A stretch of 64,000 nt of DNA from a virus (lineage: Duplodnaviria > Caudoviricetes). Below the pieces are notes generated by a model that was not told the origin of the DNA, made no database searches, and saw nothing but the letters and a program-made list of their open reading frames with translations. Positions within the stretch are counted from its first letter, which is position 1. Each line of letters opens with the position of its first letter. The DNA is taken from IMG/VR virus record IMGVR_UViG_3300035424_000154, positions 23,116 through 87,115 of that record; one strand, 5' to 3'. The position numbers were made by a program, and so were the translations under genes. This document shows positions 1 to 64,000 of this stretch, piece by piece.

Positions 1-66
1 CTTATTCAGGAATACTTTCCTTTTGGCCGAGAACAGTGTGGCATTGGTGAAAAAGCGTATAGGTCT

Positions 67-1041
67 TTGCGCAAAATCGAAGAGGCTTTAAGGGCTGGAT
101 TGAATCGGGCTGATACTGCAAAACTGTTAGACCTTCCTAACGGAGTAGATAGTTATACCGCTTGTCAAAATGGAATCAAGCAGTGTCAAATGAATCTGAG
201 CGTAGCTATGCAAAATGACGGATTGGTGGATCTGGTTCAGCTAATGGAGGATATGAAAAAACCGCCATATGGATGGGACGATGATCCTCATGCGGCTTAT
301 TGCCTTGGGTATGCCATATGTGATTATTTGGATAATACATGGATTTGGGACGAGATTTATTGTTTTCAATCTCATAGCGAAACGCTCGTTAGTGTTCTAC
401 GTAATGTTCTCAGAGGAAGTCTGGGACGGAGACATTCTTTTGTGTTGGTGTCAGAGGTCGGTCAGTATCTCTCCAGTCGGTTTGCGTATATGTTTGGAAT
501 TAAGGGAAGTGAGTATTGTCCAAGAGACGCTACAGATGTAAGGATATTGGAACTCTATAAGGATGGGGCGTCTGAACGCAAGATCGCCGCTGAACTTGGT
601 ACAATATCCAATGTTGCAATACACAAACGTATTGTAAAAATGCAGACTTTTTCAAAAGAAGATATGCCGTTTTGCAACATGGCTCTTCAGATTTGTTCAA
701 AAATTGAGAAAACTACACGATGGCCTGTAGCTGTAATTGATGAACATTTGCACGAAGTCTTATGTGGCACCTTTGACTCCGAAAAACATATCTGTATCCC
801 AGTGTTTGGTAGGACTAACGTTTGTGCTGAGCTTTCTTATTTTACAGCAGAAAAATGTAAAGCATTGAAGAAAGTATTGGAGACAATTAACACTTACGTT
901 CCCGCTTTGATACAACAAAAGTATGGCACTGATATAGATATGGCGGAGTTGGAACAGGCTTGTACCACATCAGCTTCTGGATGGTTATGGAGCAGTGAAA
1001 CTTTTTGGGAATGTGTTGAGCACTATATAAAAAAAAGATAG
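67..1041 (+). CDS. Hypothetical protein with internal HTH-like segment
   Basis: 324-aa ORF; ILELYKDGASERKIAAELGTISNVAIHKRI resembles a helix-turn-helix; followed by terminator. Confidence 0.6.
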   Translation: MRKIEEALRAGLNRADTAKLLDLPNGVDSYTACQNGIKQCQMNLSVAMQNDGLVDLVQLMEDMKKPPYGWDDDPHAAYCLGYAICDYLDNTWIWDEIYCFQSHSETLVSVLRNVLRGSLGRRHSFVLVSEVGQYLSSRFAYMFGIKGSEYCPRDATDVRILELYKDGASERKIAAELGTISNVAIHKRIVKMQTFSKEDMPFCNMALQICSKIEKTTRWPVAVIDEHLHEVLCGTFDSEKHICIPVFGRTNVCAELSYFTAEKCKALKKVLETINTYVPALIQQKYGTDIDMAELEQACTTSASGWLWSSETFWECVEHYIKKR

Positions 1042-1085
1042 CTGGTATTGGAAGTCTGAAAAACGTAAAGATGGTTAGCAAATCC

Positions 1086-1122
1086 GCCTCCCCTTCTGTA
1101 ATAAGAAGTGGGAGGCATTTTT
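1086..1122 (+). terminator. Rho-independent terminator
   Basis: GCCTCCC-CTTCT-loop-AGAAG-TGGGAGGC followed by ATTTTT. Confidence 0.7.
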
Positions 1123-1147
1123 GCGTTCGGAAAATCTCCGGTGCATA

Positions 1148-1164
1148 GAGCCGAAAATACATAG
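1148..1164 (+). promoter_or_regulatory. Element-wide intergenic motif, copy 1
   Basis: GAGCCGAAAATACATAG just upstream of RBS of 1180 gene. Confidence 0.7.
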
Positions 1165-1179
1165 CGAGGGTGAGAACGA

Positions 1180-4100
1180 ATGAAGTACATATACCACAAT
1201 GAACCTATTCCGCAGGAAGCTCGCCAAGAGTTGAACGACAAAATCCTTTATCTGGTTGAACAGGATTTAGCCGCTCAGTCTGGGATTACCTGCGAGGATA
1301 TTTATAACGCATACACCGGAGATGGTGGGCTGCATGGCCTGAAGCGTTCCGATTTTGCCAACTACCATGAATATTCGGAAGCTAAGAAGGAGTTTGAAAA
1401 CGGCCAGTTCTTTACCCCGCCCGCTCTCTGCCAGTTTATTATGGAGGCTCTGTCCCCGGAGATGGACGAGACGGTGGCTGACCTCACTTCCGGCATTGCC
1501 ACCTTTGCCAATTTTATGCCGTTGGAAGCCAACTTCTACGGCTGTGAGTTGGACATCAAATCTCATAAGGTGGCGCACTACCTCTACCCCGCTGCCAATC
1601 TGGAACATCGGGACATTCGGTTTTACCAGCCGGATATGCGCTTTGATTACGTGGTCGGCAATCCTCCGTTCAATTTGAAATGGAGTACAGAACAGGGGGA
1701 GATCATCTCCCAGATGTACTACTGTCTTAAAGCGGCGGAACTGTTAAAGCCTATGGGGATTATGGCGATCGTTGTACCGGCGCAATTTCTCTCTGACGAC
1801 TATATGGATAAGCAGAAGATAGCGGAGATGGAGAAACATTTCTCCTTTATGGGACAGATTGAAATTATGGCCGGCGCGTTCAAGTATCTTGGTGTAACCA
1901 ACTATCTGACGAAGGTGATGTTTTGGCAGAAGCGGATGGACGGCGAAGAAATCTCTGGCGAATACCGTTTGGACTGCGACGCTCAAATGCACAGCCTGGA
2001 TAATACCGCTGATTTACTGGCCTACACCAAGGAGAAGATTGTTGCCCCTGCCAGGATGCTGAAGCAACAAAATCGTACCCGTGCCAAACTGCTTGGACGC
2101 AGTGATAGCAATGGCGAGTTTGACTACCAGGTGCGGAAAATGCTGTTTCACATCAAAAAGAACCCCAAATTGGTGGACAAATATGCTAAGTGTCAGGAAT
2201 ATCTGTACAAATTCCAGCACCAGGAGCAGCCCAAGGACATGAAGGCTGAGGAATGGGCGAAAGTTCGCATCACCGAGGCCAAAGTTCTGGCCTATCTGCG
2301 CCGTGTTATTTGTTCCCAAAATAAAAAGCCGAGCCAAGATATAGTGCGGTTGGTCAAACAGGACGGAGGATTGGTTTATAAGGGCTACAGTCAAAAGTCA
2401 CGCAATTCTATCCCAGCTGAACTGAAGCAGCCCATCCCGTTCTATGAACTGGCTTCGGGGCAGGTGGACGCCAAAGGCTATGAACTGTATGGGCGGCTAA
2501 TTCGTCGCAAACAGCGTAACTATGAGCGAGAAACCAAACCGTTCAAAGAAATGGTGGAACAGTCGGATATCGCTCAGTACCTGGACGAGTTTACCGTCTA
2601 CGACAAGGAGAATGAGGAATGGATTTATCTTAACGATACACAAAAGCACGACCTCAACCTTGTTCTTCAGAAGCACTACCACCTGTTGCAATGGGAGCAG
2701 GGCGGCGGTAAGACGCTGGCCGGTATCTCTACGGGCCGATATCGGATGGAACGCCAAGGAGCGCGGAATGTCTGGGTAGTGTCCTCTGCTATCTCCATCA
2801 AGAACAACTGGGATTTGGTGTTCAAGAATTATGGGATGACAAACTATCGGATGATCCGCAGCCTTGCCGATTTGGACGCGGTACAAGATGGAGAGTTTGT
2901 CATAATCACTTTGAATATGCTTTCCAAGTACCGGAAGCAGATTAAACGCCACATTAGGATCAGAGGCAGGAATGTCTGCTTGGTTTTTGATGAGTCGGAT
3001 GAAATGACCAATCCTGATAGCAAGCGCACCAAAGCCGTACTGGATTGCTTCCGTCGTGTGAGGTTCAAGCTGGCAATGACTGGTACTGTTACCCGTAACA
3101 ACATTTCGGAATGTGCGCCTCAGCTGGAACTGTTGTATAACAACTCCTACAATATGCTTTCCTGGGCGGATACATTGTACTACTTTGAGAAGGGCGATGG
3201 TGGTGAAGGGTTCTTGAGCTGCACCAATAATCCGTACTATGGAAAACCCATTCCTGCCTATAAGCCTGGATACACTCTGTTTGCTGAGTCTCATTTGCCG
3301 GAGAAGATCACAGTTTTCGGAGTGGGTAAGAAATCACAGGACATCTTCAACGCGGAGGCGCTGGATAAATTGCTGTCCTATGCGGTCATCACCCGGACGT
3401 TTGCGGAAATCACAGGCAAGGAGATCAGAAGGATTCATCAAATCCCAGTTTCATTCGCCCCTGCGGAGCGTGAGGTGTACAAAAAGGCCGTAGAGGAGTT
3501 CTATTCTATGCGGTCACGGTACTTTGCTTTGACCGGGAATAGCCGTAAGGACAGCATGATGGCGCTGATTCAACAGATTACTTTACTGTTGCGTATTTCT
3601 GCTGCTCCAAACACTGTGGATGAATATGCTGGAGCAGAAGCGCCGGTAAAAATCCAAACGGTTTGTAATATGGTGGAAGAATGGGATAACGAGATCGTAG
3701 TGATTGGTGTGCGCCACAAAGTCGTAGTGGAGTCATATGCCGAGGAGATTCGCAGAAGATTCCCAGATCGGAAACTGTTTGTTGTCACCGGGTCTACTAC
3801 CACCTTGGCTGGACGGCGGAAGTTGAAGCGGACACTGAAGGAGAGCGGGAACGGGATTCTGCTTTGTACGCAACAGTGCCTCCCCTCCTCTGTCAATTTT
3901 GAGTTCGTCAATAAGATCATCATTCCTGAGCTGCACTACAACAATGCCCGGATGAGTCAATTCTATATGCGTTTTGTCCGGTTCACTTCTACGGATTGGA
4001 AGGACATCTACTTTGTCACCTATTCTGGAAGTATTGAGTCAAATCAAATGCAAATGGTGTTAGCAAAAGAGAAATTGAATCTGTTTATGAAGGGGGAGGA

Positions 4101-4227
4101 CGTAGACCTGGACGAGATATACAATCGTTTTGGAGTGGACTATGATCTGATGAGTTTGCTTATGTCTCGTGACCAGGACAAGGACGGAAACTTCTACATC
4201 TCTTGGGGCGAGCAGCAGATCAGCTAA
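1180..4227 (+). CDS. N6-adenine methyltransferase / SNF2-like helicase fusion (DarB-like architecture)
   Basis: GQFFTP, ADLTSGIATF (motif I-like), VGNPPF (motif IV); C-terminal WEQGGGKT Walker A, DESD Walker B, helicase motifs V-VI (SSVNF, SQFYMRFVR). Confidence 0.8.
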   Translation: MKYIYHNEPIPQEARQELNDKILYLVEQDLAAQSGITCEDIYNAYTGDGGLHGLKRSDFANYHEYSEAKKEFENGQFFTPPALCQFIMEALSPEMDETVADLTSGIATFANFMPLEANFYGCELDIKSHKVAHYLYPAANLEHRDIRFYQPDMRFDYVVGNPPFNLKWSTEQGEIISQMYYCLKAAELLKPMGIMAIVVPAQFLSDDYMDKQKIAEMEKHFSFMGQIEIMAGAFKYLGVTNYLTKVMFWQKRMDGEEISGEYRLDCDAQMHSLDNTADLLAYTKEKIVAPARMLKQQNRTRAKLLGRSDSNGEFDYQVRKMLFHIKKNPKLVDKYAKCQEYLYKFQHQEQPKDMKAEEWAKVRITEAKVLAYLRRVICSQNKKPSQDIVRLVKQDGGLVYKGYSQKSRNSIPAELKQPIPFYELASGQVDAKGYELYGRLIRRKQRNYERETKPFKEMVEQSDIAQYLDEFTVYDKENEEWIYLNDTQKHDLNLVLQKHYHLLQWEQGGGKTLAGISTGRYRMERQGARNVWVVSSAISIKNNWDLVFKNYGMTNYRMIRSLADLDAVQDGEFVIITLNMLSKYRKQIKRHIRIRGRNVCLVFDESDEMTNPDSKRTKAVLDCFRRVRFKLAMTGTVTRNNISECAPQLELLYNNSYNMLSWADTLYYFEKGDGGEGFLSCTNNPYYGKPIPAYKPGYTLFAESHLPEKITVFGVGKKSQDIFNAEALDKLLSYAVITRTFAEITGKEIRRIHQIPVSFAPAEREVYKKAVEEFYSMRSRYFALTGNSRKDSMMALIQQITLLLRISAAPNTVDEYAGAEAPVKIQTVCNMVEEWDNEIVVIGVRHKVVVESYAEEIRRRFPDRKLFVVTGSTTTLAGRRKLKRTLKESGNGILLCTQQCLPSSVNFEFVNKIIIPELHYNNARMSQFYMRFVRFTSTDWKDIYFVTYSGSIESNQMQMVLAKEKLNLFMKGEDVDLDEIYNRFGVDYDLMSLLMSRDQDKDGNFYISWGEQQIS

Positions 4228-4237
4228 ACGTAAAGAA

Positions 4238-4264
4238 AAGCCGCCCTCTAAATGGGGGCGGCTT
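4238..4264. terminator. Bidirectional terminator between convergent genes
   Basis: AAGCCGCCCTC-TAAAT-GGGGGCGGCTT with A-run on the left. Confidence 0.8.
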
Positions 4265-4267
4265 AGT

Positions 4268-4657
4268 TCAATCATAGAACCTGAGTGCATCATCGGGGAC
4301 TTGTACTGGATGGTCTGGGTGCTCCTCGTTGTATTCTTGTAGGAAAGAATAGATATCCTCAATGATTCTTCTTGGTGTGTTTTCAGTAAGATAGCTGGAC
4401 AACCGCTCTGGATTGTCTGAGTCCTGATATGCTTCAGATATTTGCATTAAGCAACCTGACATCATATTGACGCTTCTTCTTTTATCGTCTGGATCTGTGG
4501 CGCTCTTAGCTGACCTATAAGCCTCCATAAGAAGGTCTATATGCGATGTAAAATCTTTGTACTGCTGGGATTTGTCAAAAAACGCTTTGGAGGCTATGGA
4601 GACACAAATTAGGACGATCACAGCGGCAAGGCCGACCCATATGCGTTTTTTCATCAC
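4268..4657 (-). CDS. Membrane-anchored hypothetical protein in immunity operon
   Basis: N-terminal KKR plus hydrophobic helix; overlaps stop of immA-like gene. Confidence 0.6.
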   Translation of the reverse strand: MMKKRIWVGLAAVIVLICVSIASKAFFDKSQQYKDFTSHIDLLMEAYRSAKSATDPDDKRRSVNMMSGCLMQISEAYQDSDNPERLSSYLTENTPRRIIEDIYSFLQEYNEEHPDHPVQVPDDALRFYD

Positions 4658-5280
4658 TGCACTCTCCTTGCAACATTTTTCGCTCGGAACGCACGGAGCA
4701 TATCACTTTCCCATGCTGTTTTGATATGGCTTCTGCACCATTTCACATAGCGATCGTATTGAAGTGCTGCCGCTTGAGTGGATAGGCCACACACTGTCTT
4801 CAGTTCGTCAACTGAACGGATTCCCATTTCTCGTAATATTGGCAATGGTGCAAGTAAATTCCACGCAAAATAGTCTGCTTCACTTTCAAGCTGATCGTAA
4901 AATTCGCGTTGTTCTGTATAAGCAATTTCAGCCACCTCCATGGTTTCCAAGTGTCCGATGCAAATATGTCCTATCTCATGCCCCAGCGTCCAACGAACAC
5001 GCCCTGGATTCATAGACCCATTGTATAGAATAAGGTAGCGGTTTAACTCTGGATCATAATGGGTAGCACCAGAATTGCTTTTGCATAGGACAGCAACATC
5101 TTGAACAGAGCAGCCTGCAACCTCTGCCGTCTTTTGATACGACATGATGCGGCAGCTATGAGGAACACACGGCAGGAGTGTTTCGGGCTGGATGGGATAG
5201 GAAATGGTATCCATCCTCTGGTATAGCTCCAAAACCTTGCGTTGTACAAAAACATTTCTTACCATTTCGACCTCCCCCAT
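4654..5280 (-). CDS. immA: ImmA/IrrE-family metallo-endopeptidase (antirepressor)
   Basis: RWTLGHEIGH HExxH motif, ESEADYFAWNLLAP; adjacent to XRE repressor. Confidence 0.85.
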   Translation of the reverse strand: MGEVEMVRNVFVQRKVLELYQRMDTISYPIQPETLLPCVPHSCRIMSYQKTAEVAGCSVQDVAVLCKSNSGATHYDPELNRYLILYNGSMNPGRVRWTLGHEIGHICIGHLETMEVAEIAYTEQREFYDQLESEADYFAWNLLAPLPILREMGIRSVDELKTVCGLSTQAAALQYDRYVKWCRSHIKTAWESDMLRAFRAKNVARRVQ

Positions 5281-5307
5281 TGTTGTGGGATTCTCAATTC
5301 TATCATG

Positions 5308-5691
5308 TTAGGTGTCCGATAATACGGACTTTTTCTGAGGCGGTATATCTTCATCGGAAAACGCATAGTCAAAGCCAATACGGAGAATCCCCATCATGCG
5401 CGTTTTATCCTTATCGGTCATACGCTCTCTGGCCCGCTGGAGGCTTATATAGTCAGGATCGCCCGCCAATGTGTCAGCGGTAGATTTGATATCGGAGACA
5501 CCAACCAAATAGTCGATGGAAACGTTAAAATAACTTGCAATTTTAGCAATTTTGTCGATAGTTGGAGAAACTGAGTGCTTCCACTTTGATATGGAAGAAG
5601 CGCTCATTCCCATTTCGGCCTCTAATTTGTTGAGAGTTATGTTATTTTCTGCACATAGTTCTTTGATTCTGGAGAAAATAATGGAGTCCAT
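5308..5691 (-). CDS. XRE-family HTH repressor (ImmR/cI-like)
   Basis: IKELCAENNITLNKLEAEMGMSASSISKWK...KIASYFNVSIDYLVG. Confidence 0.9.
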   Translation of the reverse strand: MDSIIFSRIKELCAENNITLNKLEAEMGMSASSISKWKHSVSPTIDKIAKIASYFNVSIDYLVGVSDIKSTADTLAGDPDYISLQRARERMTDKDKTRMMGILRIGFDYAFSDEDIPPQKKSVLSDT

Positions 5692-5725
5692 AACTGCACC
5701 TCCTGAAAATTTTCCGGAAAATGTG

Positions 5726-5754
5726 TTGACATCATGAATATATTCTGTTATAGT
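5726..5754 (+). promoter_or_regulatory. Sigma-A promoter, rightward (early)
   Basis: TTGACA(5726-31)-17 bp-TATAGT(5749-54). Confidence 0.8.
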
Positions 5755-5787
5755 AGTCCACGGTCAGAAAATATTCTGGATATAGGC

Positions 5788-5816
5788 ATTATATCATGAA
5801 TAAACGGCAAAGTCAA
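5788..5816 (-). promoter_or_regulatory. Sigma-A promoter, leftward (repressor operon)
   Basis: Minus strand TTGACT(5816-11)-17 bp-TATAAT(5793-88). Confidence 0.8.
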
Positions 5817-5844
5817 TATTCTATAAAGTTGGGAGAGAACAAAA

Positions 5845-6309
5845 ATGCACATTAAAAACAGTATCGTAGCAGACTTCGGCAACTTCAAGCTGGACACTGA
5901 CGCTGTGGGGCTGCGTAGCCTAAGCGATGAGGATATCAAACTCCCTTATACCGGAGTTCTCCCCCAGCAGATGGCCTTAGCGTCCAGTGCCTACATCTAC
6001 TTCAACGTCCAGGTCACGCAGGACGTGAATGTGGTGCTGGTGGTGACTATGAAGAACGGGAAGCAAATGAAGCGTCCTCTGCATACCTCCAATGAGGAGC
6101 TGATTTCCTTGCTGGATGAGTTTTTCGAGCAGGCCCTCGAAAGCACGGGAATGAAGTCCTATTATCTCGGTCTGTGGTGGGCGCACTACATAGACTGGAA
6201 AAAGATCGTGACAAAGCCAGCCCGGTTGCTGAGTGCAATTTCAATGCTCTCTATAAATGACAAAAAAGCGTTGAAAGATGGAATTTCTCGCTGTATATCA
6301 ACTGGATAA
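5845..6309 (+). CDS. Hypothetical protein
   Basis: 154-aa ORF with GGAGAG RBS downstream of rightward promoter. Confidence 0.6.
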   Translation: MHIKNSIVADFGNFKLDTDAVGLRSLSDEDIKLPYTGVLPQQMALASSAYIYFNVQVTQDVNVVLVVTMKNGKQMKRPLHTSNEELISLLDEFFEQALESTGMKSYYLGLWWAHYIDWKKIVTKPARLLSAISMLSINDKKALKDGISRCISTG

Positions 6310-6359
6310 TTTAGAAAACTGGTTTCTTGAAAAAAATTGTTTATTTTTTCATTTCTCTA

Positions 6360-6388
6360 TTGACATCTCTTGTAAGGTGTGGTAATAT
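6360..6388 (+). promoter_or_regulatory. Sigma-A promoter with extended -10
   Basis: TTGACA(6360-65)-17 bp-TG.TAATAT(6383-88). Confidence 0.75.
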
Positions 6389-6424
6389 AAGAATCACAGG
6401 GAACAAGTTGAGCGGATTGGAGAG

Positions 6425-7348
6425 ATGAAAATGATCCGTAATACCTTCTTTGAGGACTCCGTATTCACATCTATGGGTGAAGTACAGCAGCGAGAGCTTC
6501 GTCGGACTTTGAAAAAGGTGGCCGAGTTTGAGGAAAGTACAGGCCAGTCATTGGAGGACGGATTCACCAGAGAACAGTATGTAGCTCTGTTTAACTCGAT
6601 GAAGATTCGTCGCACCTATAATCTTTTTCACTTCAAGAGCCTCCTAACCAAGTATGTACAGTATCTTGTTGCTGACGGTTCGTTGGCGTTGGAACAGTGC
6701 AACATTTTAGATTCTATCTCCCCAGACGACCTCAGTGTGGTTTACTACTTCAAGAACATCAATATGCTGTACGAAGCCGTAAAGGATACTATCGAATCGT
6801 CGGAGTGCTATGATCCAGCGACATTTGATCCACCTGCGGTAGCAATCTTCCTTTCTTGGTATGGGTTGACAAAGGAAGAAATTGCTGATTATCGAAAAGA
6901 GAATGTTCTTGACGATGGGATTATCATAAGAGGTGAGAAGATTACACCTCCATTCCACGTCCTTCAGTTCTTTACGGCAATGCGTGACGCAGAGGGTTAT
7001 TATCAGCAGGCCAAAGGCCGTGTCTTTCACACCTACCCCTATTCTGAGTATCTGATCCGTACAAGATTCAAAGATCACGTTAAGCCGATTGATGTGGTGA
7101 ATCTGGTAGCTCGTGCAAACAAAGTGATGGATGGCGAGTATTCTTTAGAGCTGAACGTGATTCGTCAGTCTGGTATCTTCTTCCGGGCTTATCAACTGGA
7201 ATGTGATAGCGTCAAGTTCGATTTGAGCGATCCGGTATTTGCTTCCAAGGTCTTTTGCGAGGACTTCACCGGTAAGGCCAAAAAGTACAAAGTGGCGCAT
7301 ATGTCCCGTATCCAGGACTTCAAGCTCTACAAGCAACTATTTTACTAA
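6425..7348 (+). CDS. MrpR/YopR-like repressor (tyrosine-recombinase fold, probably catalytically dead)
   Basis: Size about 307 aa; AEFEESTGQSLEDGFTREQY..FNSM, KSLLTKYVQYL, AIFLSWYGL..EEI, and IRQSG replacing the HxLRHS catalytic motif, as in SPbeta MrpR-type proteins. Confidence 0.6.
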   Translation: MKMIRNTFFEDSVFTSMGEVQQRELRRTLKKVAEFEESTGQSLEDGFTREQYVALFNSMKIRRTYNLFHFKSLLTKYVQYLVADGSLALEQCNILDSISPDDLSVVYYFKNINMLYEAVKDTIESSECYDPATFDPPAVAIFLSWYGLTKEEIADYRKENVLDDGIIIRGEKITPPFHVLQFFTAMRDAEGYYQQAKGRVFHTYPYSEYLIRTRFKDHVKPIDVVNLVARANKVMDGEYSLELNVIRQSGIFFRAYQLECDSVKFDLSDPVFASKVFCEDFTGKAKKYKVAHMSRIQDFKLYKQLFY

Positions 7349-7366
7349 ATGGCTTCGGCCATTTAG
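7345..7366 (+). terminator. Perfect hairpin with UUCG loop after mrpR-like gene
   Basis: CTAAATGGC-TTCG-GCCATTTAG; no long U tract. Confidence 0.55.
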
Positions 7367-7377
7367 TTAATAGAATA

Positions 7378-7394
7378 GAGACAAAAATACATAG
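7378..7394 (+). promoter_or_regulatory. Element-wide intergenic motif, copy 2
   Basis: GAGACAAAAATACATAG. Confidence 0.75.
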
Positions 7395-7402
7395 CAAAGG
7401 AG

Positions 7403-7708
7403 ATGAACAGTATGCTATTCAGCAAGCAGTCAGCGCCTACCCCCCCCATCTCGCACGACATTCTCATGGAAAAGCAGAACGAGGTGGCTCGGCTGGCCCG
7501 ACAAGCAAACGAGGCAGTTGACCTCGTGACCCGCACTATCAACGATTTGGAGGGTATCAACCAGCAGATCGACGGTGCATTGTCTGAGATCGACGCCTAC
7601 GCTCAGGAGCTGGCCGCGACTCGTGCGGCTATGTCCAAACAGCGGAGCAACAATACCGCTATCATTTCTAACTTCGCAAAGCTCCTGGATACCAGCAGCG
7701 CGGAGTAG
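7403..7708 (+). CDS. Small coiled-coil protein
   Basis: AAGGAG RBS; heptad-rich 101-aa ORF. Confidence 0.65.
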   Translation: MNSMLFSKQSAPTPPISHDILMEKQNEVARLARQANEAVDLVTRTINDLEGINQQIDGALSEIDAYAQELAATRAAMSKQRSNNTAIISNFAKLLDTSSAE

Positions 7709-7722
7709 TAACCAATGAGATT

Positions 7723-7776
7723 GGGACGCTAACAGCCATTTTACAATATCAATTTTTCTTTGACACAATGCGTCCT
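7723..7776 (+). ncRNA. Stand-alone stem-loop RNA A with ACAGC(C)A module
   Basis: GGGACGC(7723-29)/GCGTCCT(7770-76) terminal helix, TA-ACAGCCA after 5' strand, AAT before 3' strand; matches copy C. Confidence 0.65.
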
Positions 7777-7787
7777 ATGAAGCCCAT

Positions 7788-7878
7788 GGAGGGGTAAGCC
7801 TAATTGGTAAGGCCCCGGTTTGCTAAACCGGCAGTAACCCGAAAGGGCGTATGGGTTCGAGTCCCATCCCCTTCGCCA
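7788..7878 (+). tRNA. tRNA-Ser(GCT), canonical
   Basis: Acceptor GGAGGGG/CCCCTTC, CCGGT-TT GCT AA-ACCGG anticodon arm, long variable arm, GGTTCGAGTCC T-loop, G73 plus CCA. Confidence 0.95.
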
Positions 7879-7930
7879 GGACAGTGCATCCACACAGTCC
7901 ATAACAATGTGGAGAACTTCTGGCACCTCC

Positions 7931-7948
7931 TCTCTCTCTCTCTCTCTC
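7931..7948. repeat. (TC)9 microsatellite
   Basis: tctctctctctctctctc directly visible, upstream of the paired GAAAGA hairpins. Confidence 0.9.
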
Positions 7949-7996
7949 TTTGACGGCGGGAAAGACCGCTGACAGCCTGGAAAGACAGGCGCATAT

Positions 7997-8110
7997 GGGA
8001 AGCGTCTGGTAGGCAGCATTACAGTGTAATAGACGGCGGACACTTACAGCAATTTTACATAAAAAGACTTGAAATCTTTTGCTTGCGGTTCGACTCCGCA
8101 GCTCCCCACA
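7997..8110 (+). ncRNA. tRNA-like RNA B with inserted ACAGCAA module; retains TGA (Ser) anticodon hairpin
   Basis: Acceptor GGGAAGC/GCTCCCC, T-arm TGCGG-TTCGACT-CCGCA, AAAGA-CT TGA AA-TCTTT hairpin; module GACAC-TT-ACAGCAA at 8046-52 lies 5' of the hairpin. Confidence 0.75.
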
Positions 8111-8148
8111 AAGCCGTCATAGCGATTCTCAGAAAGGAGGTTCGTGCC

Positions 8149-8178
8149 GTGAACAGAGTACGCGACCAGACCATTTGA
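8149..8178 (+). CDS. Putative 9-aa micropeptide MNRVRDQTI
   Basis: AAGGAGG at 8134-40, 8 nt before GTG. Confidence 0.35.
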   Translation: MNRVRDQTI

Positions 8179-8288
8179 GCTATCTATGGAAAAATGTATT
8201 CGGCTGAAATGTATGGGGCGGTGCCCCGACAAAATGTGAACCGCTCACAAAAGTGCGGAAAATTGGGACGCAGTTAAGGAGGCTCTGC

Positions 8289-8318
8289 ATGAATAAAGCA
8301 CGAGACAAGCCCTGGTAG
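8289..8318 (+). CDS. Putative 9-aa micropeptide MNKARDKPW
   Basis: AAGGAGG at 8276-82, 6 nt before ATG; resembles 8149 peptide. Confidence 0.35.
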   Translation: MNKARDKPW

Positions 8319-8365
8319 CGGATGAACCAATCGTACATTCGATCTGATGATTTTTGAACAACATA

Positions 8366-8415
8366 TGGACGCTAACAGCAAATCATTCATAAATTTGAAA
8401 AACAAAATGCGTCCA
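8366..8415 (+). ncRNA. Stand-alone stem-loop RNA C with ACAGCAA module
   Basis: TGGACGC/GCGTCCA terminal helix; TA-ACAGCAA at 8375-81; AAT before 3' strand. Confidence 0.7.
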
Positions 8416-8457
8416 CTACACATCTGGCGAACGCCATTCATGGATATAGCGGTTTAT

Positions 8458-8514
8458 AGGGGCTTCCGTTTCCAATGTGTTTCAGATGACACAGACAGCA
8501 ATTAAAAAGCCCCT
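8458..8514 (+). ncRNA. Stem-loop RNA D with internal ACAGCAA module
   Basis: AGGGGCTT/AAGCCCCT closing helix enclosing AAT-GTGT..ACAC-AG-ACAGCAA (8495-8501). Confidence 0.65.
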
Positions 8515-8519
8515 GATAT

Positions 8520-8636
8520 GCGGGGATAGCTCAGTGGATAGAGCGGCGGTATAAGAAATGTGGAACGGGTATTTCACTAACAGCAAAATTCTTGGGGAAC
8601 CGTAAGTCGTAGGTTCGATTCCTACTCCCTGCACCA
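8520..8636 (+). ncRNA. tRNA-like RNA E (Pro-GGG-like) with 48-nt anticodon loop carrying the module
   Basis: GCGGGGA/TCCCTGC acceptor, TAGCTCAG..AGAGC D-arm, GCGGT/ACCGT anticodon stem, GTTCGATTC T-loop, ACCA end; loop ends TT GGG GA. Confidence 0.8.
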
Positions 8637-8720
8637 GCCGTTTGGGAACGGTGCATACAATCAAATCTCCTTTGCATGACGGTGGGAACGACCACTACTG
8701 CCGTGTAAGCGCGGCAATAT

Positions 8721-8840
8721 GCGGGCGTAGCTCAAGTGGTAGAGCAACCGACAATACAAAGTGTGTCATGGTATGACACCAACAGCAATTTCTTTGGAAA
8801 AATCAGTTTGTTGGAGGTTCGAGTCCTCCCGCCCGCATCA
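8721..8840 (+). ncRNA. tRNA-like RNA F (Phe-GAA-like) with 51-nt anticodon loop carrying the module
   Basis: GCGGGCG/CGCCCGC acceptor, canonical D and T arms, ACCGA/TCAGT stem, GTGTCAT/ATGACAC hairpin then ACAGCAA (8782-88); ends ATCA. Confidence 0.8.
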
Positions 8841-8843
8841 TAT

Positions 8844-8918
8844 GCCACTGTAGCTCAGTTGGTAGAGCGCTGCAAGACAATGTTCAGGCCGTCATTGGTT
8901 CGAGTCCAATCAGTGGCA
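8844..8918 (+). ncRNA. tRNA-like RNA G with degenerate anticodon arm, no module
   Basis: GCCACTG/CAGTGGC acceptor, canonical D and T arms, anticodon stem mismatched and loop non-canonical, no encoded CCA. Confidence 0.7.
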
Positions 8919-9099
8919 AGTTAATTTTTCACGAAGATGCAATCGCCAGCGTTGTGTCGGGAGTAAGTGGCTGGAAGTCCTCGAAGTACAAGGGGCCGTC
9001 TAAGGGTGTTCAGCAAAGGACGTAAAATAAGTGTAGTAACCGTGCAAATCGGAACGTCTGGGAAGTGTGCTACTCCCACCTGTGAGAGCCAGGATTATA

Positions 9100-9212
9100 T
9101 GTGTGGTGGCGGAATATGTAGACGCAAGTGGTTCAGGCGTGAGAACCGCCCGGAGTGTGCGCACACAAACGGCAGAAGACGCTTTGCGAGGTGAAAATCC
9201 TCGCCCACACAT
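9100..9212 (+). ncRNA. Leu-type tRNA-like RNA with expanded anticodon/variable region and atypical T-loop
   Basis: TGTGTGG/CCACACA acceptor, GCGGAATATGTAGACGC D-arm, GCGAGG-TGAAAAT-CCTCGC T-arm. Confidence 0.65.
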
Positions 9213-9219
9213 ATGATAA

Positions 9220-9337
9220 GCCAGGGTAGCTCAGTCGGTAGAGCACGTATCAATGCGTATCCAAGGAAACGCTTACAGCAATTTTTAAAAAGGACTTTTT
9301 AATCCCGTGGTCGTGGGTTCGAGTCCCACCCTTGGCA
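9220..9337 (+). ncRNA. tRNA-like RNA H (Lys-TTT-like) with 44-nt module inside the anticodon stem
   Basis: GCCAGGG/CCTTGGC acceptor; CG[9248-9291]GGA pairs with TCCCG; loop CTTTTTAA; ACAGCAA at 9275-81. Confidence 0.8.
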
Positions 9338-9456
9338 CAAAACGCTTTGTTTCTGGTTTCTTGGGCGTATAACCAACTAAACCAGCGGGGGCCAAATTTT
9401 CGGTGCAGACAACGATAAGTGGGAACCGATGACCGCTCGGAAAGACGAGCAATTAT

Positions 9457-9561
9457 GCCGGGATAGCTCAGCGGTAGAGCAGTATCGGACGGTACCGCCG
9501 ACAGAATGTACATTCTGGACATTTAATCTACAGGTGGCAGGTTCGACTCCTGCTCCCGGCG
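9457..9561 (+). ncRNA. tRNA-like RNA I with 33-nt two-hairpin insert inside the anticodon stem
   Basis: GCCGGGA/TCCCGGC acceptor; GTA[9485-9517]GA pairs with TCTAC; loop CA TTT AA; insert has degenerate ACAGAAT. Confidence 0.75.
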
Positions 9562-9566
9562 TTCAT

Positions 9567-9688
9567 GCGGCAGTGGTGAAGTGGTAACACAGCGGTCGTC
9601 GAAATGCGAAGTGCAAAATTTCGCTAACAGCAATTTTCGGACAAAGCCAAACCGCCATGCGCAGGTTCGATTCCTGCCTGCCGCTCCA
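9567..9688 (+). ncRNA. tRNA-like RNA J (Gly-GCC-like) with 54-nt anticodon loop carrying the module
   Basis: GCGGCAG/CTGCCGC acceptor, GCGGT/ACCGC stem, loop ends GCC AA, U73 plus CCA (Gly identity); ACAGCAA at 9627-33. Confidence 0.8.
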
Positions 9689-9690
9689 TT

Positions 9691-9730
9691 CTCTGAACAC
9701 AAACAGCAACAACGACAAACGTGTTCCGGG
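9691..9730 (+). ncRNA. Stem-loop K with ACAGCAA module in the leader of the DUF2828 gene
   Basis: GAACAC/GTGTTC helix, AA-ACAGCAA at 9703-09; about 13 nt before the AGGAGG RBS. Confidence 0.6.
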
Positions 9731-9757
9731 TATCTCAAAATTAGGAGGTAAGAGACA

Positions 9758-11317
9758 ATGAGCAACTTTATGGATGGACTCAAGAGCACTCTCAACGACG
9801 AGCGTTCTGTCACTGAGAACGGCGCGGTCGGGTTCCGCACTACGGGCCGGTCGCTGCTGGATCTGAACTTTGCTGTGGCCTCTCTGCGGAGCGCCAGTGA
9901 GAAGGATATCCAGAATCGCTTCTCCAAGGCATTCTTCGAGGATAAGCTGACGGCAATGAAATGGCTCTTTTATGCGCGTGATGTGCGCGGTGGCCTGGGT
10001 GAGCGGCGCTTGTTCCGCGCCTGCATGGTGCCGATGGCGAAGGAGTTCCCCGAGTACGTCCGGCCCATCGTCAAGCTGATCCCTGAGTATGGACGCTGGG
10101 ACGACCTGTGGTGCCTGCTGGACACGCCGGTGGCCGATGAGGTCATGCACAACGTATCTTTGCAGCTGACTGAGGACAACCACTTCTATGAGCAGAACCA
10201 GCCCATTTCTCTGCTGGCGAAGTGGATGCCGAGATGCAAGTGCCGGAACAAGGACAGGCGGCGTTATGCCACGATGTTGCGGGGATACCTTAACCTGACC
10301 GAGCGTGACTACCAGCACACGCTGTCTGCTCTGTGCCGCCACCTGAAGGTGGTTGAGATGGATATGTCGGCTCAGAACTGGGATGGCATTGACTATCAGC
10401 GTGTCCCCTCCCGTGCCAACCTGCAGTATAACAGTGCGTTCCTGCGGCACGACGAGGATCGGCGGCGGGCGTTCTTGGCGGCGGTTGAGAAGGGCGAAGC
10501 GAAGATCAACGCTTCTGTTCTGTTCCCTCATGATATCGTGCATCAGTATCGTCGTGCTGGCAGCGGCATTGACAGCAATCTGGAAATGCTGTGGAAAAAC
10601 CTGCCTGACATGGTGCAGGGTTGCGGCAATACCATCGTGGTGGCCGATGGTTCCGGCAGTATGAGTGTCAACGTGGGTGGTACCAACGTGTCTGCTCTGG
10701 AGGTCGCAAACGCACTGGCGATCTATTTTGCTGAGCGTTCCTCCGGCCAGTTCAAGGATCAGTATATCACCTTCTCTGAGCGTCCCCAGCTGGTGGATTT
10801 GAGCCACGGGAAGAATCTCCGCGAAAAGCTGAGGATTGCGGCAACTCATAACGAAGTTGCCAACACCAACGTCGAGGCGGTGTTTGACCTGATTCTTACC
10901 ACGGCAATTAACAAGCACATGGAGCAGAGCGAGTTGCCGGCCAATATCCTTATCATTTCTGATATGGAGTTTGACAGCTGCGCCACTACCAACGCTCAGC
11001 CTCGTAGGGGCTACAGCTGGGGGTACAGTAGCTGTGTGGCCCCTACTTCTACCCTGTTTGAGGTGATCGCCAAGCGATATGCTGACGCCGGATACCAGCT
11101 TCCTCGTCTGGTGTTCTGGAATGTCAATTCCCGTACTGGCACCATCCCTGTTAAGGAGAACGATTTGGGGGTCGCCCTGGTTAGTGGCTTTTCTCCCAAT
11201 GTCGCCAAGATGGTTATGAGCGGCAAGCTCGATCCCTATGATTGCCTGTTGGAGGCGATCAATGCTGAGCGGTATCAGCCGGTGGACGATGTTCTGCGGC
11301 CTGTAATTTTCACTTAG
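9758..11317 (+). CDS. DUF2828-family protein (TROVE/Ro60-like helical domain plus C-terminal VWA)
   Basis: TENGA, LFYARDVRGGLGERRLF, YGRWDDLW, LAKWMPR, RVPSRA, LFPHDIV, MIDAS DGSGS, ISDMEFD, FWNV, LVSGFSP; AGGAGG RBS. Confidence 0.85.
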   Translation: MSNFMDGLKSTLNDERSVTENGAVGFRTTGRSLLDLNFAVASLRSASEKDIQNRFSKAFFEDKLTAMKWLFYARDVRGGLGERRLFRACMVPMAKEFPEYVRPIVKLIPEYGRWDDLWCLLDTPVADEVMHNVSLQLTEDNHFYEQNQPISLLAKWMPRCKCRNKDRRRYATMLRGYLNLTERDYQHTLSALCRHLKVVEMDMSAQNWDGIDYQRVPSRANLQYNSAFLRHDEDRRRAFLAAVEKGEAKINASVLFPHDIVHQYRRAGSGIDSNLEMLWKNLPDMVQGCGNTIVVADGSGSMSVNVGGTNVSALEVANALAIYFAERSSGQFKDQYITFSERPQLVDLSHGKNLREKLRIAATHNEVANTNVEAVFDLILTTAINKHMEQSELPANILIISDMEFDSCATTNAQPRRGYSWGYSSCVAPTSTLFEVIAKRYADAGYQLPRLVFWNVNSRTGTIPVKENDLGVALVSGFSPNVAKMVMSGKLDPYDCLLEAINAERYQPVDDVLRPVIFT

Positions 11318-11333
11318 AGCCAAAAATACATAG
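11317..11333 (+). promoter_or_regulatory. Element-wide intergenic motif, copy 3
   Basis: GAGCCAAAAATACATAG. Confidence 0.75.
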
Positions 11334-11337
11334 CGAC

Positions 11338-11392
11338 AAGGAGGTTTGAATAGAGAACATACGCATTGTACCGTTCCTGTTCAAACCTCCTT
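11338..11392. repeat. 13-bp perfect inverted repeat between DUF2828 and iscS-like genes
   Basis: AAGGAGGTTTGAA(11338-50)...TTCAAACCTCCTT(11380-92). Confidence 0.7.
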
Positions 11393-11412
11393 TGCTGTTA
11401 GGAGTGTGTAAA

Positions 11413-12561
11413 ATGATCTATCTGGACAACGCGGCCACAACTCCTACTTTCTCAGAGGTTTTGGAAGCCATGTTGCCATGGTTCCAGCCTGAGCGAGTGG
11501 GCAACCCTGGAAGTATTCATACCCAAGGCGTCAAAGCCCGTAACGCTGTTGAGAAAGCCCGTAAACAAGTGGCGCGGATGATTGGCGCTGAACCTTCTGA
11601 GATTTTTTTCACTTCTGGTGGAACAGAGTCCAACAACACATGGTTGCAATGTGCTAAAGACAGAGTTGTGCAGAGGCCAATTATCTTAACCACTAAGATT
11701 GAGCATCATTCTGTAATCGAGCCGATTGAACACAGTTCCTACCACCGTGCAGAGTATGTCAAGGTTTATCGTGACGGTTCAGTTAATCTTGACGACTTGG
11801 AACGGTTGCTCCAGCTTCATCGTGAAGAAGTTGGCGGCGTCTCCATTATGTGGGTGAATAATGAGCTGGGAACGGTCAACCCCATTAAAGAAATCGGAAC
11901 GCTTTGCAAAAAGTACAATGTGCTGTTCCATACAGATGCGGTACAGGCAGCAGGCCATGTTGCTATGGACGTTCATGATTGCAATGTGGACTTTCTTTCG
12001 CTCTCTGGTCACAAATTCGGCGCTCCTTTGGGTACTGGCGTGCTGTACATCAGTAACTCTATCCGAAAACATCCGTTGATCGTTGGTGGTGGACAAGAAC
12101 GAGAGATGCGAGGCGGCACAGAGAACGTACCCGGAATTGTGGGCATCGGTAGAGCCGCCGAGATCGTAACTGGCCGACTGTTGGTCAATAGGCAGTTGTG
12201 GAGCTACCATCGCTCTGTGTTTTTGACTGAGCTTGGTAAAAATATGTATGGGGAGTTCAAAATCAACGGCGACACAGAGAATTACCCTTCAAATATTATC
12301 AGCATGACGATTCCCGGCGTGAACAGTGAATCACTTTTGTTGCTGTTGGATCAGCAGGATGTTTATATCTCTGCTGGCTCTGCGTGTAGTGCGGCCAGTT
12401 CTGAACCTTCACACGTTTTGCAAGGGGTTGGGATTTCCAATGAAGATGCGGCTTGCACTGTGCGAATCTCTATGGGGTTTGCGCCCAGTTATGTCGATAT
12501 GGTGCAGGCAGCTGAAGTCATTGCAAACACAGTGCATAGGCTGAAATCTATGTATCCGTGA
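11413..12561 (+). CDS. iscS: Cysteine desulfurase (IscS/NifS group I)
   Basis: IYLDNAATT, FTSGGTES, HTDAVQAAG, SGHKF (PLP lysine), SAGSAC (catalytic Cys). Confidence 0.93.
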   Translation: MIYLDNAATTPTFSEVLEAMLPWFQPERVGNPGSIHTQGVKARNAVEKARKQVARMIGAEPSEIFFTSGGTESNNTWLQCAKDRVVQRPIILTTKIEHHSVIEPIEHSSYHRAEYVKVYRDGSVNLDDLERLLQLHREEVGGVSIMWVNNELGTVNPIKEIGTLCKKYNVLFHTDAVQAAGHVAMDVHDCNVDFLSLSGHKFGAPLGTGVLYISNSIRKHPLIVGGGQEREMRGGTENVPGIVGIGRAAEIVTGRLLVNRQLWSYHRSVFLTELGKNMYGEFKINGDTENYPSNIISMTIPGVNSESLLLLLDQQDVYISAGSACSAASSEPSHVLQGVGISNEDAACTVRISMGFAPSYVDMVQAAEVIANTVHRLKSMYP

Positions 12562-12564
12562 TTT

Positions 12565-12580
12565 GAGGCAAAATACATAG
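12565..12580 (+). promoter_or_regulatory. Element-wide intergenic motif, copy 4
   Basis: GAGGCAAAATACATAG (one base shorter). Confidence 0.65.
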
Positions 12581-12600
12581 TTCAAAGGAGGCGGGTTACT

Positions 12601-13017
12601 TTGAGTTACGATATCTCATTGGTTGATCCCGTTACAAAAGAAACTCTCTTACTGGACGCTCCCCATCAGATTAAGGGCGGCACCTATGCCATAGGCGGTA
12701 CTCGTGAGGCGGAGTTAAACATCACCTATAACTACGCCAGATGGTATCGCATGGAAGGTGTTTTCCCGGAGCGAGAGTGGAGCGGTATTCGTTCTATCTA
12801 CGGCATGGCAGGAGCTGAGAGTATCCCGGTGCTCAAAAACGCAATCGCTGTATTGAAAAACTCCGATCAGGAGCTTTCTGATGAGGAGCAGGCCGAATAT
12901 GAGAAGCAGGGTGTGACCGGTTACTGGATGCCAACAAAGGTAAATGCAATGAAACCCCTGCATAGTCTGTTGGCATTTGCGCAAATGCGCCCAGATGGTG
13001 TGTGGAATGGAGACTAA
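12601..13017 (+). CDS. Hypothetical phage protein
   Basis: AAAGGAGG RBS; LNITYNY motif common in small phage proteins. Confidence 0.65.
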   Translation: MSYDISLVDPVTKETLLLDAPHQIKGGTYAIGGTREAELNITYNYARWYRMEGVFPEREWSGIRSIYGMAGAESIPVLKNAIAVLKNSDQELSDEEQAEYEKQGVTGYWMPTKVNAMKPLHSLLAFAQMRPDGVWNGD

Positions 13018-13345
13018 CTTAAATGTTTCTGCCATCCTTGACTTCATTAGCAATTTTAAGGATGCTCAGGACACATTTCTTTACGGTTGCTGTTACTGGT
13101 TCGCCTTTATCCTCAATGAGCGCTTTGGCGGGACGACGATGTATCTTCCAGTGGAAAATCACTTTGTTCAAGCAATAGGCAAGCGTTTATATGATGTATC
13201 TGGTGACGTAACGGCAGAATACCTAACCGCCAGGATTATTCCGTGGGCGGCGATGGAGCAATATGATTCAACCATGTACCGGAGGCTAATCCGGGACTGC
13301 ATCAATAAGGAGAGATTCGACGATGACAGTATTAACTCAGGATGA
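13007..13345 (+). CDS. Hypothetical protein
   Basis: FLYGCCYWFAFIL; overlaps upstream stop. Confidence 0.55.
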   Translation: METNLNVSAILDFISNFKDAQDTFLYGCCYWFAFILNERFGGTTMYLPVENHFVQAIGKRLYDVSGDVTAEYLTARIIPWAAMEQYDSTMYRRLIRDCINKERFDDDSINSG

Positions 13346-14190
13346 GCAGAAGCGCCAGAAGATTATGGCGCGTATGCAGGAACACTTGGTTCCCGTCCTG
13401 GAACATTGTAGGGGGGGGGTGGGTCGGCCTCTTTCTGCAAGGTTCCCAAAACTATAACCTTGATTATGAGGGAAGTGACATTGATACCAAAGCTATCTTG
13501 CTTCCCAGTTTTTCCGACTTTGTTTGGAACAGAAAACCAACCAGTACGACCCACATCATGGAAAATGATGAGCACGTAGATTTCAAGGATATTCGGCTCA
13601 TGTTTGACTGCTTCAAAAAGCAGAATGTCAACTTCGTCGAAATCCTGTTTACTCCCTACTGCATTATCAATCCTATGTATGAGGATCTGCTTCAGCCGGT
13701 GCTAGATGCCCGAGAGGAGATTGCCCGCTACAACAATTATGCTGGTATGAGGTGCATTATGGGTATGGCTTACGAGAAGCAGAAAGCAATGGAGCACCCC
13801 TACCCTGCCACAATCGACAAAATCAAAGTGTATGGATATGATCCGAAGCAACTCCATCATGCTTTGAGGCTGCGGGAGTTTATGACCAGATACATGGCCG
13901 GCGAAAATTATGCTGATTGCTTGGTTAGCAAACAGCGTGATTATTTGAAAGATGTAAAGAAGGGTTGTTACTCCCTGGACGAAGCTCGTGCTTTGATGAA
14001 TGTTACGATCAAATCCATGGCTGAGGATAAGCAGCAGTATATGGAGGCTGTTCCGGCCATTATCAATGAGCACGCCGACGAGGTGCTGAAAACGGCCACG
14101 GTTGAAATTCTCAAAAGGAGCTTCCTGAACGAGATTCAAAGAGGTGATCAAGTTGCAAACGTTTTACATGATGGTTGGCCTGCCCGGTAG
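13323..14190 (+). CDS. Pol-beta superfamily nucleotidyltransferase, frameshifted at G9 (13411-19)
   Basis: GSQNYNLDYEGSDIDTK (GS..DxD); RBS plus ATG 13323 joins the main frame only if the tract is G8. Confidence 0.75.
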
Positions 14191-15070
14191 TGGTAAATCA
14201 CTCACTGCCAGGACTTTCCCCAATACCATCATCCATTCCAGCGATGCAATCCGTGCGGAAATCTTGGGTGACGAGAACCGGCAAGACCAACAAGAGCTGG
14301 TGTTCCAGACGCTTCACGAGCGAGTGCTGAATGATCTGGCAAGCGGCAAGAATGTCGTGTATGACGCCACCAATATCAACTACAAGCGTCGTATGGAGTT
14401 CTTGCAGCAGGTAAACGCGATGAAGCTCCCCAGCCTTAGAACGGTCTGTGTCTTTTTGACCACTCCGTATGAGGAGTGCATAGAGCGCAATGCCAACCGA
14501 GAGCGCTCTGTTCCAAGGTCTGTAATTCGTAGAATGTATGAGAAAATCGACATTCCTATGAAAGCAGAAGGATGGGACGAAATTTGGGTTTTTGGCGACA
14601 TAAAGGATTACTATGGCCGGTTAGAAACCTTTATGAGCCATCTGTCCAAGCTGGAGCATGATAATCCCCACCATACATACACAGTCGGTCAGCATTGTAT
14701 GGCGGCATGGCAATACCTGATCAGCCACTATAAGGACTACGATGCTTGTCTGCTCCGTGCCACTCTCTTGCACGATATCGGCAAGGAAAAAACCAAAGTG
14801 TTCTATGACACTAAAGGCAACCCCACGGATATTGCCCACTACTATCATCATGAGCGTGTGGGCGCTTATGACAGTTTCTGCTACACCAGCGATCTCAGCA
14901 ATGACCAACGCCTGATGGTTGCGCTTTTGATTCGCTGGCATATGTGGCCGTATGTAGTGGAAAAGTCAGATAACCCGAACAAAACCGCTCGTAAAGTGCG
15001 GCGGTTGCTCGGTGAAGATATCTGGAAGCAGGTTGCGGTCTTGAATGACTGTGATCGACACGCACACTAA
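14144..15070 (+). CDS. Polynucleotide-kinase-like P-loop (AAA_33) plus HD domain
   Basis: GLPGSGKS, SSDAIR, YDATN; HHTYTVGQH, LLHDIGK, HHERVGA. Confidence 0.85.
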   Translation: MIKLQTFYMMVGLPGSGKSLTARTFPNTIIHSSDAIRAEILGDENRQDQQELVFQTLHERVLNDLASGKNVVYDATNINYKRRMEFLQQVNAMKLPSLRTVCVFLTTPYEECIERNANRERSVPRSVIRRMYEKIDIPMKAEGWDEIWVFGDIKDYYGRLETFMSHLSKLEHDNPHHTYTVGQHCMAAWQYLISHYKDYDACLLRATLLHDIGKEKTKVFYDTKGNPTDIAHYYHHERVGAYDSFCYTSDLSNDQRLMVALLIRWHMWPYVVEKSDNPNKTARKVRRLLGEDIWKQVAVLNDCDRHAH

Positions 15071-15091
15071 ATGAAATAGGAGGAAACAATC

Positions 15092-15602
15092 ATGAACCCG
15101 AATCAGTATCAGATCTCTATGCGTCCCGCTTTTGAGCCGGAGGCCATCCACGTTGAGCCATTCAATCCGATCAGTGTTCTGCTTGAGGCGTTGGGTGGTA
15201 CCCCCCCCCATCATTGCGCCTAATGGTGAGCGTGACCGTTTCGCTGACGGTTGGAACGCTGCCATGCAGCACATGAGGGACAACCCGCCTGCACCCGCTC
15301 CCCTTCCGCTGCCTACGAATGTGATCTTCAACAACCCGGCCACCATTGTGTACTGGAACGACGGTACCAAGACTGTGGTGAAGTGTCAGCCCGGAGATGT
15401 GTTCAGCGCTGAGGCTGGCCTGACCACTGCTATGCTCAAGAAGTACATGGGTAACGACAACACCTTCAACCGGGTTATCAACGAGTGGTTGAAGCACACT
15501 GGCGAGTATAAGCCGTCTGTTGCTCCTGCTTTGCCGGCAGCTGAGACGCCCGCCGCCCTGCCTGCTCCTACGGATCAGGGAGCGCCTGAAATGGTGGAGT
15601 AA
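15092..15602 (+). CDS. Hypothetical phage protein, frameshifted at C9 (15201-09)
   Basis: AGGAGG plus ATG 15092 joins the VIFNNPATIVYWNDGTKTVVKC frame only with C8. Confidence 0.65.
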
Positions 15603-15666
15603 GCTATGGAGGGCGTTATCATTCCAATCGTGGTGTTGGGGCTGTTGTTCATACTGACAAGATCGA

Positions 15667-16644
15667 ATGATGACGACAATAACGGGAATTGGGGAGGTGG
15701 GTGTTTTGCATAGTCGAGAGCAATTAGAAGAAATGCAGCGCCTACCTCTTTCCCGTAAAATCCAGATCACCACGGCCAGAATTATTGAGTGGTACCAACA
15801 CTACGATGGCAAGGTTTATGTGGCTTTTTCTGGCGGCAAGGACTCAACAGTTCTCCTTGATATTGTACGGCGCATCTATCCTGATGTGCCAGCAGTATTT
15901 TCGGACACTGGATTGGAGTTTCCAGAAGTTAGAGCATTTGCCAGGAGTTGCGAAAATGTCACCATTATCAAACCTGAGATGAATTTCCGGCAGGTCATTG
16001 AGAAGTACGGATACCCTGTTGTTTCTAAACGTGTGGCTGACGCCGTGAAATACGGTCATAAGCCAGGGTCTTTTCGCTGGAAGGAGCTACATGGCGAAAT
16101 TATGCGGAGCAACGGGACTCCTTCAGAGTTCAACTGTGAGAAATGGTGCTATCTGCTCAACGCACCCTTTAAGGTGTCTGCTCGGTGTTGTGCCGTCATG
16201 AAAAAGCGGCCTATGAAGAAATATTCCAAAGAAACCGGGCGAGTGCCTATCATTGCGACAATGGCAGACGAAAGCCGATCCCGTCGTGCTACTTGGTTGC
16301 GTTTGGGGTGTAACGCTTTTGCTGCCAAAAAGCCCAGCTCTCAACCTATGTCATTCTGGACTGAGGACGATGTACTTGAATATCTCTATACCTACAAAAT
16401 TCCCTATGCCTCGGTTTATGGCGAGATCGTCAAGACTGACGGGGGGGGGTGGACAACAACCGGAGAAAAACGTACTGGTTGTGTCTTTTGTGCCTTTGGT
16501 GCTCATTTGGAAAAGGCTCCAAACCGTTTCCAGCGACTAAAGGTTACTCACCCGAAACTCTGGAATTATTGTATGAAGCCATGGGAAGAACATGGCTTGG
16601 GTATGCGGCGAGTGCTTGAGTACATTGGAGTCCCAATAGAATAA
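15667..16644 (+). CDS. PAPS-reductase-family (PP-loop) protein
   Basis: VAFSGGKDSTVL, FSDTGLEFPE, CC pair, RTGCVFC. Confidence 0.85.
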   Translation: MMTTITGIGEVGVLHSREQLEEMQRLPLSRKIQITTARIIEWYQHYDGKVYVAFSGGKDSTVLLDIVRRIYPDVPAVFSDTGLEFPEVRAFARSCENVTIIKPEMNFRQVIEKYGYPVVSKRVADAVKYGHKPGSFRWKELHGEIMRSNGTPSEFNCEKWCYLLNAPFKVSARCCAVMKKRPMKKYSKETGRVPIIATMADESRSRRATWLRLGCNAFAAKKPSSQPMSFWTEDDVLEYLYTYKIPYASVYGEIVKTDGGGWTTTGEKRTGCVFCAFGAHLEKAPNRFQRLKVTHPKLWNYCMKPWEEHGLGMRRVLEYIGVPIE

Positions 16645-16669
16645 GCCTTTAATAAGGAGGAAGAAAAAC

Positions 16670-17224
16670 ATGAATAAATCATCTATCAACTGGAAAGCGA
16701 TTGCCATTGCTGCGGCTGGCGTTATCGCGGTCATCCTGCTTGCTGTGTTTTGTGTACAAGGCGCTCAAAATACGGCCTACTCTCTGGAAGAGCAGGTGAA
16801 TACTGCATCTTCGGATATTAAGGTGCAGGAGAAACGCCGGGTCGATCTGGTTTACAACCTTGCCGATTGTGTAAAGCAGTACGATAAGCATGAAGCCGAC
16901 ACCCTTACGGCTATCGTTGAGGGGCGTGGCTCTGCTGGTGACATCGAGAATGTCACCACGGCCATTGTTGCTGTATCTGAGGCGTATCCTGAACTGAAGT
17001 CAAACGAGAATTATAAGGAGCTGATGAACGAGCTTGCCATCACCGAAAACCTGATTGCTGAGTATCGCTCCAATTATAACAAGCAGGTAAAAGAATACAA
17101 CAGGTATGTTCGCAAGTTCCCGACTCGCTGGTTCCTTGATATCCTTGGTTATGACGTAGCGGATTTTGCCTACCTTGACTACAACGCTCCGGTGGATGCC
17201 CCTCAGAATCTATTTGGTGACTGA
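16670..17224 (+). CDS. lemA: LemA family protein
   Basis: N-terminal TM, KRRVDLVYNL, EAYPELKSNENY, ENLIAEYRSNYN, RKFP. Confidence 0.85.
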   Translation: MNKSSINWKAIAIAAAGVIAVILLAVFCVQGAQNTAYSLEEQVNTASSDIKVQEKRRVDLVYNLADCVKQYDKHEADTLTAIVEGRGSAGDIENVTTAIVAVSEAYPELKSNENYKELMNELAITENLIAEYRSNYNKQVKEYNRYVRKFPTRWFLDILGYDVADFAYLDYNAPVDAPQNLFGD

Positions 17225-17227
17225 TAT

Positions 17228-17998
17228 ATGAGGCGACGCAGACGAGATGGTGTCCTATTCGATTTTGGATGTTTTGAGATAACCAAAAGAGAGGTTATGG
17301 CAAGCATTTCAATCATAGCTGTCATGCTGCTTATCGGTGTTCTGATTGGAGGAAAAGTTTCTGATTATCAGATGGACACGAACGAGAAGTACAATAAGGC
17401 AGTGAAAATTGAAACATCTGAACTTTTCGAGTATGGGATGCGAACGGACATCGGTAACGCATTTGTCTACGGGGATTTATTGGCAGTTGATACTGTCACT
17501 TACCCAGAGATTGGCGGAGCGTATATGTATGTCGAAAAGGTAGAAGAGCATTACAATAAGCACACCAGACAAGTTGCGCATACGCGAACTGTAAATGGAA
17601 AATCCCAGACCTATTACACCACGGAAACCTATTGGACGTGGGATTATGCCAGAAGTGACAGCCTAACTTGTAAAGAGATCTCGTTTTTGGGTGTTGTGTT
17701 TGACACAAATAAAATCAACATCCCAGGCGATCACTACATTGACACAATCAAAGAATCCAGTCGTGTTCGGTATAAGTATTATGGTGTTGAAACATATTTC
17801 ACGGGAACTATTTTCACTGAACTCCGTGGCGGAACAATCTCAGATGATACCCCGTTTTATGAGAATCAGACCATAGATACAGTGGTGAAGCATCTCGAAT
17901 CCGGTGCGCTATTGGTTGTCTTTTGGGTCTTTTGGTTTTTCTTAATCGCCGTCTGTCTTTGTGGATTTTTCTACATGGATAACCGATGGTTGGAGTAA
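17228..17998 (+). CDS. Membrane protein with two TM segments
   Basis: Hydrophobic stretches near both ends; follows lemA. Confidence 0.65.
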   Translation: MRRRRRDGVLFDFGCFEITKREVMASISIIAVMLLIGVLIGGKVSDYQMDTNEKYNKAVKIETSELFEYGMRTDIGNAFVYGDLLAVDTVTYPEIGGAYMYVEKVEEHYNKHTRQVAHTRTVNGKSQTYYTTETYWTWDYARSDSLTCKEISFLGVVFDTNKINIPGDHYIDTIKESSRVRYKYYGVETYFTGTIFTELRGGTISDDTPFYENQTIDTVVKHLESGALLVVFWVFWFFLIAVCLCGFFYMDNRWLE

Positions 17999-18065
17999 CA
18001 GATGATATCTTGGTTAGCAGATCCAAGTTTGCATCTGTATTTATAGCAGAAAGGAGGTGTTGGTA

Positions 18066-18155
18066 ATGAGAGACAAACCCCTGGTCTGCGCGACCCTCAC
18101 CACTATCAGCAAGTATTTCAAAAGCACTCAAACCAATAACAACGAAAGGGGATAA
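18066..18155 (+). CDS. Putative 29-aa peptide MRDKPLVC...
   Basis: AAGGAGG at 18051-57, 8 nt before ATG. Confidence 0.35.
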   Translation: MRDKPLVCATLTTISKYFKSTQTNNNERG

Positions 18156-18273
18156 TACCAATCCTGGTAAACCAGGTTCGTATGAGATTGGTAAGCATAC
18201 GGTAAAGCTGCCTGTTGCAGCGTGAAAGTCTTTGGGCGAGTAGCATGGGAGGATTAGGCAGCTGGCCTCAGCC

Positions 18274-19104
18274 ATGATGGTTGTGGTCGGTATGAAGCAC
18301 ATCGTTTGTTTTTCTGGCGGTCATTCATCTGCGATTGCCGCCGTGGAAGTAGTCAGAAAGTACGGGGCAGAGAACACGATTTTACTCAATCATGATCTTT
18401 GTCCCCGTACCGAAGACAAAGACATCAAGCGTTTCAAAAATGAGGTTGCGGATTATCTGGGCGTTCCTATCACATACGCCAATATGCCCGGATGGGAAAC
18501 CAAAGATCAGTTTGATGTGTGCATGGAGATCAAAGCGTTCAAGTGCGGCGCACAGTCTACCGCTCTCTGCACCAATAGGCTGAAAACTGAGCCATTCCAT
18601 AAATGGCTTGCTGAGCATTATCCCGCAAATCCTCCAGAAATCCGAGACGACATTTCCTTGGTATACGGTTTTGATGCCAATGAGCAGCACCGCATCCGGC
18701 GTAGAGTCGGCATCATGGCTGCTATGGGTTATCAGACTGAGTATCCGTTGACTTGGGAAACGAGAACGATCTATGAGATTGAAGAGGTTGGGATTGATCG
18801 TCCAAAACCTTACAGCATTTTCAACCATGCAAATTGTACCGGTTGCCTAAAAGCTGGTAAACAACACTGGTTTATTGTGTATTGCCTCTACCCTGAGATA
18901 TGGGCAAAGGCAAAGCAAGCTGAGGATGCAATCGGGTACAGTATTCTAAAGCAAGGTTTTCTTTCAGAATTTGAGGCGGAATTTGCCAAGCTCAAAGAAA
19001 AGGCGTTGCCGCCCACTGAAAAAACCAAACCTCAAAAATTCTGGGCAGTCGCACGGAAGCTCATTAAAGATGATGATAACCTACCGTGTGAGTGCTCATT
19101 CTGA
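18274..19104 (+). CDS. Second PP-loop / PAPS-reductase-like protein with Cys cluster
   Basis: CFSGGHSSA, CTNRLK, HANCTGCLKAG, C-terminal PCECSF. Confidence 0.7.
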   Translation: MMVVVGMKHIVCFSGGHSSAIAAVEVVRKYGAENTILLNHDLCPRTEDKDIKRFKNEVADYLGVPITYANMPGWETKDQFDVCMEIKAFKCGAQSTALCTNRLKTEPFHKWLAEHYPANPPEIRDDISLVYGFDANEQHRIRRRVGIMAAMGYQTEYPLTWETRTIYEIEEVGIDRPKPYSIFNHANCTGCLKAGKQHWFIVYCLYPEIWAKAKQAEDAIGYSILKQGFLSEFEAEFAKLKEKALPPTEKTKPQKFWAVARKLIKDDDNLPCECSF

Positions 19105-19117
19105 AGGAGTGATTACG

Positions 19118-19675
19118 ATGAAAGTTCTTGTGATCGTAGATATGCAGAACGATTTCATTGATGGTGCCCTTGGGACGCCGGCAGCACAGGCTATTGTTGA
19201 TAACGTCGTTAAGAAAATCGACCAGTTTGATGGCGACGCAATCTACATTACCAAGGATACGCACCAGCGCAATTATCTGGAGACTCAGGAGGGCAAGTTG
19301 CTCCCTGTTGAGCACTGTATTGAGGAGACGGCGGGATGGAGACTCCACGATGCTGTGGCTACGGCTGTCAGCCATGCGGCTATTGACTTTCACAAAGGTG
19401 TGTCGGTATTCCAGAAGGACACTTTCGCCTCTGTTGATCTGGGCGAGTGCCTGGATACTCTTTCTCAGCGGCAGCGTGTAGATGAGGTGGTTGTGATTGG
19501 CCTCTGCACCGATATCTGTGTTATTTCCAACGCTTTGCTTATCAAAGCGTTTCTGCCAGAGGTGAAGATCACTGTTGATGCTGCCTGCTGTGCTGGTGTA
19601 ACCCCTGAAAGCCATGCCAATGCTTTGGTCGCTATGAAGGTGTGCCAGATCAATGTGGAGAACTGGGAGGGCTGA
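19118..19675 (+). CDS. pncA: Nicotinamidase / isochorismatase family
   Basis: VIVDMQNDFIDGALG, TKDTH, HC, KDTF, GLCTDICV. Confidence 0.85.
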   Translation: MKVLVIVDMQNDFIDGALGTPAAQAIVDNVVKKIDQFDGDAIYITKDTHQRNYLETQEGKLLPVEHCIEETAGWRLHDAVATAVSHAAIDFHKGVSVFQKDTFASVDLGECLDTLSQRQRVDEVVVIGLCTDICVISNALLIKAFLPEVKITVDAACCAGVTPESHANALVAMKVCQINVENWEG

Positions 19676-19676
19676 G

Positions 19677-20471
19677 ATGTTTACGGTAAATGGTGAAAAG
19701 CTCTCCCCTACATCCTTCCCAGACAAAACCTGCTCTTTGCGGCTTTACGCAAGAGACGACGCTTACAAGATTGACTGGAAGTATGATGGCGACCACGAGT
19801 GTATGTTGCTTTGGAACCTTGTTCATCATATCCGGGCCAACAATGGGGAGAATACTCCAATCGGGCTGTATATGCCATATGTGCCCAATGCGCGTATGGA
19901 TCGTGTGAAAAACTGCGATGAGGTTTTCACCCTCAAATGGTTTGCGGAGTTTATCAACAGCCTGCATTTCTCCTATGTCCAAGTATTTGATCCCCATTCT
20001 AATGTCTCTGAGGCTTTGATTAACCATGTCGAGACTATTGCAGCCCATGACTGTATTGAGTCGGTGATCGACGAACTGAACGGCAAGCGCAACATGAATG
20101 TTTTGCTGTGCTACCCCGACGAGGGTGCAGCCAAGCGGTACTCTGCTATGTTCCAGATGGACTATGTGTTCTGTATCAAGCACCGCGATTGGCGTACCGG
20201 CAAAATTGAGCGTTTGGAGCTGACTGACTCATGGAAGGTTGTTGGGCAGAACGTTTTGATCGTAGATGATATTTGCTCTCGTGGCGGTACGTTCACCCAT
20301 ACCGCTAAGGCTTTGAAAGAGGCTGGGGCAAAAGAAATCTTCCTTTATGTCAGCCATTGTGAAAACACCATTTTGCAAGGTGATGTGCTGACAGACGGCA
20401 TGATCTCCCGCGTGTTCACTACCAGTAGTATCCTTCGCGCTTCCCATGAAAAAATCTCCATCATTGACTGA
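19677..20471 (+). CDS. prs: Ribose-phosphate pyrophosphokinase-like (Prs/Adps-like)
   Basis: SFPDKT, MPYVPNARMDR, FDPHS, PDEGAAKRY, IVDDICSRGGTF. Confidence 0.85.
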   Translation: MFTVNGEKLSPTSFPDKTCSLRLYARDDAYKIDWKYDGDHECMLLWNLVHHIRANNGENTPIGLYMPYVPNARMDRVKNCDEVFTLKWFAEFINSLHFSYVQVFDPHSNVSEALINHVETIAAHDCIESVIDELNGKRNMNVLLCYPDEGAAKRYSAMFQMDYVFCIKHRDWRTGKIERLELTDSWKVVGQNVLIVDDICSRGGTFTHTAKALKEAGAKEIFLYVSHCENTILQGDVLTDGMISRVFTTSSILRASHEKISIID

Positions 20472-20487
20472 AAGAGGGTATCAAACA

Positions 20488-21984
20488 ATGATTTCATACA
20501 ATCCTTTGCTGTGCCTGGACTTCTATAAGACAGCGCACGCGGAGCAGTATCCTGAAACGCTGACCAAAATGGTATCCTACTACACGCCCCGTATGACCCG
20601 CCTGCCTGACGTGAATAAGATCACGATGTTTGGTTTGCAGGCGTTTATTCAGGAATACCTGATTGAGGCGTTCAACACCTACTTTTTCAACCGTCCTCTC
20701 GGCGAGGTTATGAAAGAGTACGTTCGGATTCTGGGCTGTACCATTGGCACAGTTGGTGTTGGCTATGGTCGTGTGAAAGCGCTTCACGAGTTGGGCTACC
20801 TGCCCCTTATGATTCGTGCTGTGCCGGAGGGTACTCGCACCGACATCCATGTCCCGCAAATCGAAATCTCGAATACCAACCCCCACTTTGTCTGGTTGGT
20901 CAACAGCATTGAAACTATGCTGTCCTGCTCCATGTGGCACACTCAGATCTCAGCTGAGGTGGGATACCGTTATCGGCAGATTGTCAACGAGTTTGCTGAT
21001 ATCACCTGCGACGACAGCGTGGTGCGGGCAAAGCTCCTGGGCGACTTTTCTATGCGTGGTCAGGAAAGTGTTGAGAGCGCCACCAAGAGTTCTGCTGCAT
21101 TCTGCCTGAGCTTTTTGAATACGGCCACTGTGCCGGCCATCCTCTGGCTGGAAAAGAATTATGCCTGCCGTGTTGAGAATGAGCCTGTGGCTTACGGTGC
21201 TCTGTCCACTGAGCATAGTGTCATGTGTTCCAACTACGCTGTGGACGGTGATGAGGTAACACACATCAAGCGTCTGTTGAAAGAGGTTTATCCGCACCAG
21301 AACTTCTCTATGGTCAGTGACAGCTATGACTACTGGAACCTGGTAGACAATATTCTTCCTCAGATCAAGGACGACGTTCTGGCACATGATGGGTGTCTCG
21401 CCGTTCGTGGAGATAGTGGCGACCCCGTAGAGGTCGTAACTAAGACCGTGTTCAAACTGTGGGATATCTTTGGCGGCACTGTAAACAGCAAGGGCTACAA
21501 AGTTCTTGATCCGCACGTTAAGGCACTCTATGGTGATAGTATTACTCCACAGCGCTGCGAGGCGATCTATCAGATTCTCATGGAGCGTGGGTTCGCTATC
21601 GACAACGTCTCGTTGGGTGTTGGTTCCTTCTCCATGCAGTGTCTGGAGACAACGGACGGTAATAGCAAGGCTTATGCGCCTTATACCCGTGATACCTTTG
21701 GCATCGCTGTCAAGGCTACTTATGCTGAGGATTATAAGGGCAAGCCCATTATGATTTACAAGAATCCCAAGACCGATAGCAGTCATTTTAAGAAGTCCCA
21801 GCGTGGGTGTTGCCGTGTTATATATGACTTCCACAGCGACACCTATCAGTACCAAGATGGTTTGACATGGGCGCAGGCTAATATGCCTGGAAACTGGCTG
21901 GTCCCCGTGTTCAAAAACGGCCAGATGCTCCGTGTTTTTACCTTGGGCGAGGTACGCAAAAATCTCCATGGAGGTGAGTTTTAA
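20488..21984 (+). CDS. Nicotinamide/nicotinate phosphoribosyltransferase (NAMPT/Namat-like)
   Basis: LDFYK..H..QYP, DFSMRG, STEHSVM, SMVSDSYD, RGDSGDP, LYGDSIT, GVGSFS, KKSQRG. Confidence 0.9.
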   Translation: MISYNPLLCLDFYKTAHAEQYPETLTKMVSYYTPRMTRLPDVNKITMFGLQAFIQEYLIEAFNTYFFNRPLGEVMKEYVRILGCTIGTVGVGYGRVKALHELGYLPLMIRAVPEGTRTDIHVPQIEISNTNPHFVWLVNSIETMLSCSMWHTQISAEVGYRYRQIVNEFADITCDDSVVRAKLLGDFSMRGQESVESATKSSAAFCLSFLNTATVPAILWLEKNYACRVENEPVAYGALSTEHSVMCSNYAVDGDEVTHIKRLLKEVYPHQNFSMVSDSYDYWNLVDNILPQIKDDVLAHDGCLAVRGDSGDPVEVVTKTVFKLWDIFGGTVNSKGYKVLDPHVKALYGDSITPQRCEAIYQILMERGFAIDNVSLGVGSFSMQCLETTDGNSKAYAPYTRDTFGIAVKATYAEDYKGKPIMIYKNPKTDSSHFKKSQRGCCRVIYDFHSDTYQYQDGLTWAQANMPGNWLVPVFKNGQMLRVFTLGEVRKNLHGGEF

Positions 21985-22718
21985 TGTTGTCCGATCCGAA
22001 GCGAACCAAGGATGAGATTGTCAAGTGGATTCGTGACTATTTCAATGTGAACGGCCCCAACTGTGACGCTGTGATTGGCATTTCTGGTGGCAAAGATTCG
22101 AGTGTCGTCGCTGCTCTCTGTGTTGAAGCTCTAGGGAAGGAAAGAGTAGTTGGCGTCCTTATGCCGTGTGGGGAGCAGGCTGATATCGAGGACAGTAAAC
22201 GGATCGTGGAGCATCTTGGTATCCGGTCGTATCTGGTAAATATCCAGAGTCCTGTTGACTCCATTTTGTTCAGACTCCGTATTAAAATGGACGTTAGTGA
22301 GCAGACAAAAACGAACCTGCCTGCTCGTATCCGCATGGCTACACTCTATGCTGTTGCTCAGTCTCTTTCTAATGGTGGGCGGGTAGCTAATACCTGTAAT
22401 CGCTCTGAAGACTTTGTGGGGTACTCTACGAAATTTGGTGACAGCGCCGGAGATTTCAGCCCTCTTGCTAATCTTATGGTGCATGAAGTGATCCAAATTG
22501 GCTATGAGCTGGGGATTCCTGTTGACTTGGTGGATAAGGTTCCGTCTGACGGCCTGTGCGGTAAGACAGATGAAGATAACCTTGGCTTTACCTATGCCCA
22601 GCTTGATAATTATATCAGCAAAGGTACGTCCGGTTCTATGGATATCGACAAGAGAATTTCCGACCTACACGCCCACAACCTTCACAAGCTCACTCCTATG
22701 CCTATGTACTGTTTTTGA
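21984..22718 (+). CDS. nadE: NH3-dependent NAD+ synthetase
   Basis: GISGGKDS, NLPARIRM, TCNRSE..VGYSTKFGD, PSDGL, TDEDNLGFTY. Confidence 0.93.
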   Translation: MLSDPKRTKDEIVKWIRDYFNVNGPNCDAVIGISGGKDSSVVAALCVEALGKERVVGVLMPCGEQADIEDSKRIVEHLGIRSYLVNIQSPVDSILFRLRIKMDVSEQTKTNLPARIRMATLYAVAQSLSNGGRVANTCNRSEDFVGYSTKFGDSAGDFSPLANLMVHEVIQIGYELGIPVDLVDKVPSDGLCGKTDEDNLGFTYAQLDNYISKGTSGSMDIDKRISDLHAHNLHKLTPMPMYCF

Positions 22719-22728
22719 GGTAAATTCA

Positions 22729-23499
22729 ATGGTTACACAATCGAATAATTGTATACATGATGACTGTGTACATTGTAAAGATGGTAGTTGTAATTGTTTA
22801 TCAGATGGTACATTCTTCGGAGATAATTGTCCTCTTTATCGAAGGTTTTATTTGAACAAAGTTGAAATCTGTGATGCAATGGAAGCTCTTGATCGGATTA
22901 AAGGAGTCGCGGATCTACTTGTAACAGATCCACCATATAAAACAATTACGGGTGGGGACTCTGATGGTAAAAACTCTGTTCGTCCAAAGGGGATGTTGGG
23001 CGGGAACCGAAAACTGTTTGATTATCAAACAGAATTAAAACCATCTGATTGGATGTCAAAGGTATACGCTGCGTTAAAAGACAACACTCAAGCGTACATA
23101 TTTACTAATGTACTCAATTTGGAGGAGATGCTGGCAGCAGCAAGAAGCGTAGGATTTAAGCTACACAATGTTTTGGTCTGGGAAAAGAATAACTGTACTC
23201 CTTCACAATACTACATGAAGAACTGTGAGTATATTCTCTTCCTTCGTAAAGGTAAAGCAAAATACGTCAATAACATTGGAGCGAGCAAAACAGTTCACCA
23301 ATTTGCGAATGTTCGAGGGAAGCGTCATCCGTGTGAAAAGCCAGTTGATTTATTGCGATTCTATATTGAAAATTCAAGTATCCCTGGTGATATCGTGTTA
23401 GATCCCTTTGCAGGATGTGGAAGCACTATGGAAGCGGCATTATCGTGTGGTCGAGATTTTGTGGGGTTTGAAATCAATCCTCAATGGAGGGCAAATTAA
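22729..23499 (+). CDS. N4/N6 DNA methyltransferase (beta class)
   Basis: TDPPY motif IV, HPCEKP, VLDPFAGCGST motif I. Confidence 0.88.
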   Translation: MVTQSNNCIHDDCVHCKDGSCNCLSDGTFFGDNCPLYRRFYLNKVEICDAMEALDRIKGVADLLVTDPPYKTITGGDSDGKNSVRPKGMLGGNRKLFDYQTELKPSDWMSKVYAALKDNTQAYIFTNVLNLEEMLAAARSVGFKLHNVLVWEKNNCTPSQYYMKNCEYILFLRKGKAKYVNNIGASKTVHQFANVRGKRHPCEKPVDLLRFYIENSSIPGDIVLDPFAGCGSTMEAALSCGRDFVGFEINPQWRAN

Positions 23500-23501
23500 G
23501 T

Positions 23502-23648
23502 ATGGAAGAGGACAAAGTTTGTTTTAACTGTGCCTTTTGTAGTGAAAGCTATCCAAGTTTTGTGGATACTTGCGATGTTGATGATCATGTAGTCCGTGAT
23601 GTATGTCATGAAACTTGTGAGAACTTTCTAAGGTTGGATGAGGAGTGA
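23502..23648 (+). CDS. Small Cys-rich protein (48 aa)
   Basis: GGAGG RBS; CFNCAFC...C..C; translated by hand. Confidence 0.5.
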   Translation: MEEDKVCFNCAFCSESYPSFVDTCDVDDHVVRDVCHETCENFLRLDEE

Positions 23649-23857
23649 TTGGTCAGGGTAATCCAGTCAATGTTGGTTCTGGCTTTTCAGATGAGCAACG
23701 TGTAAAATTTTGGAAACATCGGGACGAGCTGATTGGAGTTCTTTGTGAAGTTAAGTATAAAGAGATTTCCAGTGATAAGAAAACCAAAGCTCATAGCTTA
23801 CGATTTCCAACCTTTGAGACGTTACGAACTGATAAGAAGGATGTCAGCTATGGATAA
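23645..23857 (+). pseudogene. Remnant: OB-fold C-terminus of an ATP-dependent DNA ligase
   Basis: VNVGSGFSDEQR...EVKY...SLRFPTF...RTDK with no adenylation domain (KxDG) upstream. Confidence 0.75.
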
Positions 23858-23886
23858 GGGGTAAGAGCAGAATAAAAAATCACATT

Positions 23887-23903
23887 GAAGCAAAAATACA
23901 TAG
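23887..23903 (+). promoter_or_regulatory. Element-wide intergenic motif, copy 5 (abuts -35)
   Basis: GAAGCAAAAATACATAG immediately followed by TTGACA. Confidence 0.75.
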
Positions 23904-23932
23904 TTGACAGTGTGAAAATAGTGTGATACAAT
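23904..23932 (+). promoter_or_regulatory. Sigma-A promoter with extended -10
   Basis: TTGACA(23904-09)-17 bp-TG.TACAAT(23927-32). Confidence 0.8.
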
Positions 23933-23982
23933 AAAGGGGAAGTGAGGGATGCTCACATTGCTCCCTCACATCTCTCCCCAAA

Positions 23983-23999
23983 GAAACAAAAATACATAG
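23983..23999 (+). promoter_or_regulatory. Element-wide intergenic motif, copy 6
   Basis: GAAACAAAAATACATAG before AGGAGG. Confidence 0.75.
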
Positions 24000-24016
24000 T
24001 TCAGGAGGAGTTACCA

Positions 24017-24703
24017 TTGAATTATCAGACTGCCCTTTTCTGCGAGTTTGATAAGTACGCCGCAGAAAGCTATTGCGCAGTTCATGGCGTTGATCCGAGT
24101 CTTAACATCGGCGATATAACCCAGGCCGATGAGACGGTTGTCCCTGATTTCAACGTTATGTTCGGTGGGAGTCCGTGTCAGGACTTTAGCATAGCGGGCA
24201 AACAGGGGGGGGCTGCATGGAGCTGTAAAGACTGCGGTCATATTTACAACCCCTTAGAGGCTCGCTACGATCAGCGCGATTGCTGTCCCAAGTGTGGTTC
24301 AACCACTATTGAGAAGACCCGATCTTCCCTACTTGTTGAGTGGCTACGTTTTCTCAGAGAAAAGGAACCTCGCTTCGCTATTTACGAGAATGTCAAAAAC
24401 ATCACTGGCTCGCGTTTCCGCTCTACTTTCGACCTCTTTGTCAAAGAGCTGGAGGACTACGGTTACAACGTCTATTGGAAGGTTCTGAACGCGAAAAACT
24501 ATGGTATCCCTCAGAACCGTGAGCGTGTCTATTGTGTCATTATCCGCAAGGACATGGACAACGGGAACTTCAAGTTCCCCGCTCCGATTCCGCTGAAAAA
24601 AGCACTGGTGGATATGCTTGATGACAAGGTTGACGAACGCTACTACCTGTCCGACGATAAGGTAGCTGCCATGATCACCCCCCCCACTCAAACAGATCAG
24701 TAA
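24017..24703 (+). CDS. C5-cytosine methyltransferase, N-module (motifs II-VIII, no motif I)
   Basis: AGGAGG plus TTG; EFDKYA, GDIT, GGSPCQDFS, ENVKN, PQNRERV; Zn-ribbon insert CKDC..CPKC; ends after C8 tract 24678-85. Confidence 0.85.
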   Translation: MNYQTALFCEFDKYAAESYCAVHGVDPSLNIGDITQADETVVPDFNVMFGGSPCQDFSIAGKQGGAAWSCKDCGHIYNPLEARYDQRDCCPKCGSTTIEKTRSSLLVEWLRFLREKEPRFAIYENVKNITGSRFRSTFDLFVKELEDYGYNVYWKVLNAKNYGIPQNRERVYCVIIRKDMDNGNFKFPAPIPLKKALVDMLDDKVDERYYLSDDKVAAMITPPTQTDQ

Positions 24704-24886
24704 CACAGTCCGTACCAGCGGAAGAGGCTCTACAGACCGTCACTGCTGGGACTTGCTCACTTGTCGGCGTGAAGCTGAGCAAGAAAGGCACTCAGTTTGA
24801 AGGATACTGTGATACAGCCTTGACCTTGCTGGCCCGTGATTACAAAGGCTTTGGAAATCAGCAAATGACAGGAGTGGTTGAGAGAA

Positions 24887-25683
24887 ATGTGTAAACATAT
24901 TGTCCCTGCCGCTATTCGTGGAAGATATGCGGGGGGGGGACAAGATAGTTCAGCACTTGGAAGTTCGCCCTGATTTTTGTACCAACACCTTGACGGGAGT
25001 TCAGAAAGATAATGTGCTAATTGAAATATGCGAAAGCGAGGAAACCAATGTGAAAATCGTATGTGAGCAGCGTTGTGACGAAGGTGTACGCTTTTTTAAG
25101 GATGATGTCTGCGGCACCATTCGCACCATTGACGGGGGGGGGCAAAAGAGTAATGGAAATCAGTGAGAAACTTGAAGCGGGTGTCCGTGTTCGGAAACTA
25201 ACCCAGCTGGAAGCGTGGCGGCTGATGGGGTTCTCTGACGAGGACTTCTATAAAGCGCAGATCGCAATGAACCAAAATCTATACGGCGGCAATGACCGTA
25301 GCGGCTCCCAGCTTTACAAACAGGCGGGAAATTCCATCGTGGTGGATGTGCTTTGTGCCATTATGCAGGAGTTGTATGATGCCATGCCATATCTCTTCGA
25401 GGATATGGTGGTTGGCTCCTTCTTCTCCGGTATCGGCGCATTTGAAAAGGCACTTTCCACTTTTGATACCCCTTTTGATAGCGATGCAGAAAACTGTCCA
25501 GTTGAGAGTGATGAGTTAAGGCAACTCGGATATATCAACGACTACAACGGAGATGCCAACCGTGTTTATGACGGATCAACTGTTGCTCGTGCCTTGAAAG
25601 CTGAGGCTGGGGGAGGTGGAGCAAAGACTGGTTGGTACAAAATCCAACGAAGCGACCTACACAAACCGGCATTTGTCGGATAG
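24887..25683 (+). CDS. C5-cytosine methyltransferase, C-module (TRD-like segments, motifs IX, X, then I); two G9 frameshifts
   Basis: AIRGRY, NTLTGVQKDN, RKLTQLEAWRLMGF, YKQAGNSIVV, GSFFSGIGAFEKAL; G9 at 24931-39 and 25134-42; internal ATG at 25153. Confidence 0.75.
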
Positions 25684-25689
25684 AAAGGG

Positions 25690-25986
25690 ATGATTTCTAT
25701 GAACATTGAACTGAAAGATCGCAGGGAGGCATACCAGAGGGTCAAACCGAAGTGCTCTAACCGTAAGGCTATGATTCTGAATGTGCTGACCAGCGGTGAT
25801 CCTGGGGGTATGACCGCCGACGAAATCGGCGATCGGCTGGTGGCTGATGGCATAATCGCCACCAACAGTCCGAACTTCACCAGGCCGCGCCTGACAGAAC
25901 TGAAGGCCGAGGGTGTGGTTGAGGTCGTCGGCAGGCGTCCCGGCAGATCGGGGTGCAACACGGCAGTGTGGAAGGTAAAGCGCTGA
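25690..25986 (+). CDS. Small winged-HTH-like protein
   Basis: GMTADEI...RPRLTELKAEG. Confidence 0.6.
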   Translation: MISMNIELKDRREAYQRVKPKCSNRKAMILNVLTSGDPGGMTADEIGDRLVADGIIATNSPNFTRPRLTELKAEGVVEVVGRRPGRSGCNTAVWKVKR

Positions 25987-26246
25987 TGTATGGCGAGTAC
26001 ACCTGCCTCGATTGCGGCCAGACCTTCGACGAGCCACGACGCTGGGAAGAACGCCATGGGCTGGGCACTCCACCCTATGAGCAGTTTAGTGGTTGTCCCT
26101 ATTGTGGCGGGGTTTATACCCGCACTGTTCTGTGTGATGCCTGCGGACAGCCGATAACCGGCGAGTATGTCAAAATCCAACCGACCGGCGATTGCTTTTG
26201 TGACGAGTGCTTCATGATAAAGTCGCTGGGCGAGGATGATCTGTGA
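25986..26246 (+). CDS. Small zinc-finger protein
   Basis: CxxC pairs CLDC, CPYC, CDAC, CDEC. Confidence 0.6.
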   Translation: MYGEYTCLDCGQTFDEPRRWEERHGLGTPPYEQFSGCPYCGGVYTRTVLCDACGQPITGEYVKIQPTGDCFCDECFMIKSLGEDDL

Positions 26247-26259
26247 GAGGGGTTTCAAG

Positions 26260-27039
26260 ATGAAAAGCTCAGTCAAAATACGCATAAAGAACAACCTGCG
26301 TGGTATGGTGCTGCTGGTCTGCTTTATCGCTATCTGGTATGTGGCTTCGTGTTTTACGACGCCCCTGTTTATTCCTGCTCCTGCTGCTGTGTGGCAAGCA
26401 ATCGTTGGGCTGGCGGAGACGGGTCAATTACAGAAGGGGTTGCTGTACTCCTTCATGAGGATTACCAGTGCGTCAGCTCTTTCTATGCTGGTGGCAATAC
26501 CCCTCTCGTTGCTGATCTATGGTGTGAAACCCCTCAAAGAAACAATCATGCCGGTCGTCTCGTTCCTACGATATGTACCCGTCACCGCGTTCTCCCCGCT
26601 CCTGATCCTCTGGTTTGGCATTGATGAGGAAATGAAGATTTCATTCTTGTTCACTGCTACCTTCGTTTACCTACTGCCGTCAATCCTACTTTGTTTCAAC
26701 GATGTACCACAAGACCTAATGGACACCGGTAAAACGATTGGAATGACCAGCTGGGAGACAATCAAGGAGATTTTGCTTCCTGCCTCGCTCCCCTCCATTT
26801 GTAACACATTCCTTATGATGTATGGCATTGGTTGGACGTACTGCGCTGTGGTAGAAGCCACTAATGCTAAATACGGGCTGGGCTTTATCATCAACGTTAG
26901 CTCTGCCAGGGGGCGAACAGCGGTAGTGTTTGGGGCAATTATCGTCATTATGGTGTTCAGCTTTGTTTTTGACAAGCTCGGAAATATTTTGATTCAGAAA
27001 GTCTTTCGATGGAGGTTCTGCAATGATCAAGTTGAATGA
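26260..27039 (+). CDS. ABC transporter permease (SsuC/TauC-like)
   Basis: FIPAP, RYVPVTAFSPLLILWFGI, EAA-like loop, GLGFII. Confidence 0.88.
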   Translation: MKSSVKIRIKNNLRGMVLLVCFIAIWYVASCFTTPLFIPAPAAVWQAIVGLAETGQLQKGLLYSFMRITSASALSMLVAIPLSLLIYGVKPLKETIMPVVSFLRYVPVTAFSPLLILWFGIDEEMKISFLFTATFVYLLPSILLCFNDVPQDLMDTGKTIGMTSWETIKEILLPASLPSICNTFLMMYGIGWTYCAVVEATNAKYGLGFIINVSSARGRTAVVFGAIIVIMVFSFVFDKLGNILIQKVFRWRFCNDQVE

Positions 27040-27673
27040 CTTATCCATTGGATATGGCGGTGAGGCCATCCTGGAGCATCTGAATATGGATTTTGACGAC
27101 GGCCTGATCTACGGTATCTTGGCAAAATCGGGAGCAGGCAAAACGACACTTTTGAAAACCATTGCCGGTCTGATTCCGCCTGTTAAAGGCCATGTCAGTA
27201 TTGATGGCGTGTATTATCGGACTTCCAGACGCAATCCGGTGTACATGATACATCAGCGATATTGCAATTTCAACTGGCTCACCTGTTTGGAAAATGTGTT
27301 GATTGCTCAGCGCGATAGGCGAGAACGGTACACAACCGAAAGCCGCGACAATGCCTATTCTGCTCTCTGCCAAGTAGAGTTGGGTGACTGCAAAGACAAA
27401 TGGCCGTGTCAGCTCTCTGGTGGTATGCAACAGCGCCTTGCTTTGGCAAGGACGTTGTATGTACAGCCGAAATATCTACTCATGGATGAGCCGCTGTCAG
27501 CCTTAGATGATCGGACACGCGCCGAAATGCAGCGTCTAATTTTAGACGTACATGAAGCAACAGGCAATACAATCATTATGGTAACACACAGCCAGGACGA
27601 AGCGTTCAAAATGTGTGATGAAATAATCAAATTTGAAGCGAAAGGAGTTGTAGACCATGGCAAATCTGCTTGA
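27023..27673 (+). CDS. ABC transporter ATP-binding protein
   Basis: KSGAGKT, LSGGMQQR, LLMDEP, MVTH. Confidence 0.92.
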   Translation: MIKLNDLSIGYGGEAILEHLNMDFDDGLIYGILAKSGAGKTTLLKTIAGLIPPVKGHVSIDGVYYRTSRRNPVYMIHQRYCNFNWLTCLENVLIAQRDRRERYTTESRDNAYSALCQVELGDCKDKWPCQLSGGMQQRLALARTLYVQPKYLLMDEPLSALDDRTRAEMQRLILDVHEATGNTIIMVTHSQDEAFKMCDEIIKFEAKGVVDHGKSA

Positions 27674-28214
27674 ACGCATGGGGCTGGTTCGTGCCGAATA
27701 CGATGGCCCGCCCGTTGCGCCCCCGGTACCCCTGTCAGAGATCCCATACGCGCCGGATGTACCGGAGATTGACGCCTCCCAGGTGTCCTATGAGGATGTC
27801 ATTCCCTCTATTTATCAGCAAGGCGGGGTGAGTGACGACGATTCGATCTTCAAGATCAAGGCTTACATCGACATCCTGCCCCCAGAGATGACCAAGGCAA
27901 AGAAGCAGGCGTCCATTGCTGGTATTCTCACTGTCAACGGGATCAATGTGGGCAACCTCATCAATGATGGCCTGAATCGCGTTCATGTCTTAGAGACTGC
28001 GGAGAGCAGTATCAAGGCTGAAAGCGATAAGCTGATCGCTGAAGCTGAGGCGGACATTGAGCACTTGAAGTCTCTGATTGAAAGTGCTGAGGCAAAAATC
28101 CAGGAGTCGAAACAGAAGAGTGCCGATTCCAGCGCTGCCATCCAAAGGGAAAAGGAAGCTATCACCCAGCTTTTGGAGTTTGCAGACGGCGTTGCCGGCA
28201 AGGAAGGAGAGTAA
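27657..28214 (+). CDS. Hypothetical coiled-coil protein
   Basis: Operonic with ABC and PspA genes. Confidence 0.6.
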   Translation: MANLLERMGLVRAEYDGPPVAPPVPLSEIPYAPDVPEIDASQVSYEDVIPSIYQQGGVSDDDSIFKIKAYIDILPPEMTKAKKQASIAGILTVNGINVGNLINDGLNRVHVLETAESSIKAESDKLIAEAEADIEHLKSLIESAEAKIQESKQKSADSSAAIQREKEAITQLLEFADGVAGKEGE

Positions 28215-28216
28215 CT

Positions 28217-29035
28217 ATGGGAATGGTAATTGGAGCGGCAGCGGTTGTATTTGTGCTTGCCCTGATTGTGTTTCCCGGCGTGCGGCAAAAAATCAGGGTG
28301 CTTGTTGGCGGGTTCCTTAATATTTTTGTTGAGGATGTGGCAAAAACGCCCGAGGGCGCAAAAGCTGTGTTCCAGCAGGCCATTGAGGAAGTACAGAACC
28401 GCTACAATAAGGCTGGTGACACCCTAAATCGGTTTAGGGGTGAGCAAGCCTCTGTGCAAAGAGAGCTAAATAGGCTCCGTTCTGAGCTGCAAGATGTTGA
28501 GAAGAAGTGCGAGTCATTGGTCAGGTCGGGCAATATGGCGGATGCTGCCATCTACTCAAACAGACGCGAAGAAATCTTGTTTGAGATTTCCCAAAAGGAA
28601 GGGTACCTGCGCGAGCTTGATCCGATGATCAGAGAAGCCCAGACTGTTTATGAGGCATATGACAAAAAGCTCCGTGAGCTGAAGAAGCAAAGCCGCATGA
28701 CCGTTGAGGAAATGAAGCTGCGGGGCAATATGAAAGACCTCTTGGGTGATCTGGACGAGTTGCGGCGCGATTCCGCAACCGATAAGCTCTTGGGTGTCGT
28801 TCGGGACGGTGCGGAAGATCTTCGCAAAGAGGTTGACGGGGCGATTCTTGTACACGCCAGCCGCACGTCTACCAAAATGTCAACGGCTGAGAAACACGCG
28901 GCACAAGCTCAGTCTGATGCTTACCTACAGTCCCTTGCCGCAAAGTACGGGGGACAGCCTGCTTTGTCGGCTCCTCGTGCTGGTTTCACACTCAACACTA
29001 CCGCTAAATCTACCGTCAAAGAAGAAAGGAAGTAA
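28217..29035 (+). CDS. PspA/IM30-like coiled-coil protein with N-terminal TM
   Basis: TPEGAKAVFQQAIEE, long heptad region, size and composition of PspA family. Confidence 0.65.
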   Translation: MGMVIGAAAVVFVLALIVFPGVRQKIRVLVGGFLNIFVEDVAKTPEGAKAVFQQAIEEVQNRYNKAGDTLNRFRGEQASVQRELNRLRSELQDVEKKCESLVRSGNMADAAIYSNRREEILFEISQKEGYLRELDPMIREAQTVYEAYDKKLRELKKQSRMTVEEMKLRGNMKDLLGDLDELRRDSATDKLLGVVRDGAEDLRKEVDGAILVHASRTSTKMSTAEKHAAQAQSDAYLQSLAAKYGGQPALSAPRAGFTLNTTAKSTVKEERK

Positions 29036-29041
29036 TCTGTC

Positions 29042-30646
29042 ATGAAGAGAATGAAGTTGACTACTGCTGGCCGTGTGGTGATCTTCGTAATCGTGCTGGC
29101 GCTCCTCGCCGGTATCGGCGGCTTCGGCTACAACTACTACAAGAACAACATCGAACCCAACAAGCCTATTGTGTCTACGCCGAACAGCTCCAGCGCTCCT
29201 GGTAGCAGCGGTAACGGTGTTGGCAATACCCAGAATCCCACGACAACTCCTTCGGCGGGCAAAACCGATACCTCAAGCCCGGTGATCAACCTGTCCTTGG
29301 ATGAATGGGTGGGCTGGAAGCCCATCATTGACGCCAACCAGGGCTTGACCACGCAACCCGGCTCCATTTTTGACAAGTTGGGCATTAAGGTCAACATCAA
29401 TATTATCAACGACGCCACCGCCAGTAGCAATGCGTTGATTACTGGCGAGCTGAACGCGGCAGGCTATACTACTAACCGCACCTCGTTCCTCTCTGGCAAG
29501 TTCCAAGAGGCTGGTCTAAATGTGGTTATGCCGGTGTTTACGAACTACAGCGCTGGCGGCGACGGCATCATTGCCAAGTCCGACATCAATACTGTGGACG
29601 ACTTGATCGGTAAGAAAATCGGCGTCCCTCGTTTCAGCGAAGCCCAGACCCTTGTGGCTTGGTTTGTAAACAAGTCTGATCTGACCGATACCGAGAAGCA
29701 GTCTATCATTGACAATATGATTCTGTTTGAGGATGCGTCTGAGACAGGCGAGGCGTTCTTCGCCGGCCAGCTGGACGTGGCTGCTACTTGGCAACCCTAC
29801 CTGTCCTATGCCACCGAAAACAGCGATGCGCACATTATGTTCTCGACTACGGCATCCAAGAGTCTGATTATGGACGGTATTGTGTTCCGCGCTGATTTTG
29901 CTCAGGCACACCCAGACGTTGTGACGGCTTTTATTGACGGCATCTTCCAGGCTAACGAAATGTATACCACTGAGTTTGATTACATCCGGGCCGTTATGCC
30001 CATGTTTGCCGGTGTATCCGACGAGGAAATTAAGGCTCAGTGCGGCGATGCTGAAATGATGAGCTATGCCGAGAACAAGGAAGTTTTGGATTCCACCGCT
30101 CCCTCCGTCTACTCTGATATGTGCGACATCTGGGAGTCTCTGGGTGAGACAGTAAACCGTAAGGCGGCTATGTCCCTTTTCGATAATCAGTATTTGCTGC
30201 CGCTGGCAAGCAAGTATTCCTCTACTCCTTCCAATACCAATAAGCCTGTTGAACTGACCGAGGAGCAGAAGGAAGAGATTATCAACTATGAGGCACTGCT
30301 GACCAAGAGCGCTACCATTGAGTTTGTGGCGGATATGGCAGCGTTCAGAAATCCCGACGAAGCATATGCCACCTTGGATGAATTTGTGGCTATTGCCAAT
30401 ACCCTGGACGGCGCAATTATTCAGGTGGAGGGCAATATCAACGCCCGTGACTACAGCGATTCTGGTCAGGCGTTGTCTGCTGAGCGTGCCAAGGCTGTCG
30501 CCAAGTATCTTATTGCCTGCGGTATTGATCCCAACCGTATCATTACAGTGGGTAATGGCAACACGAAGATGGTCGCTGATCCCGGCTCTGCTGACGCATA
30601 TCTGAACCGTAGAACCGATGTATTCTTCAAAATTATTGAAGAGTGA
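29042..30646 (+). CDS. ABC substrate-binding (SsuA/NMT1-like) plus C-terminal OmpA-like peptidoglycan-binding domain
   Basis: TM anchor, S/T/P linker, DEWVGW, SAGGDGII, TWQPY; QALSAERAKAVAKYL, GNGN, NRRTDV. Confidence 0.85.
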   Translation: MKRMKLTTAGRVVIFVIVLALLAGIGGFGYNYYKNNIEPNKPIVSTPNSSSAPGSSGNGVGNTQNPTTTPSAGKTDTSSPVINLSLDEWVGWKPIIDANQGLTTQPGSIFDKLGIKVNINIINDATASSNALITGELNAAGYTTNRTSFLSGKFQEAGLNVVMPVFTNYSAGGDGIIAKSDINTVDDLIGKKIGVPRFSEAQTLVAWFVNKSDLTDTEKQSIIDNMILFEDASETGEAFFAGQLDVAATWQPYLSYATENSDAHIMFSTTASKSLIMDGIVFRADFAQAHPDVVTAFIDGIFQANEMYTTEFDYIRAVMPMFAGVSDEEIKAQCGDAEMMSYAENKEVLDSTAPSVYSDMCDIWESLGETVNRKAAMSLFDNQYLLPLASKYSSTPSNTNKPVELTEEQKEEIINYEALLTKSATIEFVADMAAFRNPDEAYATLDEFVAIANTLDGAIIQVEGNINARDYSDSGQALSAERAKAVAKYLIACGIDPNRIITVGNGNTKMVADPGSADAYLNRRTDVFFKIIEE

Positions 30647-30704
30647 TCCTCATATCTGGCGGGAGGGGCAACGCCCCTCCCCTGGGTACCAAATATAGTA
30701 AGGA

Positions 30705-31352
30705 GTGGTAAATTTGGATGACGTAAAGAAGGGCGTAGATTTGGATGCACTGAAACAGCGGTTTATTGAGATCTGTGCCACTATCAATCGTTCGGGCATG
30801 GAGGAGCTGATGGGGTGGCTTGAACGCTCCGATTTCTATACTGCCCCAGCCAGCACTCGATTCCATGGCAGCTATAAGGGCGGTTTGCTGGAACACAGCC
30901 TTAATGTCTATGACAAGCTGTCGGGGTTCGTGTCAAGGTATCCCGAGCTTGGTATCTCCCCTGAAACGGTAGCGGTTACTGCCCTATTCCATGATCTGTG
31001 CAAGGTGAACAATTACATCTCTGACTTCAAAAATGTCAAGGTGTACAGTGAGCATGGTTCAAAGAATGACGCCAAGGGCCGGTTTGACTGGGAGATGCAG
31101 CCCACATTCAAAACAGAAGACCGTCTCCCTCTGGGGCACGGCGAGAAGTCTGTTATTATCCTTCAGAGCTATATCAAGCTCACGCGGGATGAAATTTATG
31201 CCATCCGCTGGCATATGGGCAGTTTTGACAGTGCGGTCAAGGGTGGTGACTACGGTATGGGTAACGCTTTTGAGCTTTGTCCGCTGGCCGTTATGACACA
31301 TTTGGCTGACATGGAAGCTACTTACCTGGTAGAAGGTAAGAGCAAAGAATAG
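30705..31352 (+). CDS. HD-domain hydrolase
   Basis: FHGSYKGGLLEHS, LFHDLCK, LGHGEKS, IRWHMG. Confidence 0.8.
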   Translation: MVNLDDVKKGVDLDALKQRFIEICATINRSGMEELMGWLERSDFYTAPASTRFHGSYKGGLLEHSLNVYDKLSGFVSRYPELGISPETVAVTALFHDLCKVNNYISDFKNVKVYSEHGSKNDAKGRFDWEMQPTFKTEDRLPLGHGEKSVIILQSYIKLTRDEIYAIRWHMGSFDSAVKGGDYGMGNAFELCPLAVMTHLADMEATYLVEGKSKE

Positions 31353-31361
31353 GAGGTAGCT

Positions 31362-31610
31362 ATGAAAAAGATTGGCGCATTTTTGCTGGCCGTTGCCTTG
31401 TGCGCTTCCTTGGCAGCGTGCGGTAATCGGCAAATCCTTGACACAACCTACACCTACGATCGTGCAATTATTTCTTTGCCTAACGGCGAGGTGGTTGATG
31501 GGAAAATTCAGTCGTGGCGTGATTACGAGGATGGCGACCAGATTCAGGTCACAGTCGATGGTAAGACGTATTTGGTGCATAGCACCAATATTGCTCTGAT
31601 CAACGATTGA
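31362..31610 (+). CDS. Small lipoprotein
   Basis: Signal peptide with lipobox LAAC. Confidence 0.7.
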   Translation: MKKIGAFLLAVALCASLAACGNRQILDTTYTYDRAIISLPNGEVVDGKIQSWRDYEDGDQIQVTVDGKTYLVHSTNIALIND

Positions 31611-31625
31611 AAACAAAATACATAG
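31609..31625 (+). promoter_or_regulatory. Element-wide intergenic motif, copy 7
   Basis: GAAAACAAAATACATAG. Confidence 0.65.
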
Positions 31626-31639
31626 TACGGAGGGCAATT

Positions 31640-32347
31640 ATGGCAGACAACGAAAAACTGCAAGCAGAGTTGCAGGTACTGAGGGCCGAAAATGCTCAGC
31701 TCAAAGATGAGCTGCAAAAGCTGACGGCAACCCAGTCTGAAAAAAGTGTGTTCCAGACTCTGAACGAGTACGACATCTCGGAGCACCTAAAGAAAAAGGA
31801 CAAAATTATCTACCTGCCGTGGTCAAAGGCGTGGATGATCCTGAAGACGCTTTACCCCGATTCTCAGGTCGAGGTCATTGAAAATGCTGGTTTTGATAGT
31901 GACGACGTTGTTCGCTATTTCACGGACGGCAAGACTGCATGGGTAAAGGTTGCTATCACAATCAAAGGCCACACCGAAACCGAGAGTCTGGCAATCATGG
32001 ATTTCCGCAACAAGTCTATCCCCGTGGCGAACATCACCTCAGCTGACGTGGAAAAGTCGATCAAGCGTTGCATGGTTAAATGTGCGGCACTGCACGGCCT
32101 CGGGTTGTCTCTCTGGACTGGTGAGGAGCTTTCCAGCGCCGCCCGCGAGAAGAAGGAGAACGACTTGGACGGCGTGAAGCAGGATATCTTGATCATTGTC
32201 AGTGGCAAGCTGGAGGCCGGTGTCCCGAAGGAGCAGATCTACAAGGTCATTGAGTCCATCGCGGGTACTAAAAACCCCAACGCCATTAAGGATATCCCCA
32301 CGGCCCAAAAGGTCGCTGAGCAGATTAAGAAACTGGAGGTAAAGTAA
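31640..32347 (+). CDS. Sak/Rad52-like single-strand annealing protein (DUF1071)
   Basis: YLPWSKAW, YFTDGKTAWVKV, LAIMDFRNKSI, KSIKRCMVKCAALHGLGL. Confidence 0.8.
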   Translation: MADNEKLQAELQVLRAENAQLKDELQKLTATQSEKSVFQTLNEYDISEHLKKKDKIIYLPWSKAWMILKTLYPDSQVEVIENAGFDSDDVVRYFTDGKTAWVKVAITIKGHTETESLAIMDFRNKSIPVANITSADVEKSIKRCMVKCAALHGLGLSLWTGEELSSAAREKKENDLDGVKQDILIIVSGKLEAGVPKEQIYKVIESIAGTKNPNAIKDIPTAQKVAEQIKKLEVK

Positions 32348-32348
32348 G

Positions 32349-32783
32349 ATGCTGAACAAAGCAATCATTATGGGGCGCTTGACCCGCGATCCCGAAATCA
32401 GGCAGACACAGAGCGGTCTTTCGGTGTGTAGCTTCTCTGTTGCTGTTGACCGTGACATCGTGAACAAGAGCACCAACCAGCGCGAGACGGATTTCATCAA
32501 CGTGACTGCGTGGCGTAGCACCGCCGATTTTGTTGGCAAGTACTTCACCAAAGGCAGTTTGATCGTTGTCGAGGGGCGTATTCAGGTGCGCAATTACACC
32601 GACAAGGACAACAACAAGCGTACTGCCACTGAGATCGTTGCCAATAGCGTTTACTTCGGCGGCAGCAAAAAGAAGGATGATGATCCCGCTGATGCACCTT
32701 CCGCGCCTTCCTCTAATGCCTCTGCTTCGCAGAACGATTATGCCGAGATGGGCGCTCCCAACGAAGACGACCTGCCCTTCTGA
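32349..32783 (+). CDS. ssb: Single-stranded DNA-binding protein
   Basis: MLNKAIIMGRLTRDPE, KGSLIVVEGRIQ, acidic tail DDLPF. Confidence 0.95.
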   Translation: MLNKAIIMGRLTRDPEIRQTQSGLSVCSFSVAVDRDIVNKSTNQRETDFINVTAWRSTADFVGKYFTKGSLIVVEGRIQVRNYTDKDNNKRTATEIVANSVYFGGSKKKDDDPADAPSAPSSNASASQNDYAEMGAPNEDDLPF

Positions 32784-32786
32784 TAG

Positions 32787-33542
32787 ATGGACAATTCATT
32801 TCTTCTGGACGCTATGGACTGGTCGTACTCCCGTGTTAGTAGTTTCGATCAATGCCCACATATGTTCGACCTTACATACCTCCAATGCAAAGATCGCATA
32901 GAAAATGCTTTTGCTCAGTGGGGGTCGCTGGGGCACTCGCTTTTTGAGAGATACTTCCGGCAGCAGATCGAATTATGGGATATGTCCCGCCTCTATGAGA
33001 GTGAATATCCTACGGTAATTTCAGAGCGGTTCCCATTTCCACGGTTGGAGGAAAGCTATTACGAGCGTGGTTTTGAGTATTTCAACGACTTCCCTGGGCA
33101 AATTGGGGATGAAGTAGAGATACTTGGAATAGAGGAGCGATATCACTCCACCTTGGGTGGTAGGCCGGTGGTCGGCGTCATCGACCTGATCCCCCGTAAT
33201 AAGTCCGGCTTGATTGTCTGTGACCACAAAAGTCGCGGCAAGTGGAAGTCCAAAGAAGAACGCCGAAAGTACCTCCGTCAGCTGAACATCTACGCTATAC
33301 GGCTGAAAGAGAAGTATGGAGAATGGCCCACCGAATTGTGGTTTAACAAGTTCCGTGAGGGCTGTTTGGACAGGGAACCATTTTCTGAGATTGCCGCACA
33401 GGAAGACAGAGACTGGTTCTTGCGATCCATTGATAACATCTATAAGGCCGAGAGTTTCCCGGCTAAACCAGATCGTTTCTTTTGCGACTATCTGTGCTCT
33501 GTGCGAGAGCACTGTGCGCACTCAGCATCGTTCGTAGAATGA
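32787..33542 (+). CDS. PD-(D/E)XK nuclease (Cas4/RecB-like)
   Basis: WSYSRV..FDQCP, GVIDL, DHKS, QLNIY, C-terminal CDYLC..C. Confidence 0.85.
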   Translation: MDNSFLLDAMDWSYSRVSSFDQCPHMFDLTYLQCKDRIENAFAQWGSLGHSLFERYFRQQIELWDMSRLYESEYPTVISERFPFPRLEESYYERGFEYFNDFPGQIGDEVEILGIEERYHSTLGGRPVVGVIDLIPRNKSGLIVCDHKSRGKWKSKEERRKYLRQLNIYAIRLKEKYGEWPTELWFNKFREGCLDREPFSEIAAQEDRDWFLRSIDNIYKAESFPAKPDRFFCDYLCSVREHCAHSASFVE

Positions 33543-33563
33543 AAGACTGGTTTCATTCAGAAG

Positions 33564-33596
33564 AAGTCCCCGCTCATGAAGAGTGGGCGGGGACTT
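33564..33596 (+). terminator. Terminator-like hairpin
   Basis: AAGTCCCCGC...GCGGGGACTT followed by TCT. Confidence 0.55.
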
Positions 33597-33621
33597 TCTG
33601 AGAATTGAGGTGATTTTATCC

Positions 33622-35586
33622 GTGCAGATTGATAGAGACGCAATCATGCAGGCCAAAGAAAAGCTCGGAGACAAAAACGCACAGATCATTGTTGAAGAGC
33701 TGGGGATCACCGACTTCGACGAGAGGAATATGAAGTGTTGCTGTCCATTCCATCAGGAGGATCATGCTTCCTTTATCTACAATAGAAAGGCGTTCAACTT
33801 CCGCTGTTTTGGGAGCTGTGGCCGCAGCTACGACCTTTTGGATGTACTTGTTCATAAGGGCGCAACCTACGCCGAAGCCTGTAAGAGACTTTTTGAGCTT
33901 GCTGAGATGCCCTATTCCTTCGGGGAGCTGGGTGTAAAAACCAAACGACATTACAGGTATCCCAAAGAGGTCGCTTGTAGTGATAAATCCAAAGTGTACG
34001 CATATTTCGGTACACGCAAAATCAGCCCTGCTACTCTGGATTACGCTGATGTGCGGCAGGATGCCGATGGTAATGCTGTATTCAACTACTACGACACCAA
34101 CGACGTGCTGACGATGGTGAAATACAAACCGTCGCATAAAGTCCAGCATGGTCAAAACAAGTGTTGGTGCCAGCCTGGTTCCGATACTGCGCCACTGCTG
34201 TTCAATATGAACCGGGTGAATGTCAATTCTCCTCTGCTGATCTGCGAAGGGGAGCCTGACTGTCTGTCTGCAATCGAGGCGGGCTTCAAAAACGCCGTAT
34301 CTGTTCCGTTGGGTAGCTCCAATCTTCACTGGATTGACGAGAATCTTGAATGGCTCGATCAGTTTGACAGCATTATCATTTGTGCTGACAACGATGAAGC
34401 GGGCTTGAAAATGCAAAAAGAGTGCGTCCCCAGGTTGGGCAGCTGGCGAACAAAGGTTGTGGATGTGCCTGCTATACCGATTGGAAAAACAGGTCGTGTC
34501 ACAAAAGACCTAAACGAAGTCCTATATGTTGCTGGTAAAGAAAAGGTTTTAGAGCTGATCCTGGACGCTAAGGACTCCCCTGTTCCCTCTGTGGCAGATT
34601 TGTCTGACATTGAACCAACCGAGTATGAGGATGTAGACGGCGTGACATTTGGCCTCAAAGCCATTGATGATGAGCTGATGCGGCTATTCTTTGGTACTCT
34701 TACCATTGTCAGCGGCCAACCCGGAGCAGGCAAGAGCAGCCTTTTGACACAGCTCATGTGTAATTCCCTTGACCACGACATAAAAGCGTGGATATTTAGC
34801 GGTGAGCTTCCAAACGGTGTGGAAAAGAGCTGGTTCAATTACATTTTTGCCGGCCCCCGCAATGTTGAGGATGCTGTTTCGCGTCGGGGAAACCCTTACA
34901 AGAAAATCTCTGGCGCTACCCTGGGAGCAATCAATAAGACCTACAAAGGTCAATGGTTCATCTATCGTGATGATTATGACAACGTGCTTGATAATCTCAT
35001 TACCTCTATGACAGATACGGTGCGAAAATATGGCACTCGTTGTCTTATCCTCGACAACTTTATGTGTATCGACACAGATAGTTCAGACGAGGAATTGCGC
35101 TCCCAGACCCAAACCATCAAGCGCCTTATCAAATTTGCCAAAAAGTATCAGGTAGCTGTGATTTTGGTCTGCCATCCCCGCAAAATGGATGCAGGTTCCA
35201 ATGTTGGTATTTACGATATCGCTGGTACCAGTAACATCGTAAATCTTGCCCACCGGACGATCGGCCTCCGCCGTGTGACTGATGCTGAGCGTGAGAACGC
35301 GGCTAAGTTCTCCGAAAAGCGTCGTTGTCTGCTCAAATACGATGTAATTGTAACCGTTGTCAAAGATCGTATGTTTGGTCGGCAAAACATTGATATCGGC
35401 CTATATTATGACTCAGCGTCCCGCCGCTTCTTTGGTGATATGGATGAGTATGATCGCCGATTTAGTTGGGACACCAAGTCCTATTCTGAACCGCTGCCGT
35501 TACCTCCTCAACTGATTGCTGAGCAGGAAAACAGTGAGGACGAAGCGTTTGGCAAAGTCAATGACAAGCAGGGAGGTGACTCATGA
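33622..35586 (+). CDS. Primase-helicase (Zn finger, TOPRIM, DnaB/Twinkle-like)
   Basis: CPFH, ICEGEPD, DNDEAG, GQPGAGKS, LILDN, LVCHPRK. Confidence 0.9.
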   Translation: MQIDRDAIMQAKEKLGDKNAQIIVEELGITDFDERNMKCCCPFHQEDHASFIYNRKAFNFRCFGSCGRSYDLLDVLVHKGATYAEACKRLFELAEMPYSFGELGVKTKRHYRYPKEVACSDKSKVYAYFGTRKISPATLDYADVRQDADGNAVFNYYDTNDVLTMVKYKPSHKVQHGQNKCWCQPGSDTAPLLFNMNRVNVNSPLLICEGEPDCLSAIEAGFKNAVSVPLGSSNLHWIDENLEWLDQFDSIIICADNDEAGLKMQKECVPRLGSWRTKVVDVPAIPIGKTGRVTKDLNEVLYVAGKEKVLELILDAKDSPVPSVADLSDIEPTEYEDVDGVTFGLKAIDDELMRLFFGTLTIVSGQPGAGKSSLLTQLMCNSLDHDIKAWIFSGELPNGVEKSWFNYIFAGPRNVEDAVSRRGNPYKKISGATLGAINKTYKGQWFIYRDDYDNVLDNLITSMTDTVRKYGTRCLILDNFMCIDTDSSDEELRSQTQTIKRLIKFAKKYQVAVILVCHPRKMDAGSNVGIYDIAGTSNIVNLAHRTIGLRRVTDAERENAAKFSEKRRCLLKYDVIVTVVKDRMFGRQNIDIGLYYDSASRRFFGDMDEYDRRFSWDTKSYSEPLPLPPQLIAEQENSEDEAFGKVNDKQGGDS

Positions 35587-38500
35587 TGGGTGACAACTAT
35601 ACTGTGTATCATCTGCATACTGAGTTATCTTTGCTTGACAGTGCGACCAAATTCCAAGACTACATCGCCCGTGCCGTAGAACTGGGGCAGACGGCCATTG
35701 CTTTTACAGAGCACGGGAATATCTATCAGTGGGTAGAGAAGAAGATGACCTGTGACAAAGCTGGGCTAAAGTATCTGCATGGTTGCGAAGTATACCTGAC
35801 CGAAAAATTGCTTCACACCGATCCGCGCACTGGCGAGCAGAATAAGGTGCGTGACAATTACCACACTATTCTAATCGCTAAGAATTATGCGGGTTTGCAA
35901 GAAATGAATGAGCTTATCAGCCGGTCAAGCCAAGAAGATCATTTCTACTACAAGCCGAGGATTTCTTTTGAAGAATTTCTTGGTCTTTCCAGAAACGTTA
36001 TCAAGATCAGCGCCTGCCTTGCCTCTCCGCTAAACCGCATGAGTATAACTCACCCCATGTATGAACGAATATTGAGGCATTATGACTACTTGGAAATTCA
36101 GCCACACAACTATGTTGATCAGGTTGATTACAACCGGCACCTGGCAGAAATGTCCTTGCAGTATGGTATCCCGCTGATTGCTGGCACTGATACCCATAGC
36201 CTCAATAAGTACAAGGCTGAGTGCCGAACAGTTTTGCAGCTGTCAAAGCACATCGACTTTGCTGATGAAGATACCTTTGACCTCACATATAAATCCTATG
36301 ATGAGCTGGTCGCTATGTTCAAAGCTCAGGATGCGTTACCAGAAAAAATGTATCTGGAGGCAATCGAAAACACTAACCGCATGGCCGAATCTGTTGAGCC
36401 ATTTGAGTTGGATGTCTCCTTCAAATACCCCATCCTATATGGTGAGCGTGATCGTGAGGTGCTACATCAGGTTCTCCATGATAATTTGCACAGCAAAATT
36501 GCAGAGGGAGCAATCACACCAGAACAAGTAGAGTCGTTCAAAGCGGCTATTGCTGAGGAGTGCCGGGTTTTTGACAAAATTGAGATGTCAGGCTTTATGC
36601 TTTTTATGAGCGAGCTGGTGACGTGGTGTAAAGAGAACGGAATCCCCATTGGTTTCAACCGTGGTTCTTGTGGCGGTTCTCGTGTGGCCTATGTATCCAA
36701 TACCACAGACCTCAACCCAGAAACTTGGCATACGGTGTTCAGCCGATTCTGTAATGAGGATCGTAAAGAAATTGGGGATATTGATATCGACGTGTCCCCC
36801 ACTCAGCGCGATCTGGTTTACAACTACATCATCAATCGGTTTGGTCAAGAGAAGACAGCTTTTATTCTTGCCATTGGCACTATTAAGTCTAAGGGCTGCA
36901 TTGATGAAATCTGTCGTGCTCTATCAGTTCGCTGGAATAAGGAACATCAGCACGACGACAAACCGTTCAAACGTCTCTTAGCAGCTTTGAAAGACGATGG
37001 TATCAAGGTGTCGTTTGGTGATGTGCGCACCTGCTTTGGCGCGTATCTTTTTGATGAGAAAGGCAACCTCATTTTTGATTCTCAGTATGAAGGTACACCG
37101 AGAGGTGAGCTAATCAAACATTTCAACCAAGAGTATACCAAGCTGAAAACCGAAAACGAAAAAATCTTTGCCAAAAACCCATGGGTTGGCAAAATCGGAG
37201 CCACCATCAAAAAGGAGTTTGAGGCTGACGAGGAAGCGACTCGAAAAAAATATCCCGAGGTATTCTATTACTATGACGGGTTGCTTGACGTAGCAATCTC
37301 TCAGTCTATGCACCCCGCCGGCATCGTAGCAAGCCCTATTACTCTACGTGATAACTATGGCACATTCATTTCTGACGGCAAAGAGATTTTGCAGATTGAT
37401 ATGGAGTGTGTACATGAGGTTAGCTTGGTCAAGTATGACATCCTGGGGCTGAAAAATATCGAAATCGTAAAGGATGCCTATGAGCTGTTAGGGCAACCTT
37501 ATCCTAAGTCTCACGAAATCAACTGGGCTGATGAAGCAGTATGGCAAGATATGCTCCGCTCTCCTATTGGCATTTTCCAGTTTGAAGGTGACTTTGCGTT
37601 CCAAATGCTCAAACAGTATGAGCCGCACAGTATTTTTGACATGAGCCTTGTGACGGCGGCGCTTCGTCCTTCTGGCGCTTCTTACCGTGATGAGCTTATG
37701 CAGCACAAGCCACATAAGAACCCCTCACCCATTATCGACGAGCTTTTGGCCGATAACAACGGCTATCTGATCTACCAAGAGGATGTTATTAAGTTCCTAC
37801 AGCAAATCTGCGGTTTCTCTGGATCTGACGCCGATAATACACGTCGGGCAATCGCCAGAAAAGATGAAGACCGTTTACAAAAAGCTCTGCCTGAGATTTT
37901 AGAGGGGTATTGCGACAAGTCTCCACAGCCCAGAGAGGTTGCCGAGCAAGAAGCTAAGGAGTTCCTGCAGATCATTCAGGACGCTTCCAGCTATATGTTT
38001 GGCTATAACCATTCTGTTGGTTACTGTATGATCGGCTATCTTTGTGCCTATCTGCGGTACTATCATCCCTACGAGTTCATCACTGCCTACCTCAACAATG
38101 CCAACGGCGAAGAAGATGTGAAAAACGGTAATGAACTGGCTACGCTCTATGGTATCAGGATCATCCCCCCTCGTTTTGGCCTCTCCAAAGACAAATATCT
38201 TTTGAACGCTGAAGAAAAGGTAATTGCCAAAGGGATCTCCTCAGTGAAATATATGAACGCTGACGTTGCCAATGAGCTTTACGAATTGGCTGAAGCAAGC
38301 AAGCCTGAGTCGTTTATGGATTTGCTGATGTTGCTAAACGAAAAAACTCGGTTGGATACCAGGCAGCGAGAAATTTTGGTGAAGATTGACTATTTCGCCG
38401 AATATGGCAATGCCAAAGAGCTGTTACGCATGGTAGACCTCTTCACTTTCTTCAAGAATGGCACAATGAAAAAGATTCCCAAGGATAAGTTGACTCCTGA

Positions 38501-38954
38501 GCTTGAACCTGTGATTGCGCAGTATGCTACCGATATGACCAAAAGTGGCACGGTAGCAAAGAACTATACGTTCACTAATCTTCCGGGCTTACTTCGCCAT
38601 ATCGAGTCTATGGTACGGGATATGCACATTCCCGACTTTGATTTGAAAAGCAAGATGCAGATTCAGCTTGAAAATCTGGGATACATCGACCTTACCACCA
38701 ACAAGAAAGAGGATCAGCGTAAGCTGATTGTCATGGATATCTACCCATTGAAGTCCAAGGCAAGCGACAATATTTGGGCGTATGCGCTGCAAGTAAGATC
38801 TATCGGCACCGGAAAAACAAACCGTTGGACAATTTACTCCGAGCTTTATGACCGCAAACCTCTCAAACGTTTTGACACCATCCAAGTTCCAGCTGATGGT
38901 TGGGGTAGGCGGCGAGGCTATTTGTACCTATATCAATATGACTACGTGATTTAG
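35583..38954 (+). CDS. dnaE: DNA polymerase III alpha-like (PHP plus DnaE core)
   Basis: HLHTELSLLD, FTEHGN, RGSCGGS, DIDID, HPAG, KYDILGL, IYQE, YMFGYNHS. Confidence 0.93.
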   Translation: MMGDNYTVYHLHTELSLLDSATKFQDYIARAVELGQTAIAFTEHGNIYQWVEKKMTCDKAGLKYLHGCEVYLTEKLLHTDPRTGEQNKVRDNYHTILIAKNYAGLQEMNELISRSSQEDHFYYKPRISFEEFLGLSRNVIKISACLASPLNRMSITHPMYERILRHYDYLEIQPHNYVDQVDYNRHLAEMSLQYGIPLIAGTDTHSLNKYKAECRTVLQLSKHIDFADEDTFDLTYKSYDELVAMFKAQDALPEKMYLEAIENTNRMAESVEPFELDVSFKYPILYGERDREVLHQVLHDNLHSKIAEGAITPEQVESFKAAIAEECRVFDKIEMSGFMLFMSELVTWCKENGIPIGFNRGSCGGSRVAYVSNTTDLNPETWHTVFSRFCNEDRKEIGDIDIDVSPTQRDLVYNYIINRFGQEKTAFILAIGTIKSKGCIDEICRALSVRWNKEHQHDDKPFKRLLAALKDDGIKVSFGDVRTCFGAYLFDEKGNLIFDSQYEGTPRGELIKHFNQEYTKLKTENEKIFAKNPWVGKIGATIKKEFEADEEATRKKYPEVFYYYDGLLDVAISQSMHPAGIVASPITLRDNYGTFISDGKEILQIDMECVHEVSLVKYDILGLKNIEIVKDAYELLGQPYPKSHEINWADEAVWQDMLRSPIGIFQFEGDFAFQMLKQYEPHSIFDMSLVTAALRPSGASYRDELMQHKPHKNPSPIIDELLADNNGYLIYQEDVIKFLQQICGFSGSDADNTRRAIARKDEDRLQKALPEILEGYCDKSPQPREVAEQEAKEFLQIIQDASSYMFGYNHSVGYCMIGYLCAYLRYYHPYEFITAYLNNANGEEDVKNGNELATLYGIRIIPPRFGLSKDKYLLNAEEKVIAKGISSVKYMNADVANELYELAEASKPESFMDLLMLLNEKTRLDTRQREILVKIDYFAEYGNAKELLRMVDLFTFFKNGTMKKIPKDKLTPELEPVIAQYATDMTKSGTVAKNYTFTNLPGLLRHIESMVRDMHIPDFDLKSKMQIQLENLGYIDLTTNKKEDQRKLIVMDIYPLKSKASDNIWAYALQVRSIGTGKTNRWTIYSELYDRKPLKRFDTIQVPADGWGRRRGYLYLYQYDYVI

Positions 38955-38966
38955 GAGGCGTTTTCA

Positions 38967-39569
38967 ATGAACGAGACGAAATTTGAACCATTCATAAAAG
39001 GCTTTATGGTGCTGGTGGTGATTTGTGCTGTCATCTATGCCATAGCCTTTGCATCAAAAGAAGAAGCCATACTGAAAGAGGCTATACAAGATTCCACCGT
39101 ATGTGAGACTCTTACATTGTCAGCACCGCCTGAGATAACAAGGGCTGTTGAAACAAGGACTATGGTGCCTGCTACCCCTCCCATTCAATCAGTTCCAGAG
39201 GAAGAAGCCCCAAACCCTTATGCTGAGTTGGTGATCACCGCTGCCGAGAAAGAGTTGTTGGCCTGCATGGTCTATAACGAAGCACGGGGAGAACCTTTTG
39301 AGGGACAGATTGCTGTTGTCCAGGTTGCGCTTAATCGTTATATGCACGAAGCATTTGACGGAAGTATCTCTGATATCCTTTTGGCTCCTAATCAGTTCTC
39401 TGTGGGGAATACCTATGGGGAGGAGCAAATGGAAGCGGTTGAGGCTGCGCTTGCCGGTGAGCCAGTCTTAGAGCTTAACACCGATGTGGTGTTCTTTTCC
39501 ACTGGCAAACTAACCTATGGTAGCTACTACAAGACGATTGGCGGTCACGTCTTTCGTACTTACTTTTAG
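38967..39569 (+). CDS. Cell wall hydrolase (SleB/Hydrolase_2-like) with TM anchor
   Basis: MVYNEARGEPFEGQIAV, NQFS, IGGHVF. Confidence 0.8.
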   Translation: MNETKFEPFIKGFMVLVVICAVIYAIAFASKEEAILKEAIQDSTVCETLTLSAPPEITRAVETRTMVPATPPIQSVPEEEAPNPYAELVITAAEKELLACMVYNEARGEPFEGQIAVVQVALNRYMHEAFDGSISDILLAPNQFSVGNTYGEEQMEAVEAALAGEPVLELNTDVVFFSTGKLTYGSYYKTIGGHVFRTYF

Positions 39570-39571
39570 TA

Positions 39572-39588
39572 GAGACAAAAATACATAG
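39572..39588 (+). promoter_or_regulatory. Element-wide intergenic motif, copy 8
   Basis: GAGACAAAAATACATAG, identical to copy 2. Confidence 0.8.
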
Positions 39589-39604
39589 TCAGGAGGAACG
39601 ACAA

Positions 39605-40234
39605 ATGAGGGTAATCAAAGCCGGGTTTCATATTCTTTCGCCTGTTGACGGACAGAAGATTTTGAAATCCATTGAGGAGGCCGGACGTGTCTGCTACAAG
39701 TCCGAGGAGAAGATCACGGAAGATAGTGCCGAAAAATTCGTGGCAGGTATCATCAAGCGCGGCCATGAAGCGGTGCTGGAGCATGAGGCTATTCGGGTCA
39801 AGTTTATCGTTGATCGCGGTGTATCGCATGAGATTGTGCGGCACCGACTGGCGGCGTATTGCCAGGAGAGCACCCGCTACTGTAACTACAGCAAGGGGAA
39901 GTTCGGTGAGGAGATCACGGTAATTGAGCCGTGCTTCTGGGATAAGGACTCTGATTTGATGAAGGATTGGAGATCGGCCATGCGTATGGCTGAGAACCAT
40001 TATCTTGGGCTGCTGCATCAGGGCGCTTCTCCACAGGAAGCCCGTAGCGTTCTTCCCAACAGCCTCAAAACTGAGGTGGTCATGACGGCCAATCTTCGTG
40101 AGTGGCGGCATTTCTTCAAGCTCAGAACTGCGCCTGCGGCACATCCTCAGATGCGTGAGGTTGCAATCGCCCTTTTGAAAGAGTTCCAGAAGTTGGTTCC
40201 CGTTGTCTTTGATGATATTGAGGTGACGGCATGA
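39605..40234 (+). CDS. thyX: Flavin-dependent thymidylate synthase
   Basis: GHEAVLEH, SHEIVRHR, QESTRY, EARSVLP, NLREWRHF. Confidence 0.95.
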   Translation: MRVIKAGFHILSPVDGQKILKSIEEAGRVCYKSEEKITEDSAEKFVAGIIKRGHEAVLEHEAIRVKFIVDRGVSHEIVRHRLAAYCQESTRYCNYSKGKFGEEITVIEPCFWDKDSDLMKDWRSAMRMAENHYLGLLHQGASPQEARSVLPNSLKTEVVMTANLREWRHFFKLRTAPAAHPQMREVAIALLKEFQKLVPVVFDDIEVTA

Positions 40235-41325
40235 AAGTGATTTGCATTTCTGGCAAAGCCCAGCACGGCAAGGACACCACAGCGGCCATACTGAAAGAGC
40301 TGTTGGAGGCAGACGGCAAAAGCGTCAAGATTGCTCACTTTGCCGATCTTCTCAAATTCATTTGTAAGACCTATTTTGATTGGGATGGGCAGAAGGATGA
40401 ACGTGGCCGACACATCCTCCAGTATGTTGGCACTGATGTGATCCGGGCGAAATCGCCTGACTACTGGGCGGATTTCATTGTCAATTTCCTGTCTATGTTC
40501 CAAGAGGAGTGGGACTATGTGCTCTTGCCCGACTGTCGCTTCCCAAACGAGTATGAGCTGTTTAAGTACAGCGGCATTAACACAGTGCTGTTGCGAGTTG
40601 AACGTCCCGGTTTCGTCTCGCCCTTGACACCTGAGCAGCAAGCGCATAAATCCGAAACCGCTTTGGATGGCTACCGTTACGATTATGTCATCCAAAACGA
40701 TGCAGATTTGGACAAATTGCGGGGCGCTCTTGCCACCTTCGTTGTAGGTCTGGAACCGAAGTTTGTGCCGCTGACTATCCTCTTTGACGCTGATGATGTG
40801 GCCGAAAATCTGCTGAACTGCTGGATTAAGCTCTTGAATGAGCGCTATGGTACATCGGTCGCCTTTGAAGATGTCAATGATTGGGATATGACGTTGGCTT
40901 TCCCAACCCTTACCGAACAGCAGCTCTTTGGAGTCCTGACCGAGGATGAGTTATGGAAGAGCCTTGAACCCATGCCGGGTAGTCAGCGCATCCTTCAGAA
41001 GTGGTATGACCGGGGGCACAAGCTCTATATGGTTACTGCATCTGATTATCGCACCTGCAAAGTCAAGGTGGAGCGGATTCTTGAAATGTTCCCCTTCTTG
41101 GACTGGGAGCATATCATCTTCGCTACGAACAAGCAGATGGTTCGGGGAGATATCCTGATCGACGATGGCGTTCACAACCTGATTGGCGGTGCTTACCATA
41201 AAATCCTGTTTAACCGTCCGCATAATCGTGGCCTGGATGTGGAGAAGTATGGTATCCGTCGTGCTGAGACTTGGGACGAAGTAGACGCTCTGGTTGAGCA
41301 GTATGCAAAGGAGAGATGTGTATGA
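40231..41325 (+). CDS. dNMP-kinase-like P-loop fused to 5'(3')-deoxyribonucleotidase (NT5C/HAD)
   Basis: SGKAQHGKDT, DCRFPNE, HKSETALD; DADDV, LIDDGVHN. Confidence 0.8.
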   Translation: MKVICISGKAQHGKDTTAAILKELLEADGKSVKIAHFADLLKFICKTYFDWDGQKDERGRHILQYVGTDVIRAKSPDYWADFIVNFLSMFQEEWDYVLLPDCRFPNEYELFKYSGINTVLLRVERPGFVSPLTPEQQAHKSETALDGYRYDYVIQNDADLDKLRGALATFVVGLEPKFVPLTILFDADDVAENLLNCWIKLLNERYGTSVAFEDVNDWDMTLAFPTLTEQQLFGVLTEDELWKSLEPMPGSQRILQKWYDRGHKLYMVTASDYRTCKVKVERILEMFPFLDWEHIIFATNKQMVRGDILIDDGVHNLIGGAYHKILFNRPHNRGLDVEKYGIRRAETWDEVDALVEQYAKERCV

Positions 41326-43640
41326 TTGCAATTAAGCGTGACGGGCAAGAGGCCAGCTTCAATAAAAGCAAGATTGCAAATGCCATCATAAAGGCATTTG
41401 AGGAAGTTGAAAAGCTCAGCGCCGTAGGAGACAAAGATGAAATCGCCAAAAAGATTTCTACCCGTTTGTATAACCGTTATAAACAGCGGAACCGCACTAT
41501 CTCTGTTGAGGAGATCCAAGATGATGTAGAAACCGAGCTGATGAGGGAGGGCGAGTACGTTGTTGCCAAAGCGTACATCAAATATCGCTATGAGCATGAG
41601 CTTTTGCGTAATGCCTCCTCTTTGAACAAGAAGATCCTCTCCATCGCTGATGGTACAAATGAAACGGTGATTCAGGAGAACTCCAACAAGAATCCTATCA
41701 TTTTGTCTACTCAGCGAGATTACATTGCCGGCGAGGTCAGTCGTGATATCACTGACCATCTGCTGCTCCCTGAGAAAATTACGAAAGCACATGAGGAAGG
41801 TATCATCCACTTCCATGATAGCGACTATTTTGTGCAGCATATGCACAACTGCTGTCTGGTCAACCTGGAAGATATGCTCCAGAACGGCACTGTTATCTCC
41901 GGCACTCTGATTGAGAAGCCACACAGCTTCTCGACTGCCTGCAACATCGCCACCCAAATCATTGCTCAGGTAGCATCCAATCAGTACGGCGGACAATCCA
42001 TTTCTTTGGCGCACCTTGCTCCATTTGTTGATGTGAGTCGCCAGAAGATCAGAAAGCAGGTTGAGGAGGAGTTCAGGCTTCGCTATCGGATCGCCTGTGG
42101 TGAGGAAATGCAATCTTTCTCTGCCAACGAAGAAGCTGCAATCGCACAGATCACAGAAATGCGAGTTAAGGATGAGGTTAAGAAGGGTGTGCAAACCGTT
42201 CAGTACCAAGTCATTACTCTTATGACTACCAATGGTCAGGCACCGTTCATTACTGTGTTCATGTATCTTAATGAGGTCAGTGATCCGCAAACCAAGCGCG
42301 ACCTTGCCATGATTATTGAGGAGGTCGTAAAACAGCGCATGGAGGGCGTCAAGAACGAAAAAGGCGTATGGATTACGCCGGCATTCCCCAAGCTCATCTA
42401 TGTGCTTGAGGAAGACAATGCTCCGGGGCTTGGTGGGCCGTATGAGTATTTGACCGAGCTGTGCGCCAAATGCTCTACCAAACGGCTGGTGCCTGACTAC
42501 ATTTCTGAGAAGAAGATGCGGGAATACAAGCTATCCAAGGGAGAGTCTGAGGGTGACGGCGACTGCTACACCTGCATGGGGTGTCGTTCCTTCTTGACAC
42601 CCGACCGCTCCGGTAACGGCTGGGACAATATCGCAGGCGCAAAGAATTACGACCCCCATAAGCCGAAGTATTATGGCCGGTTCAATCAAGGAGTCGTGAC
42701 CATTAACCTCCCAGATGTAGCTTTGAGTGCCCTACACATTTGGCAGGTTCTTGAAGACCATGACGATATCCAGGCTCTGTATGATACTTTCTGGGAAATC
42801 TTCGATGAACGTTTGGAGCTGTGCCATGAGGCATTACAGATCCGGCATGAGCGTCTTTCCGGCACCGTGTCTGATGCTTCGCCTATCCACTGGCAGTATG
42901 GCGCTTTGGCCCGACTGAAAAAGGGTGAAACTATCGACAAGTTGCTACACTGCGGGTACTCTACCATCTCTCTGGGCTACGCTGGTCTGTATGAGTGCGT
43001 AAAGGCCATGACCGGCAAGAGCCATACTGATCCTGATGGCGAACCGTTTGCTCTCAAAGTCATGCAGTACATGAATGACAAATGCGCTCAGTGGAAAGTA
43101 GCTGAGGATATCGATTACTCGCTCTACGGTACACCGATTGAATCCACCACCTATAAATTTGCCAAGTGTCTGCAAAAGCGTTTTGGCGTCATCGAGGGCA
43201 TTACAGATAAGGGGTATATAACGAACTCCTATCACGTCCATGTCACCGAGCATATCAACGCCTTTGATAAGCTCCGGTTTGAGTCTCAGTTCCAGCGCCT
43301 GTCTCCGGGCGGAGCAATCAGCTACATTGAAGTGGCGAACCTCTCTGACAACATCCCCGCTGTGCTAACTGTGTTGCGGCATATCTATGAGAATATTATG
43401 TATGCCGAAATCAACACCAAATCCGATTACTGCCAGGTGTGTGGTTGGGATAAGGAAATCGAAATCGTTGAGGATGAGCGCGGAAAGCTGGTCTGGAAAT
43501 GCCCCAACTGTGGTAACACCGACAAGAACAAAATGAATATTGCGCGGCGCACCTGCGGTTACATCGGTCTGAATGACTGGAACCAAGGGCGAACCCAAGA
43601 AATCAAAGAGCGCTATGTCCATTTAGGTGGCGACGAATGA
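41316..43640 (+). CDS. nrdD: Anaerobic ribonucleoside-triphosphate reductase with ATP cone
   Basis: IKRDG ATP cone, HNCCLVN, MGCRS, RFNQGVVTINL, CPNCG, RRTCGYI. Confidence 0.95.
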   Translation: MCMIAIKRDGQEASFNKSKIANAIIKAFEEVEKLSAVGDKDEIAKKISTRLYNRYKQRNRTISVEEIQDDVETELMREGEYVVAKAYIKYRYEHELLRNASSLNKKILSIADGTNETVIQENSNKNPIILSTQRDYIAGEVSRDITDHLLLPEKITKAHEEGIIHFHDSDYFVQHMHNCCLVNLEDMLQNGTVISGTLIEKPHSFSTACNIATQIIAQVASNQYGGQSISLAHLAPFVDVSRQKIRKQVEEEFRLRYRIACGEEMQSFSANEEAAIAQITEMRVKDEVKKGVQTVQYQVITLMTTNGQAPFITVFMYLNEVSDPQTKRDLAMIIEEVVKQRMEGVKNEKGVWITPAFPKLIYVLEEDNAPGLGGPYEYLTELCAKCSTKRLVPDYISEKKMREYKLSKGESEGDGDCYTCMGCRSFLTPDRSGNGWDNIAGAKNYDPHKPKYYGRFNQGVVTINLPDVALSALHIWQVLEDHDDIQALYDTFWEIFDERLELCHEALQIRHERLSGTVSDASPIHWQYGALARLKKGETIDKLLHCGYSTISLGYAGLYECVKAMTGKSHTDPDGEPFALKVMQYMNDKCAQWKVAEDIDYSLYGTPIESTTYKFAKCLQKRFGVIEGITDKGYITNSYHVHVTEHINAFDKLRFESQFQRLSPGGAISYIEVANLSDNIPAVLTVLRHIYENIMYAEINTKSDYCQVCGWDKEIEIVEDERGKLVWKCPNCGNTDKNKMNIARRTCGYIGLNDWNQGRTQEIKERYVHLGGDE

Positions 43641-44161
43641 ACTACGCCACGATCCGTAACTATGACATCGCAAACGGAGAGGGAGTTCGCACCTCCCTCT
43701 TCGTAAGTGGATGTACAAACCATTGTCCTGGTTGCTTTAATCCAGAGGAACAAGATTTCAACTATGGTATACCGTACACAACGGGTACTTTTCTTGAGCT
43801 TTGTAAAATGTTGAAAGATCCAATTATAACTGGCCTTAGCATACTTGGTGGCGATCCTCTTTGTCAACAGTCACACGGCATTGCAAAGCTCATTGAACTG
43901 TGTCAATTTGTCCATCAAAACGGCAAAAACATATGGCTTTGGACGGGATTTGAATGGGACGATGTTTTTTTCAACCGTCATTATAACAATCATGGACTTA
44001 TGAAACAGGAGCTTTTGATGAGCTGTGATGTTGTTGTTGACGGCCCATTCAAGCAAGAACTGGCAGACCGGGCATTAAAGTGGCGAGGATCTGCAAATCA
44101 ACGCATCATCGACGTGCAAAAGACTGTGCAGAACGGGCAAATCACATTATACGAGGAGTGA
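43637..44161 (+). CDS. nrdG: Anaerobic RNR activating protein
   Basis: NGEGVRTSLFVSGCTNHCPGCFN, LGGDP, WRGSANQ. Confidence 0.95.
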   Translation: MNYATIRNYDIANGEGVRTSLFVSGCTNHCPGCFNPEEQDFNYGIPYTTGTFLELCKMLKDPIITGLSILGGDPLCQQSHGIAKLIELCQFVHQNGKNIWLWTGFEWDDVFFNRHYNNHGLMKQELLMSCDVVVDGPFKQELADRALKWRGSANQRIIDVQKTVQNGQITLYEE

Positions 44162-44166
44162 AGCAT

Positions 44167-44490
44167 ATGGACAGAGCAAGAATTTTTACGTGTCCAACTT
44201 GTGGCAAGATCTTGGATGGCATTATTCTGGACTATTCCTGGCAGTGGCCGTGCAGCAAGTGTGTAAAAGACCAGACGGATGTTTTGCACTGTGAACGCGG
44301 CTCCAAAGTAAGAGCGGTAGCCCTTGATGCTGGTTTTGAATGCGATTCCAAGCAGGCTAATGATCTTTTGGTTGAGGGGCAGGTTTATGAGGTCGAGAAA
44401 GTCAATGTTGGTGGTTGGATTTCTGCCATTTGGTTAAAAGAGTTTCCAGGCAAAAAATTTAACACTGTGCATTTCAAACGGTGCGAATAG
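44167..44490 (+). CDS. Small Cys-containing hypothetical protein
   Basis: GGAG RBS; CPTC..CSKC. Confidence 0.5.
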   Translation: MDRARIFTCPTCGKILDGIILDYSWQWPCSKCVKDQTDVLHCERGSKVRAVALDAGFECDSKQANDLLVEGQVYEVEKVNVGGWISAIWLKEFPGKKFNTVHFKRCE

Positions 44491-44500
44491 GAGGATTACC

Positions 44501-44710
44501 ATGGTATCAAGTTCAACGGTATCAAGTTCAACGTGTAACTGCTGCATCCATAAAAATGTGTGCGCATTTTGCGAGAAATACGAAAACACAGTGCAGGCAG
44601 TTAGCAAGACGATGGAAGCGATTGAAAACGATATCGAATCGCTCAAAGATTTCAAAATGAATGTTAAGGTGTCATGCCCGCACTATGTACTACCACCCAA
44701 TATTAGGTAA
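44501..44710 (+). CDS. Small hypothetical protein
   Basis: AGGAGG RBS; contains in-frame 15-bp tandem duplication. Confidence 0.5.
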   Translation: MVSSSTVSSSTCNCCIHKNVCAFCEKYENTVQAVSKTMEAIENDIESLKDFKMNVKVSCPHYVLPPNIR

Positions 44711-44725
44711 GTCAAGGAGGAGCAT

Positions 44726-45508
44726 TTGGTGAGTCAGTATAAAATTGGCATTACAGAAGCAGGCGACGCTGGCTTAGATCTCTCTTGGGGTGAAAGGCTC
44801 AGCATTGTTGATGGTGCTGTATTGGTTACAAAGTGCATCTCTCCGGGCTTCCTCGATTTGGCACTGAAACACAAAGACAAACTCATTATACACACCACAT
44901 TTACCGGTTATGGCCGAACTGTGGTTGAACCATGCGTCCCGCCACCTTATGAGGAATACGACGCAATTATACAGCTGGTCAAAAAGGGATTCCCAAAAGA
45001 GCGCATAGTCATTCGAGTTGATCCTATTATCCCCACTCTCAAAGGGACAAGAACTGCACTAAGCGCCATTGAGACATTTATGGATCAAGGGTTCTCCCGC
45101 TATCGTATCAGTGTGATTGATATGTACCCTCATGTGCGAGAGCGCTTCAAGCTGGCGGGGTTGCCGTTGCCTTATGGCGACGGCTTCTCTCCCAGCCAAG
45201 AGCAACTGGCTCGCGTTGACGAGATGATTAGAATTGCTAAGACATATTGGGCTGAGCAACACGATCTTCCGCTTCGCATTGAAGCGTGTACAGAACCGGG
45301 CTTGACTGAGCCAATCGCCTGTGGCTGCATCTCTGCTTACGATTTAACACTTCTTGGCCTATGTGATGAGCAACCTGACAGTATTGGATATCAGCGCAAG
45401 AATTGTATGTGCTACTCCGGTAAAACAGAGCTTTTGCAATATCGGCAACAATGTCCGCATGGTTGCTTGTATTGCTATTGGAAGCCAAAGAAAGACGGTG
45501 TGCCATGA
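44726..45508 (+). CDS. DUF1848/SplB-like Fe-S protein
   Basis: IRVDPIIP, C-terminal CMC..CPHGCLYCYW. Confidence 0.55.
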   Translation: MVSQYKIGITEAGDAGLDLSWGERLSIVDGAVLVTKCISPGFLDLALKHKDKLIIHTTFTGYGRTVVEPCVPPPYEEYDAIIQLVKKGFPKERIVIRVDPIIPTLKGTRTALSAIETFMDQGFSRYRISVIDMYPHVRERFKLAGLPLPYGDGFSPSQEQLARVDEMIRIAKTYWAEQHDLPLRIEACTEPGLTEPIACGCISAYDLTLLGLCDEQPDSIGYQRKNCMCYSGKTELLQYRQQCPHGCLYCYWKPKKDGVP

Positions 45509-45687
45509 TTCAGGTGGAAGGTTATAAGGCATTTCGGGGCACAATGCAAATCACCCCCAAAAATCCAATGTTCCCTCAGCAAAAGATTCATGGCGATTGG
45601 CTGTATAAGCCGGAACATGACTGTTGGTATGGGCGCGGCCAGAGCTTTATGGCTGAGATTTGTGAGGTTATCACAGATGAAACCTAA
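45505..45687 (+). CDS. Small hypothetical protein
   Basis: ATGA overlap with upstream stop. Confidence 0.45.
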   Translation: MIQVEGYKAFRGTMQITPKNPMFPQQKIHGDWLYKPEHDCWYGRGQSFMAEICEVITDET

Positions 45688-46042
45688 TGATCTACAAAAT
45701 GCCGGGTGCGCAAATTGTCCAGTACAAAAGTGCGACGCTATGTATCGTGGCTCTCGTTGCTCTGCATATAGAGTGCGTGTAGGTGTTGACTTTGATCCGC
45801 AAACCAATTTCGAGATGCTTTTCCGTTTAGATCAAGATGAACTGCGTTCCTTGTTAGTTGATTACTTTTATCAGTGGGCAGGTTGCGAGGATAGCTATAT
45901 TTACGATTTGATGCGAACAAAGGAAGCGTTCGCCATTGGCACAATGACCTTTGATGACTTTGTGCCATGGAGTGAAGAAAGAGTTGCGGAACTTGTTGAT
46001 GACTTTATAGCATGGCTAAAAGAGCCGGCTAACAAAAAGTGA
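45677..46042 (+). CDS. Hypothetical protein
   Basis: GAGG RBS, overlap coupling; YIYDLMRTKEAF. Confidence 0.5.
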   Translation: MKPNDLQNAGCANCPVQKCDAMYRGSRCSAYRVRVGVDFDPQTNFEMLFRLDQDELRSLLVDYFYQWAGCEDSYIYDLMRTKEAFAIGTMTFDDFVPWSEERVAELVDDFIAWLKEPANKK

Positions 46043-46056
46043 AAGGATGATAAACA

Positions 46057-46596
46057 ATGCTTATCGTTAATCTGTATGGTGCTCCTGGTGCGGGCAAATC
46101 TACCGGGGCAGCTTACGTCTTTTCTCAGCTGAAGATGCACGGTATCAATGCTGAGTTGGTAACGGAGTTTGCCAAGGATAAGGTGTGGGAGGAGAGCAAA
46201 GCTGTCTTCCAGAACCAAGCGTACATCTTCGGCAAACAGTATTTCCGCATCAGCCGCGTTCAGGGCAAGGTAGATGTGGTTATCACAGATTCGCCCATTC
46301 TGCTGTCTCCCTTCTATGCCAACGATCCGGTGTTGGGCGAGGAGTTTGACCAGCTGGTTACTAAGGTGGCAAAATCCTTCGACTCTATGAACGTTTTTAT
46401 CAACCGCACAAAGCCCTACAATGGCGCTGGCCGCTTCCAGACCGAGGCCGAGAGCGACGCCCTTTCCCGTGAGCTGCGTGAGTTTTTGATCGCACACAAC
46501 GTTGCCTGCCACAACTATAACGGTGATGTGGAGGGTTACAATGCACTGGTGGCCGATATCCTTAATCGGCTCAATACAAAGAAAGAGGTGGAATGA
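46057..46596 (+). CDS. AAA_28/NadR-like P-loop kinase
   Basis: YGAPGAGKST, EFAKD, ITDSP, GRFQ. Confidence 0.75.
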   Translation: MLIVNLYGAPGAGKSTGAAYVFSQLKMHGINAELVTEFAKDKVWEESKAVFQNQAYIFGKQYFRISRVQGKVDVVITDSPILLSPFYANDPVLGEEFDQLVTKVAKSFDSMNVFINRTKPYNGAGRFQTEAESDALSRELREFLIAHNVACHNYNGDVEGYNALVADILNRLNTKKEVE

Positions 46597-46597
46597 T

Positions 46598-47254
46598 ATG
46601 GCAAGGGTTTATATATGTGATGCTTGTGGAGCAGTCATTGAAAATCCGCACAGTCAGGAGATGAAGGAGTTCTATTTAACCGGAAGCTATGAGATGGGTA
46701 CGGTTTTCAAGAACACCGCCGAGGCAAAAAAGACAGTTCATCTCTGTGAAAGCTGCTATCATGCGCTCTATCGCATTTCCGAGGGTGCAAAAATGCCTGA
46801 TCCGCCCGAGCCGCCCGATAACCAGACAATCAAGATCAAGTATCTGAGTGACGAAATTGACAAGCTGGACTACATCGCTGGCAAGTCTGACTGGGTTGAC
46901 CTGCGGGCAGCTGAAACTGTGGAGCTGAAGAAAGGCGAGTACAAGTTGATTCCGCTGGGGATCGCCATGCAGCTTCCGGCTGGCTATGAGGCGTATATGA
47001 TTCCTCGTAGTTCCACATTCAAAAACTTCGGTGTTATCCAGGCCAACCATGTAGGCATGATTGACGAGAGCTATTGTGGCGACAGCGATCAATGGTACTT
47101 TGCGGCTATTGCCATGCGCGACACCGTGATCCATGTGAATGACCGTATCTGCCAATTCCGCATTATGAAGCACCAGCCCCAGTTGACCTTTGAAGCTACA
47201 GATACTTTGGGCAATATCAGCCGTGGCGGATTTGGCACCACGAGAAAGCAATGA
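46598..47254 (+). CDS. dut: Trimeric dUTPase with N-terminal Zn-ribbon extension
   Basis: WVDLRAA, PRSS, GMIDESYCG, RICQF, RGGFG; CDAC..CESC N-terminus. Confidence 0.88.
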   Translation: MARVYICDACGAVIENPHSQEMKEFYLTGSYEMGTVFKNTAEAKKTVHLCESCYHALYRISEGAKMPDPPEPPDNQTIKIKYLSDEIDKLDYIAGKSDWVDLRAAETVELKKGEYKLIPLGIAMQLPAGYEAYMIPRSSTFKNFGVIQANHVGMIDESYCGDSDQWYFAAIAMRDTVIHVNDRICQFRIMKHQPQLTFEATDTLGNISRGGFGTTRKQ

Positions 47255-47589
47255 GGTGTGCCAGTATGGTCGGAGATAGAAGATATGTGATTGTAAGCAA
47301 TGAACATTCCTCATGGCCTAATGGTGCGCTACTCTTTTGGGGGCGGCGCACCAAGGATGACCAAAAGCGGAGCTTTGGTGGGTATACTACTCGATTCGAC
47401 CAATGTGAACGGTATACCAAAGAGGAAATTGAGGAGTGACGTGGCGGACTAAAAACTCAGTACCCATTCTTTGACGAAATTCAGCTGGCCTCTCTTTCTG
47501 ACTTCCTAAAGCATAATGAAGTGGTTTGTACACTGGAAGATTTGCAAAGCCTTGGTTATTCGCTCTGGAACGTGGTTATGAGAGTCTAA
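47251..47589 (+). pseudogene. Hypothetical ORF interrupted by one in-frame TGA (47437-39)
   Basis: Frame stays open 49 more codons after TGA to TAA 47587-89. Confidence 0.5.
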
Positions 47590-47633
47590 GAAGTGAATGA
47601 AACATACATTTCATAAATACAGGGGGTGATTAA

Positions 47634-47909
47634 ATGGCTGAATATCATGTTGGTTGTGGGGCGTTTGCAATATATGCAGGAACCCTAAACAGCAAAAACA
47701 AGAGCCTTTGGCAGAACAAGACAGAATGTACTGACGAAGCATTGTGTGCAGTTAGAGACTACATGGTTCAAGAGCTGCTTGGAGGTATTGGTTGTCCAAA
47801 GGCAACATCGAGTGGTTATGAGTGGACATTAAAAGATGGCCGCACAGTGGAGCTTCGAGTGACGATAAAAAATCCGCCAGATTGTGATGCTCAGGAAACT
47901 GAAAACTAA
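47634..47909 (+). CDS. Hypothetical phage protein
   Basis: GGGGGTG RBS; MAEYHVGCG..IYAGTL. Confidence 0.6.
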   Translation: MAEYHVGCGAFAIYAGTLNSKNKSLWQNKTECTDEALCAVRDYMVQELLGGIGCPKATSSGYEWTLKDGRTVELRVTIKNPPDCDAQETEN

Positions 47910-47932
47910 AAAGTCCTTGGAACTCTAATAAA

Positions 47933-47958
47933 AACCTGCCCGCTATTGCGGGCAGGTT
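47933..47958. terminator. Bidirectional terminator
   Basis: AACCTGCCCGC-TATT-GCGGGCAGGTT between convergent genes. Confidence 0.8.
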
Positions 47959-47963
47959 AAGAA

Positions 47964-48170
47964 TCACACTTCAATTCCGAGCTTCTTTGCGATTTCCTCT
48001 GGTGTCATTCCAGCTTCTTTAGCTTTTGCCATAACAGTCTTCATGTTGACTGGGTGGAGAAGTTTTTGCTTCTGAGCTTCAAGTGCATTGATCTCAGCCT
48101 GCTTTTTTGCAATCTTTTGGTCAAGCAATGCGACTCTCTCATCGACGGACTTCATGATACGTGCAGCCAT
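47964..48170 (-). CDS. Small coiled-coil protein with terminal HTH-like helix (reverse-strand moron)
   Basis: AAGGAGG RBS on minus strand; AT-rich upstream; own terminator. Confidence 0.7.
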   Translation of the reverse strand: MAARIMKSVDERVALLDQKIAKKQAEINALEAQKQKLLHPVNMKTVMAKAKEAGMTPEEIAKKLGIEV

Positions 48171-48254
48171 ATAGTTGGCCTCCTTAATCTATGATATTAA
48201 AAGTATATCTAAAATTTTGATATAAGTCAATGAAAATTTCTCACGATAGGAAAG

Positions 48255-48569
48255 GTGATAAATATGAAGGGTCTATTTTTGAAACGTGGACGTGGCAAAA
48301 CAACGGCCTCCATTTATACGTCCGCTATGACTGGTTGTCCCATTGTTGTGGCTAATGAAATTAGCAAACACTATATTAAGGAGAAAGCAACAGAACTTGG
48401 CGTTACTATTCCAGATCCGATTTCCATTTATGAGTGCGCTCGTGGAAAGAAATTCCCCAATGGCGTATTGATTGATAACGCTGAAGCGGTAATCAAAGCG
48501 TGGGCGCAAGAGAACTTAAACGCACCCGTTGTCGCTTTTACCATGAGTATTGATGGTGATAGTGTATGA
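48255..48569 (+). CDS. Small P-loop-like protein
   Basis: RGRGKTT, VLIDN. Confidence 0.5.
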   Translation: MINMKGLFLKRGRGKTTASIYTSAMTGCPIVVANEISKHYIKEKATELGVTIPDPISIYECARGKKFPNGVLIDNAEAVIKAWAQENLNAPVVAFTMSIDGDSV

Positions 48570-49423
48570 GTATCCTTCCTAATTCCGTTATCAATGGGAA
48601 TTGTCTGGAGGTAATGAAGGAGATCAACGACGCCAGCATTGATATGATTCTATGTGATTTGCCGTATGGTGCCACACAAAACAAGTGGGATACCGTTATC
48701 TCGCCTACTCTACTATGGGAACAATACGAACGGATCATTAAGCCTAACGGTGCGATTCTTCTTTTCGGCCAAGACAAGTTTACAGCGACCATGATGCTTT
48801 CAAACCCTAAGCTCCACCGATACAATATCATTTGGGACAAGGTTCTCAAAAGTGGTTTTCTTAACGCTAAGAAAATGCCGCTCCGAGAGCATGAAGATAT
48901 CATGGTGTTCTACAAATCACCGCCACCCTACCATCCACAAATGACAATCGGTGAGAAAAATCACACCAAGGGTAAAGCAGTTGGTAAGCAGGCTGAGGAC
49001 GTACACTCCAACCGTAGCTATGGAGATTATACACTGGTGGAGTCTCCTGACACCAATTTGAAGTATCCGGCGTCGATTTGGCGTTTCCCCAAACCTCATC
49101 CATCTGTAGCACTTCATGCAACCGAGAAACCTATTGAATTGCTCCGCTATGCCATCCGTACCTACACTGACGAAGGGGCGGTTGTCTTAGACAACTGTTG
49201 CGGCACTGGCTCTACCTTGATTGCAGCCAAGCTGGAGGGACGAAAATACATAGGAATTGACAACGGTGTATGTGACAAGAAGAAAAGCCCATACTTTGGA
49301 CTGCCTTGGGCACAGGTAGCCCAAATCAGATTGGAGGCGATTAGTCGTGAATCTGCCAATGAACCTAAGAGATCTCAACCTGTGGAACCAGAAAGTCCTG
49401 CGAGGCTTTGCGCTCCCGCATAA
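48566..49423 (+). CDS. N4/N6 DNA methyltransferase (beta class)
   Basis: CDLPYG, HATEKP, VLDNCCGTGST. Confidence 0.88.
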   Translation: MSILPNSVINGNCLEVMKEINDASIDMILCDLPYGATQNKWDTVISPTLLWEQYERIIKPNGAILLFGQDKFTATMMLSNPKLHRYNIIWDKVLKSGFLNAKKMPLREHEDIMVFYKSPPPYHPQMTIGEKNHTKGKAVGKQAEDVHSNRSYGDYTLVESPDTNLKYPASIWRFPKPHPSVALHATEKPIELLRYAIRTYTDEGAVVLDNCCGTGSTLIAAKLEGRKYIGIDNGVCDKKKSPYFGLPWAQVAQIRLEAISRESANEPKRSQPVEPESPARLCAPA

Positions 49424-49886
49424 TGATGGTACCAATTATCATATTGGCGATGCGGTAGGTATCCAAGAACCATTTAGGCGTTTGCTGGTAGTTGAGGATA
49501 CTGCTGATCTGAAGCAACAGAAAGTCACAGCGGGCGTCATTTATCGTTCTGATGGTGAATATGCGTGGGCCAAAGATGCAACCGCCAATTTCCAAGAGGC
49601 AAAACGATGGAGTCCTGCAAGCCAACTTCCAGATTATGCAATTCGCTATAAGGCAACGGTTACAAAATTTGAAGTCAAACCGCTTCAGTCGTTCACTGAT
49701 GAAGATATCCAGCTGCTGTGTCTTGACTATGCGTCTCAGCAAAATCCACAGATTCTGTTGCCAGATTTCGTACCCATTAAGAATTTTGAGCTACTATTCA
49801 GCTGGTGGCAACAGCACTATCGGCGCACACTCAAAGATGGGGACAATCCTACAGCGGTTATCTTTCATCTTGTTTCAACAACATAA
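49347..49886 (+). CDS. Hypothetical phage protein
   Basis: 179-aa ORF; start uncertain. Confidence 0.5.
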   Translation: MNLPMNLRDLNLWNQKVLRGFALPHNDGTNYHIGDAVGIQEPFRRLLVVEDTADLKQQKVTAGVIYRSDGEYAWAKDATANFQEAKRWSPASQLPDYAIRYKATVTKFEVKPLQSFTDEDIQLLCLDYASQQNPQILLPDFVPIKNFELLFSWWQQHYRRTLKDGDNPTAVIFHLVSTT

Positions 49887-49899
49887 AAAATCTTTCATA

Positions 49900-49916
49900 G
49901 AGACACAAAAACATAA
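49900..49916 (+). promoter_or_regulatory. Element-wide intergenic motif, copy 9
   Basis: GAGACACAAAAACATAA upstream of -35. Confidence 0.6.
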
Positions 49917-49926
49917 CACTCCCCTC

Positions 49927-49955
49927 TTGACAAAGGAGGGGAGCTGTGCTATTCT
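49927..49955 (+). promoter_or_regulatory. Sigma-A promoter whose -35 lies in the loop of an inverted repeat
   Basis: TTGACA(49927-32)-17 bp-TG.TATTCT(49950-55); CTCCCCTC..GAGGGGAG flanks the -35. Confidence 0.7.
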
Positions 49956-49965
49956 TAGACTGTAA

Positions 49966-49982
49966 GAGCCACAAATACATAA
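49966..49982 (+). promoter_or_regulatory. Element-wide intergenic motif, copy 10
   Basis: GAGCCACAAATACATAA before AGGAGG. Confidence 0.7.
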
Positions 49983-49998
49983 TTAGGAGGTTTTTGAT

Positions 49999-50454
49999 AT
50001 GACGGCTGTTATGGTAAAACACACTGGGGAGAGCAAGGGCTACTGGTTTGAAGCACCGAATAGCCTTGCCGACAAGATCCAGCCTGGTACACACGTTATC
50101 TGTGATACGGCTATTGGTCAGCAGCGGGGCAAGGTGATCGGTACACTCATCAGCAATGGTGAGGATGAGGCAAAGGAGATCATGACTTCTGCCGGCGCTA
50201 AATTCCCGCTCCGCAAAGTCACTGCAGTGGAGTGCCACGTCCCCATTGAGGAGATTAAGGTTCCCTCATATCTGACCCACAGCACTCCCAGCGAAGACAA
50301 AATCGTGAAGCGCTTTCTGGAGTATTACCACACTGGGCGGTTCAACACCAAAGTGACGGTGGACGATGATGGCGTACTCACAGATGGCTACACTGCCTAC
50401 AAGGTGGCTAAGTTGCTCCACCTCACATACCTTATCGTTGTGATAAAGGGTTAG
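49999..50454 (+). CDS. Hypothetical protein
   Basis: AGGAGG RBS; DGYTAY near C-terminus resembles a ParB-like motif. Confidence 0.55.
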   Translation: MTAVMVKHTGESKGYWFEAPNSLADKIQPGTHVICDTAIGQQRGKVIGTLISNGEDEAKEIMTSAGAKFPLRKVTAVECHVPIEEIKVPSYLTHSTPSEDKIVKRFLEYYHTGRFNTKVTVDDDGVLTDGYTAYKVAKLLHLTYLIVVIKG

Positions 50455-50464
50455 GAGGCGCACA

Positions 50465-51301
50465 ATGGCAAACAAGAAAGACGCTCTGGGCGACCGTATG
50501 AAGGGTTATGAGAATATCACTCGAAATTATCTGACCCGCCGAGTACCAGCCATTATCCGTTTGGACGGCAAAGCATTTCATACTTTCACCAGAGGCATGG
50601 TCAAGCCCTTTGATCCTATCATGACTCAGGCCATGCAGCAAACGATGAAGTCTCTCTGCGAAAACATCCAGGGGTGTGTTTTGGGCTATACACAGTCCGA
50701 CGAAATTACACTGGTGCTGACCGACTATGCAACTATCAAAACGGATGCTTGGTTCGGCTATAACATCCAAAAGGCCGTAAGTGTCGCTGCTTCTATGGCA
50801 ACATTGGCTTTTGACCGTGAGTTTATTATCGCTCATGGTGACTGGTTTGACAAGAGTTTTGATAATGGCGAATCTGATCAGCCTGGTTTCTTACAGTTGG
50901 ACAGCCTCTACACCAGCAGACAGCATTGTGCTATGTTTGACGCTCGTATCTTCTCTATTCCCAAAGAGGAAGTTTGCAACTGCCTGATTTGGCGGCAGCA
51001 AGACGCCACTCGCAACAGTATTGAAGCGGTTGGGCAGGCATTTTTCTCCCAGAAAGAATTGGACAAGAAAAACCAAAGTGATATTCAGGAAATGCTTTGG
51101 TCGAAATTTGGCATCAACTGGAACAACCTTCCTGTTGAAAACAAGCGTGGTTCCTGCTGTATCAAGCAATCCTTCCAGACGCCCATGGACGATCCCCGTA
51201 ATCCCGGCCAGCAAATCACTGTTGCTCGTAGAAGATGGATAGTCGATAACGAAATCCCTATCTTTACTCAGGATAGGGAATACATCGAAAAACTGCTGTG
51301 A
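50465..51301 (+). CDS. Thg1-like protein (tRNA-His guanylyltransferase family, 3'-5' polymerase)
   Basis: IIRLDGKAFHTFT, GYTQSDEI, FDARIF, WRQQDATRNS. Confidence 0.92.
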   Translation: MANKKDALGDRMKGYENITRNYLTRRVPAIIRLDGKAFHTFTRGMVKPFDPIMTQAMQQTMKSLCENIQGCVLGYTQSDEITLVLTDYATIKTDAWFGYNIQKAVSVAASMATLAFDREFIIAHGDWFDKSFDNGESDQPGFLQLDSLYTSRQHCAMFDARIFSIPKEEVCNCLIWRQQDATRNSIEAVGQAFFSQKELDKKNQSDIQEMLWSKFGINWNNLPVENKRGSCCIKQSFQTPMDDPRNPGQQITVARRRWIVDNEIPIFTQDREYIEKLL

Positions 51302-51311
51302 GGTGATTTGA

Positions 51312-51512
51312 ATGGCTGACGAGATTATCAAACTGTTTGAATATTTCAAAAACGATCCCATGATTCAAACAGTGGCTACCGGATACGCAATCTATGCCAT
51401 CATTGTTGTGGTGCTGTGCATCCTCATCTTTGCTGTTGTGGTCTGGAAAATGATCCAGCACACCCGCAACTTCCGCTCATTCACAAAACGCAAAAGGAGG
51501 AACCGTCTGTGA
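51312..51512 (+). CDS. Small single-TM membrane protein
   Basis: Long hydrophobic helix, basic C-terminus. Confidence 0.55.
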   Translation: MADEIIKLFEYFKNDPMIQTVATGYAIYAIIVVVLCILIFAVVVWKMIQHTRNFRSFTKRKRRNRL

Positions 51513-52663
51513 ACTATATTTATCAGGAACCTCTGGCGTTCGATAAAGGCGTCGGAGTCGTACTCGGCTCGTTCTCTCCGCTTCATAAAGGGCATCTTGA
51601 CCTGATTTATCAGGCGAAGAAAGAGTGTATGGGTGGCGCTCTTGTGGTTGTCTGTGGCTACGATAACGATAAGGGCTGGCCTAAAATGACACTGAAAGAA
51701 CGTTACCAGATGGTGCGCCAGTATTTCCGTGATGACCCGCTCGTTGCTGTATATGCTCTTTCTGACGACGAAATGGGTATTGCCGAATACGCTACTCGGC
51801 AGAATGAGTGGCAATGGGGGATTTGGCTCGACCATCTTTTCAGCGACGTAATTGCTACCAATAACCCAAGCACTAAAGAAAATCCGGTGTATAAAGAATT
51901 TGTGGCAAAACAGCTTACCTTCTACACTGGCGAGCAGTCATACAGTGATGATCTCCAAGCGTTGGGCTACAAGACAGCGCTCCTGAATCGGCAGCTCAAC
52001 CTGATTAGTGGCACCATGATCCGCGAAAATCCCATTCGGTATTGGGACGAGATTGCTTGGACATATCACCGGAAGTTCAGTCACAACATTCTAATCACTG
52101 GCACCGCTTCTGAGGGCAAGACAACTCTGGTTGAGGATATTGGGCGATACTTCAATCTGCCGTACTCCTTCGAGTGGGCACGGAGCTACATCGAAAAGCA
52201 CATGATTGGCGACTGGGAGTTTGACGCTCGGGATTTCTTGGCGTTTCTAACCGGACAGTATAACTACAATCGTGACTGCTTAGAAAGCCCACACAACAAT
52301 GGCATCTTTGTTTCTGACACTGATTGTATCGTTACCAAAATGTATGCCAAGTATTACGCCATGGACGAAGACATGGCACTGACCATGGATGAATACCTAA
52401 ACATCATCGAGCCGGTGGCTGATACCTTTATCAAAAAATCTCACTGGGACAAAATCTTCATGGTGTTGCCCAGGGGACAATTTGTTGACGATCACACCCG
52501 CTACATGAAGCATAGCTCTATCAAAGCAAGGGAGGAGCTGGCAAGCATCCTATTGGATGAATTGGACAAAGCTGGTTTACGGGACAAGGTGGAAATCATC
52601 GACAGCGGCTATCAGAGCAATTTCAACCGCGTCAAAAACTACATCAAAGAAATTGGGGGCTGA
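51509..52663 (+). CDS. nadR: NadR-like NMN adenylyltransferase / nicotinamide riboside kinase
   Basis: GSFSPLHKGH (HxGH), ISGTMIREN, ITGTASEGKTT, EWARSY, SDTD. Confidence 0.88.
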   Translation: MNYIYQEPLAFDKGVGVVLGSFSPLHKGHLDLIYQAKKECMGGALVVVCGYDNDKGWPKMTLKERYQMVRQYFRDDPLVAVYALSDDEMGIAEYATRQNEWQWGIWLDHLFSDVIATNNPSTKENPVYKEFVAKQLTFYTGEQSYSDDLQALGYKTALLNRQLNLISGTMIRENPIRYWDEIAWTYHRKFSHNILITGTASEGKTTLVEDIGRYFNLPYSFEWARSYIEKHMIGDWEFDARDFLAFLTGQYNYNRDCLESPHNNGIFVSDTDCIVTKMYAKYYAMDEDMALTMDEYLNIIEPVADTFIKKSHWDKIFMVLPRGQFVDDHTRYMKHSSIKAREELASILLDELDKAGLRDKVEIIDSGYQSNFNRVKNYIKEIGG

Positions 52664-52668
52664 TTCCA

Positions 52669-53400
52669 ATGAACAAAATCAAAACCGTTCTGAAAAACGA
52701 GTTCGTTTCTGGCAAAACATGGTTCGACTGGGCGTTCCTGGCCGTTGGCCTGATTCTTCAGGTCATCGCAATCGTTACCGGCTTCGTGAGCGGCGAGCCT
52801 GAGAGCGTTGGTCTGATCATCTCTGGTTTGGCCGGAGTTGTCTCCGTGGTGCTGTGCAGCCAAGGGAAAATTTCTTTCTACCTGTTCGGCTTTGTGCAGC
52901 TGTTTACTTACGTGTTCTGCTTCTCTATCCCCAATGGTCTGCATGGCGAGACAATCGAAAATGGTATGTACTTCATCACCATGCTTTATGGGATGTACGC
53001 TTGGTGGAAGCGGTACGGGCAGAACACGAAAACAGAATCGCTCGAAATCCATGCTCGTAAGCTCGGTGTGGTAGGGAATATCGTAACTGCTGGCATTTTT
53101 GTGGTGGGTGTTATCGCCTATTACATCTTCTTGAAAAACGTGCCCATGTTCGGTATCCTCGACTCCGATCCCTTTGTCGATTCCCTTACCTCTGTGCCTG
53201 CATACATTGCACAAATCTTCATGGTGCTTGGCTTCAGAGAGCAGTGGATCTATTGGCTGATTCTTGATGTGGGCAGTGTGGTCTTGGCTATTCGTGCCGG
53301 CTCTCTGGTCATGACCGCACAGTTTATCTTCTGGACGCTTAACTGCATTTATGGCTACGTCAACTGGACACAGCTCTCCCGAGGAGGTAATCGGGCATGA
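52669..53400 (+). CDS. pnuC: Nicotinamide riboside transporter
   Basis: Multi-TM; QGK, DSLTS, REQWIYWLILD. Confidence 0.88.
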   Translation: MNKIKTVLKNEFVSGKTWFDWAFLAVGLILQVIAIVTGFVSGEPESVGLIISGLAGVVSVVLCSQGKISFYLFGFVQLFTYVFCFSIPNGLHGETIENGMYFITMLYGMYAWWKRYGQNTKTESLEIHARKLGVVGNIVTAGIFVVGVIAYYIFLKNVPMFGILDSDPFVDSLTSVPAYIAQIFMVLGFREQWIYWLILDVGSVVLAIRAGSLVMTAQFIFWTLNCIYGYVNWTQLSRGGNRA

Positions 53401-53600
53401 GAGATCCGAAACGAATCGACGATTTCTGCAACCGTTTGAAAGCTGTATGGCACACCGTACCTGACTGGCGTTTCGGCCAGCTGATGATCAACCTTCTGGG
53501 TGATATGAAAGCCTCTGGGCGTGATCCGTTCTTCCCCGAGGATGACGAGATGATCAAGTACCTGGAAGATTACTTCAAGCGGAAGGGTGAAAAGAAATGA
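53397..53600 (+). CDS. Hypothetical phage protein
   Basis: MRDPKRID...PDWRFGQL...FFPED; overlap coupling. Confidence 0.65.
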   Translation: MRDPKRIDDFCNRLKAVWHTVPDWRFGQLMINLLGDMKASGRDPFFPEDDEMIKYLEDYFKRKGEKK

Positions 53601-53971
53601 CCAAACAGGACTTTCATGTTGGTCAAACAGTCTATCTATACCATGAGAGAAACCATTGCAAAGGATCGACCATCGAAGAACGCATCATTGAGACTAAGGT
53701 GATATCAGTCGGCAGAAGGTACTTGGCCGTAAATTATTGGGGCCGAATGGAGTTCGATATGACCAACAACTTCCGGCAGAAAACTATTTACTCTCCAGAG
53801 TTTGTGCTTTATCTCTCCAAAGAAGAAATCTACCTCATGATAGAAACAGAGAACCAACGTCATGTTGTCCGTGACGAATTGGACAGATATCTTAACACAC
53901 TCCCTATGGAGGGGTTGCAAGAGATTATGGCAATCCTTAACAAATATGCGGAGGTGAAAGCTAATGAATAA
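53597..53971 (+). CDS. Hypothetical protein
   Basis: ATGA-coupled ORF. Confidence 0.55.
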   Translation: MTKQDFHVGQTVYLYHERNHCKGSTIEERIIETKVISVGRRYLAVNYWGRMEFDMTNNFRQKTIYSPEFVLYLSKEEIYLMIETENQRHVVRDELDRYLNTLPMEGLQEIMAILNKYAEVKANE

Positions 53972-55178
53972 TGCAATCTTCATCCCTCAAAGAATCCGGG
54001 TTGGTTTCCAAGAGCGCCATGACACCTACACCAAAAAGTTGGCTTATGTGATCTACTATGACGAGAAAGGCACACTCCGCAAGGCCGGATCATGGGAGGG
54101 CTGGCGTGACAAAAAGATTGAGCCAGTTGAGTACGAGAACATCCCTATGGAGGGCTTTGTCCTTAATAAGAAAGTAGGTGGCTACGCCGGTGATTGGGGT
54201 AATTTCCGGCAGGCGTATGTTCGCGTGTACGATCCGCGTGGGTTTGAGTTTGAAATCTCGGTACCCAATCTGCTCTATATCTTGGAACATACCAGTTCAA
54301 TCAAAGGCAAAGGGTTAGAGGGCGAATTTGTATATGGCTGGGATGGTACTGAACTTGTATTGATTCCTGCCTGTTCGCCGGATTACATCAACCTGACAAC
54401 ACTAAACGAAAAGCGCTTCGCTCGCAATACAGTAAAAGCAAAAGAGCTAAAGATTGGCGCTGAGTATCTTACTAAAAACAACGAGCGATATATCTATATG
54501 GGGCGTTTTAACGCATATGAAAATATGCACCATTTCGATGGTCATTGGTTTGGATCATATCGCGCTATGGAAAAATACGCCAATGAGCAAGGCAAACCGC
54601 TCTATAAAGAGAACTCGTCGGGTTGGAGGAGCTATTATAACAAAGATTCCCTCTATACATATGATGTCGGATGCGCTGGTCTGCGATACTTCTTTTATGC
54701 TAATGGCACGTTTATTTACCTCAAATCTATCTCCGGCCTCCTAATCGACACAATCACATCTGAACCAGCGACTAACTATGCAGAGTTGTTTGAGCAGCTT
54801 GAATCATGTGTAAATTATTCTCCTCATGATGAAAGTAAAGACGTGTTCCGGCCACTTACCAAAGAAGAGTTCTTGGCACACATCAGCCGTGGTTACAGCT
54901 ATACGCTGGAAACAATGATTGATGGATTCAGGGTGAGATTTGACCTAAACCCCGAAAACTATTGTGATCCAAACACAAAATATACTTGCAGCTGTAACAG
55001 ATATAGCAATGTATTTTCCATGAAAGATTTCTTTGAGCATCAGCCTATGTCCAATATTCCCGCTGGAAGACTTGTAATGATACCTGTTACTCTTGAAGAA
55101 ATCTACGAAAAACTTCATCCATACTGTACCGACCAGTATTTGCAAAACGGAAAATTTTATAGGAGGGTTTATTCATGA
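53964..55178 (+). CDS. Hypothetical phage protein
   Basis: 404-aa ORF; RVYDPRGFEFEISVPNL. Confidence 0.65.
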   Translation: MNNAIFIPQRIRVGFQERHDTYTKKLAYVIYYDEKGTLRKAGSWEGWRDKKIEPVEYENIPMEGFVLNKKVGGYAGDWGNFRQAYVRVYDPRGFEFEISVPNLLYILEHTSSIKGKGLEGEFVYGWDGTELVLIPACSPDYINLTTLNEKRFARNTVKAKELKIGAEYLTKNNERYIYMGRFNAYENMHHFDGHWFGSYRAMEKYANEQGKPLYKENSSGWRSYYNKDSLYTYDVGCAGLRYFFYANGTFIYLKSISGLLIDTITSEPATNYAELFEQLESCVNYSPHDESKDVFRPLTKEEFLAHISRGYSYTLETMIDGFRVRFDLNPENYCDPNTKYTCSCNRYSNVFSMKDFFEHQPMSNIPAGRLVMIPVTLEEIYEKLHPYCTDQYLQNGKFYRRVYS

Positions 55179-55585
55179 GCAAGAATGACGACCAGATCCT
55201 GATGCTGAAACAACGCATCGAGACAAAGAAGAAAGAGATCGGCCAGACACGCCGGTTCTCGCCCCTGACCAGCTGTTCCATTGAGCTGGACGGCACTCGC
55301 TACAATTTGCACTCTGCTGACCGCTCGGCCTTGGTTCTGCTCCTTTGCAAGCTCCACAACCTGGACGCTGCTGCTGAAGATCTGGGCTACTCGGAGCAGT
55401 GCATAATCAGCGGGTTCCCTACCAGCAGCTGGATCTCCGACATTCAGGAGAAGCTGGGGATTATGGCCCAGAAGGGCGAACTGGAAAAGCTGAAGGCCAT
55501 GGAAACCCAGCTGGACAAACTGCTTTCCGATGATAAGAAGACAGAGCTGGAGATCGGCAACATCGCCGCCGCGCTTGGCCTATAA
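55175..55585 (+). CDS. Hypothetical protein
   Basis: ATGA-coupled ORF; LLSDDKKTELEI. Confidence 0.6.
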   Translation: MSKNDDQILMLKQRIETKKKEIGQTRRFSPLTSCSIELDGTRYNLHSADRSALVLLLCKLHNLDAAAEDLGYSEQCIISGFPTSSWISDIQEKLGIMAQKGELEKLKAMETQLDKLLSDDKKTELEIGNIAAALGL

Positions 55586-55605
55586 CAGCTACTAAGAGGT
55601 GAAAT

Positions 55606-56053
55606 ATGAATACAGAGGTTATGTTCTCTTCCAAAGCTATGGACTGGGCGACGCCCCAAGCGTTCTTTGATCTGCTGGATTCGGAGTTTCACTTCACCCT
55701 TGACCCTTGCGCCAACGAGTTCAACCACAAATGTGACCGCTACTTTACGGAAGCAGATAACGGACTAACCAAGTCGTGGGGGGGGGCAGACAGTCTTTTG
55801 CAATCCGCCGTATGGCAGAGCGATCAAAGATTGGGTGAAGAAATGCTCCGAAGAAGCTCAGCAGCCTAACACTACTGTTGTGTTGCTGATTCCGGCCAGA
55901 ACCGATACGGCGTACTTCCACGACTACATCTATCAAAAGCCAAACGTAGAGATTCGCTTTTTGCGTGGCCGGCTCAAATTTGGAGACGGTAAGAACTCCG
56001 CTCCCTTCCCCAGCATGGTTGTTATTTTTCAGCATAGAGCCACAAATACATAA
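55606..56053 (+). CDS. Phage N6-adenine DNA methyltransferase (Dam-like), frameshifted at G9 (55778-86)
   Basis: DWATP, FTLDPCA, then CNPPYG, LIPARTDTAYFHDYI, FLRGRLKF, APFPS in the +1 frame; G8 would join them. Confidence 0.85.
56037..56053 (+). promoter_or_regulatory. Element-wide intergenic motif, copy 11
   Basis: GAGCCACAAATACATAA, identical to copy 10, overlapping stop codon. Confidence 0.65.
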
Positions 56054-56061
56054 CGAGGTGA

Positions 56062-56583
56062 GTGCTCATGTCTTTCCCCTATGTAGTGGAGCTGCTTGAT
56101 ACTTATGGCATTTTACGAATCGGCAGCTCGGTGTTCTGCTTTGACTTAGAGGATCTTCCCGTAATTCAAAGCAGGCGTTGGTATGTTGATAAAAACGGAT
56201 ACTTAACAAGTAGCTACTACTACATGGGGAAGCGGAGAATCGTTCGTTTCCATAGGATTGTTGCTCATGCCCGACCAGGCCAACGTGTAGATCACAAAAA
56301 CAGAAACCGAACCGACAACAGAAAGCAAAATTTAAGATGTTGCAGCCTCGCAGAGAACAATCGAAACAGAGGTCTGTACTCTACCAATACTTCTGGTGTG
56401 GCCGGCGTCTCATTTGATAAACAGCGTAAGCGATGGGTTGCAAGTATCACATACAACGGTAAAAAGAAATTCATTGGCCGTTTCTACAACAAAGAGGATG
56501 CAATTACGGCCCGCCTCAATACTGAAATTCACTTGTTTGGAGAGTTTTCCCCCTCAGCGGGAAAAGTAGGAGGTGCTGTATAA
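56062..56583 (+). CDS. HNH endonuclease with AP2 DNA-binding domain
   Basis: VDHKNRNRTDNRKQNLR, NNRN, SGVAGV, WVASI, IGRF. Confidence 0.9.
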   Translation: MLMSFPYVVELLDTYGILRIGSSVFCFDLEDLPVIQSRRWYVDKNGYLTSSYYYMGKRRIVRFHRIVAHARPGQRVDHKNRNRTDNRKQNLRCCSLAENNRNRGLYSTNTSGVAGVSFDKQRKRWVASITYNGKKKFIGRFYNKEDAITARLNTEIHLFGEFSPSAGKVGGAV

Positions 56584-56772
56584 ATGAACCGTATTAAAGA
56601 ACTTCGAGAAGCAGCTGGCATGACCCAGGCAGAACTCGCAAAAAGAGTTGGTGTGAGTACAACTACAGTCCGAAATTGGGAGCTTGAATACAATTACCCC
56701 AGCACATACGGAATGTGTAAGCTGGCTGATGTTTTCAATACTTCTATTGGATATGTATGGGGCATGATTTAG
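56584..56772 (+). CDS. XRE-family HTH protein
   Basis: IKELREAAGMTQAELAKRVGVSTTTVRNWE. Confidence 0.9.
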   Translation: MNRIKELREAAGMTQAELAKRVGVSTTTVRNWELEYNYPSTYGMCKLADVFNTSIGYVWGMI

Positions 56773-56786
56773 AAAGGGGATTTTTG

Positions 56787-57701
56787 ATGAACGACAATGA
56801 AAGGATGCTTCTTCGTGCAGTAGTTGATAACGATACTAAAAAGGCACGGGCGTATGCCCAAGTCATTTTAACCAACATCACTGCACAACGCGACCAGCAG
56901 TTCAAAGCGGATCTGCTCCGTAGGCTTGAGTCCAAGCCTAACTTTATTGAGCTGCCGTACAACCTCAAAGACCTATTGGTGGCAGAAGATATTACCAACT
57001 ATCCCATTGAAAAGTTTCTTATGCGTGACAGTGATGAGGCCATTGCAAACAAAATTATAAACACCTATCGAGCATCTAATCGTCTCATGGAACTGGGTGT
57101 CTCTTACTTACCAGCAGCAATTTTTTATGGGCAAAGCGGTACAGGGAAAACCGAACTCGCCAGGTATATTGCCTATAAGGTTAATTTGCCGTTTGTGTAT
57201 GTGCGGTTTTCCAGTGTGGTCAATTCCTTGCTTGGCGGTACTCAATCCAATATAAACAAAATATTCTCGTATGCAAAAACTTCTCCCTGTCTCCTTTGCT
57301 TTGACGAGATTGACGCCATCGGTTTGAAACGAGGAGACACACAAGACGTATCTGAGATGAGCCGAGTTACCATCGCACTCATGCAGGAGATGGATTCTTT
57401 ACCCAACAATGTGATTATTATTGGCACTACCAACAGATATGACAGACTTGACCCTGCTCTTGCACGTCGCTTTTCTATCAGCTACCAAGTTAAACCACTT
57501 ACACAGCAAGAGGTCACATCCCTCGCTGGAAAATTCTTTAGGTACACTGGATATGAAATAGAAAACGACAAATTACAATCTTGGTGTAATGAAAACTTCG
57601 AGACTTTGGATCTTACCGAAAATGGTGTTCCTGTGTATGAAGTCATTACAAGATGTACGGACTTTGTTGTTGGACAGATCATGTTGGAAACAAATACCTA
57701 A
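56787..57701 (+). CDS. AAA+ ATPase
   Basis: GQSGTGKT, FDEIDA, IGTTNRYDRLDPALARRF. Confidence 0.9.
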   Translation: MNDNERMLLRAVVDNDTKKARAYAQVILTNITAQRDQQFKADLLRRLESKPNFIELPYNLKDLLVAEDITNYPIEKFLMRDSDEAIANKIINTYRASNRLMELGVSYLPAAIFYGQSGTGKTELARYIAYKVNLPFVYVRFSSVVNSLLGGTQSNINKIFSYAKTSPCLLCFDEIDAIGLKRGDTQDVSEMSRVTIALMQEMDSLPNNVIIIGTTNRYDRLDPALARRFSISYQVKPLTQQEVTSLAGKFFRYTGYEIENDKLQSWCNENFETLDLTENGVPVYEVITRCTDFVVGQIMLETNT

Positions 57702-57725
57702 ATGAGATAAGGTTTTGGTGATACT

Positions 57726-58571
57726 ATGAAAAAAATTATCGACACATCCAAAGTTCAGGTATCCGAAAACGAATATCTGAACGATTTGCGGTCAGATCCC
57801 AACAATATGTCGAAGTGGTTGCCTGCCATCACTCCGGCAGACGGAGAAAAGAGGGAATTACGTATTCCCAAGACAACCATTGTGCAGGTTCCTGACGATA
57901 TCTGCCAGAGCTTCTTCATGGAGCGCCCTGGCGACAGAGAACGAATCGTCCAGTTCTCTAAGGATCAGATAATGCCAAAGGCAAAAGAGGCCGGGATCTA
58001 TCCAAGCATATTTATGAAGAATGGCGGTTTCTCCGACAAGTACCGATTCAATCTTTGCACACCTGGCCCAGACGAAGTGAACATAGCAATGCACCTTATC
58101 AGCATGAACTATGACGCCCTCTGTTTTGATGCAGACGGCATTACAGAAGTCTGTATACGCGAACTGATTCCGCACAACACCAGGACGACCCCTTGTATCT
58201 ACCAAGGGATGCCGCTCAGACCTGAGTTCCGAATCTTTTACGACTTTGACCGGCACCAGCCGCTCTATGTCGTCAACTACTGGGACTGGGATTACTGCCA
58301 TGACGCTATCTGTCGGGACTACACTGACAAGATTGTGTATGAGGCACATTATTCTAAACTGCTTGACCAGTACAACAAGTACAAAAACGATGTTGTGAAA
58401 ATGGTCGCCGCCGACATGAGGTATGTCTTTGACCTTAAAGGCATTTGGTCTATTGACGTTATGCTTTGTGAACCGCAAGAATACCAGAAGGAATACGAAG
58501 GATTCTGGCTCATTGATATGGCTGTTGGTCATCGCTCTGCATACTGGAATCCAGCGGCTGCAAAAGGTTGA
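57726..58571 (+). CDS. Hypothetical protein, possibly ATP-grasp-like
   Basis: FMKNG, EFRIFYD, WSIDVM, WLIDMA pattern. Confidence 0.5.
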   Translation: MKKIIDTSKVQVSENEYLNDLRSDPNNMSKWLPAITPADGEKRELRIPKTTIVQVPDDICQSFFMERPGDRERIVQFSKDQIMPKAKEAGIYPSIFMKNGGFSDKYRFNLCTPGPDEVNIAMHLISMNYDALCFDADGITEVCIRELIPHNTRTTPCIYQGMPLRPEFRIFYDFDRHQPLYVVNYWDWDYCHDAICRDYTDKIVYEAHYSKLLDQYNKYKNDVVKMVAADMRYVFDLKGIWSIDVMLCEPQEYQKEYEGFWLIDMAVGHRSAYWNPAAAKG

Positions 58572-58589
58572 TTGGGTGGTGGTTGTAAC

Positions 58590-59123
58590 ATGAAACTTGT
58601 AAACGCAAAACTATATGAGGAGCAAATTAAGCGCAGGATGTGGGAGATTTGGTATGACGAGAAGTACCAATATTACTTCGGTGGCAGCTGGCGCAATGAT
58701 TTCTCTCTTGCAGACAACAACGGCGACTATCAGAAAAGAGCATTTGCCGTGCTCAACAACAGCGATGAGTTGCTGGGGTACATTAGCTACTCTGTGGACA
58801 ATGAGTTGCGTATAGCACAATGGTTTGGTGCCATCAACTTTTCCAACGACAAACTAACCTTTGGCAAAGCCCTACGGCAAGTCATTGAAGATTGCTTCTT
58901 AAAGTTTGGTCTTGAAGTCGTCGAGTGGTGTGTCATTTGTGGCAATCCCATTGAAAAGAGCTATGACAGAATGTGCGAAAAACTGGGTGGTCATATCATT
59001 GGAGTCCGGCACCGCCGAGCAAGAGATATGGCCGGCAACGTACATGACGACAAATCATACGAGATTCTTCGAGAAGATTTTTTGAAAGCCAGATCTATCC
59101 AGAAAAAGGAGCAGTCCACATGA
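58590..59123 (+). CDS. GNAT acetyltransferase (RimJ/RimL-like)
   Basis: LLGYISY, NPIEKSYDRMCEKLGG, YEILREDF. Confidence 0.65.
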   Translation: MKLVNAKLYEEQIKRRMWEIWYDEKYQYYFGGSWRNDFSLADNNGDYQKRAFAVLNNSDELLGYISYSVDNELRIAQWFGAINFSNDKLTFGKALRQVIEDCFLKFGLEVVEWCVICGNPIEKSYDRMCEKLGGHIIGVRHRRARDMAGNVHDDKSYEILREDFLKARSIQKKEQST

Positions 59124-59554
59124 AAGAATACTACTTCTATTGCCCTAATTGCAATGCTGAATACGTTGCTCGATCACTGCCCACAGGCACTGTACCTAAT
59201 CTCAGAGACGGCTATGGGACGCATATTCATCATTATGAGTGCCCGCGCTGCCACAATCTGGATGCAGGCTATATGCTGTTTGGATTAGGCAAAATGAACG
59301 AGCTTCCTCGCAAAGAACAAGAAAAGTATTTCCAGCACGTCATCGGTATGTACCAAAACATTCGCGGCATTAAACGTCCCAGTTTCGAGGAGCTACTTGC
59401 TCTGGATACAGCCGAACAGATTGAAGCACTAACAGGGATACGTCTTAAATGGTATCAAAAGCTGTATATCAAGTGGTGGATGTCCATGAAAAAATCCAAC
59501 CCACACTTGGCTCCAACTGCCCTGTTTGAAAGTATTTTGAAAGGTCGTTGGTGA
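59120..59554 (+). CDS. Zn-ribbon protein
   Basis: CPNC, CPRC. Confidence 0.55.
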   Translation: MKEYYFYCPNCNAEYVARSLPTGTVPNLRDGYGTHIHHYECPRCHNLDAGYMLFGLGKMNELPRKEQEKYFQHVIGMYQNIRGIKRPSFEELLALDTAEQIEALTGIRLKWYQKLYIKWWMSMKKSNPHLAPTALFESILKGRW

Positions 59555-59560
59555 TCTATC

Positions 59561-60319
59561 ATGGCCCTTGATATCAATAGAAAAGACATCCCGATTGGCA
59601 GTGTAGTCTACTTCGTAGACAAGTACAAATACAAAGTCCCTGGGCGTACTTGGGGCGTATCCTTTGGGATTGTAGAGGAGCATTACACCTCAGAGATTTG
59701 CTTACAGCTTATTGAGCTGAAAGATACACGTCTGATTGATGGGGTGCCTATCTTAGAGTGCCCTCGTGTTGGGCCGTGGCATAAGTTGCCCAAAGGTTGG
59801 ACATACAACACGAAGCTCTTTAAGGAATCCAACTCAGAGTTTTTGGAGCTTCCTGATATAAAAGATCCGCAGGCTATTTTGAACGCTTACCAATCTGGGG
59901 TGCTGGTAAATGTCCAAGACAATCTCCATGCAAGAGTAGAAACCGATATAGACAAACATCACGGTTGGCGAATCGCAATTCGGATGCCTCAATGGACGCC
60001 TGAGCCACGATCTTACGTCAGCCTCCCTTTCCATGAAGTATATCGGACATATGACGAAGCAAAGGAAATCGTTGATGCAGAATATGCCGAATTTAATCGG
60101 CAGGCATCACTGTCTGATTACGATTGGTCTGTTGAACAAATAGACCGCGCCCTTAACCATTGGGCAAAGATGTATGGCATTACCCCTGACGTACAGGAGG
60201 CTTGTAGAAAGCGTCTCCTCTCTTTCGACAACATAGAGGATCTTGAAGTTCGACTTTGTGCTGGGAACATCGAGTGGAAGTACGCCAGAAACAGGAAATG
60301 GGTAACGCTTCAAATCTGA
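59561..60319 (+). CDS. Hypothetical protein
   Basis: 252-aa ORF in operon. Confidence 0.6.
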   Translation: MALDINRKDIPIGSVVYFVDKYKYKVPGRTWGVSFGIVEEHYTSEICLQLIELKDTRLIDGVPILECPRVGPWHKLPKGWTYNTKLFKESNSEFLELPDIKDPQAILNAYQSGVLVNVQDNLHARVETDIDKHHGWRIAIRMPQWTPEPRSYVSLPFHEVYRTYDEAKEIVDAEYAEFNRQASLSDYDWSVEQIDRALNHWAKMYGITPDVQEACRKRLLSFDNIEDLEVRLCAGNIEWKYARNRKWVTLQI

Positions 60320-60337
60320 ATGAAAGAATAGTTTGAT

Positions 60338-60652
60338 ATGAATGAACACATCGTCCAACGTGATGGTTACAAAATGATATATATTGAAACTGAGCAGGAG
60401 TTTGGCCCGATTATATATCTTGACCACATTTGCCTGCAAGACGATTATAAACTCTTTGCGATCAACGCAGATTATCGGCCTCAGAACAAAAGCAATAGTT
60501 GGTACTATGTTGTTGCAAAAAATTCCAAAGCTGCACGAGAAAAGTTCAAAACCCGTATAACGTGGTTAAATGTATATGCGGTTAAAGAGGTGTTAGATCA
60601 TGCTGAGATGAACTCTGTCATTTTGCAGCCATTGAATCACATTATTTTATAA
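60338..60652 (+). CDS. Hypothetical protein
   Basis: 104-aa ORF in operon. Confidence 0.5.
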   Translation: MNEHIVQRDGYKMIYIETEQEFGPIIYLDHICLQDDYKLFAINADYRPQNKSNSWYYVVAKNSKAAREKFKTRITWLNVYAVKEVLDHAEMNSVILQPLNHIIL

Positions 60653-60664
60653 GGAGAATAATCC

Positions 60665-60868
60665 ATGAACGCAACCAAGCAATTCAATGGCGTTGACATT
60701 CAGAACAAAATCGCCATTACAACCAGTGAACTGCAGGCTATGCTCAGCTGCGGGCGATACTCCGCCGTACAGACTGGTGAGCAGGCTGAGGCTCGTATTC
60801 AGATCGGCAAGCGTATCTTCTGGAACGTGAAGAAGATTAAAGACTACATCAACCTGATCTCAGAATAG
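60665..60868 (+). CDS. Excisionase-like small DNA-binding protein
   Basis: AAGGAG RBS; LQAMLSCGRYSA...IGKRIFW. Confidence 0.55.
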   Translation: MNATKQFNGVDIQNKIAITTSELQAMLSCGRYSAVQTGEQAEARIQIGKRIFWNVKKIKDYINLISE

Positions 60869-60877
60869 GAGGCACAT

Positions 60878-61252
60878 ATGGGGCTTCCACAAACATATAT
60901 GCCTGCTCCGTATGAGCTTGCACAAGACCAATATGCCTTTGAACTCTGGAAAAACCAAGGGGATGACAATGACCCGGCTTACCGTTACCTCATGAACGCT
61001 TTCCGTGTGGCCGCTCGTGATGAATTGACGGAGCAACAGCGAACATACATCATGGCGTATTACTATAATCGACTCACCATGGAGGAGATCGCTGAGCAGT
61101 TCGGCGTCAACAAATCAACCGTGTCCCGTACCATCAAGCGGGCTGAACAACGATTGCAACGAGTTTTACGCTACGCTCACCCACGTCTGCTTGATCACCC
61201 TGAAAGAAGTGTGAAAAGAAAGTCAACGTGTAATAAGTCGAAAAGGACGTAA
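60878..61252 (+). CDS. Sigma-70 region 4 HTH protein
   Basis: LTEQQR...TMEEIAEQFGVNKSTVSRTIKRA. Confidence 0.8.
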   Translation: MGLPQTYMPAPYELAQDQYAFELWKNQGDDNDPAYRYLMNAFRVAARDELTEQQRTYIMAYYYNRLTMEEIAEQFGVNKSTVSRTIKRAEQRLQRVLRYAHPRLLDHPERSVKRKSTCNKSKRT

Positions 61253-61265
61253 GGAGGGAAATGTA

Positions 61266-61454
61266 TTGGATCAGCAAGCCAGCCAAAATCCTAACAGTTT
61301 TGTTATTGACCAGGATGGAGCAAAATGCTTTACGTTTGGCAAAACCAAAGTCAAGGTCATCGAATACTTCGCAGAACAAGGAAAGCAGCTAAGCCAACTT
61401 CTGGCTGAGCTGGTCTTCCAAGAGGCGAGGAAATTAGAAGAAAGTCCAATCTAA
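61266..61454 (+). CDS. TnpW-like small transposon-encoded protein
   Basis: FGKTKVKVIEYF..GKQLSQLL; typical position upstream of TnpX-type recombinase. Confidence 0.55.
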   Translation: MDQQASQNPNSFVIDQDGAKCFTFGKTKVKVIEYFAEQGKQLSQLLAELVFQEARKLEESPI

Positions 61455-61457
61455 ACA

Positions 61458-61486
61458 TTGCTGTAGCTCCACATCTATGATACAAT
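61458..61486 (+). promoter_or_regulatory. Recombinase promoter embedded in a 19-bp inverted repeat
   Basis: TTGCTG-17 bp-TG.TACAAT; arms 61465-83 and 61502-20. Confidence 0.65.
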
Positions 61487-61543
61487 CACTATATCAGTAA
61501 GGTATCATAGATGTGGGGCTGTTTTCTTGAGAGGAGGATAATT

Positions 61544-63157
61544 TTGAAACAGCCCATATATAATACCGCTTTGTATTTGAGGCTATCGCGTGACGATGAA
61601 CTCCAAGGTGAAAGTAACTCCATTTCCAATCAGCGACGGATCTGCCAAAAGTACGCACAAGATAACGGTTTCTTTGTTGTCGATGAATACGTTGACGACG
61701 GATTCTCAGGCACCAGTTTTGAGCGTCCTGATTTCAAGCGCATGATTGATGATATTGAAGCCGGAAAAATCAACTGTGTGATAACAAAGGATCTGTCTCG
61801 ACTTGGACGAAACTACTTATTGACAGGCCAATACATCGACATCTACTTTCCTGAGCGTGGCGTCCGATATATTGCAATCGACAACGGTGTTGATACAAAC
61901 GATCAGCAGAGTGGTGAATTTACGCCGTTTTTGAATGTATTCAATGAATGGTACGCCAGAGACATCAGCAGGAAAATAAAAGCTGCGTTCCAAGCCAAAT
62001 ATCAAGCCGGAGATCATGTTTTCACCTATGCGCCCCTTGGATACAGAAAAGACCCCGACAATAAGTGCCATCTGCTTATTGACAACGAAACCCGTTGGAT
62101 TATTGAAAAAATCTTTAACCTTGCTCTGGAAGGTGCAGGAGCTTCAAAGATTCAAAGAATCCTTGTGAAAGAGGAGATCCCCACTCCAGCATGGTGGAAC
62201 TACCAAAGATACGGAACCTTCGCCCATATATTTGAAGGGCAACCCGAAGACAAGCGTTATGATTGGGTGCTCAGCCAAGTCAAAAAGATTTTAAGCGACC
62301 AAACATACCTTGGTCATAGTGTACACTACAGAGACGAAAAGGTGTCCTTCAAAAGCAAAAAGCGCGTCCACCGCCCAAAAGAATCCTGGCTGATTGTAGA
62401 GAATACACACGACTCTATTATCTCTCAGGAAGTATTTCAAAAGGTGCAAGAGTTGATTGATAAACGCCGGCGTCCCCGTAAAAATGGCACCAATCAGATT
62501 TTTGCAGGGCTACTCCAATGTGCGGATTGTGGCTGTTCGATGATCTACAATATCAATCGGCAGAATAAGACACCCTACGAATACTATCGCTGCCGTAAAA
62601 GCGTAGAGCGAGTGGGCCGTTGCACCTCTCATTATACCCGTTATGATGTGCTGTATACTACCGTGCTCTCCTGCCTTCAGCAATGGATTATCGCCGCACA
62701 CACTAATGAGCAAGCAGTAATAGACTATCTTACAAACGCTTTCCGCACCAATCATTCCACATCCAACCAAAGGGTTGCTACTGATTTGCAAGCATCTCAG
62801 CGCCGCTTGAAGAAATTGGACGATATGTTGTCCAAGCTGTATGAGGACAGAATCTCGGGAACGGTCAGTGAGCGAAACTTTGGTATGCTTGCCCAAAAGT
62901 ATCAAGCAGAGCAAGCGGCACTGGAAAAGAAAGTGGATGAGCTAACTGCGAGCTTAAACGGGGTAACGCAAAAGGCTCGAAATGTCGAGCAGTGGGTTGA
63001 GCTGCTAAAACAGGTCACTCAACCCACTGAGCTAACGGCTGAAATTTTGAACAAGCTGATCACGAAAATCGTCATTCACGAAGCTGTGAAGAACGAGAAT
63101 GGTGAACGTGTCCAGAAGTTTGAGATTTATTATCAGTTCATCGGAAAGATCGAATAA
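61544..63157 (+). CDS. Large serine recombinase (TnpX/TndX type)
   Basis: YLRLSRDD (catalytic Ser), SISNQR, DDGFSGTSFERP, KDLSRLGRN, recombinase domain, CADC..C Zn ribbon, coiled coil; AGGAGG plus TTG. Confidence 0.95.
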   Translation: MKQPIYNTALYLRLSRDDELQGESNSISNQRRICQKYAQDNGFFVVDEYVDDGFSGTSFERPDFKRMIDDIEAGKINCVITKDLSRLGRNYLLTGQYIDIYFPERGVRYIAIDNGVDTNDQQSGEFTPFLNVFNEWYARDISRKIKAAFQAKYQAGDHVFTYAPLGYRKDPDNKCHLLIDNETRWIIEKIFNLALEGAGASKIQRILVKEEIPTPAWWNYQRYGTFAHIFEGQPEDKRYDWVLSQVKKILSDQTYLGHSVHYRDEKVSFKSKKRVHRPKESWLIVENTHDSIISQEVFQKVQELIDKRRRPRKNGTNQIFAGLLQCADCGCSMIYNINRQNKTPYEYYRCRKSVERVGRCTSHYTRYDVLYTTVLSCLQQWIIAAHTNEQAVIDYLTNAFRTNHSTSNQRVATDLQASQRRLKKLDDMLSKLYEDRISGTVSERNFGMLAQKYQAEQAALEKKVDELTASLNGVTQKARNVEQWVELLKQVTQPTELTAEILNKLITKIVIHEAVKNENGERVQKFEIYYQFIGKIE

Positions 63158-63186
63158 CCAATATCTTTAGTTATGTGTCCCATCCA
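63158..63186. other. Probable attR junction
   Basis: AT-rich element end joins mid-gene to GC-rich host ...CAG GAC ACC CAC CTC (QDTHL). Confidence 0.7.
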
Positions 63187-63664
63187 GGACACCCACCTCT
63201 TCACCGGCACCATCGCCGACAACATCCGCTACGGCAAGCTGGACGCCACCGATGAGGAGGTCCGGGCGGCGGCGCGGCTGGCAAATGCGGACACCTTTAT
63301 CAGCCACCTGCCCGACGGCTACGACACCTGGATCACCGACGACGGCGGCAGTCTCAGCCAAGGGGAGCGGCAGCTGCTGGCAATCGCCCGGGCCGCCGTG
63401 GCGGACCCGCCGGTGCTGATCCTGGACGAAGCCACCAGCTCCATCGACACCCGGACGGAGAGGCTCATAGAAAAGGGGATGGACCAGCTGATGGCGGACC
63501 GTACCGTGTTTGTGATCGCCCACCGGCTGTCCACCGTCCGCAATGCAAAAGCGATCATGGTGCTGGAGCAGGGGGAGATCATCGAACGCGGCGACCACGA
63601 CGAGCTCATCGCCCAGGGCGGCAAGTACTACCAGCTGTACACCGGTCAGGCGGAGCTGAGCTGA
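63173..63664 (+). pseudogene. 3' part of host ABC exporter gene interrupted by the element
   Basis: QDTHLFTGTIADNIRYG, LSQGERQ, ILDEATS, VIAHRLST; Walker A and TM domain absent. Confidence 0.85.
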
Positions 63665-63810
63665 TGCGGGACATTTTTTGAAAGAAAAAGAATCAAAAAG
63701 AACATTTCGGGTAAAACTCTGTTTTGCCTGGAAGTGATAATTGCAACAGAATATTTGTCCAAAATGTGGTATACTAAAAATATCTGTCAAACAGAAAGGA
63801 GCGATTTCTT

Positions 63811-63966
63811 ATGAAATACGTTTGCGATGTCTGCGGCTACGAGTACGATGAGGCGCTGGGCGATCCCGATCACGGCATCGCCCCCGGCACCAAGTGGGAG
63901 GATATTCCCGCGGATTTCGAGTGCCCCCTGTGCGGCGTGGGTAAGGATCAGTTCTCCGCCGCCTGA
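63811..63966 (+). CDS. rub: Rubredoxin (host)
   Basis: [51 protein letters not shown]; GAAAGGAG RBS. Confidence 0.95.
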
Positions 63967-64000
63967 TTCCCCCGCAGAAGAGGCGTCCCGGCTGAAACCA

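Follow-up and report, generated by a model that had tools for sequence, protein, structure and literature searches.

A covarying ACAGCAA handle in two circularly permuted wirings accompanies the gene of a predicted Ro60-like phage protein

A run of small RNA elements in a mouse-gut phage, contained in the 64-kb stretch of DNA analysed here (the window), carries the motif ACAGCAA beside a covarying helix, which occurs in two wirings and is strictly linked in phage genomes to the gene of a DUF2828 protein. This module is probably the docking handle of Y-RNA-like partners of the DUF2828 protein, which is predicted from its structural model to fold like Ro60 (TROVE ring plus vWA). The observations point to a candidate Y-RNA-like particle that presents tRNA look-alikes.

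Nine copies of ACAGC(A/C)A, all on the plus strand, span positions 7732–9709 and were confirmed at the places where an earlier note on this DNA had put them. Eight copies are exact ACAGCAA on a single strand within 1.66 kb (8046–9709), the shuffle mean predicting about 0.15 there, and element A carries the variant ACAGCCA; the whole window holds 33 ACAGCAA against 11.6 expected. The two circularly permuted topologies described in the same note are borne out (Table 1). In the ends-type elements A, C and K, the helix is closed by the two outer strands of the element, and each of the three helices is present in the minimum-free-energy structure given by RNAfold. Hairpin-type copies number six, five of them within tRNA-shaped RNAs; the assignment of D, E, F, H and J to this type stands, while B (8046), which the note had left unplaced, is hairpin-type too, with a GUGU/ACAC module and a 12-nt loop. 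The claim that AAT precedes the strand holds in general but fails for K, where AAC is found (AAC-GUGUUC). A hairpin covariance model made from relatives, with two of the six window copies in its seed, recovers from the 64 kb exactly these six, each of them on the plus strand (E 7e-8 to 0.014), the next-best match having an E of 0.86. The module helix of E is absent from the minimum-free-energy fold of that RNA.

Table 1. Handle-bearing RNA elements and neighbouring genes in the window.
Feature	Position	Strand	Description	Basis
A	7723..7776	+	ends-type: GGGACGC-UA-ACAGCCA, 28-nt AU-rich interior, AAU-GCGUCCU	sequence, fold
B	7997..8108	+	tRNA-shaped RNA	hairpin model 21.6 bits, E 0.0018
C	8366..8415	+	ends-type: UGGACGC-UA-ACAGCAA, 24-nt interior, AAU-GCGUCCA	sequence, fold
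D	8457..8515	+	closed element, free-standing	hairpin model 18.4 bits, E 0.014
E	8520..8633	+	tRNA-shaped RNA	hairpin model 33.4 bits; Rfam tRNA 54.4 bits, 46-nt insert
F	8721..8837	+	tRNA-shaped RNA	hairpin model 32 bits (non-seed); Rfam tRNA 48.7 bits, 50-nt insert; fold
H	9220..9337	+	tRNA-shaped RNA	hairpin model 25.4 bits; Rfam tRNA 47.9 bits, 58-nt insert
J	9567..9685	+	tRNA-shaped RNA	hairpin model 37.7 bits; Rfam tRNA 49.7 bits, 53-nt insert
K	9695..9726	+	short ends-type: GAACAC-AA-ACAGCAA, 11 nt, GUGUUC	sequence, fold
Hairpin-model copies (in B, D, E, F, H, J)	8019-8055, 8472-8504, 8555-8589, 8758-8791, 9250-9284, 9601-9636	+		covariance model
DUF2828 + DUF7788 protein, 519 aa	9758..11317	+	PHROG 850 'RNA-binding protein'	Pfam; PHROG
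Nucleotidyltransferase	13342-14190	+	same co-directional run as DUF2828 gene	Pfam/PHROG-type annotation
Polynucleotide-kinase-like AAA_33 + HD protein	14144-15070	+	same co-directional run	

Among the ends-type elements, A is flanked by the upstream gene's stop codon and tRNA-Ser(GCU) and scores 40.6 bits with the ends-type model, and C scores 50.6 bits (both are seed members); the orthologue of C in the related locus L001 keeps the helix with a G-U pair. K matches the model weakly (15.3 bits), and 17 nt separate its end from the DUF2828 Shine-Dalgarno sequence; a handle about 59 nt or 83–103 nt before the start codon, a distance like that of K, is found in most of 80 loci chosen by the protein. 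The hairpin-type D has no tRNA body and contains an outer helix AGGGGCUU/AAGCCCCU around AAU-GUGUU...GACAC-AG-ACAGCAA, with a folding energy of -19 kcal/mol (z -3.55).

The acceptor, D and T arms of E, F, H and J match the Rfam tRNA model (RF00005) with 48–54 bits, and in these four RNAs the anticodon arm is interrupted by an insert of 46–58 nt. The handle of E enters the anticodon loop on its 5' side and leaves UUGGGGA or AUGGGGA (Pro GGG-like) as the residual loop; this RNA is also called by ARAGORN with introns allowed. F contains the handle GUGUCAU/AUGACAC, and a canonical anticodon loop is obtained by no single deletion. In H, the handle splits the anticodon stem on its 5' strand, with CG on one side and GGA on the other, and the displayed loop CUUUUUAA is Lys-like with 8 nt; its 17 orthologues have an unchanged body and insertion site and different anticodon loops. 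The handle of J is GCGAAGU/AUUUCGC, and the loop on its 3' side, AAGCCAA, is Gly GCC-like with A at position 33. B matches the Rfam tRNA model in part (8038–8108, 18 bits). Its acceptor stem contains a single A-C mismatch, a T arm is present too, and the anticodon arm (8062–8080), with the Ser UGA-like loop CUUGAAA, is intact; the handle is located upstream of this arm. Orthologues of both B and J are present in L001 and L002. The best deletion of the insert gives a canonical loop in some tRNA-shaped RNAs and not in others; precise removal would give a canonical tRNA in several, for example B, E and the L002 orthologue of H (CUGUUAA), as would be expected of an intron.

Both wirings contain a helix of 7 bp, the eighth position being unpaired; its common form is AAGACNN/NNGUCUU then G, AAU stands ahead of strand X and UA-ACAGCAA follows the other strand, succeeded by a U-rich stretch; the distal consensus AAGAC/GUCUU + G is common to the ends- and hairpin-type. 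Covariation, the check named in the earlier note, is strong for both topologies in related-phage sequences. In 130 distinct ends-type sequences, 99.8% of the cells are paired and 235 are doubly changed (55 in shuffles), while 114 distinct hairpin-type sequences are 91% paired with 251 doubly changed cells (87 in shuffles); compensatory changes are found at 7 of 7 pairs in each topology, in agreement with the note that helix sequences vary and pairing is kept. Hand-made seed alignments give concordant covariation. A helix of at least 7 bp backs 101 of 186 unique ACAGCAA sites, compared with 15.4 when strand X' is shuffled, and the G-U pairs are compatible with the plus strand only. Covariation, shared single strands, helix length and consensus all support a structural element rather than duplicated sequence, and this element is presumably bound physically by a protein.

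The sequences carried by the handle often resemble tRNAs or parts of them. A stem of at least 4 bp with a canonical 7-nt YU-NNN-R-N loop is contained in 29 of 83 ends-type interiors, against 3.7 after shuffling; these anticodon-arm mimics begin 9–11 nt past ACAGCAA, and their loops include CUUUUAA, UUUGGGU, CUGCUAA and CUUGAAA. Fifty of 58 hairpin-type copies are located within tRNA-like genes. One orthologous tRNA body displays Asn, Thr, Lys or Arg-type loops across phages, and such switching within one body is more readily reconciled with cargo that is displayed and can be exchanged than with a tRNA used in decoding.

The AlphaFold2 model of the DUF2828 protein (pLDDT 82.5) has Ro60/TROVE structures as all of its top 12 Foldseek matches in the PDB (E 2e-8 to 5e-5), with TM about 0.4–0.57 and 11–16% identity, so that the predicted folds are similar but any kinship with the TROVE family would be distant. 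When 80 loci were chosen solely on DUF2828 homology (54–81% identity), helix-backed handles were found upstream on the same strand in 78, and L273, one of the two exceptions, has its handles immediately downstream instead; handles are also present in loci with DUF2828 at only 34–45% identity. All model matches lie on the strand of the DUF2828 gene (142/142 ends-type and 131/131 hairpin-type), and the upstream regions contain 433 ACAGCAA on this strand versus 16 on the opposite one. The whole genomes of the cultured phages Escherichia phage garuso, Listeria phage LP-048 and Mycobacterium phage Halena carry handles beside DUF2828, with all matches of E<=0.01 within 0.6 kb of this gene and on its strand. 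No tRNA is annotated in the 7.4-kb stretch of Halena looked at, so the link appears to be with the protein and not with tRNA arrays. DUF2828 is the sole gene found in every distant handle locus. The nucleotidyltransferase and the kinase are of RNA end-healing types and are kept beside DUF2828 in many related loci, and LP-048 encodes an RtcB ligase 1.3 kb downstream. Gene linkage of this kind could also come from a shared operon instead of a complex.

In the proposed explanation, the handle would be a 7-bp helix flanked by single-stranded AAU (5') and NN-ACAGCAA (3'), on which the DUF2828 protein would dock, and the handle RNAs would be functional analogues of Y RNAs. For small cargo, most often an anticodon-arm mimic on its own, the RNA's two termini, 5' and 3', would make the handle helix, like the stem of a Y RNA. 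For whole tRNA-shaped cargo, the two strands would be joined by a 3–6 nt loop and the handle would be a side hairpin from the anticodon arm, because the ends are already occupied by the acceptor stem. The two forms would be circular permutations of one structure, and a protein that recognises the helix together with the single strands on the junction side would accept either wiring, giving a particle that displays look-alikes of tRNAs or anticodon arms. Speculatively, this particle would most likely serve in the phage-host tRNA conflict, presenting defence or repair enzymes that target tRNA with a decoy or an adaptor.

The hairpin inserts might otherwise be new small (about 41–58 nt) protein-spliced tRNA introns, where the handle signals an endonuclease and a ligase, while in the ends-type the same signal excises, and perhaps circularises, the interior. 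The inserts are found within the anticodon arm or next to it, or in the D loop of one relative (L001 5659–5778), a placement resembling that of archaeal non-canonical introns; their exact deletion gives canonical anticodon arms in several cases, healing enzymes of kinase/phosphatase type adjoin, as RtcB adjoins DUF2828 in the Listeria phage, and one RNA contig ends with an adapter within ACAGCAA (8786/8787). Nevertheless, we consider this explanation unlikely: bulge-helix-bulge geometry is absent on sequence inspection, no RtcB or Rnl2 ligase was found in the 87-kb record (63% complete), F is rescued by no single deletion, position 33 remains A in J and its orthologues, the loop of H is a conserved 8 nt, the anticodon varies within one tRNA body, and handles are mostly outside tRNAs (221 unique ends-type versus 75 hairpin-type). 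RNA-library contigs from four studies run through the inserts unspliced, with no joint removing an insert, although spliced forms could go undetected since the RNA-seq data are contigs only. Group I and II introns of bacterial tRNA genes have at least 200 nt and a ribozyme core; a member of these groups was rejected here, as the inserts have 41–58 nt and match no intron or ribozyme family of Rfam even at E<=10.

It is rather improbable that the handle serves in processing or stabilising a polycistronic tRNA-array transcript, as a terminal stem blocking exonucleases or guiding an RNase, without a specific tie to the Ro60-like protein. Such a role would suit the ends-type elements abutting tRNA 3' ends (64 of the 221 copies have a T arm immediately upstream), the RNA contig of the upstream gene that terminates with an adapter at 7774, the foot of helix A, and the conserved termini U/A-AAGAC ... 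GUCUUG, which could be cleavage or trimming marks. It leaves unexplained, however, the invariant single-stranded ACAGCAA and AAU as well as the hairpin copies buried in tRNA-shaped RNAs, and the element follows DUF2828 into Halena without a nearby tRNA array and is absent elsewhere in the three phage genomes.

Equally doubtful is binding of the handle by another protein, such as an RRM-type protein of host or phage origin, or one of the nearby nucleotidyltransferase and kinase, with DUF2828 acting on other RNAs. The nucleotidyltransferase and kinase are indeed kept in many loci, and Class I RNAs with a stem and ACAGCAA (RF01414) are reported to bind an RRM protein directly, but IscS, nucleotidyltransferase and kinase were not found in the fetched stretches of six distant loci that still pair handles with DUF2828 (L176, L197, L058, L123, L046 and L032), and the garuso and Halena stretches have no annotated kinase or nucleotidyltransferase (many neighbours there are only 'hypothetical'), leaving DUF2828 as the one gene common to all such loci. 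That the repeats work as DNA (operators, recombination sites or promoter parts), the helix being a mere inverted repeat, is highly improbable: inverted repeats keep complementarity too and TTGACA-like hexamers sometimes occur in the AU-rich interiors, but the strand bias is extreme (model matches 273 versus 0, besides that of the motif copies), G-U pairs function on the plus strand only, copies lie inside tRNA-shaped genes and the region is represented in RNA libraries.

Ro60 proteins bind adjacent tRNA-mimicking Y RNAs via a stem of the RNA ends (PMC4201824), and YrlA is a circularly permuted tRNA mimic, Yrn1 and YrlA differing in orientation (Chen et al. 2014, PMC4201824). As in the Ro60/Y RNA systems (metazoan Y RNAs, D. 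radiodurans Yrn1, bacterial and mycobacteriophage YrlA/YrlB; RF00019, RF02553), the gene of a putative Ro60-fold ring protein adjoins small RNAs in the phage, an end stem of the ends-type RNAs bears the conserved site while the remainder mimics tRNA parts, and RNA-repair genes such as RtcB are associated. A tRNA-mimic domain is present, as four RNAs match Rfam tRNA around the insert and ends-type mimics are enriched. The phage protein differs in belonging to DUF2828/DUF7788, not TROVE, and the site (7-bp helix + AAU + NN-ACAGCAA) shows neither sequence relatedness nor resemblance to the helix known to be bound by Ro60. Unlike Y RNAs, the phage elements also carry the handle within tRNA-shaped RNAs that are otherwise complete, where it is an internal hairpin, form arrays of up to about ten and have bare anticodon arms as cargo. 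The Rfam models of Y_RNA and YrlA match no handle, and the sole YrlA match (27.5 bits, gathering 69) was rejected, being the T arm and D arm of two adjacent tRNAs. No Rfam family matches the handle at its gathering score, and no published description of the handle was found in the literature.

Dictyostelid Class I RNAs (RF01414) of about 60 nt contain a 6-bp covarying end stem whose 5' strand runs straight into a conserved single-stranded motif of 11 nt, and the rest is variable; they are reported to be unique to Dictyostelia and to directly bind the RRM protein Rnp1A/CIBP, which is not Ro-like (Kjellin et al. 2021, PMC7919456). The RF01414 consensus GaUcuC-CUU-ACAGCAA-U...GagAuC-UG has the ends-type layout, with ACAGCAA 2–3 nt past the stem and G after the 3' strand in both. 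The Class I stem with its CCUUACAGCAA-like motif is found in the phage ends-type, as the RF01414 alignment to Listeria-phage copies shows, and A, C and K likewise have a stem, 2 nt and then ACAGC(A/C)A. The RF01414 gathering score of 41.5 bits is not reached, the only match in the window scoring 17.9 and those in L311 23.1 and 18.5, with none for A and C. Class I RNAs are transcribed singly from a DUSE promoter about 60 nt upstream, a eukaryotic element inapplicable to a phage array, whereas the phage copies are processed from arrays, and Class I RNAs have no described hairpin-type or tRNA-embedded form. More tentatively, and with considerable doubt, the handle may be a tag on which DUF2828-type Ro60-like proteins dock universally, in phages of Gram-negative, Gram-positive and actinobacterial hosts and in the Class I RNAs of social amoebae, with an overlooked Ro-like partner there; it could tag any tRNA or bare anticodon arm in either connectivity, and arrays of fast-switching anticodon mimics could be decoys or adaptors against tRNA-targeting immunity (anticodon nucleases, Ppl).

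The archaeal bulge-helix-bulge splices canonical and non-canonical tRNA introns and permuted or split tRNA genes, and circularises rRNA. Like the handle, it is one signal with two connectivities, in which the inside is the removed piece or the product, at varied tRNA positions. The handle differs in its bacterial (phage) host, its conserved ACAGCAA and AAU instead of pure structure, and its lack of a 3-nt-bulge/4-bp-helix/3-nt-bulge; in the four inserts and folds inspected, the junction is an asymmetric loop of 3 nt versus about 9–11 nt beside the 7-bp helix. Unlike bulge-helix-bulge introns, no handle excision was seen in the RNA contigs.

In Felixounavirus Bas63, the Ro60-like gp130 is encoded directly upstream of a tRNA stretch and counters the Ppl defence, and its authors suggested that some 'tRNAs' there may be Y RNAs (bioRxiv 10.1101/2024.10.10.617714); the preprint reports a genetic phenotype and describes no RNA motif. 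The arrangement recurs in the Felixounavirus garuso, where ends-type handles are interspersed with the tRNAs, and from this agreement in layout we infer that Bas63 gp130 is the DUF2828 orthologue. The anti-Ppl role of gp130, together with the end-healing neighbours and the RtcB of LP-048, hints at the function of the phage handle system.

A small gene that ends at 7708 and the DUF2828/DUF7788 gene flank the 2-kb non-coding array; the window belongs to an 87-kb phage record, and the same sequence was found in many mouse-gut metagenomes. The window contains 33 ACAGCAA copies against 11.6 expected, with eight exact copies on one strand inside 1.66 kb, and all nine module copies listed in an earlier note were found on the + strand. 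The module, or handle, is a helix (strands X' and X) with single-stranded AAU and NN-ACAGCAA (N represents any nucleotide). In the three ends-type handles (A, C and K), where the helix is formed by the two ends of the RNA, the order is X', NN, ACAGCAA, AU-rich interior, AAU, X, while the six hairpin-type copies read AAU-X-loop-X'-NN-ACAGCAA. A covariance model built from relatives gives exactly six hairpin-type matches in 64 kb, all on the + strand (E 7e-8 to 0.014); five of the six handles (B, E, F, H and J) have tRNA-shaped hosts, and most handle helices were recovered by RNAfold. Rfam identifies six tRNAs in the array, four of which carry 46–58 extra nt in the anticodon arm; ARAGORN detects these four only with introns allowed, and places the inserts inconsistently. 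A flanking outer helix (P1) was considered as a conserved part of the hairpin-type handle; it is present in D, E (AAGAA/UUCUU) and J but was rejected as a defining part, as it is missing in H and its orthologues. A and C were also considered as sigma-70 promoters and rejected for their poor -10 matches.

Array elements and neighbouring genes, in window coordinates
Feature	Position	Strand	Source or remark
Ends-type handle A	7723-7776	+	sequence
(CT)n dinucleotide run	7931-7952		between tRNA-Ser and RNA B
GAAAGA-type-loop hairpins	7974-7989, 8690-8705, 9434-9449		
Ends-type handle C	8366-8415	+	sequence
Free-standing hairpin-type handle D	8457-8515	+	closed by outer helix
tRNAs with anticodon-arm inserts (E, F, H, J)	8520-8633, 8721-8837, 9220-9337, 9567-9685	+	Rfam
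Handle-free tRNA	8844-8918		
Non-coding block	8995-9219		between two tRNA-like genes
tRNA-shaped RNA I	9459-9553		
Ends-type handle K	9695-9726	+	just upstream of ribosome-binding site
DUF2828/DUF7788 gene	9758-11317	+	
Aminotran_5 cysteine-desulfurase-like gene	11392-12561		
PAPS-reductase-family gene	15667-16644		

The two forms are wirings of one module. Among relatives gathered by DUF2828 homology, by DNA pattern and from cultured phages, 83 unique ends-type and 38 hairpin-type copies have in common a 7-bp helix whose eighth position is unpaired, with AAU preceding X, UA preceding ACAGCAA and a U-rich stretch following it. In its distal half, the helix shows one consensus in both forms, AAGAC/GUCUU and then G, and many hairpin copies thus read NNGUCUU-G..A-AAGACNN, which is the ends-type handle with a few nucleotides linking its termini. 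The model-based alignments show 99.8% pairing in 130 distinct ends-type sequences and 91% pairing in 114 distinct hairpin-type sequences, with compensatory changes in 7/7 pairs in each topology; such covariation, for which the earlier note had asked, is strong. As such alignments are fitted to the model, hand-made seed alignments were counted too, with agreeing results, and an alignment-independent shuffle control was added, in which a helix of at least 7 bp was found at 101 of 186 sites versus 15.4 after shuffling. Model hits number 273 on the gene strand and none on the other, and this complete strand bias, together with the G-U pairs, indicates a structure in RNA rather than DNA. Shared layout, covariation, shuffle control and strand bias thus confirm the proposal that the module occurs in two circularly permuted topologies, and the accompanying interpretation of a protein-binding structural element is supported as an inference.

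The specific contribution of this analysis is a topology rule, by which a single handle has two connectivities and the kind of cargo decides between them. Topology follows cargo: a T arm follows 50 of 58 hairpin-type copies, the handle thus lying inside a tRNA-shaped gene, and is contained in only 10 of 221 ends-type copies. Each RNA has one pair of ends; where an acceptor stem uses them the handle has to be closed by a loop, and in RNAs lacking an acceptor stem it is the handle helix that closes the molecule. The hairpin form may have arisen by tandem duplication of ends-type elements, because the junction AAU-X-spacer-X'-NN-ACAGCAA of an ends-type array would already have that form.

Ends-type interiors contain a 4–6 bp stem with a 7-nt loop obeying anticodon rules (Y32, U33, R37) in 29 of 83 cases versus 3.7 after shuffling. 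These anticodon-arm mimics begin 9–11 nt 3' of ACAGCAA and display CUUUUAA (Lys), UUUGGGU (Pro, with the expected G37), CUGCUAA and CUUGAAA (Ser), CUGUUAA (Asn) and CUUGUAA (Thr), among others; the A and C interiors of the window itself contain no clear mimic. In the H family, the body and the insertion point (the 5' strand of the anticodon stem) are kept in seventeen orthologues, while the loops displayed are CUGUUAA, CUUGUAA, A/CUUUUAA, CUUCUAA or the 8-nt CUUUUUAA. In the near-identical phages L258/L259 (2478) and L260 (2505), the same tRNA-shaped RNA has the loop CUGUUAA and CUUCUAA, respectively, with unchanged flanks, which is a recent cargo switch. In a related locus, L001, the D loop of one tRNA-shaped RNA (5659-5778) holds a handle-like hairpin (GUGCGUCU...AGGCGUG-A-ACAGCAA), and the anticodon arm of that RNA has a loop of only 5 nt; the handle is thus not confined to the anticodon arm. 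The handle-free tRNA is otherwise normal and has an 8-nt anticodon loop (AGACAAUG; four-base anticodon 'acaa' by ARAGORN), and RNA H and its L001 orthologue also retain an 8-nt loop, CUUUUUAA.

The inserts in the tRNA-shaped RNAs could be read as introns, on which the RNA libraries are weak evidence either way. RNA contigs of four libraries from four studies run through the array with its inserts retained, and no contig connects the two flanks of an insert; these data are contigs only, possibly with DNA carry-over, and mature tRNAs are poorly captured. Uncovered regions and depth were left out as evidence, and the (CT)n run was passed over as a repeat when contigs were placed. One library contains adapter-ended contigs at 7774 (foot of helix A) and 8786/8787 (inside ACAGCAA of RNA F). 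Two apparent joints (8873 to 9309 and 7741 to 7786) were rejected, as they belong to tRNA-like contigs of other organisms in which foreign letters separate the two sides. No member of the RtcB or Rnl2 ligase families was found in the phage's own record, which is only 63% complete. The RNAs themselves weigh against introns: anticodon identity changes among close relatives on one tRNA body, which is not the behaviour of a decoding tRNA, and neither are the A33 retained by J-type loops and the absence of a canonical anticodon-loop solution in RNA F. These points make the intron reading the less likely one.

Several other elements accompany the handles. The non-coding block of about 225 nt is ~93% identical to L001 5085-5291 (the DUF2828 proteins being only 67% identical), shows a compensatory change in the hairpin just before RNA H (GCGAGG..CCUCGC versus GUGAGG..CCUCAC), has no Rfam match, is covered by RNA contigs and could be a further structured RNA within the array. 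RNA I bears a different insert of 26–33 nt with two palindromes (CGGTACCG; CAGAATGTACATTCTG) and a variant ACAGAAU, matched by neither handle model. The GAAAGA-type hairpins (GCCUG-GAAAGA-CAGGC, GCUCG-GAAAGA-CGAGC; also L001 5508-5523) precede tRNA-shaped genes, 5–7 nt from their 5' ends, perhaps as a leader or processing signal. Three of the six window copies of GGAAAGAC are in the array.

The handle is tied to the DUF2828 protein. Among 80 loci picked by DUF2828 homology alone (54–81% identity), 78 have a helix-backed ACAGCAA upstream on the gene's strand, with 433 upstream motif copies on that strand versus 16 on the other; one of the two exceptions has handles just downstream, and handles are also present at loci with DUF2828 of 34–45% identity. 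When the ends-type model was run on the whole genomes of Escherichia phage garuso, Listeria phage LP-048 and Mycobacterium phage Halena, no hit (E<=0.01) lay farther than 0.6 kb from the DUF2828 gene or on the opposite strand, and the Halena stretch examined contains no annotated tRNA, which links the handle to the protein. Homologues of DUF2828 are present in 706 cultured-phage records, among them Felixounavirus, Listeria P100-type, Staphylococcus and mycobacteriophages, and GenBank annotators already name those of mycobacteriophages 'Ro-like RNA binding protein'. In a PDB fold search with the AlphaFold2 model of the window's protein (pLDDT 82.5), the twelve best matches are Ro60/TROVE structures, followed by vWA domains; this likeness is seen by fold search only, as sequence searches of the PDB (phmmer and profile) returned nothing, and the ESM Atlas returned only the protein's own DUF2828 clusters. 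The homologues L073 2551-4239 (-) and L004 3705-5384 (+) each contain one in-frame stop in an otherwise full-length match, which may reflect recoding, a sequencing error or pseudogenization.

The handle is most likely the docking site of the Ro60-like protein, as predicted from the parallel with Ro60 and the tRNA-mimicking Y RNAs encoded beside it (PMC4201824), and the particle would present its cargo to something else. Phage TROVE proteins are found in an RNA-repair and tRNA-conflict context (PMC7824862), which the neighbouring genes fit, namely a nucleotidyltransferase and a kinase-HD protein here and an RtcB gene close to DUF2828 in a Listeria phage. A handle at a K-like distance from the DUF2828 start recurs in most relatives, and K could be either the array's final RNA or a putative autoregulatory site. 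The Aminotran_5 and PAPS-reductase-family genes (the latter with 84–90% identity) accompany the DUF2828 cluster in many relatives and may have a role in RNA or DNA thiolation. In the Felixounavirus Bas63, the Ro60-like gp130, encoded beside a tRNA stretch, counters the Ppl defence system.

The proposed RNA partner is a short, sharply defined sequence and structure in no catalogue. Rfam searches of the region, at gathering thresholds and at E<=10, gave tRNA only, with sub-threshold YrlA and Class I hits and no ribozyme, intron or riboswitch family; blastn against cultured phages gave tRNA-level matches only, and literature searches on DUF2828, the motif string and Ro-like/phage/Y RNA found no description of the phage handle. 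The topology rule explains why pipelines miss these RNAs or call them tRNAs with odd inserts or 'tRNA-OTHER', and predicts a minimal binding unit of the helix with the AAU and ACAGCAA strands, ends being optional. The finding also offers a testable link between the counter-defence of gp130 against Ppl, tRNA mimicry and, possibly, the orphan Dictyostelium Class I RNAs. As an RNA-surveillance system, Ro60/Y-RNA particles are classic yet still poorly understood, and DUF2828 with its handle RNAs looks like a second, very widespread version. Ro60/Y RNA is the closest functional analogue, although the handle fails the sequence-model test of that family, whereas in RNA design it is the dictyostelid Class I RNA that comes closest (PMC7919456), whose Rfam consensus has a 6-bp end stem followed by CUU-ACAGCAA, and against whose model the phage copies score only 18–23 bits (threshold 41.5).

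What the first reader, a model, noticed from the sequence alone, without database searches (positions are those of the whole stretch)
8520..9688. Expanded-loop tRNA mimics retain residual amino-acid identities (Pro, Phe, Gly; B keeps Ser)
E, F and J keep a 5-bp anticodon stem but have 48-, 51- and 54-nt loops whose 3' ends still read TT GGG GA (Pro, G37), GAA AA (Phe-like stem context) and GCC AA with U73-CCA (Gly). B (7997-8110) keeps a full TGA anticodon hairpin. The module was therefore added independently to several isoacceptor scaffolds, always 5' of the anticodon. Inference: a panel covering different tRNA species, perhaps to bait different anticodon nucleases or synthetases.
Basis: partly seen in the sequence, partly recalled or inferred. 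Interest (0 to 1): 0.72.

Follow-up and report, generated by a model that had tools for sequence, protein, structure and literature searches.

The report
Handle-tagged tRNA mimics keeping Gly/Pro identity
Three tRNA-shaped RNAs of a mouse-gut phage carry a conserved 40-base "handle" inside the anticodon loop; two of them (one glycine-like, one proline-like) still keep the letters that normally mark a tRNA's amino acid, and all belong to a widespread set of partner RNAs of a Ro60-like phage protein for which I found no published description.

Summary
The sequence description is largely right. E, F and J are tRNA-shaped (Rfam tRNA 48-54 bits) with 48-, 51- and 54-nt anticodon loops, and B has an intact CUUGAAA anticodon hairpin.

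The insert is a covarying 7-bp hairpin followed by invariant ACAGCAA. It is linked across hundreds of phage and gut-bacterial loci to the gene just downstream. That gene encodes a DUF2828/DUF7788 protein whose model matches Ro60.

The identity claims hold in part:
- **J (Gly):** supported. Relatives read AA-[G/U]CC-AA, mostly with U73-CCA, C2:G71 and G3:C70.
- **E (Pro):** supported for the loop. Relatives read NGG, mostly with G37, and A73. The body is not Pro-like (G1:C72).
- **F (Phe):** not supported. GAA is out of register, and relatives read AGG, GGC or AUG.
- **B (Ser):** not supported. It has no long variable arm, and relatives read GGA, GCA, UCA or GGU.

"Always 5' of the anticodon" fails in one relative, where the handle sits in the D-loop. 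"Added independently to isoacceptor scaffolds" is not supported by body similarity.

Best reading: these are Y-RNA-like tRNA mimics bound through the handle, which display an anticodon and acceptor identity. I found no evidence of splicing.

This scan has already noted the same handle/DUF2828 system on other DNA (211 notes, at least 161 genomes).

The parts
8520..8636 (+). Unit E: tRNA-shaped RNA. Anticodon stem 8546-8550/8599-8603 and a 48-nt loop. Handle hairpin followed by ACAGCAA at 8580-8586. Residual loop UUGGGGA at 8592-8598 (GGG, G37). A73-CCA; G3:U70.
   Evidence: Rfam tRNA 54.4 bits. Coordinates checked. Orthologues read NGG.
8721..8840 (+). Unit F: tRNA-shaped RNA. Stem 8747-8751/8803-8807 is 4 of 5 paired, with a 51-nt loop. 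Hairpin GUGUCAU/AUGACAC followed by ACAGCAA at 8782-8788. The loop ends GGAAAAA. The 3' end is A-UCA, with no CCA.
   Evidence: Rfam tRNA 48.7 bits.. Relatives read AGG, GGC or AUG.
9567..9688 (+). Unit J: tRNA-shaped RNA. Stem 9592-9596/9651-9655 and a 54-nt loop. Hairpin GCGAAGU/AUUUCGC followed by ACAGCAA at 9627-9633. Residual AAGCCAA at 9644-9650. C2:G71, G3:C70, U73-CCA.
   Evidence: Rfam tRNA 49.7 bits..
7997..8110 (+). Unit B: tRNA-like RNA with a reduced D-arm. The handle (ACAGCAA at 8046-8052) lies between the D-arm and an intact anticodon hairpin at 8063-8079 (CUUGAAA). The variable region is short.
9220..9340 (+). Unit H: the handle (ACAGCAA at 9275-9281) splits the 5' strand of the anticodon stem. 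It is followed by GGA-CUUUUUAA-UCC, an 8-nt loop. Relatives have CUGUUAA (Asn).
   Evidence: Rfam 47.9 bits..
9457..9561 (+). Unit I: tRNA-shaped RNA with a shorter insert and a degenerate motif (ACAGAAU) in the 5' strand of the anticodon stem.
   Evidence: ARAGORN with the intron option. Sequence. Fold.
8843..8919 (+). Unit G: 77-nt tRNA-like RNA without a handle. It has an 8-nt anticodon loop, AGACAAUG.
   Evidence: ARAGORN calls it tRNA-??? (acaa). Rfam 50.1 bits.
7723..7776 (+). Free-standing handle in the permuted topology: a closing stem GGGACGC/GCGUCC(U) around UAACAGCCA plus an AU-rich loop.
8366..8415 (+). Second free-standing handle in the permuted topology.
   Evidence: MFE z-score -3.6.
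9694..9727 (+). Handle copy in the leader of the Ro60-like gene: stem GAACAC/GUGUUC around AAACAGCAA, with the motif 55 nt upstream of the start codon.
   Evidence: An ACAGCAA-like motif lay within 160 nt upstream of 46 of 52 homologous genes, mostly 52-110 nt from the start.
9758..11317 (+). Gene for a 519-aa DUF2828/DUF7788 protein with a Ro60-like fold (HEAT-repeat ring plus vWA domain). It is the presumed binding partner of the handle.
   Evidence: Pfam. AlphaFold model, pLDDT 79. The 12 best Foldseek PDB hits are all Ro60/TROVE structures.
7788..7878 (+). Ordinary type II tRNA-Ser(GCU) at the head of the array. It serves as an internal comparison.

Best explanation
E, F and J, together with B, H and I, are tRNA-derived noncoding RNAs of a widespread phage family. 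Each carries a built-in 'handle': a 7-bp hairpin, 0-3 bases, then single-stranded ACAGCAA and a U-rich tail.

The handle is most likely the binding site of the Ro60-like DUF2828 protein encoded 70 nt downstream of J. The RNAs would then act like Y RNAs: the protein holds the handle, and the tRNA-shaped body is displayed to tRNA-binding proteins.

In E and J the handle fills the 5' part of the anticodon loop. The 48-54-nt loop, and in J also A32-A33, argue against decoding on the ribosome. The last seven loop bases and the acceptor end still keep, under selection, elements that bacterial GlyRS and ProRS are known to read:
- J: N34-C35-C36-A37, U73-CCA, C2:G71 and G3:C70.
- E: N34-G35-G36-G37-A38 and A73-CCA.

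I infer that these two mimics stay recognisable, and possibly chargeable, by anticodon-reading tRNA partners, most simply the cognate class IIa synthetases. F has lost any readable identity. B shows a canonical anticodon loop whose triplet changes between phages.

Shown here: the anatomy, the conservation, the genomic linkage and the Ro60-like fold. Inferred: handle-protein binding, recognition by synthetases, and the downstream role.
For: **The handle is a real RNA element**
- 25 length-matched copies are 96% paired, with 49 double-sided changes against 13 in shuffles. Covariation is 0.94 against about 0.1 when the pairing is slid.
- There are 89 distinct stems among 126 units.

**Linkage to the protein**
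- A DNA-pattern scan that used no protein information found module-bearing tRNA genes. Of the 74 loci with a parsed unit, 49 hold a DUF2828 homologue, nearly always on the same strand and mostly 70-1500 nt downstream.
- Starting instead from 80 protein-defined loci, hairpin+ACAGCAA occurs 136 times in the 3 kb upstream on the same strand. It occurs 13 times downstream, and 7 and 2 times on the opposite strand.
- 46 of 52 homologous genes have an ACAGCAA-like motif in their own leader.

**Fold**
- The 12 best PDB matches of the model are all Ro60/TROVE structures (E 1e-7 to 7e-5, TM about 0.5).

**Identity**
- On the J-type scaffold, 12 of 17 distinct units read GCC or UCC. Of those, 9 have U73 and 8 have CCA. 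The five GGC variants have A or C73.
- The combination C2:G71 + G3:C70 + U73 occurs in 6 of 15 ordinary phage tRNA-Gly but only 2 of 257 other tRNAs.
- All five tRNA-Gly of a likely host-clade genome end U73-CCA. Three of its four tRNA-Pro have the loop UUNGGGA (the GGG isoacceptor has CUGGGGG), and all four have A73.
- The E family reads AGG, GGG or UGG, mostly with G37-A38, and always A73.
- Variation lies at triplet position 1, the wobble position. That pattern fits an anticodon and not a codon.
- Whole bodies are not isotype-like. The retained elements are therefore not simply left over from a recent copy of a host tRNA.
Against: - No binding, charging or expression end-points were measured.
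- The counts are not corrected for relatedness. Many loci are close relatives, so there are perhaps 4-6 independent lineages for the J-scaffold pattern.
- E lacks C1:G72, which all four host-clade tRNA-Pro have. E also carries G3:U70, an AlaRS determinant.
- A73 occurs in 3 of the 12 NCC units.
- The GGC variants lack G3:U70, so their triplet does not fit a chargeable identity.
- Handle-bearing units encode CCA less often than ordinary tRNAs of the same loci. Class I: 2 of 70 against 87 of 268. Class II: 14 of 55 against 56 of 94.
- Single-sequence MFE folds of E and J do not always keep the homology-based structure. In E they pair part of UUGGGG with the loop's 5' end.
Confidence: 0.6

Rival explanations
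1. Decoy panel. The displayed anticodon loops and triplets bait host anticodon nucleases. These are tRNA-cleaving defence or toxin enzymes. The mimics would soak up cleavage or report it to the Ro60-like protein and the neighbouring end-healing enzymes.
For: - Anticodons switch between orthologous scaffolds while the canonical 7-nt loop is kept. The B family reads UGA, GGA, GCA, UCA and GGU. The H family reads GUU, UUU, UCU and UGU. That pattern fits an arms race.
- A PNK-like kinase-HD fusion lies downstream.
- Published Ro60/Y-RNA systems sit in RNA-repair contexts (PMC7824862, PMC7790460).
Against: - No nuclease, cleavage product or ligase was seen. RtcB, Rnl-type ligases and EndA are absent from the held 87 kb, which is 63% complete.
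- The E and J families are conserved rather than diversifying.
- Loops that lack U33 may not be substrates of nucleases that read a normal anticodon loop.
Confidence: 0.2
2. Decaying relics. The handle is what matters. The triplets and discriminators are leftovers of the tRNA genes that the handle was built on, and nothing reads them today.
For: - F, G, H and I of this phage look degenerate: an out-of-register triplet, 8-nt loops, A33, and UCA or CAA where CCA would be.
- Handle units are depleted in encoded CCA.
- Free-standing handles need no tRNA body at all.
Against: - Relics should decay evenly. Yet positions 35-38 of J- and E-type units stay fixed across phages whose partner proteins are only 55-80% identical, while adjacent loop bases and hairpin sequences differ.
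- Variation is confined to the wobble base.
- The bodies are less isotype-like than the identity elements.
Confidence: 0.12
3. Intron-bearing tRNA genes. The handle is a new kind of short tRNA intron that is removed to give working tRNAs.
For: - A strict parse found 70 of 143 distinct units (class I) in which one precise excision in the 5' strand restores a perfect 5-bp stem and a 7-nt loop with U33 and R37. The insert mostly follows position 28 or 29.
- A looser parse of the first 126 units restored 82.
- E would become a tRNA with the loop UUGGGGA.
Against: - J- and F-type units cannot be restored to a canonical loop, because no U33 is available.
- The same handle occurs free-standing, in an mRNA leader and in a D-loop.
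- I saw no bulge-helix-bulge motif in the one example I checked by eye.
- No splicing endonuclease or RNA ligase was found in the held record.
- Class I units almost never encode CCA, although neighbouring tRNAs do.
Confidence: 0.05
4. Codon mimics. The triplets are displayed as codons, like a T-box specifier, and pair with the anticodons of host tRNAs.
For: GGC, found in 9 units, is the Gly codon that pairs with anticodon GCC. The triplets are flanked by unpaired A's.
Against: - Read as codons, the variable first base changes the amino acid: GCC/UCC give Ala/Ser, and AGG/GGG/UGG give Arg/Gly/Trp.
- The triplet lies exactly two bases from the 3' strand of the anticodon stem.
- On the J-type scaffold the triplet goes with the discriminator base.
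Confidence: 0.03

Closest known systems
Bacterial and phage Ro60 (Rsr) with YrlA-type Y RNAs (Rfam RF02553; Chen et al. 2014, PMC4201824)
   Same: - A ring-shaped Ro60-fold protein is encoded next to, and on the same strand as, small RNAs that mimic tRNA, with real D- and T-arms.
- Several RNAs go with each protein gene.
- The context is RNA repair.
   Different: - The protein matches Pfam DUF2828/DUF7788, and no TROVE match was returned.
- The RNAs are not permuted. Their ends lie at the acceptor stem, and the protein-binding element sits on or in the anticodon arm.
- The conserved element is hairpin+ACAGCAA, not GNCGAAN0-1G.
- The YrlA model scores only 27.5 bits against a 69-bit threshold, and that match spans two adjacent units.
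- Anticodon triplets and discriminators are kept.
Thermus phage phiLo Ro60 with Yrl1/Yrl2 (PMC12135203; PDB 9KOP, 9L5Y)
   Same: A phage-encoded Ro60-fold protein with partner RNAs encoded just upstream. These structures are the best structural matches of the model.
   Different: The Yrl RNAs are stem-bulge-stem Y RNAs with a CGAA motif. They are not tRNA-shaped and carry no ACAGCAA handle.
Aminoacylatable viral tRNA-like structures and tmRNA (from general knowledge, not tested here)
   Same: These are non-tRNA RNAs that keep an acceptor end and identity elements, so that a synthetase charges them while they cannot decode normally.
   Different: They are 3' ends of plant-virus genomes, or the tRNA-like domain of tmRNA. 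None has a handle or a Ro60-like partner. Charging of E and J has not been shown.
Phage-encoded tRNAs with altered anticodon loops that escape host anticodon nucleases
   Same: Phage tRNA arrays whose anticodon arms evolve under pressure from tRNA-targeting defences.
   Different: Those are working tRNAs with 7-nt loops. Here the loops are 48-54 nt, or the stem is interrupted by a 40-55-nt handle.

Membership tests
Elongator tRNA (Rfam RF00005) | Cloverleaf scoring above the gathering threshold | tested here: met
   E 54.4, J 49.7, F 48.7 and H 47.9 bits against 29. The insert is treated as a 46-58-nt insertion in the anticodon arm.
Elongator tRNA (Rfam RF00005) | A 7-nt anticodon loop with U33 and a purine at 37 | tested here: not met
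   As encoded, the loops are 48, 51 and 54 nt. The last seven bases are UUGGGGA (E), GGAAAAA (F) and AAGCCAA (J). Only B has a canonical loop.
tRNA-Gly identity set (bacterial GlyRS rules, established knowledge) | C35, C36, U73, C2:G71 and G3:C70 | tested here: met
   J has all five, plus an encoded CCA. On the J-type scaffold, 12 of 17 units read NCC, 9 of them with U73. The acceptor combination occurs in 6 of 15 tRNA-Gly against 2 of 257 other phage tRNAs.
tRNA-Gly identity set | Aminoacylation by GlyRS | not testable with these tools
   This needs an in vitro charging assay.
tRNA-Pro identity set (bacterial ProRS rules, established knowledge) | G35, G36 and A73 (with G37) | tested here: met
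   E has UU-GGG-G-A and A73-CCA. Relatives read AGG, GGG or UGG with A73.
tRNA-Pro identity set | C1:G72 | tested here: not met
   E has G1:C72. All four tRNA-Pro of a likely host-clade genome have C1:G72.
tRNA-Phe | GAA at positions 34-36, in register with the stem | tested here: not met
   Register 34-36 of F reads AAA. Relatives read AGG, GGC or AUG.
tRNA-Ser | A long variable arm (type II), which SerRS reads | tested here: not met
   B has a 4-nt variable region, UGCU. Family anticodons are UGA, GGA, GCA, UCA and GGU.
Ro60/TROVE protein family | HEAT-repeat ring plus vWA fold | tested here: met
   The 12 best Foldseek PDB hits are all Ro60/TROVE structures over the full length. The model has pLDDT 79 and pTM 0.70.
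Ro60/TROVE protein family | Sequence-level match to the TROVE domain or to solved Ro60 structures | tested here: not met
   Pfam returned only DUF7788 and DUF2828. Sequence and profile searches of the PDB found no Ro60.
YrlA Y RNA (RF02553) | Covariance-model score above the gathering threshold | tested here: not met
   27.5 bits against 69. The match runs from the T-arm of F to the D-arm of G.
YrlA Y RNA (RF02553) | GNCGAAN0-1G Rsr-binding motif | not tested
   I did not scan for it systematically. The invariant element here is ACAGCAA.
Spliced tRNA intron (archaeal type) | A splicing endonuclease and RNA ligase are available | tested here: inconclusive
   EndA, RtcB and Rnl-type ligase were not found in the 87-kb record. 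That record is only 63% complete, and host enzymes were not examined.

The most novel reading that the evidence does not exclude
The Gly-like and Pro-like mimics are really charged by host GlyRS and ProRS while held by the Ro60-like protein. More broadly, phages would field a re-programmable panel of handle-tagged RNAs that display an anticodon and acceptor identity, and these would engage specific synthetases or anticodon nucleases. That would be a new class of ribonucleoprotein acting in the phage-host contest over tRNAs.
Probability: 0.2. Interest if true: 0.85.

Novelty: new variant of a known kind. Interest (0 to 1): 0.6.

Why it matters
Ro60/Y-RNA particles are known from animals to bacteria, but what their tRNA-like parts are for is still unclear.

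Here a very common relative, found in gut phages and in prophages of Clostridia, has partner RNAs that are whole tRNA shapes. Some of them keep exactly the bases that synthetases read.

That makes a concrete question testable. Are tRNA-mimicking partner RNAs recognised, charged or cleaved in an amino-acid-specific way? And is the Ro60-like protein a platform for that?

I found no RNA family or paper describing the handle or an RNA partner of DUF2828.

Tried and rejected
- **RNA libraries.** Contigs of four runs from four studies (X15, X16, X17, X20) cover much of the array in unspliced form. For example, one contig runs 7959-8787 and another 8707-9363. No joint matched an excision of the handle. 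The listed joints are cross-matches between conserved tRNA arms. Contigs cannot show absence, ends or strand, and DNA carry-over is possible, so I draw no conclusion on splicing or expression.
- **Isotype by nearest neighbour.** I classified bodies against 280 ordinary phage tRNAs and against 45 tRNAs of an Oscillospiraceae genome. The result was uninformative: the generic GCUCAGUUGGUAGAGC-type bodies match Thr, Ile or Gln.
- **ARAGORN with the intron option.** Its intron placements and anticodons are inconsistent (J called Arg-UCG, F called Phe-AAA), so I did not use them.
- **PDB sequence and profile searches for the protein.** Nothing was found. Only the fold search worked.
- **Phage GenBank DNA search with the array.** It found only short matches to ordinary tRNAs.
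- **Literature.** No paper links DUF2828 to RNAs, and I found none describing the handle.
- **Single-sequence MFE folds.** They are only partly consistent with the homology-based structures, with weak z-scores for B, E and J.
- **RtcB, Rnl-type ligase and EndA.** Absent from the held record, which is incomplete.
- **Bulge-helix-bulge motif.** I looked by eye at one 28/29 insert and saw none. I did not test this systematically.
Full report
**Setting.** The window is part of an 87-kb linear virus record that CheckV rates 63% complete. Public runs that hold it are mouse-gut metagenomes. The closest bacterial copies of the key protein gene lie in Oscillospiraceae and other Clostridia genomes.

Between 7723 and 9727 on the + strand lies an array. 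It contains one ordinary type II tRNA-Ser(GCU) at 7788-7878, several tRNA-shaped units (B, E, F, G, H, I, J), free-standing hairpin elements, and a leader element. These are followed at 9758 by a 519-aa gene that matches Pfam DUF7788 and DUF2828.

**Checking the observation.**
- Rfam scores E, F, G, H and J as tRNA at 48-54 bits, with a 46-58-nt insertion in the anticodon arm.
- My coordinate check gives these anatomies:
  - E: stem GCGGU/ACCGU, loop 8551-8598 (48 nt) ending UUGGGGA, then A73-CCA.
  - F: stem ACCGA/UCAGU with a C-A mismatch, loop 8752-8802 (51 nt) ending GGAAAAA, then A-UCA.
  - J: stem GCGGU/ACCGC, loop 9597-9650 (54 nt) ending AAGCCAA, then U73-CCA.
  - B: complete hairpin AAAGA-CUUGAAA-UCUUU at 8063-8079.
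- The lengths and most readings are therefore right. F's stem is 4 of 5 paired, and its 'GAA AA' is out of register, since the triplet two bases from the stem is AAA.

**What the insert is.** Every insert contains ACAGCAA, usually preceded after 0-3 bases by a hairpin.
- On 25 length-matched copies from different phages the 7-bp stem is 96% paired. All seven pairs show double-sided changes: 49 cells against 13 in shuffles, with covariation 0.94 against about 0.1 when the pairing is slid. One caveat applies: I chose those rows because they had a hairpin.
After parsing and adding later loci, I had 143 distinct handle-bearing tRNA-shaped units from 114 loci.
- Seventy units are 'class I'. The handle interrupts the 5' strand of the anticodon stem, after position 28 in 35 units and after 29 in 20. 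It is followed by an intact 7-nt loop with U33 and R37. The commonest anticodons are GUU 19, UAC 11, UGU 8 and GCU 6.
- Fifty-five units are 'class II', like E, F and J. The stem is intact and the handle lies inside the loop.

**Link to the downstream protein.** The pattern scan used no protein information.
- Of the 74 loci with a parsed unit, 49 hold a homologue of the window's DUF2828 protein in the stretch held. It is nearly always on the same strand and mostly 70-1500 nt downstream.
- In the reverse direction I started from 80 protein-defined loci, taken from more than 570 matches. Hairpin+ACAGCAA occurs 136 times in the 3 kb upstream on the same strand. It occurs 13 times downstream, and 7 and 2 times on the opposite strand.
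- 46 of 52 homologous genes carry an ACAGCAA-like motif in their own leader. Some relatives (L003, L004) have only that copy.
- An AlphaFold model built on 21 homologues (pLDDT 79, pTM 0.70) has Ro60/TROVE structures as its 12 best PDB matches (E 1e-7 to 7e-5, TM about 0.5 over the full length). vWA domains follow.
- Sequence searches did not find Ro60, and Pfam returned no TROVE match.

I conclude that the handle is most likely the recognition element of a Ro60-like protein. The leader copy suggests autoregulation. Binding itself is an inference.

**The identity claim for J.** Class II units on the J-type scaffold (D-arm GUGAAG.../GUCAAG..., stem GCNGC/GCNGC) end AA-GCC-AA or AA-UCC-AA in 12 of 17 distinct sequences.
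- Those sequences come from phages whose partner proteins are about 55-80% identical to the window's.
- Nine of the 12 have U73, eight of them with an encoded CCA. All of them keep C2:G71 and G3:C70.
- Among ordinary tRNAs of the same loci, C2:G71 + G3:C70 + U73 occurs in 6 of 15 tRNA-Gly and 2 of 257 others.
- All five tRNA-Gly of an Oscillospiraceae genome end U73-CCA.
- The five J-scaffold units that read GGC have A73 or C73, never U. One J-type scaffold, L001 3533, reads UGG-G37 with A73. Triplet, base 37 and discriminator therefore change together, as they do in real identity sets.
- These counts are not corrected for relatedness.

**The identity claim for E.** E-type units read AGG, GGG or UGG, mostly followed by G37-A38, and all have A73.
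- This matches the loop UUNGGGA and A73 of three of the four host-clade tRNA-Pro. The GGG isoacceptor has CUGGGGG.
- E has G1:C72, where all four host tRNA-Pro have C1:G72. E alone among its relatives has G3:U70.
- The loop is therefore Pro-like, but the acceptor stem is not.

**The identity claims for F and B.**
- F-type relatives read AGG, GGC or AUG, with discriminators G, U or A. Nothing supports Phe.
- B-family units keep a canonical loop, but the anticodon differs between phages: UGA, GGA, GCA, UCA and GGU. The closest relative reads GCA. The variable region is 3-5 nt, so the SerRS determinant is missing.

**Across all class II units.** The triplets are GCC 10, AGG 9, GGC 9, UCC 7, GGG 4 and UGG 2, flanked AA...AA. 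Variation lies at the first base. That fits a wobble position, and does not fit a codon reading.

**Scaffolds and placement.**
- Whole-body comparison with 280 ordinary phage tRNAs and with 45 host-clade tRNAs does not assign E, F or J to Pro, Phe or Gly.
- This undercuts 'added independently to isoacceptor scaffolds'. It also argues that the retained identity bases are not simply what is left of a recent tRNA copy.
- Array order (Ser, B..., H..., J, protein gene) is shared with L001 and L002, so the units are old.
- The handle is not always 5' of the anticodon. L001 3659-3776 carries it in the D-loop, and free-standing, permuted copies exist.

**Intron rival.**
- Precise excision restores a canonical arm in class I units and in E, but not in J- or F-type units, which have no U33.
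- The handle also occurs outside tRNAs.
- I found no RtcB, Rnl-type ligase or EndA in the (incomplete) record.
- Class I units encode CCA in 2 of 70 cases, against 87 of 268 ordinary tRNAs in the same loci (Fisher p = 3e-8). Class II units do so in 14 of 55 against 56 of 94.
- RNA-library contigs show unspliced sequence only, which proves little.

**What is known.** Ro60/Rsr with tRNA-like YrlA RNAs (PMC4201824) and phage phiLo Ro60 with Yrl RNAs (PMC12135203) are the nearest systems. TROVE proteins in jumbo-phage RNA-repair contexts have been noted (PMC7824862).
- The present RNAs fail the YrlA model (27.5 against 69 bits).
- They have a different topology and a different conserved motif.
- Literature searches found nothing on an RNA partner of DUF2828.
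- Earlier notes of this scan describe the same handle/DUF2828 pairing on other DNA: 211 notes in at least 161 genomes. I reached the pairing independently, before reading them.

**Verdict.** E and J are real, conserved tRNA mimics that keep a Pro-type anticodon loop and a full Gly-type identity set respectively. F and B do not keep an amino-acid identity. All are best read as Y-RNA-like partner RNAs of a Ro60-like phage protein. Who reads the displayed identity (a synthetase, a nuclease or something else) remains open.

Noticed in passing
window 8995-9218 (L001 3066-3290): This 224-nt stretch between units G and H is 93% identical to L001, although the neighbouring Ro60-like proteins are only 67% identical. 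It has no Rfam match, its MFE z-score is -1.06, and a 75-aa ORF (8967-9194) overlaps it. It may be another conserved RNA or a small gene.
   Followed up: partly
window 8149-8178 and 8289-8318: Two 9-codon ORFs (VNRVRDQTI and MNKARDKPW), each behind a strong GGAGG, lie between units B and C. Both are conserved in L001 (MNRARDQTV and MNKARDKP).
   Followed up: no
window 8520-8636: Unit E has a G3:U70 wobble pair plus A73, the classical AlaRS determinant. Its orthologues have G3:C70. Its acceptor stem and its Pro-like loop therefore point to different amino acids.
   Followed up: partly
L001 3659-3776: This tRNA-shaped unit carries the handle inside the D-loop. Its anticodon arm has a 5-nt loop, CAGGA.
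   Followed up: partly
window 8843-8919: Unit G is tRNA-like without a handle. Its 8-nt loop AGACAAUG resembles the handle's ACAGCAAUG with three bases missing. ARAGORN reads a 4-base anticodon.
   Followed up: no
window 7922-7951: A (CT)n run of about 22 nt lies between tRNA-Ser and unit B. RNA-library contigs break there.
   Followed up: no
window 11392-16644: Downstream genes: a class V aminotransferase (cysteine desulfurase-like), a YunG-like protein, an AAA_33 kinase fused to an HD phosphohydrolase, and a PAPS-reductase/PP-loop protein. This is a set suggestive of RNA end-healing and thiolation.
   Followed up: partly
L006, L014, L035, L091 and other loci: Class I handle-bearing units are enriched for Asn(GUU) and Val(UAC) relative to ordinary tRNAs of the same loci, where Met, Leu and Ser dominate. 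Several read GCU or GGA yet have no long variable arm.
   Followed up: partly

What the first reader, a model, noticed from the sequence alone, without database searches (positions are those of the whole stretch)
9220..9561. Inserts placed inside the 5' strand of the anticodon stem (RNAs H and I): precise removal would restore a tRNA
In H, deleting 9248-9291 gives CG|GGA pairing with TCCCG around loop CTTTTTAA (8 nt, Lys-like). In I, deleting 9485-9517 gives GTA|GA pairing with TCTAC around CA TTT AA. Bacterial tRNA introns are group I/II elements of hundreds of nt in the anticodon loop; 33-44 nt inserts in the stem are not a type I recognise. They could be protein-excised mini-introns or permanent decorations that block decoding. 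The 8-nt loop and A33 argue against efficient normal decoding.
Basis: partly seen in the sequence, partly recalled or inferred. Interest (0 to 1): 0.78.

Follow-up and report, generated by a model that had tools for sequence, protein, structure and literature searches.

The report
Phage tRNA look-alikes carrying extra arms
Two lysine-tRNA-shaped genes in a gut phage are each interrupted inside the anticodon stem by a conserved folded insert, and at least one insert is most likely a permanent docking arm for the phage's Ro60-like RNA-binding protein, not an intron.

Summary
Observation confirmed. H (9220-9337) and I (9457-9561) score as tRNAs in Rfam, at 47.9 and 46.7 bits. Each carries an insert in the 5' strand of the anticodon stem: 44 nt at 28|29 in H and 33 nt at 29|30 in I. 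Both look derived from tRNA-Lys(UUU).

Homologues keep the same insertion points. The three base pairs beyond the H-type insert covary across many phages. Neither RNA is decaying: H is 93% identical to its L001 copy, while the neighbouring gene is 70% identical.

The H insert is the window's best copy of a conserved "handle", a covarying 7-bp hairpin followed by ACAGCAA. The handle also stands alone, sits in a D-loop, and sits in the leader of the next gene. That gene (DUF2828) folds like Ro60. Handle and gene travel together whichever one is used to search.

The I insert is different: two covarying hairpins forming a four-way junction, with no handle.

I found no BHB motif and no splicing endonuclease. 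I found no RNA ligase in the 87 kb of phage sequence, which is 63% complete. Insert-free tRNAs with the same anticodon coexist with decorated copies in related arrays.

Best reading (0.55): retained arms on tRNA-mimic, Y-RNA-like RNAs. Splicing remains possible (0.2). No RNA data could be obtained. The scan has noted this handle-on-tRNA theme in at least 49 other genomes. I found it neither in Rfam nor in the papers searched.

The parts
9220..9337 (+). RNA H: tRNA-Lys(UUU)-like gene with a 44-nt insert at 28|29 and an 8-nt anticodon loop
   Evidence: Rfam tRNA 47.9 bits, model positions 1-71. Split-stem analysis. 93% identical to L001:3292-3408.
9248..9291 (+). H insert, the 'handle': hairpin 9255-9272, ACAGCAA at 9275-9281, A/U-rich tail
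   Evidence: Best hit of covariance model R1 in the whole window: 9247-9294, 44.4 bits, E 4e-10. The model's hairpin is 96% paired, with double changes in 7 of 7 pairs.
9292..9307 (+). Distal anticodon hairpin of H: GGA, loop CTTTTTAA, then TCCCG (its last CG pairs with C27 G28)
   Evidence: Direct reading. Covariation of the three distal pairs in homologues. Same arm in the insert-free tRNA-Lys of L133.
9457..9561 (+). RNA I: tRNA-Lys(UUU)-like gene with a 33-nt insert at 29|30 and the loop CATTTAA (A at position 33)
   Evidence: Rfam tRNA 46.7 bits. Homologues L125:666-769, L129:3986-4088 and L068.
9485..9501 (+). I insert, hairpin 1
   Evidence: Predicted fold. 100% paired in three homologues, with 3 pairs changed on both sides.
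9502..9517 (+). I insert, hairpin 2 (a 16-nt perfect palindrome here). It abuts hairpin 1 and the GA of the stem, giving a four-way junction with no linker.
   Evidence: Predicted fold. 100% paired, 2 pairs changed on both sides, with G-U pairs in the homologues. No R1 handle match.
9518..9531 (+). Distal anticodon hairpin of I: GA, loop CATTTAA, then TCTAC (its last TAC pairs with the GTA at 9482-9484)
   Evidence: Direct reading. Identical in all homologues, but the searches required it.
9758..11317 (+). Ro60-like protein gene (Pfam DUF2828 + DUF7788), the likely partner of the handle
   Evidence: Pfam and PHROGs matches. AlphaFold model with pLDDT 80. The top 13 PDB fold matches are all Ro60/TROVE.
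9695..9726 (+). Handle-like copy in the leader of the Ro60-like gene: stem GAACAC/GTGTTC with AAACAGCAA after the 5' strand
   Evidence: Direct reading. Equivalent copies lie in the leaders of L001 and L002. Not scored by R1, because its topology is permuted.
8016..9646 (+). Five further handle copies in the same array: 8016-8065, 8469-8514, 8552-8599, 8755-8801 and 9598-9646
   Evidence: R1 hits, all on the + strand and none elsewhere in the 64 kb.

Best explanation
H and I are descendants of tRNA-Lys(UUU) that have become tRNA-shaped non-coding RNAs. Their inserts stay in the mature RNA as extra arms.

In H the arm is the conserved handle: a hairpin plus single-stranded ACAGCAA. It most likely docks the Ro60-like DUF2828 protein encoded about 420 nt downstream. 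The intact acceptor, D and T arms and the small anticodon hairpin would then present a tRNA face to some tRNA-binding factor. Candidates are a host anticodon nuclease, a synthetase or a repair enzyme. This is the logic of a Y RNA such as YrlA, with the topology reversed.

In I the arm is a pair of stacked hairpins that turns the anticodon stem into a four-way junction. I carries no handle, so its partner is unknown.

Shown: the anatomy, the covariation, the conservation, the gene-RNA association and the Ro60 fold. Inferred: physical binding, retention of the insert, and the role of the tRNA face.
For: (1) The H insert is the top hit of handle model R1 in the window, at 44.4 bits. The handle hairpin covaries strongly, and no shuffle of 500 reaches its score.

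(2) The same handle occurs where splicing is meaningless. It closes free stem-loops and sits in the leader of the Ro60-like gene. It lies in the D-loop of L001:3659-3776.

(3) The association holds in both directions. Of 34 phage loci in which the handle model scored (found at first by a DNA motif alone), 24 carry a DUF2828 homologue of 36-79% identity. Of 80 bacterial-genome loci chosen by the protein alone, 37 have handle hits. All 56 of those hits are upstream and co-oriented.

(4) The protein folds like Ro60. Ro60 proteins bind Y RNAs encoded next to them, including in phages, and YrlA contains a tRNA-like domain (PMC4201824, PMC12135203).

(5) The insert is under purifying selection: 89% identity to L001 against 70% for the neighbouring gene.

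(6) Insertion points differ between tRNA families: 28|29, 29|30, 31|32 and the D-loop. They share no junction motif. No BHB can be drawn at either junction (direct reading).

(7) The phage record has no match to a tRNA-splicing endonuclease, RtcB or an Rnl2-type ligase. Five related host-type genomes have no splicing endonuclease either.

(8) Normal and decorated tRNAs with the same anticodon coexist: Lys(UUU) in L125 and Pro(UGG) in L060.

(9) After removal H would have an 8-nt loop and I would have A33, both poor for decoding (established tRNA knowledge).
Against: No RNA-level data were obtained, so retention of the insert is inferred.

The distal anticodon hairpin is kept by compensatory changes. 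In most 28|29-class members it has a canonical Y-U-NNN-A-A loop. That is what a spliced, decoding tRNA would need.

Copies with anticodon UUU carry A73, the lysine discriminator.

This phage record has no insert-free tRNA-Lys.

I carries no handle, so the Ro60 argument does not cover it.

RtcB, which could seal a cut tRNA, is present in 4 of 5 related host-type genomes.

The phage record is only 63% complete.
Confidence: 0.55

Rival explanations
1. The inserts are a new kind of protein-dependent mini-intron in the anticodon stem. An unknown endonuclease cuts at both junctions, perhaps guided by the handle or by the four-way junction. A ligase such as host RtcB then joins the halves to give working tRNA-Lys species.
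For: Exact removal gives a 5-bp stem and a cloverleaf. The distal stem covaries and its loop is usually canonical. An insert-free tRNA-Lys with the same arm exists in L133. RtcB is present in 4 of 5 related host-type genomes. A polynucleotide-kinase/HD gene lies nearby at 14144-15070. This phage record shows few normal tRNAs.
Against: No BHB can be drawn and there is no shared junction motif. Distances from the handle core to the two junctions vary. No splicing endonuclease was found in the phage record or in five related host-type genomes, and no ligase in the phage record. The handle also occurs in contexts that cannot be spliced. Decorated copies coexist with normal tRNAs of the same anticodon. 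The products would have an 8-nt loop (H) or A33 (I). No insert-free copy of I was found by an exact-match scan of IMG/VR.
Confidence: 0.2
2. The decorated RNAs are still charged, and perhaps still decode. They would be nuclease-resistant stand-ins for host tRNA-Lys, with the arm and the odd loop (A33, or an extra U) shielding them from host anticodon nucleases.
For: Acceptor, D and T arms are intact. A73 goes with UUU. The setting is a counter-defence island with RNA-repair genes, NAD-salvage genes and DNA methyltransferases. Phage tRNAs with altered anticodon loops that evade host nucleases are known (my own knowledge, not checked here).
Against: A 33-44-nt arm at 28-30 lies where the ribosome grips the anticodon stem (established structural knowledge), so decoding is unlikely. 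CCA is not encoded after H or I. Nothing here tests charging.
Confidence: 0.1
3. The RNAs are precursors that are cut at the insert to release tRNA halves or a small handle RNA with its own role, without rejoining.
For: Free-standing handle RNAs exist in the same array. A polynucleotide-kinase/HD end-healing gene is nearby.
Against: Conservation of the split stem and the distal hairpin argues for an intact folded molecule. No cleavage signal is evident.
Confidence: 0.07
4. H and I are tRNA pseudogenes disrupted by junk insertions.
For: ARAGORN does not call either one in default mode. The loops are non-canonical. The T arm of the L125 copy and the acceptor stem of the L129 copy each carry a mismatch.
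Against: H is 93% identical to its L001 copy, against 70% for the adjacent coding gene. All helices, including those inside the inserts, are kept by compensatory changes. The same insertion points recur across phages whose Ro60-like proteins are only 36-79% identical.
Confidence: 0.03

Closest known systems
YrlA-type bacterial and phage Y RNAs with Ro60/Rsr (Rfam RF02553; Chen et al. 2014, PMC4201824)
   Same: A small RNA gene beside a Ro60-fold protein gene. One module is for the protein and one mimics tRNA with D and T arms. Found in phages as well as bacteria.
   Different: In YrlA the RNA ends form the protein-binding stem and the acceptor stem is closed by a loop. Here the ends form a normal acceptor stem and the protein module sits inside the anticodon stem. 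An anticodon hairpin is kept. The partner is the DUF2828 branch of the family, not an annotated TROVE protein. RF02553 does not match (27.5 bits against a gathering score of 69, at another place). The ACAGCAA handle has no counterpart in the Y RNA descriptions I read.
Thermus phage phiLo Ro60 with Yrl1 and Yrl2 (PMC12135203; PDB 9KOP, 9L5Y)
   Same: A phage Ro60 with its partner RNAs encoded directly upstream. 9KOP and 9L5Y are the best fold matches to the window's protein.
   Different: Yrl1 and Yrl2 are stem-bulge-stem RNAs with a CGAA motif. They are not whole tRNA shapes and carry no ACAGCAA handle.
Archaeal tRNA introns at non-canonical positions, cut at bulge-helix-bulge motifs (PMC4090602, PMC3241643)
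   Same: Short inserts, tens of nt long, that can lie in the anticodon stem, including 29|30. Exact removal restores the tRNA.
   Different: No BHB can be drawn at the H or I junctions. No splicing endonuclease was found in the phage record or in related host-type genomes. The closest relatives of the Ro60-like gene lie in Clostridia genomes, so the host is likely a bacterium. The inserts carry their own conserved structure.
Group I introns in bacterial and phage tRNA anticodon loops
   Same: An interruption of a bacterial-type tRNA gene in the anticodon arm.
   Different: Those introns are hundreds of nt long, self-splicing and placed in the loop. These inserts are 33 and 44 nt, lie in the stem, and match no Rfam intron family.

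Membership tests
Canonical tRNA (Rfam RF00005) | Acceptor, D and T arms in cloverleaf order | tested here: met
   47.9 bits (H) and 46.7 bits (I), full model span, gathering score 29.
Canonical tRNA (Rfam RF00005) | Uninterrupted 5-bp anticodon stem with a 7-nt loop and U33 | tested here: not met
   The stem is interrupted at 28|29 (H) and 29|30 (I). H has an 8-nt loop and I has A33.
Canonical tRNA (Rfam RF00005) | Aminoacylation and decoding | not testable with these tools
No biochemical data exist.
Group I intron in tRNA | Intron of some hundreds of nt with a catalytic core, placed in the anticodon loop | tested here: not met
   The inserts are 33 and 44 nt and lie in the stem. There is no Rfam intron hit, even at E up to 1.
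Archaeal-type BHB tRNA intron | Bulge-helix-bulge motif spanning both splice sites | tested here: not met
   Direct reading. The four nt that end the 5' exon cannot pair with the four nt before the 3' junction in either H or I. The inserts instead fold on themselves.
Archaeal-type BHB tRNA intron | A splicing endonuclease (PF01974) available | tested here: not met
   No match in the phage record (63% complete) nor in 5 related host-type genomes. The control genomes gave matches.
YrlA-type Y RNA (RF02553) | Encoded next to a Ro60-fold protein gene | tested here: met
   H ends 420 nt and I ends 196 nt upstream of 9758-11317, whose model matches Ro60 structures.
YrlA-type Y RNA (RF02553) | Protein-binding stem formed by the RNA's 5' and 3' ends, with the acceptor stem closed by a loop | tested here: not met
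   The ends form a normal acceptor stem and the module is internal. RF02553 scores 27.5 bits against 69, and not on H or I.
YrlA-type Y RNA (RF02553) | Bound by the Ro60 protein | not testable with these tools
   Only genomic association is shown.
   H insert: 44.4 bits, E 4e-10. H was one of the 34 sequences used to build the model, so its match is partly by construction. Its hairpin has 4 clean pairs plus 2 inner ones.
   No match even at E up to 10 on the 105 nt alone. None on the I-type copies of L125 or L129.

The most novel reading that the evidence does not exclude
H and I are precursors of a hitherto unknown class of protein-spliced introns in bacterial-virus tRNAs, placed in the 5' strand of the anticodon stem. 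The Ro60-like ring protein, or an unknown nuclease that reads the handle or the four-way junction, would direct two cuts. A host ligase such as RtcB would then reseal the tRNA, giving the phage tRNAs that stay hidden from host nucleases until they are matured.
Probability: 0.18. Interest if true: 0.9.

Novelty: new variant of a known kind. Interest (0 to 1): 0.66.

Why it matters
If the favoured reading holds, phages of gut Clostridia build Y-RNA-like particles from whole tRNAs by grafting a protein handle into the anticodon stem. This extends the Ro60/Y-RNA system to the large DUF2828 protein family, which has homologues in 706 phage records. It also points to a use for tRNA mimicry in the conflict over tRNA cleavage and repair.

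The anticodon of these RNAs changes between close relatives (UUU, CUU, GUU, GAU, GCU on similar bodies). That pattern would fit an arms race with tRNA-targeting defences, though I did not test this.

If the inserts are instead spliced, this would be the first protein-dependent tRNA intron class in the bacterial world. Either outcome can be tested with simple RNA blots in cultured hosts that carry related prophages.

Tried and rejected
- ARAGORN in intron mode gave inconsistent intron placements and odd anticodons for the array. I rejected it in favour of the split-stem analysis.
- ARAGORN rescue after the exact deletion proved non-specific. It also calls a tRNA for 327 of 570 arbitrary deletions in H.
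- A coding reading of the conserved AAATG start of the handle: the frames differ between copies, so I rejected it (direct reading).
- A promoter or terminator role for the motif: the consensus scan found nothing above shuffles. Covariation with G-U pairs points to RNA structure.
- The I palindrome as a repeated operator: there is no other good copy in the window.
- An I insert read as a degenerate handle, since ACAGAAT resembles ACAGCAAT: rejected. The homologues have other letters there and R1 finds nothing.
- A sequence search of the protein against PDB chains found nothing. Only the fold search showed the Ro60 likeness.
- An exact-match scan for an insert-free copy of I found none.
- Minimum-energy folding does not form the 2-3-bp split stems, as expected for such short helices. 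It says nothing either way.

Full report
SETTING. The window is part of an 87-kb IMG/VR virus record that is 63% complete. The closest relatives of its Ro60-like gene, at 79% identity, lie in genomes of gut Clostridia such as Dysosmobacter segnis and Hominicoprocola fusiformis. The host is therefore likely a bacterium.

Positions 7720-9760 on the + strand hold a dense array of small RNA genes. One is a normal tRNA-Ser(GCU). One is a tRNA with an 8-nt loop. Five are tRNA-shaped genes of 105-119 nt that Rfam's tRNA model matches end to end with a long insertion in the anticodon arm. Directly downstream lie a DUF2828/DUF7788 gene, a cysteine desulfurase, a nucleotidyltransferase, a polynucleotide-kinase/HD fusion and PAPS-reductase-like genes. 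NAD-salvage genes and DNA methyltransferases follow. The region looks like an island for tRNA and RNA handling and for counter-defence.

THE OBSERVATION. H (9220-9337) has C27 G28, then 44 inserted nt (9248-9291), then GGA, the loop CTTTTTAA and TCCCG. I (9457-9561) has GTA, then 33 inserted nt (9485-9517), then GA, the loop CATTTAA and TCTAC.

I tried every way of dividing the 5' strand between the two sides of the insert.

A control is needed here. ARAGORN finds a tRNA after the exact deletions: a (tttt) tRNA for H and Lys(ttt) for I. It also does so for 327 of 570 arbitrary deletions in H. The boundaries must therefore rest on pairing and comparison, not on that rescue.

COMPARISON WITH HOMOLOGUES. 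H-type genes, with the insert at 28|29, occur in many phage contigs and Clostridia genomes. In 11 of them every stem cell pairs, and pairs 28-42, 29-41 and 31-39 change on both sides. The distal stems seen are GGA/TCC, GGT/ACC, TGC/GCA and CGC/GCG. Bacterial-genome loci add CAC/GTG, GAC/GTC, GCT/AGC and GGC/GCC.

The loop is usually a canonical seven: CTTTTAA, ATTTTAA, CTGTTAA, CTGATAA, ATGCTAA or CTCTTAA. The 8-nt loop of H is shared only with L001 and is a local variant of the Lys(UUU) loop. An insert-free phage tRNA-Lys in L133 has the very arm that H would have without its insert and its extra T.

H is 93% identical to its L001 copy and the insert alone is 89% identical. The adjacent protein gene is 70% identical at the DNA level. 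This is the opposite of decay.

I-type genes were found in three further contigs: L125, L129 and L068. All are split at the same point and have the same loop, although my search patterns required that loop. Their tRNA bodies differ from the window's.

WHAT THE INSERTS ARE. They are of two kinds.

The H insert is a copy of a module shared by most RNAs of the array. The module is AAAUG, then a hairpin whose ends read G-Y-G and C-R-C, then Y-W-ACAGCAA-W. On 34 copies from 17 sources the 7-bp hairpin is 96% paired, and all seven pairs show changes on both sides. No shuffle of 500 reaches the observed covariation. A covariance model built from them (R1) hits the 64-kb window six times. All six hits are on the + strand inside the array, and the H insert is the best at 44.4 bits. 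The model hits 95 places in 34 phage loci.

The I insert does not match the model at all, even when the 105 nt are searched alone at E up to 10. It consists of two adjacent hairpins that abut each other and both halves of the anticodon stem. The arm thus becomes a four-way junction without linkers. Both hairpins are 100% paired in three homologues. Three pairs in the first and two in the second change on both sides, and G-U pairs appear, which points to RNA and not to a DNA palindrome.

THE PARTNER. The gene at 9758-11317 has no sequence match in the PDB. Its AlphaFold model (pLDDT 80) has Ro60/TROVE structures as its best 13 fold matches. These include Ro60 from Xenopus, human, Deinococcus and Thermus phage phiLo, all at probability 1.00 and covering the full length.

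Handle and gene travel together in both directions. Of 34 phage loci in which the handle model scored, found at first through a DNA motif alone, 24 carry a DUF2828 homologue of 36-79% identity, where checked directly beside the array. Most of the rest are short or truncated pieces. Of 80 bacterial-genome loci chosen by the protein alone, 37 have handle hits. All 56 hits lie upstream of the gene on its own strand, and none lies inside or downstream of it.

A permuted copy of the handle sits in the gene's own leader at 9695-9726, about 17 nt before the ribosome-binding site. L001 and L002 have the same arrangement. This is a common arrangement for RNA-binding proteins that regulate their own synthesis (inference).

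Ro60 proteins bind Y RNAs encoded beside them, in phages too. The bacterial Y RNA YrlA contains a tRNA-like domain (PMC4201824, PMC12135203, PMC7824862).

INTRON OR ARM. Several points argue against an intron.
- The handle also occurs where nothing can be spliced. It closes free stem-loops, lies in the D-loop of L001:3659-3776, and sits in an mRNA leader.
- Insertion points differ between tRNA families: 28|29 for the Lys-type, 29|30 for I, 31|32 for the Pro- and Gly-types, and the D-loop once.
- The junctions share no motif, and the distance from the handle core to each junction varies.
- No bulge-helix-bulge can be drawn at either junction (direct reading).
- The phage record has no match to the tRNA-splicing endonuclease, RtcB or an Rnl2-type ligase. 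Five related host-type genomes lack the endonuclease.
- Decorated genes coexist with insert-free tRNAs of the same anticodon in the same array: Lys(UUU) in L125 and Pro(UGG) in L060.
- After removal H would have an 8-nt loop and I an A33.

Other points argue for an intron.
- Removal gives a clean cloverleaf.
- The small distal hairpin is kept by compensatory changes and usually has a canonical loop.
- Copies with anticodon UUU carry A73.
- RtcB is present in 4 of 5 related host-type genomes.
- This phage record has no insert-free tRNA-Lys.

No RNA data could be had. I put retained arms at about 0.55 and splicing at about 0.2.

HOW IT MOST LIKELY WORKS. H is transcribed within the array and trimmed like a tRNA. 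It keeps its handle, which docks the Ro60-like protein. The tRNA body and the exposed anticodon hairpin then act as bait or adaptor for a tRNA-binding factor. The handle-protein link is supported by genomic association only. The identity of the tRNA-side partner is open.

The anticodon on closely related bodies changes between UUU, CUU, GUU, GAU and GCU, all ending in U36-A37-A38. That would fit rapid adaptation of what the bait imitates, but I did not test this.

I shares the tRNA-Lys ancestry and the array, and it occurs in contigs that also carry handles (L129 and L068). It bears a different arm, so I cannot assign it to the Ro60-like protein.

COMPARISON WITH WHAT IS KNOWN. The closest known kind is the Ro60/Y-RNA pair, above all YrlA. 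The differences are the reversed topology, the retained anticodon hairpin, the ACAGCAA handle and the DUF2828 branch of the protein family. Rfam 15 has no matching family. The papers I could search mention neither the handle nor DUF2828 in this context.

Earlier notes of this scan describe the same handle-on-tRNA theme in at least 49 other genomes, with the same favoured reading. They are unchecked AI notes, and I reached my reading from my own tests. None of them covers the I-type insert.

VERDICT. This is a new variant of a known kind.

Noticed in passing
window 9105-9213: Another tRNA-shaped RNA directly upstream of H. It has acceptor strands GTGTGGT and CCCACAC, a type-II-like D arm, a T arm with the odd loop TGAAAAT, and a long internal insert. 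Rfam and ARAGORN both miss it. It is conserved in L001, and a similar RNA lies in L125 at 960-1100.
   Followed up: no
window 7951-7991, 8660-8700, 9420-9450: Hairpins with GAAAGA or GAACGA hexaloops lie just before the 5' ends of several RNAs of the array. They are often preceded by GACAGC and are conserved in L001, L002 and L129. They may be processing signals.
   Followed up: no
window 8844-8918: A tRNA with an 8-nt anticodon loop (ARAGORN anticodon 'acaa') and a mismatch in the anticodon stem. It is the second 8-nt loop in one array, beside H.
   Followed up: no
L060:11196-11346 and L060:11817-11939 (minus strand): Two tRNA(CAU)-like genes with 77- and 50-nt inserts just 5' of the anticodon loop. 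These inserts are not handles. They contain a T-arm-like hairpin inside a closing stem, like a mini tRNA nested in a tRNA.
   Followed up: no
L010:4042-4646 and L067:9400-9988: ROOL RNAs (Rfam, 379-387 bits) sit inside large phage tRNA arrays. Each of those loci also holds one handle copy, and L067 has a tmRNA as well.
   Followed up: no
L003:4001-5560: This DUF2828 homologue (60% identity) has an in-frame stop under table 11, and no handle hit was found in the locus. It may be a broken gene or a recoded stop.
   Followed up: no
window 19653-24703: Genes for ribose-phosphate pyrophosphokinase, nicotinamide phosphoribosyltransferase and NAD synthetase, followed by two DNA methyltransferases. 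This is an NAD-regeneration and anti-restriction set near the RNA island.
   Followed up: partly
window 9567-9685 and homologues: The Gly-type decorated RNAs keep the bacterial tRNA-Gly identity set (G1-C72, C2-G71, G3-C70, U73). They have a GCC or UCC triplet preceded by A-A where C/U-U is expected, so A33 is not peculiar to I.
   Followed up: partly
window 7928-7949: A run of CT dinucleotides (about 11 units) between tRNA-Ser and the next RNA of the array.
   Followed up: no
28|29-class loops in L005, L009, L039, L040, L060, L074, L135-L192: Nearly all anticodons in this class end in U36 followed by A37-A38. That is the class of tRNAs reading A-starting codons, which normally carry t6A37. 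The exception is L112:9381-9501 (loop ATGAGGC).
   Followed up: partly
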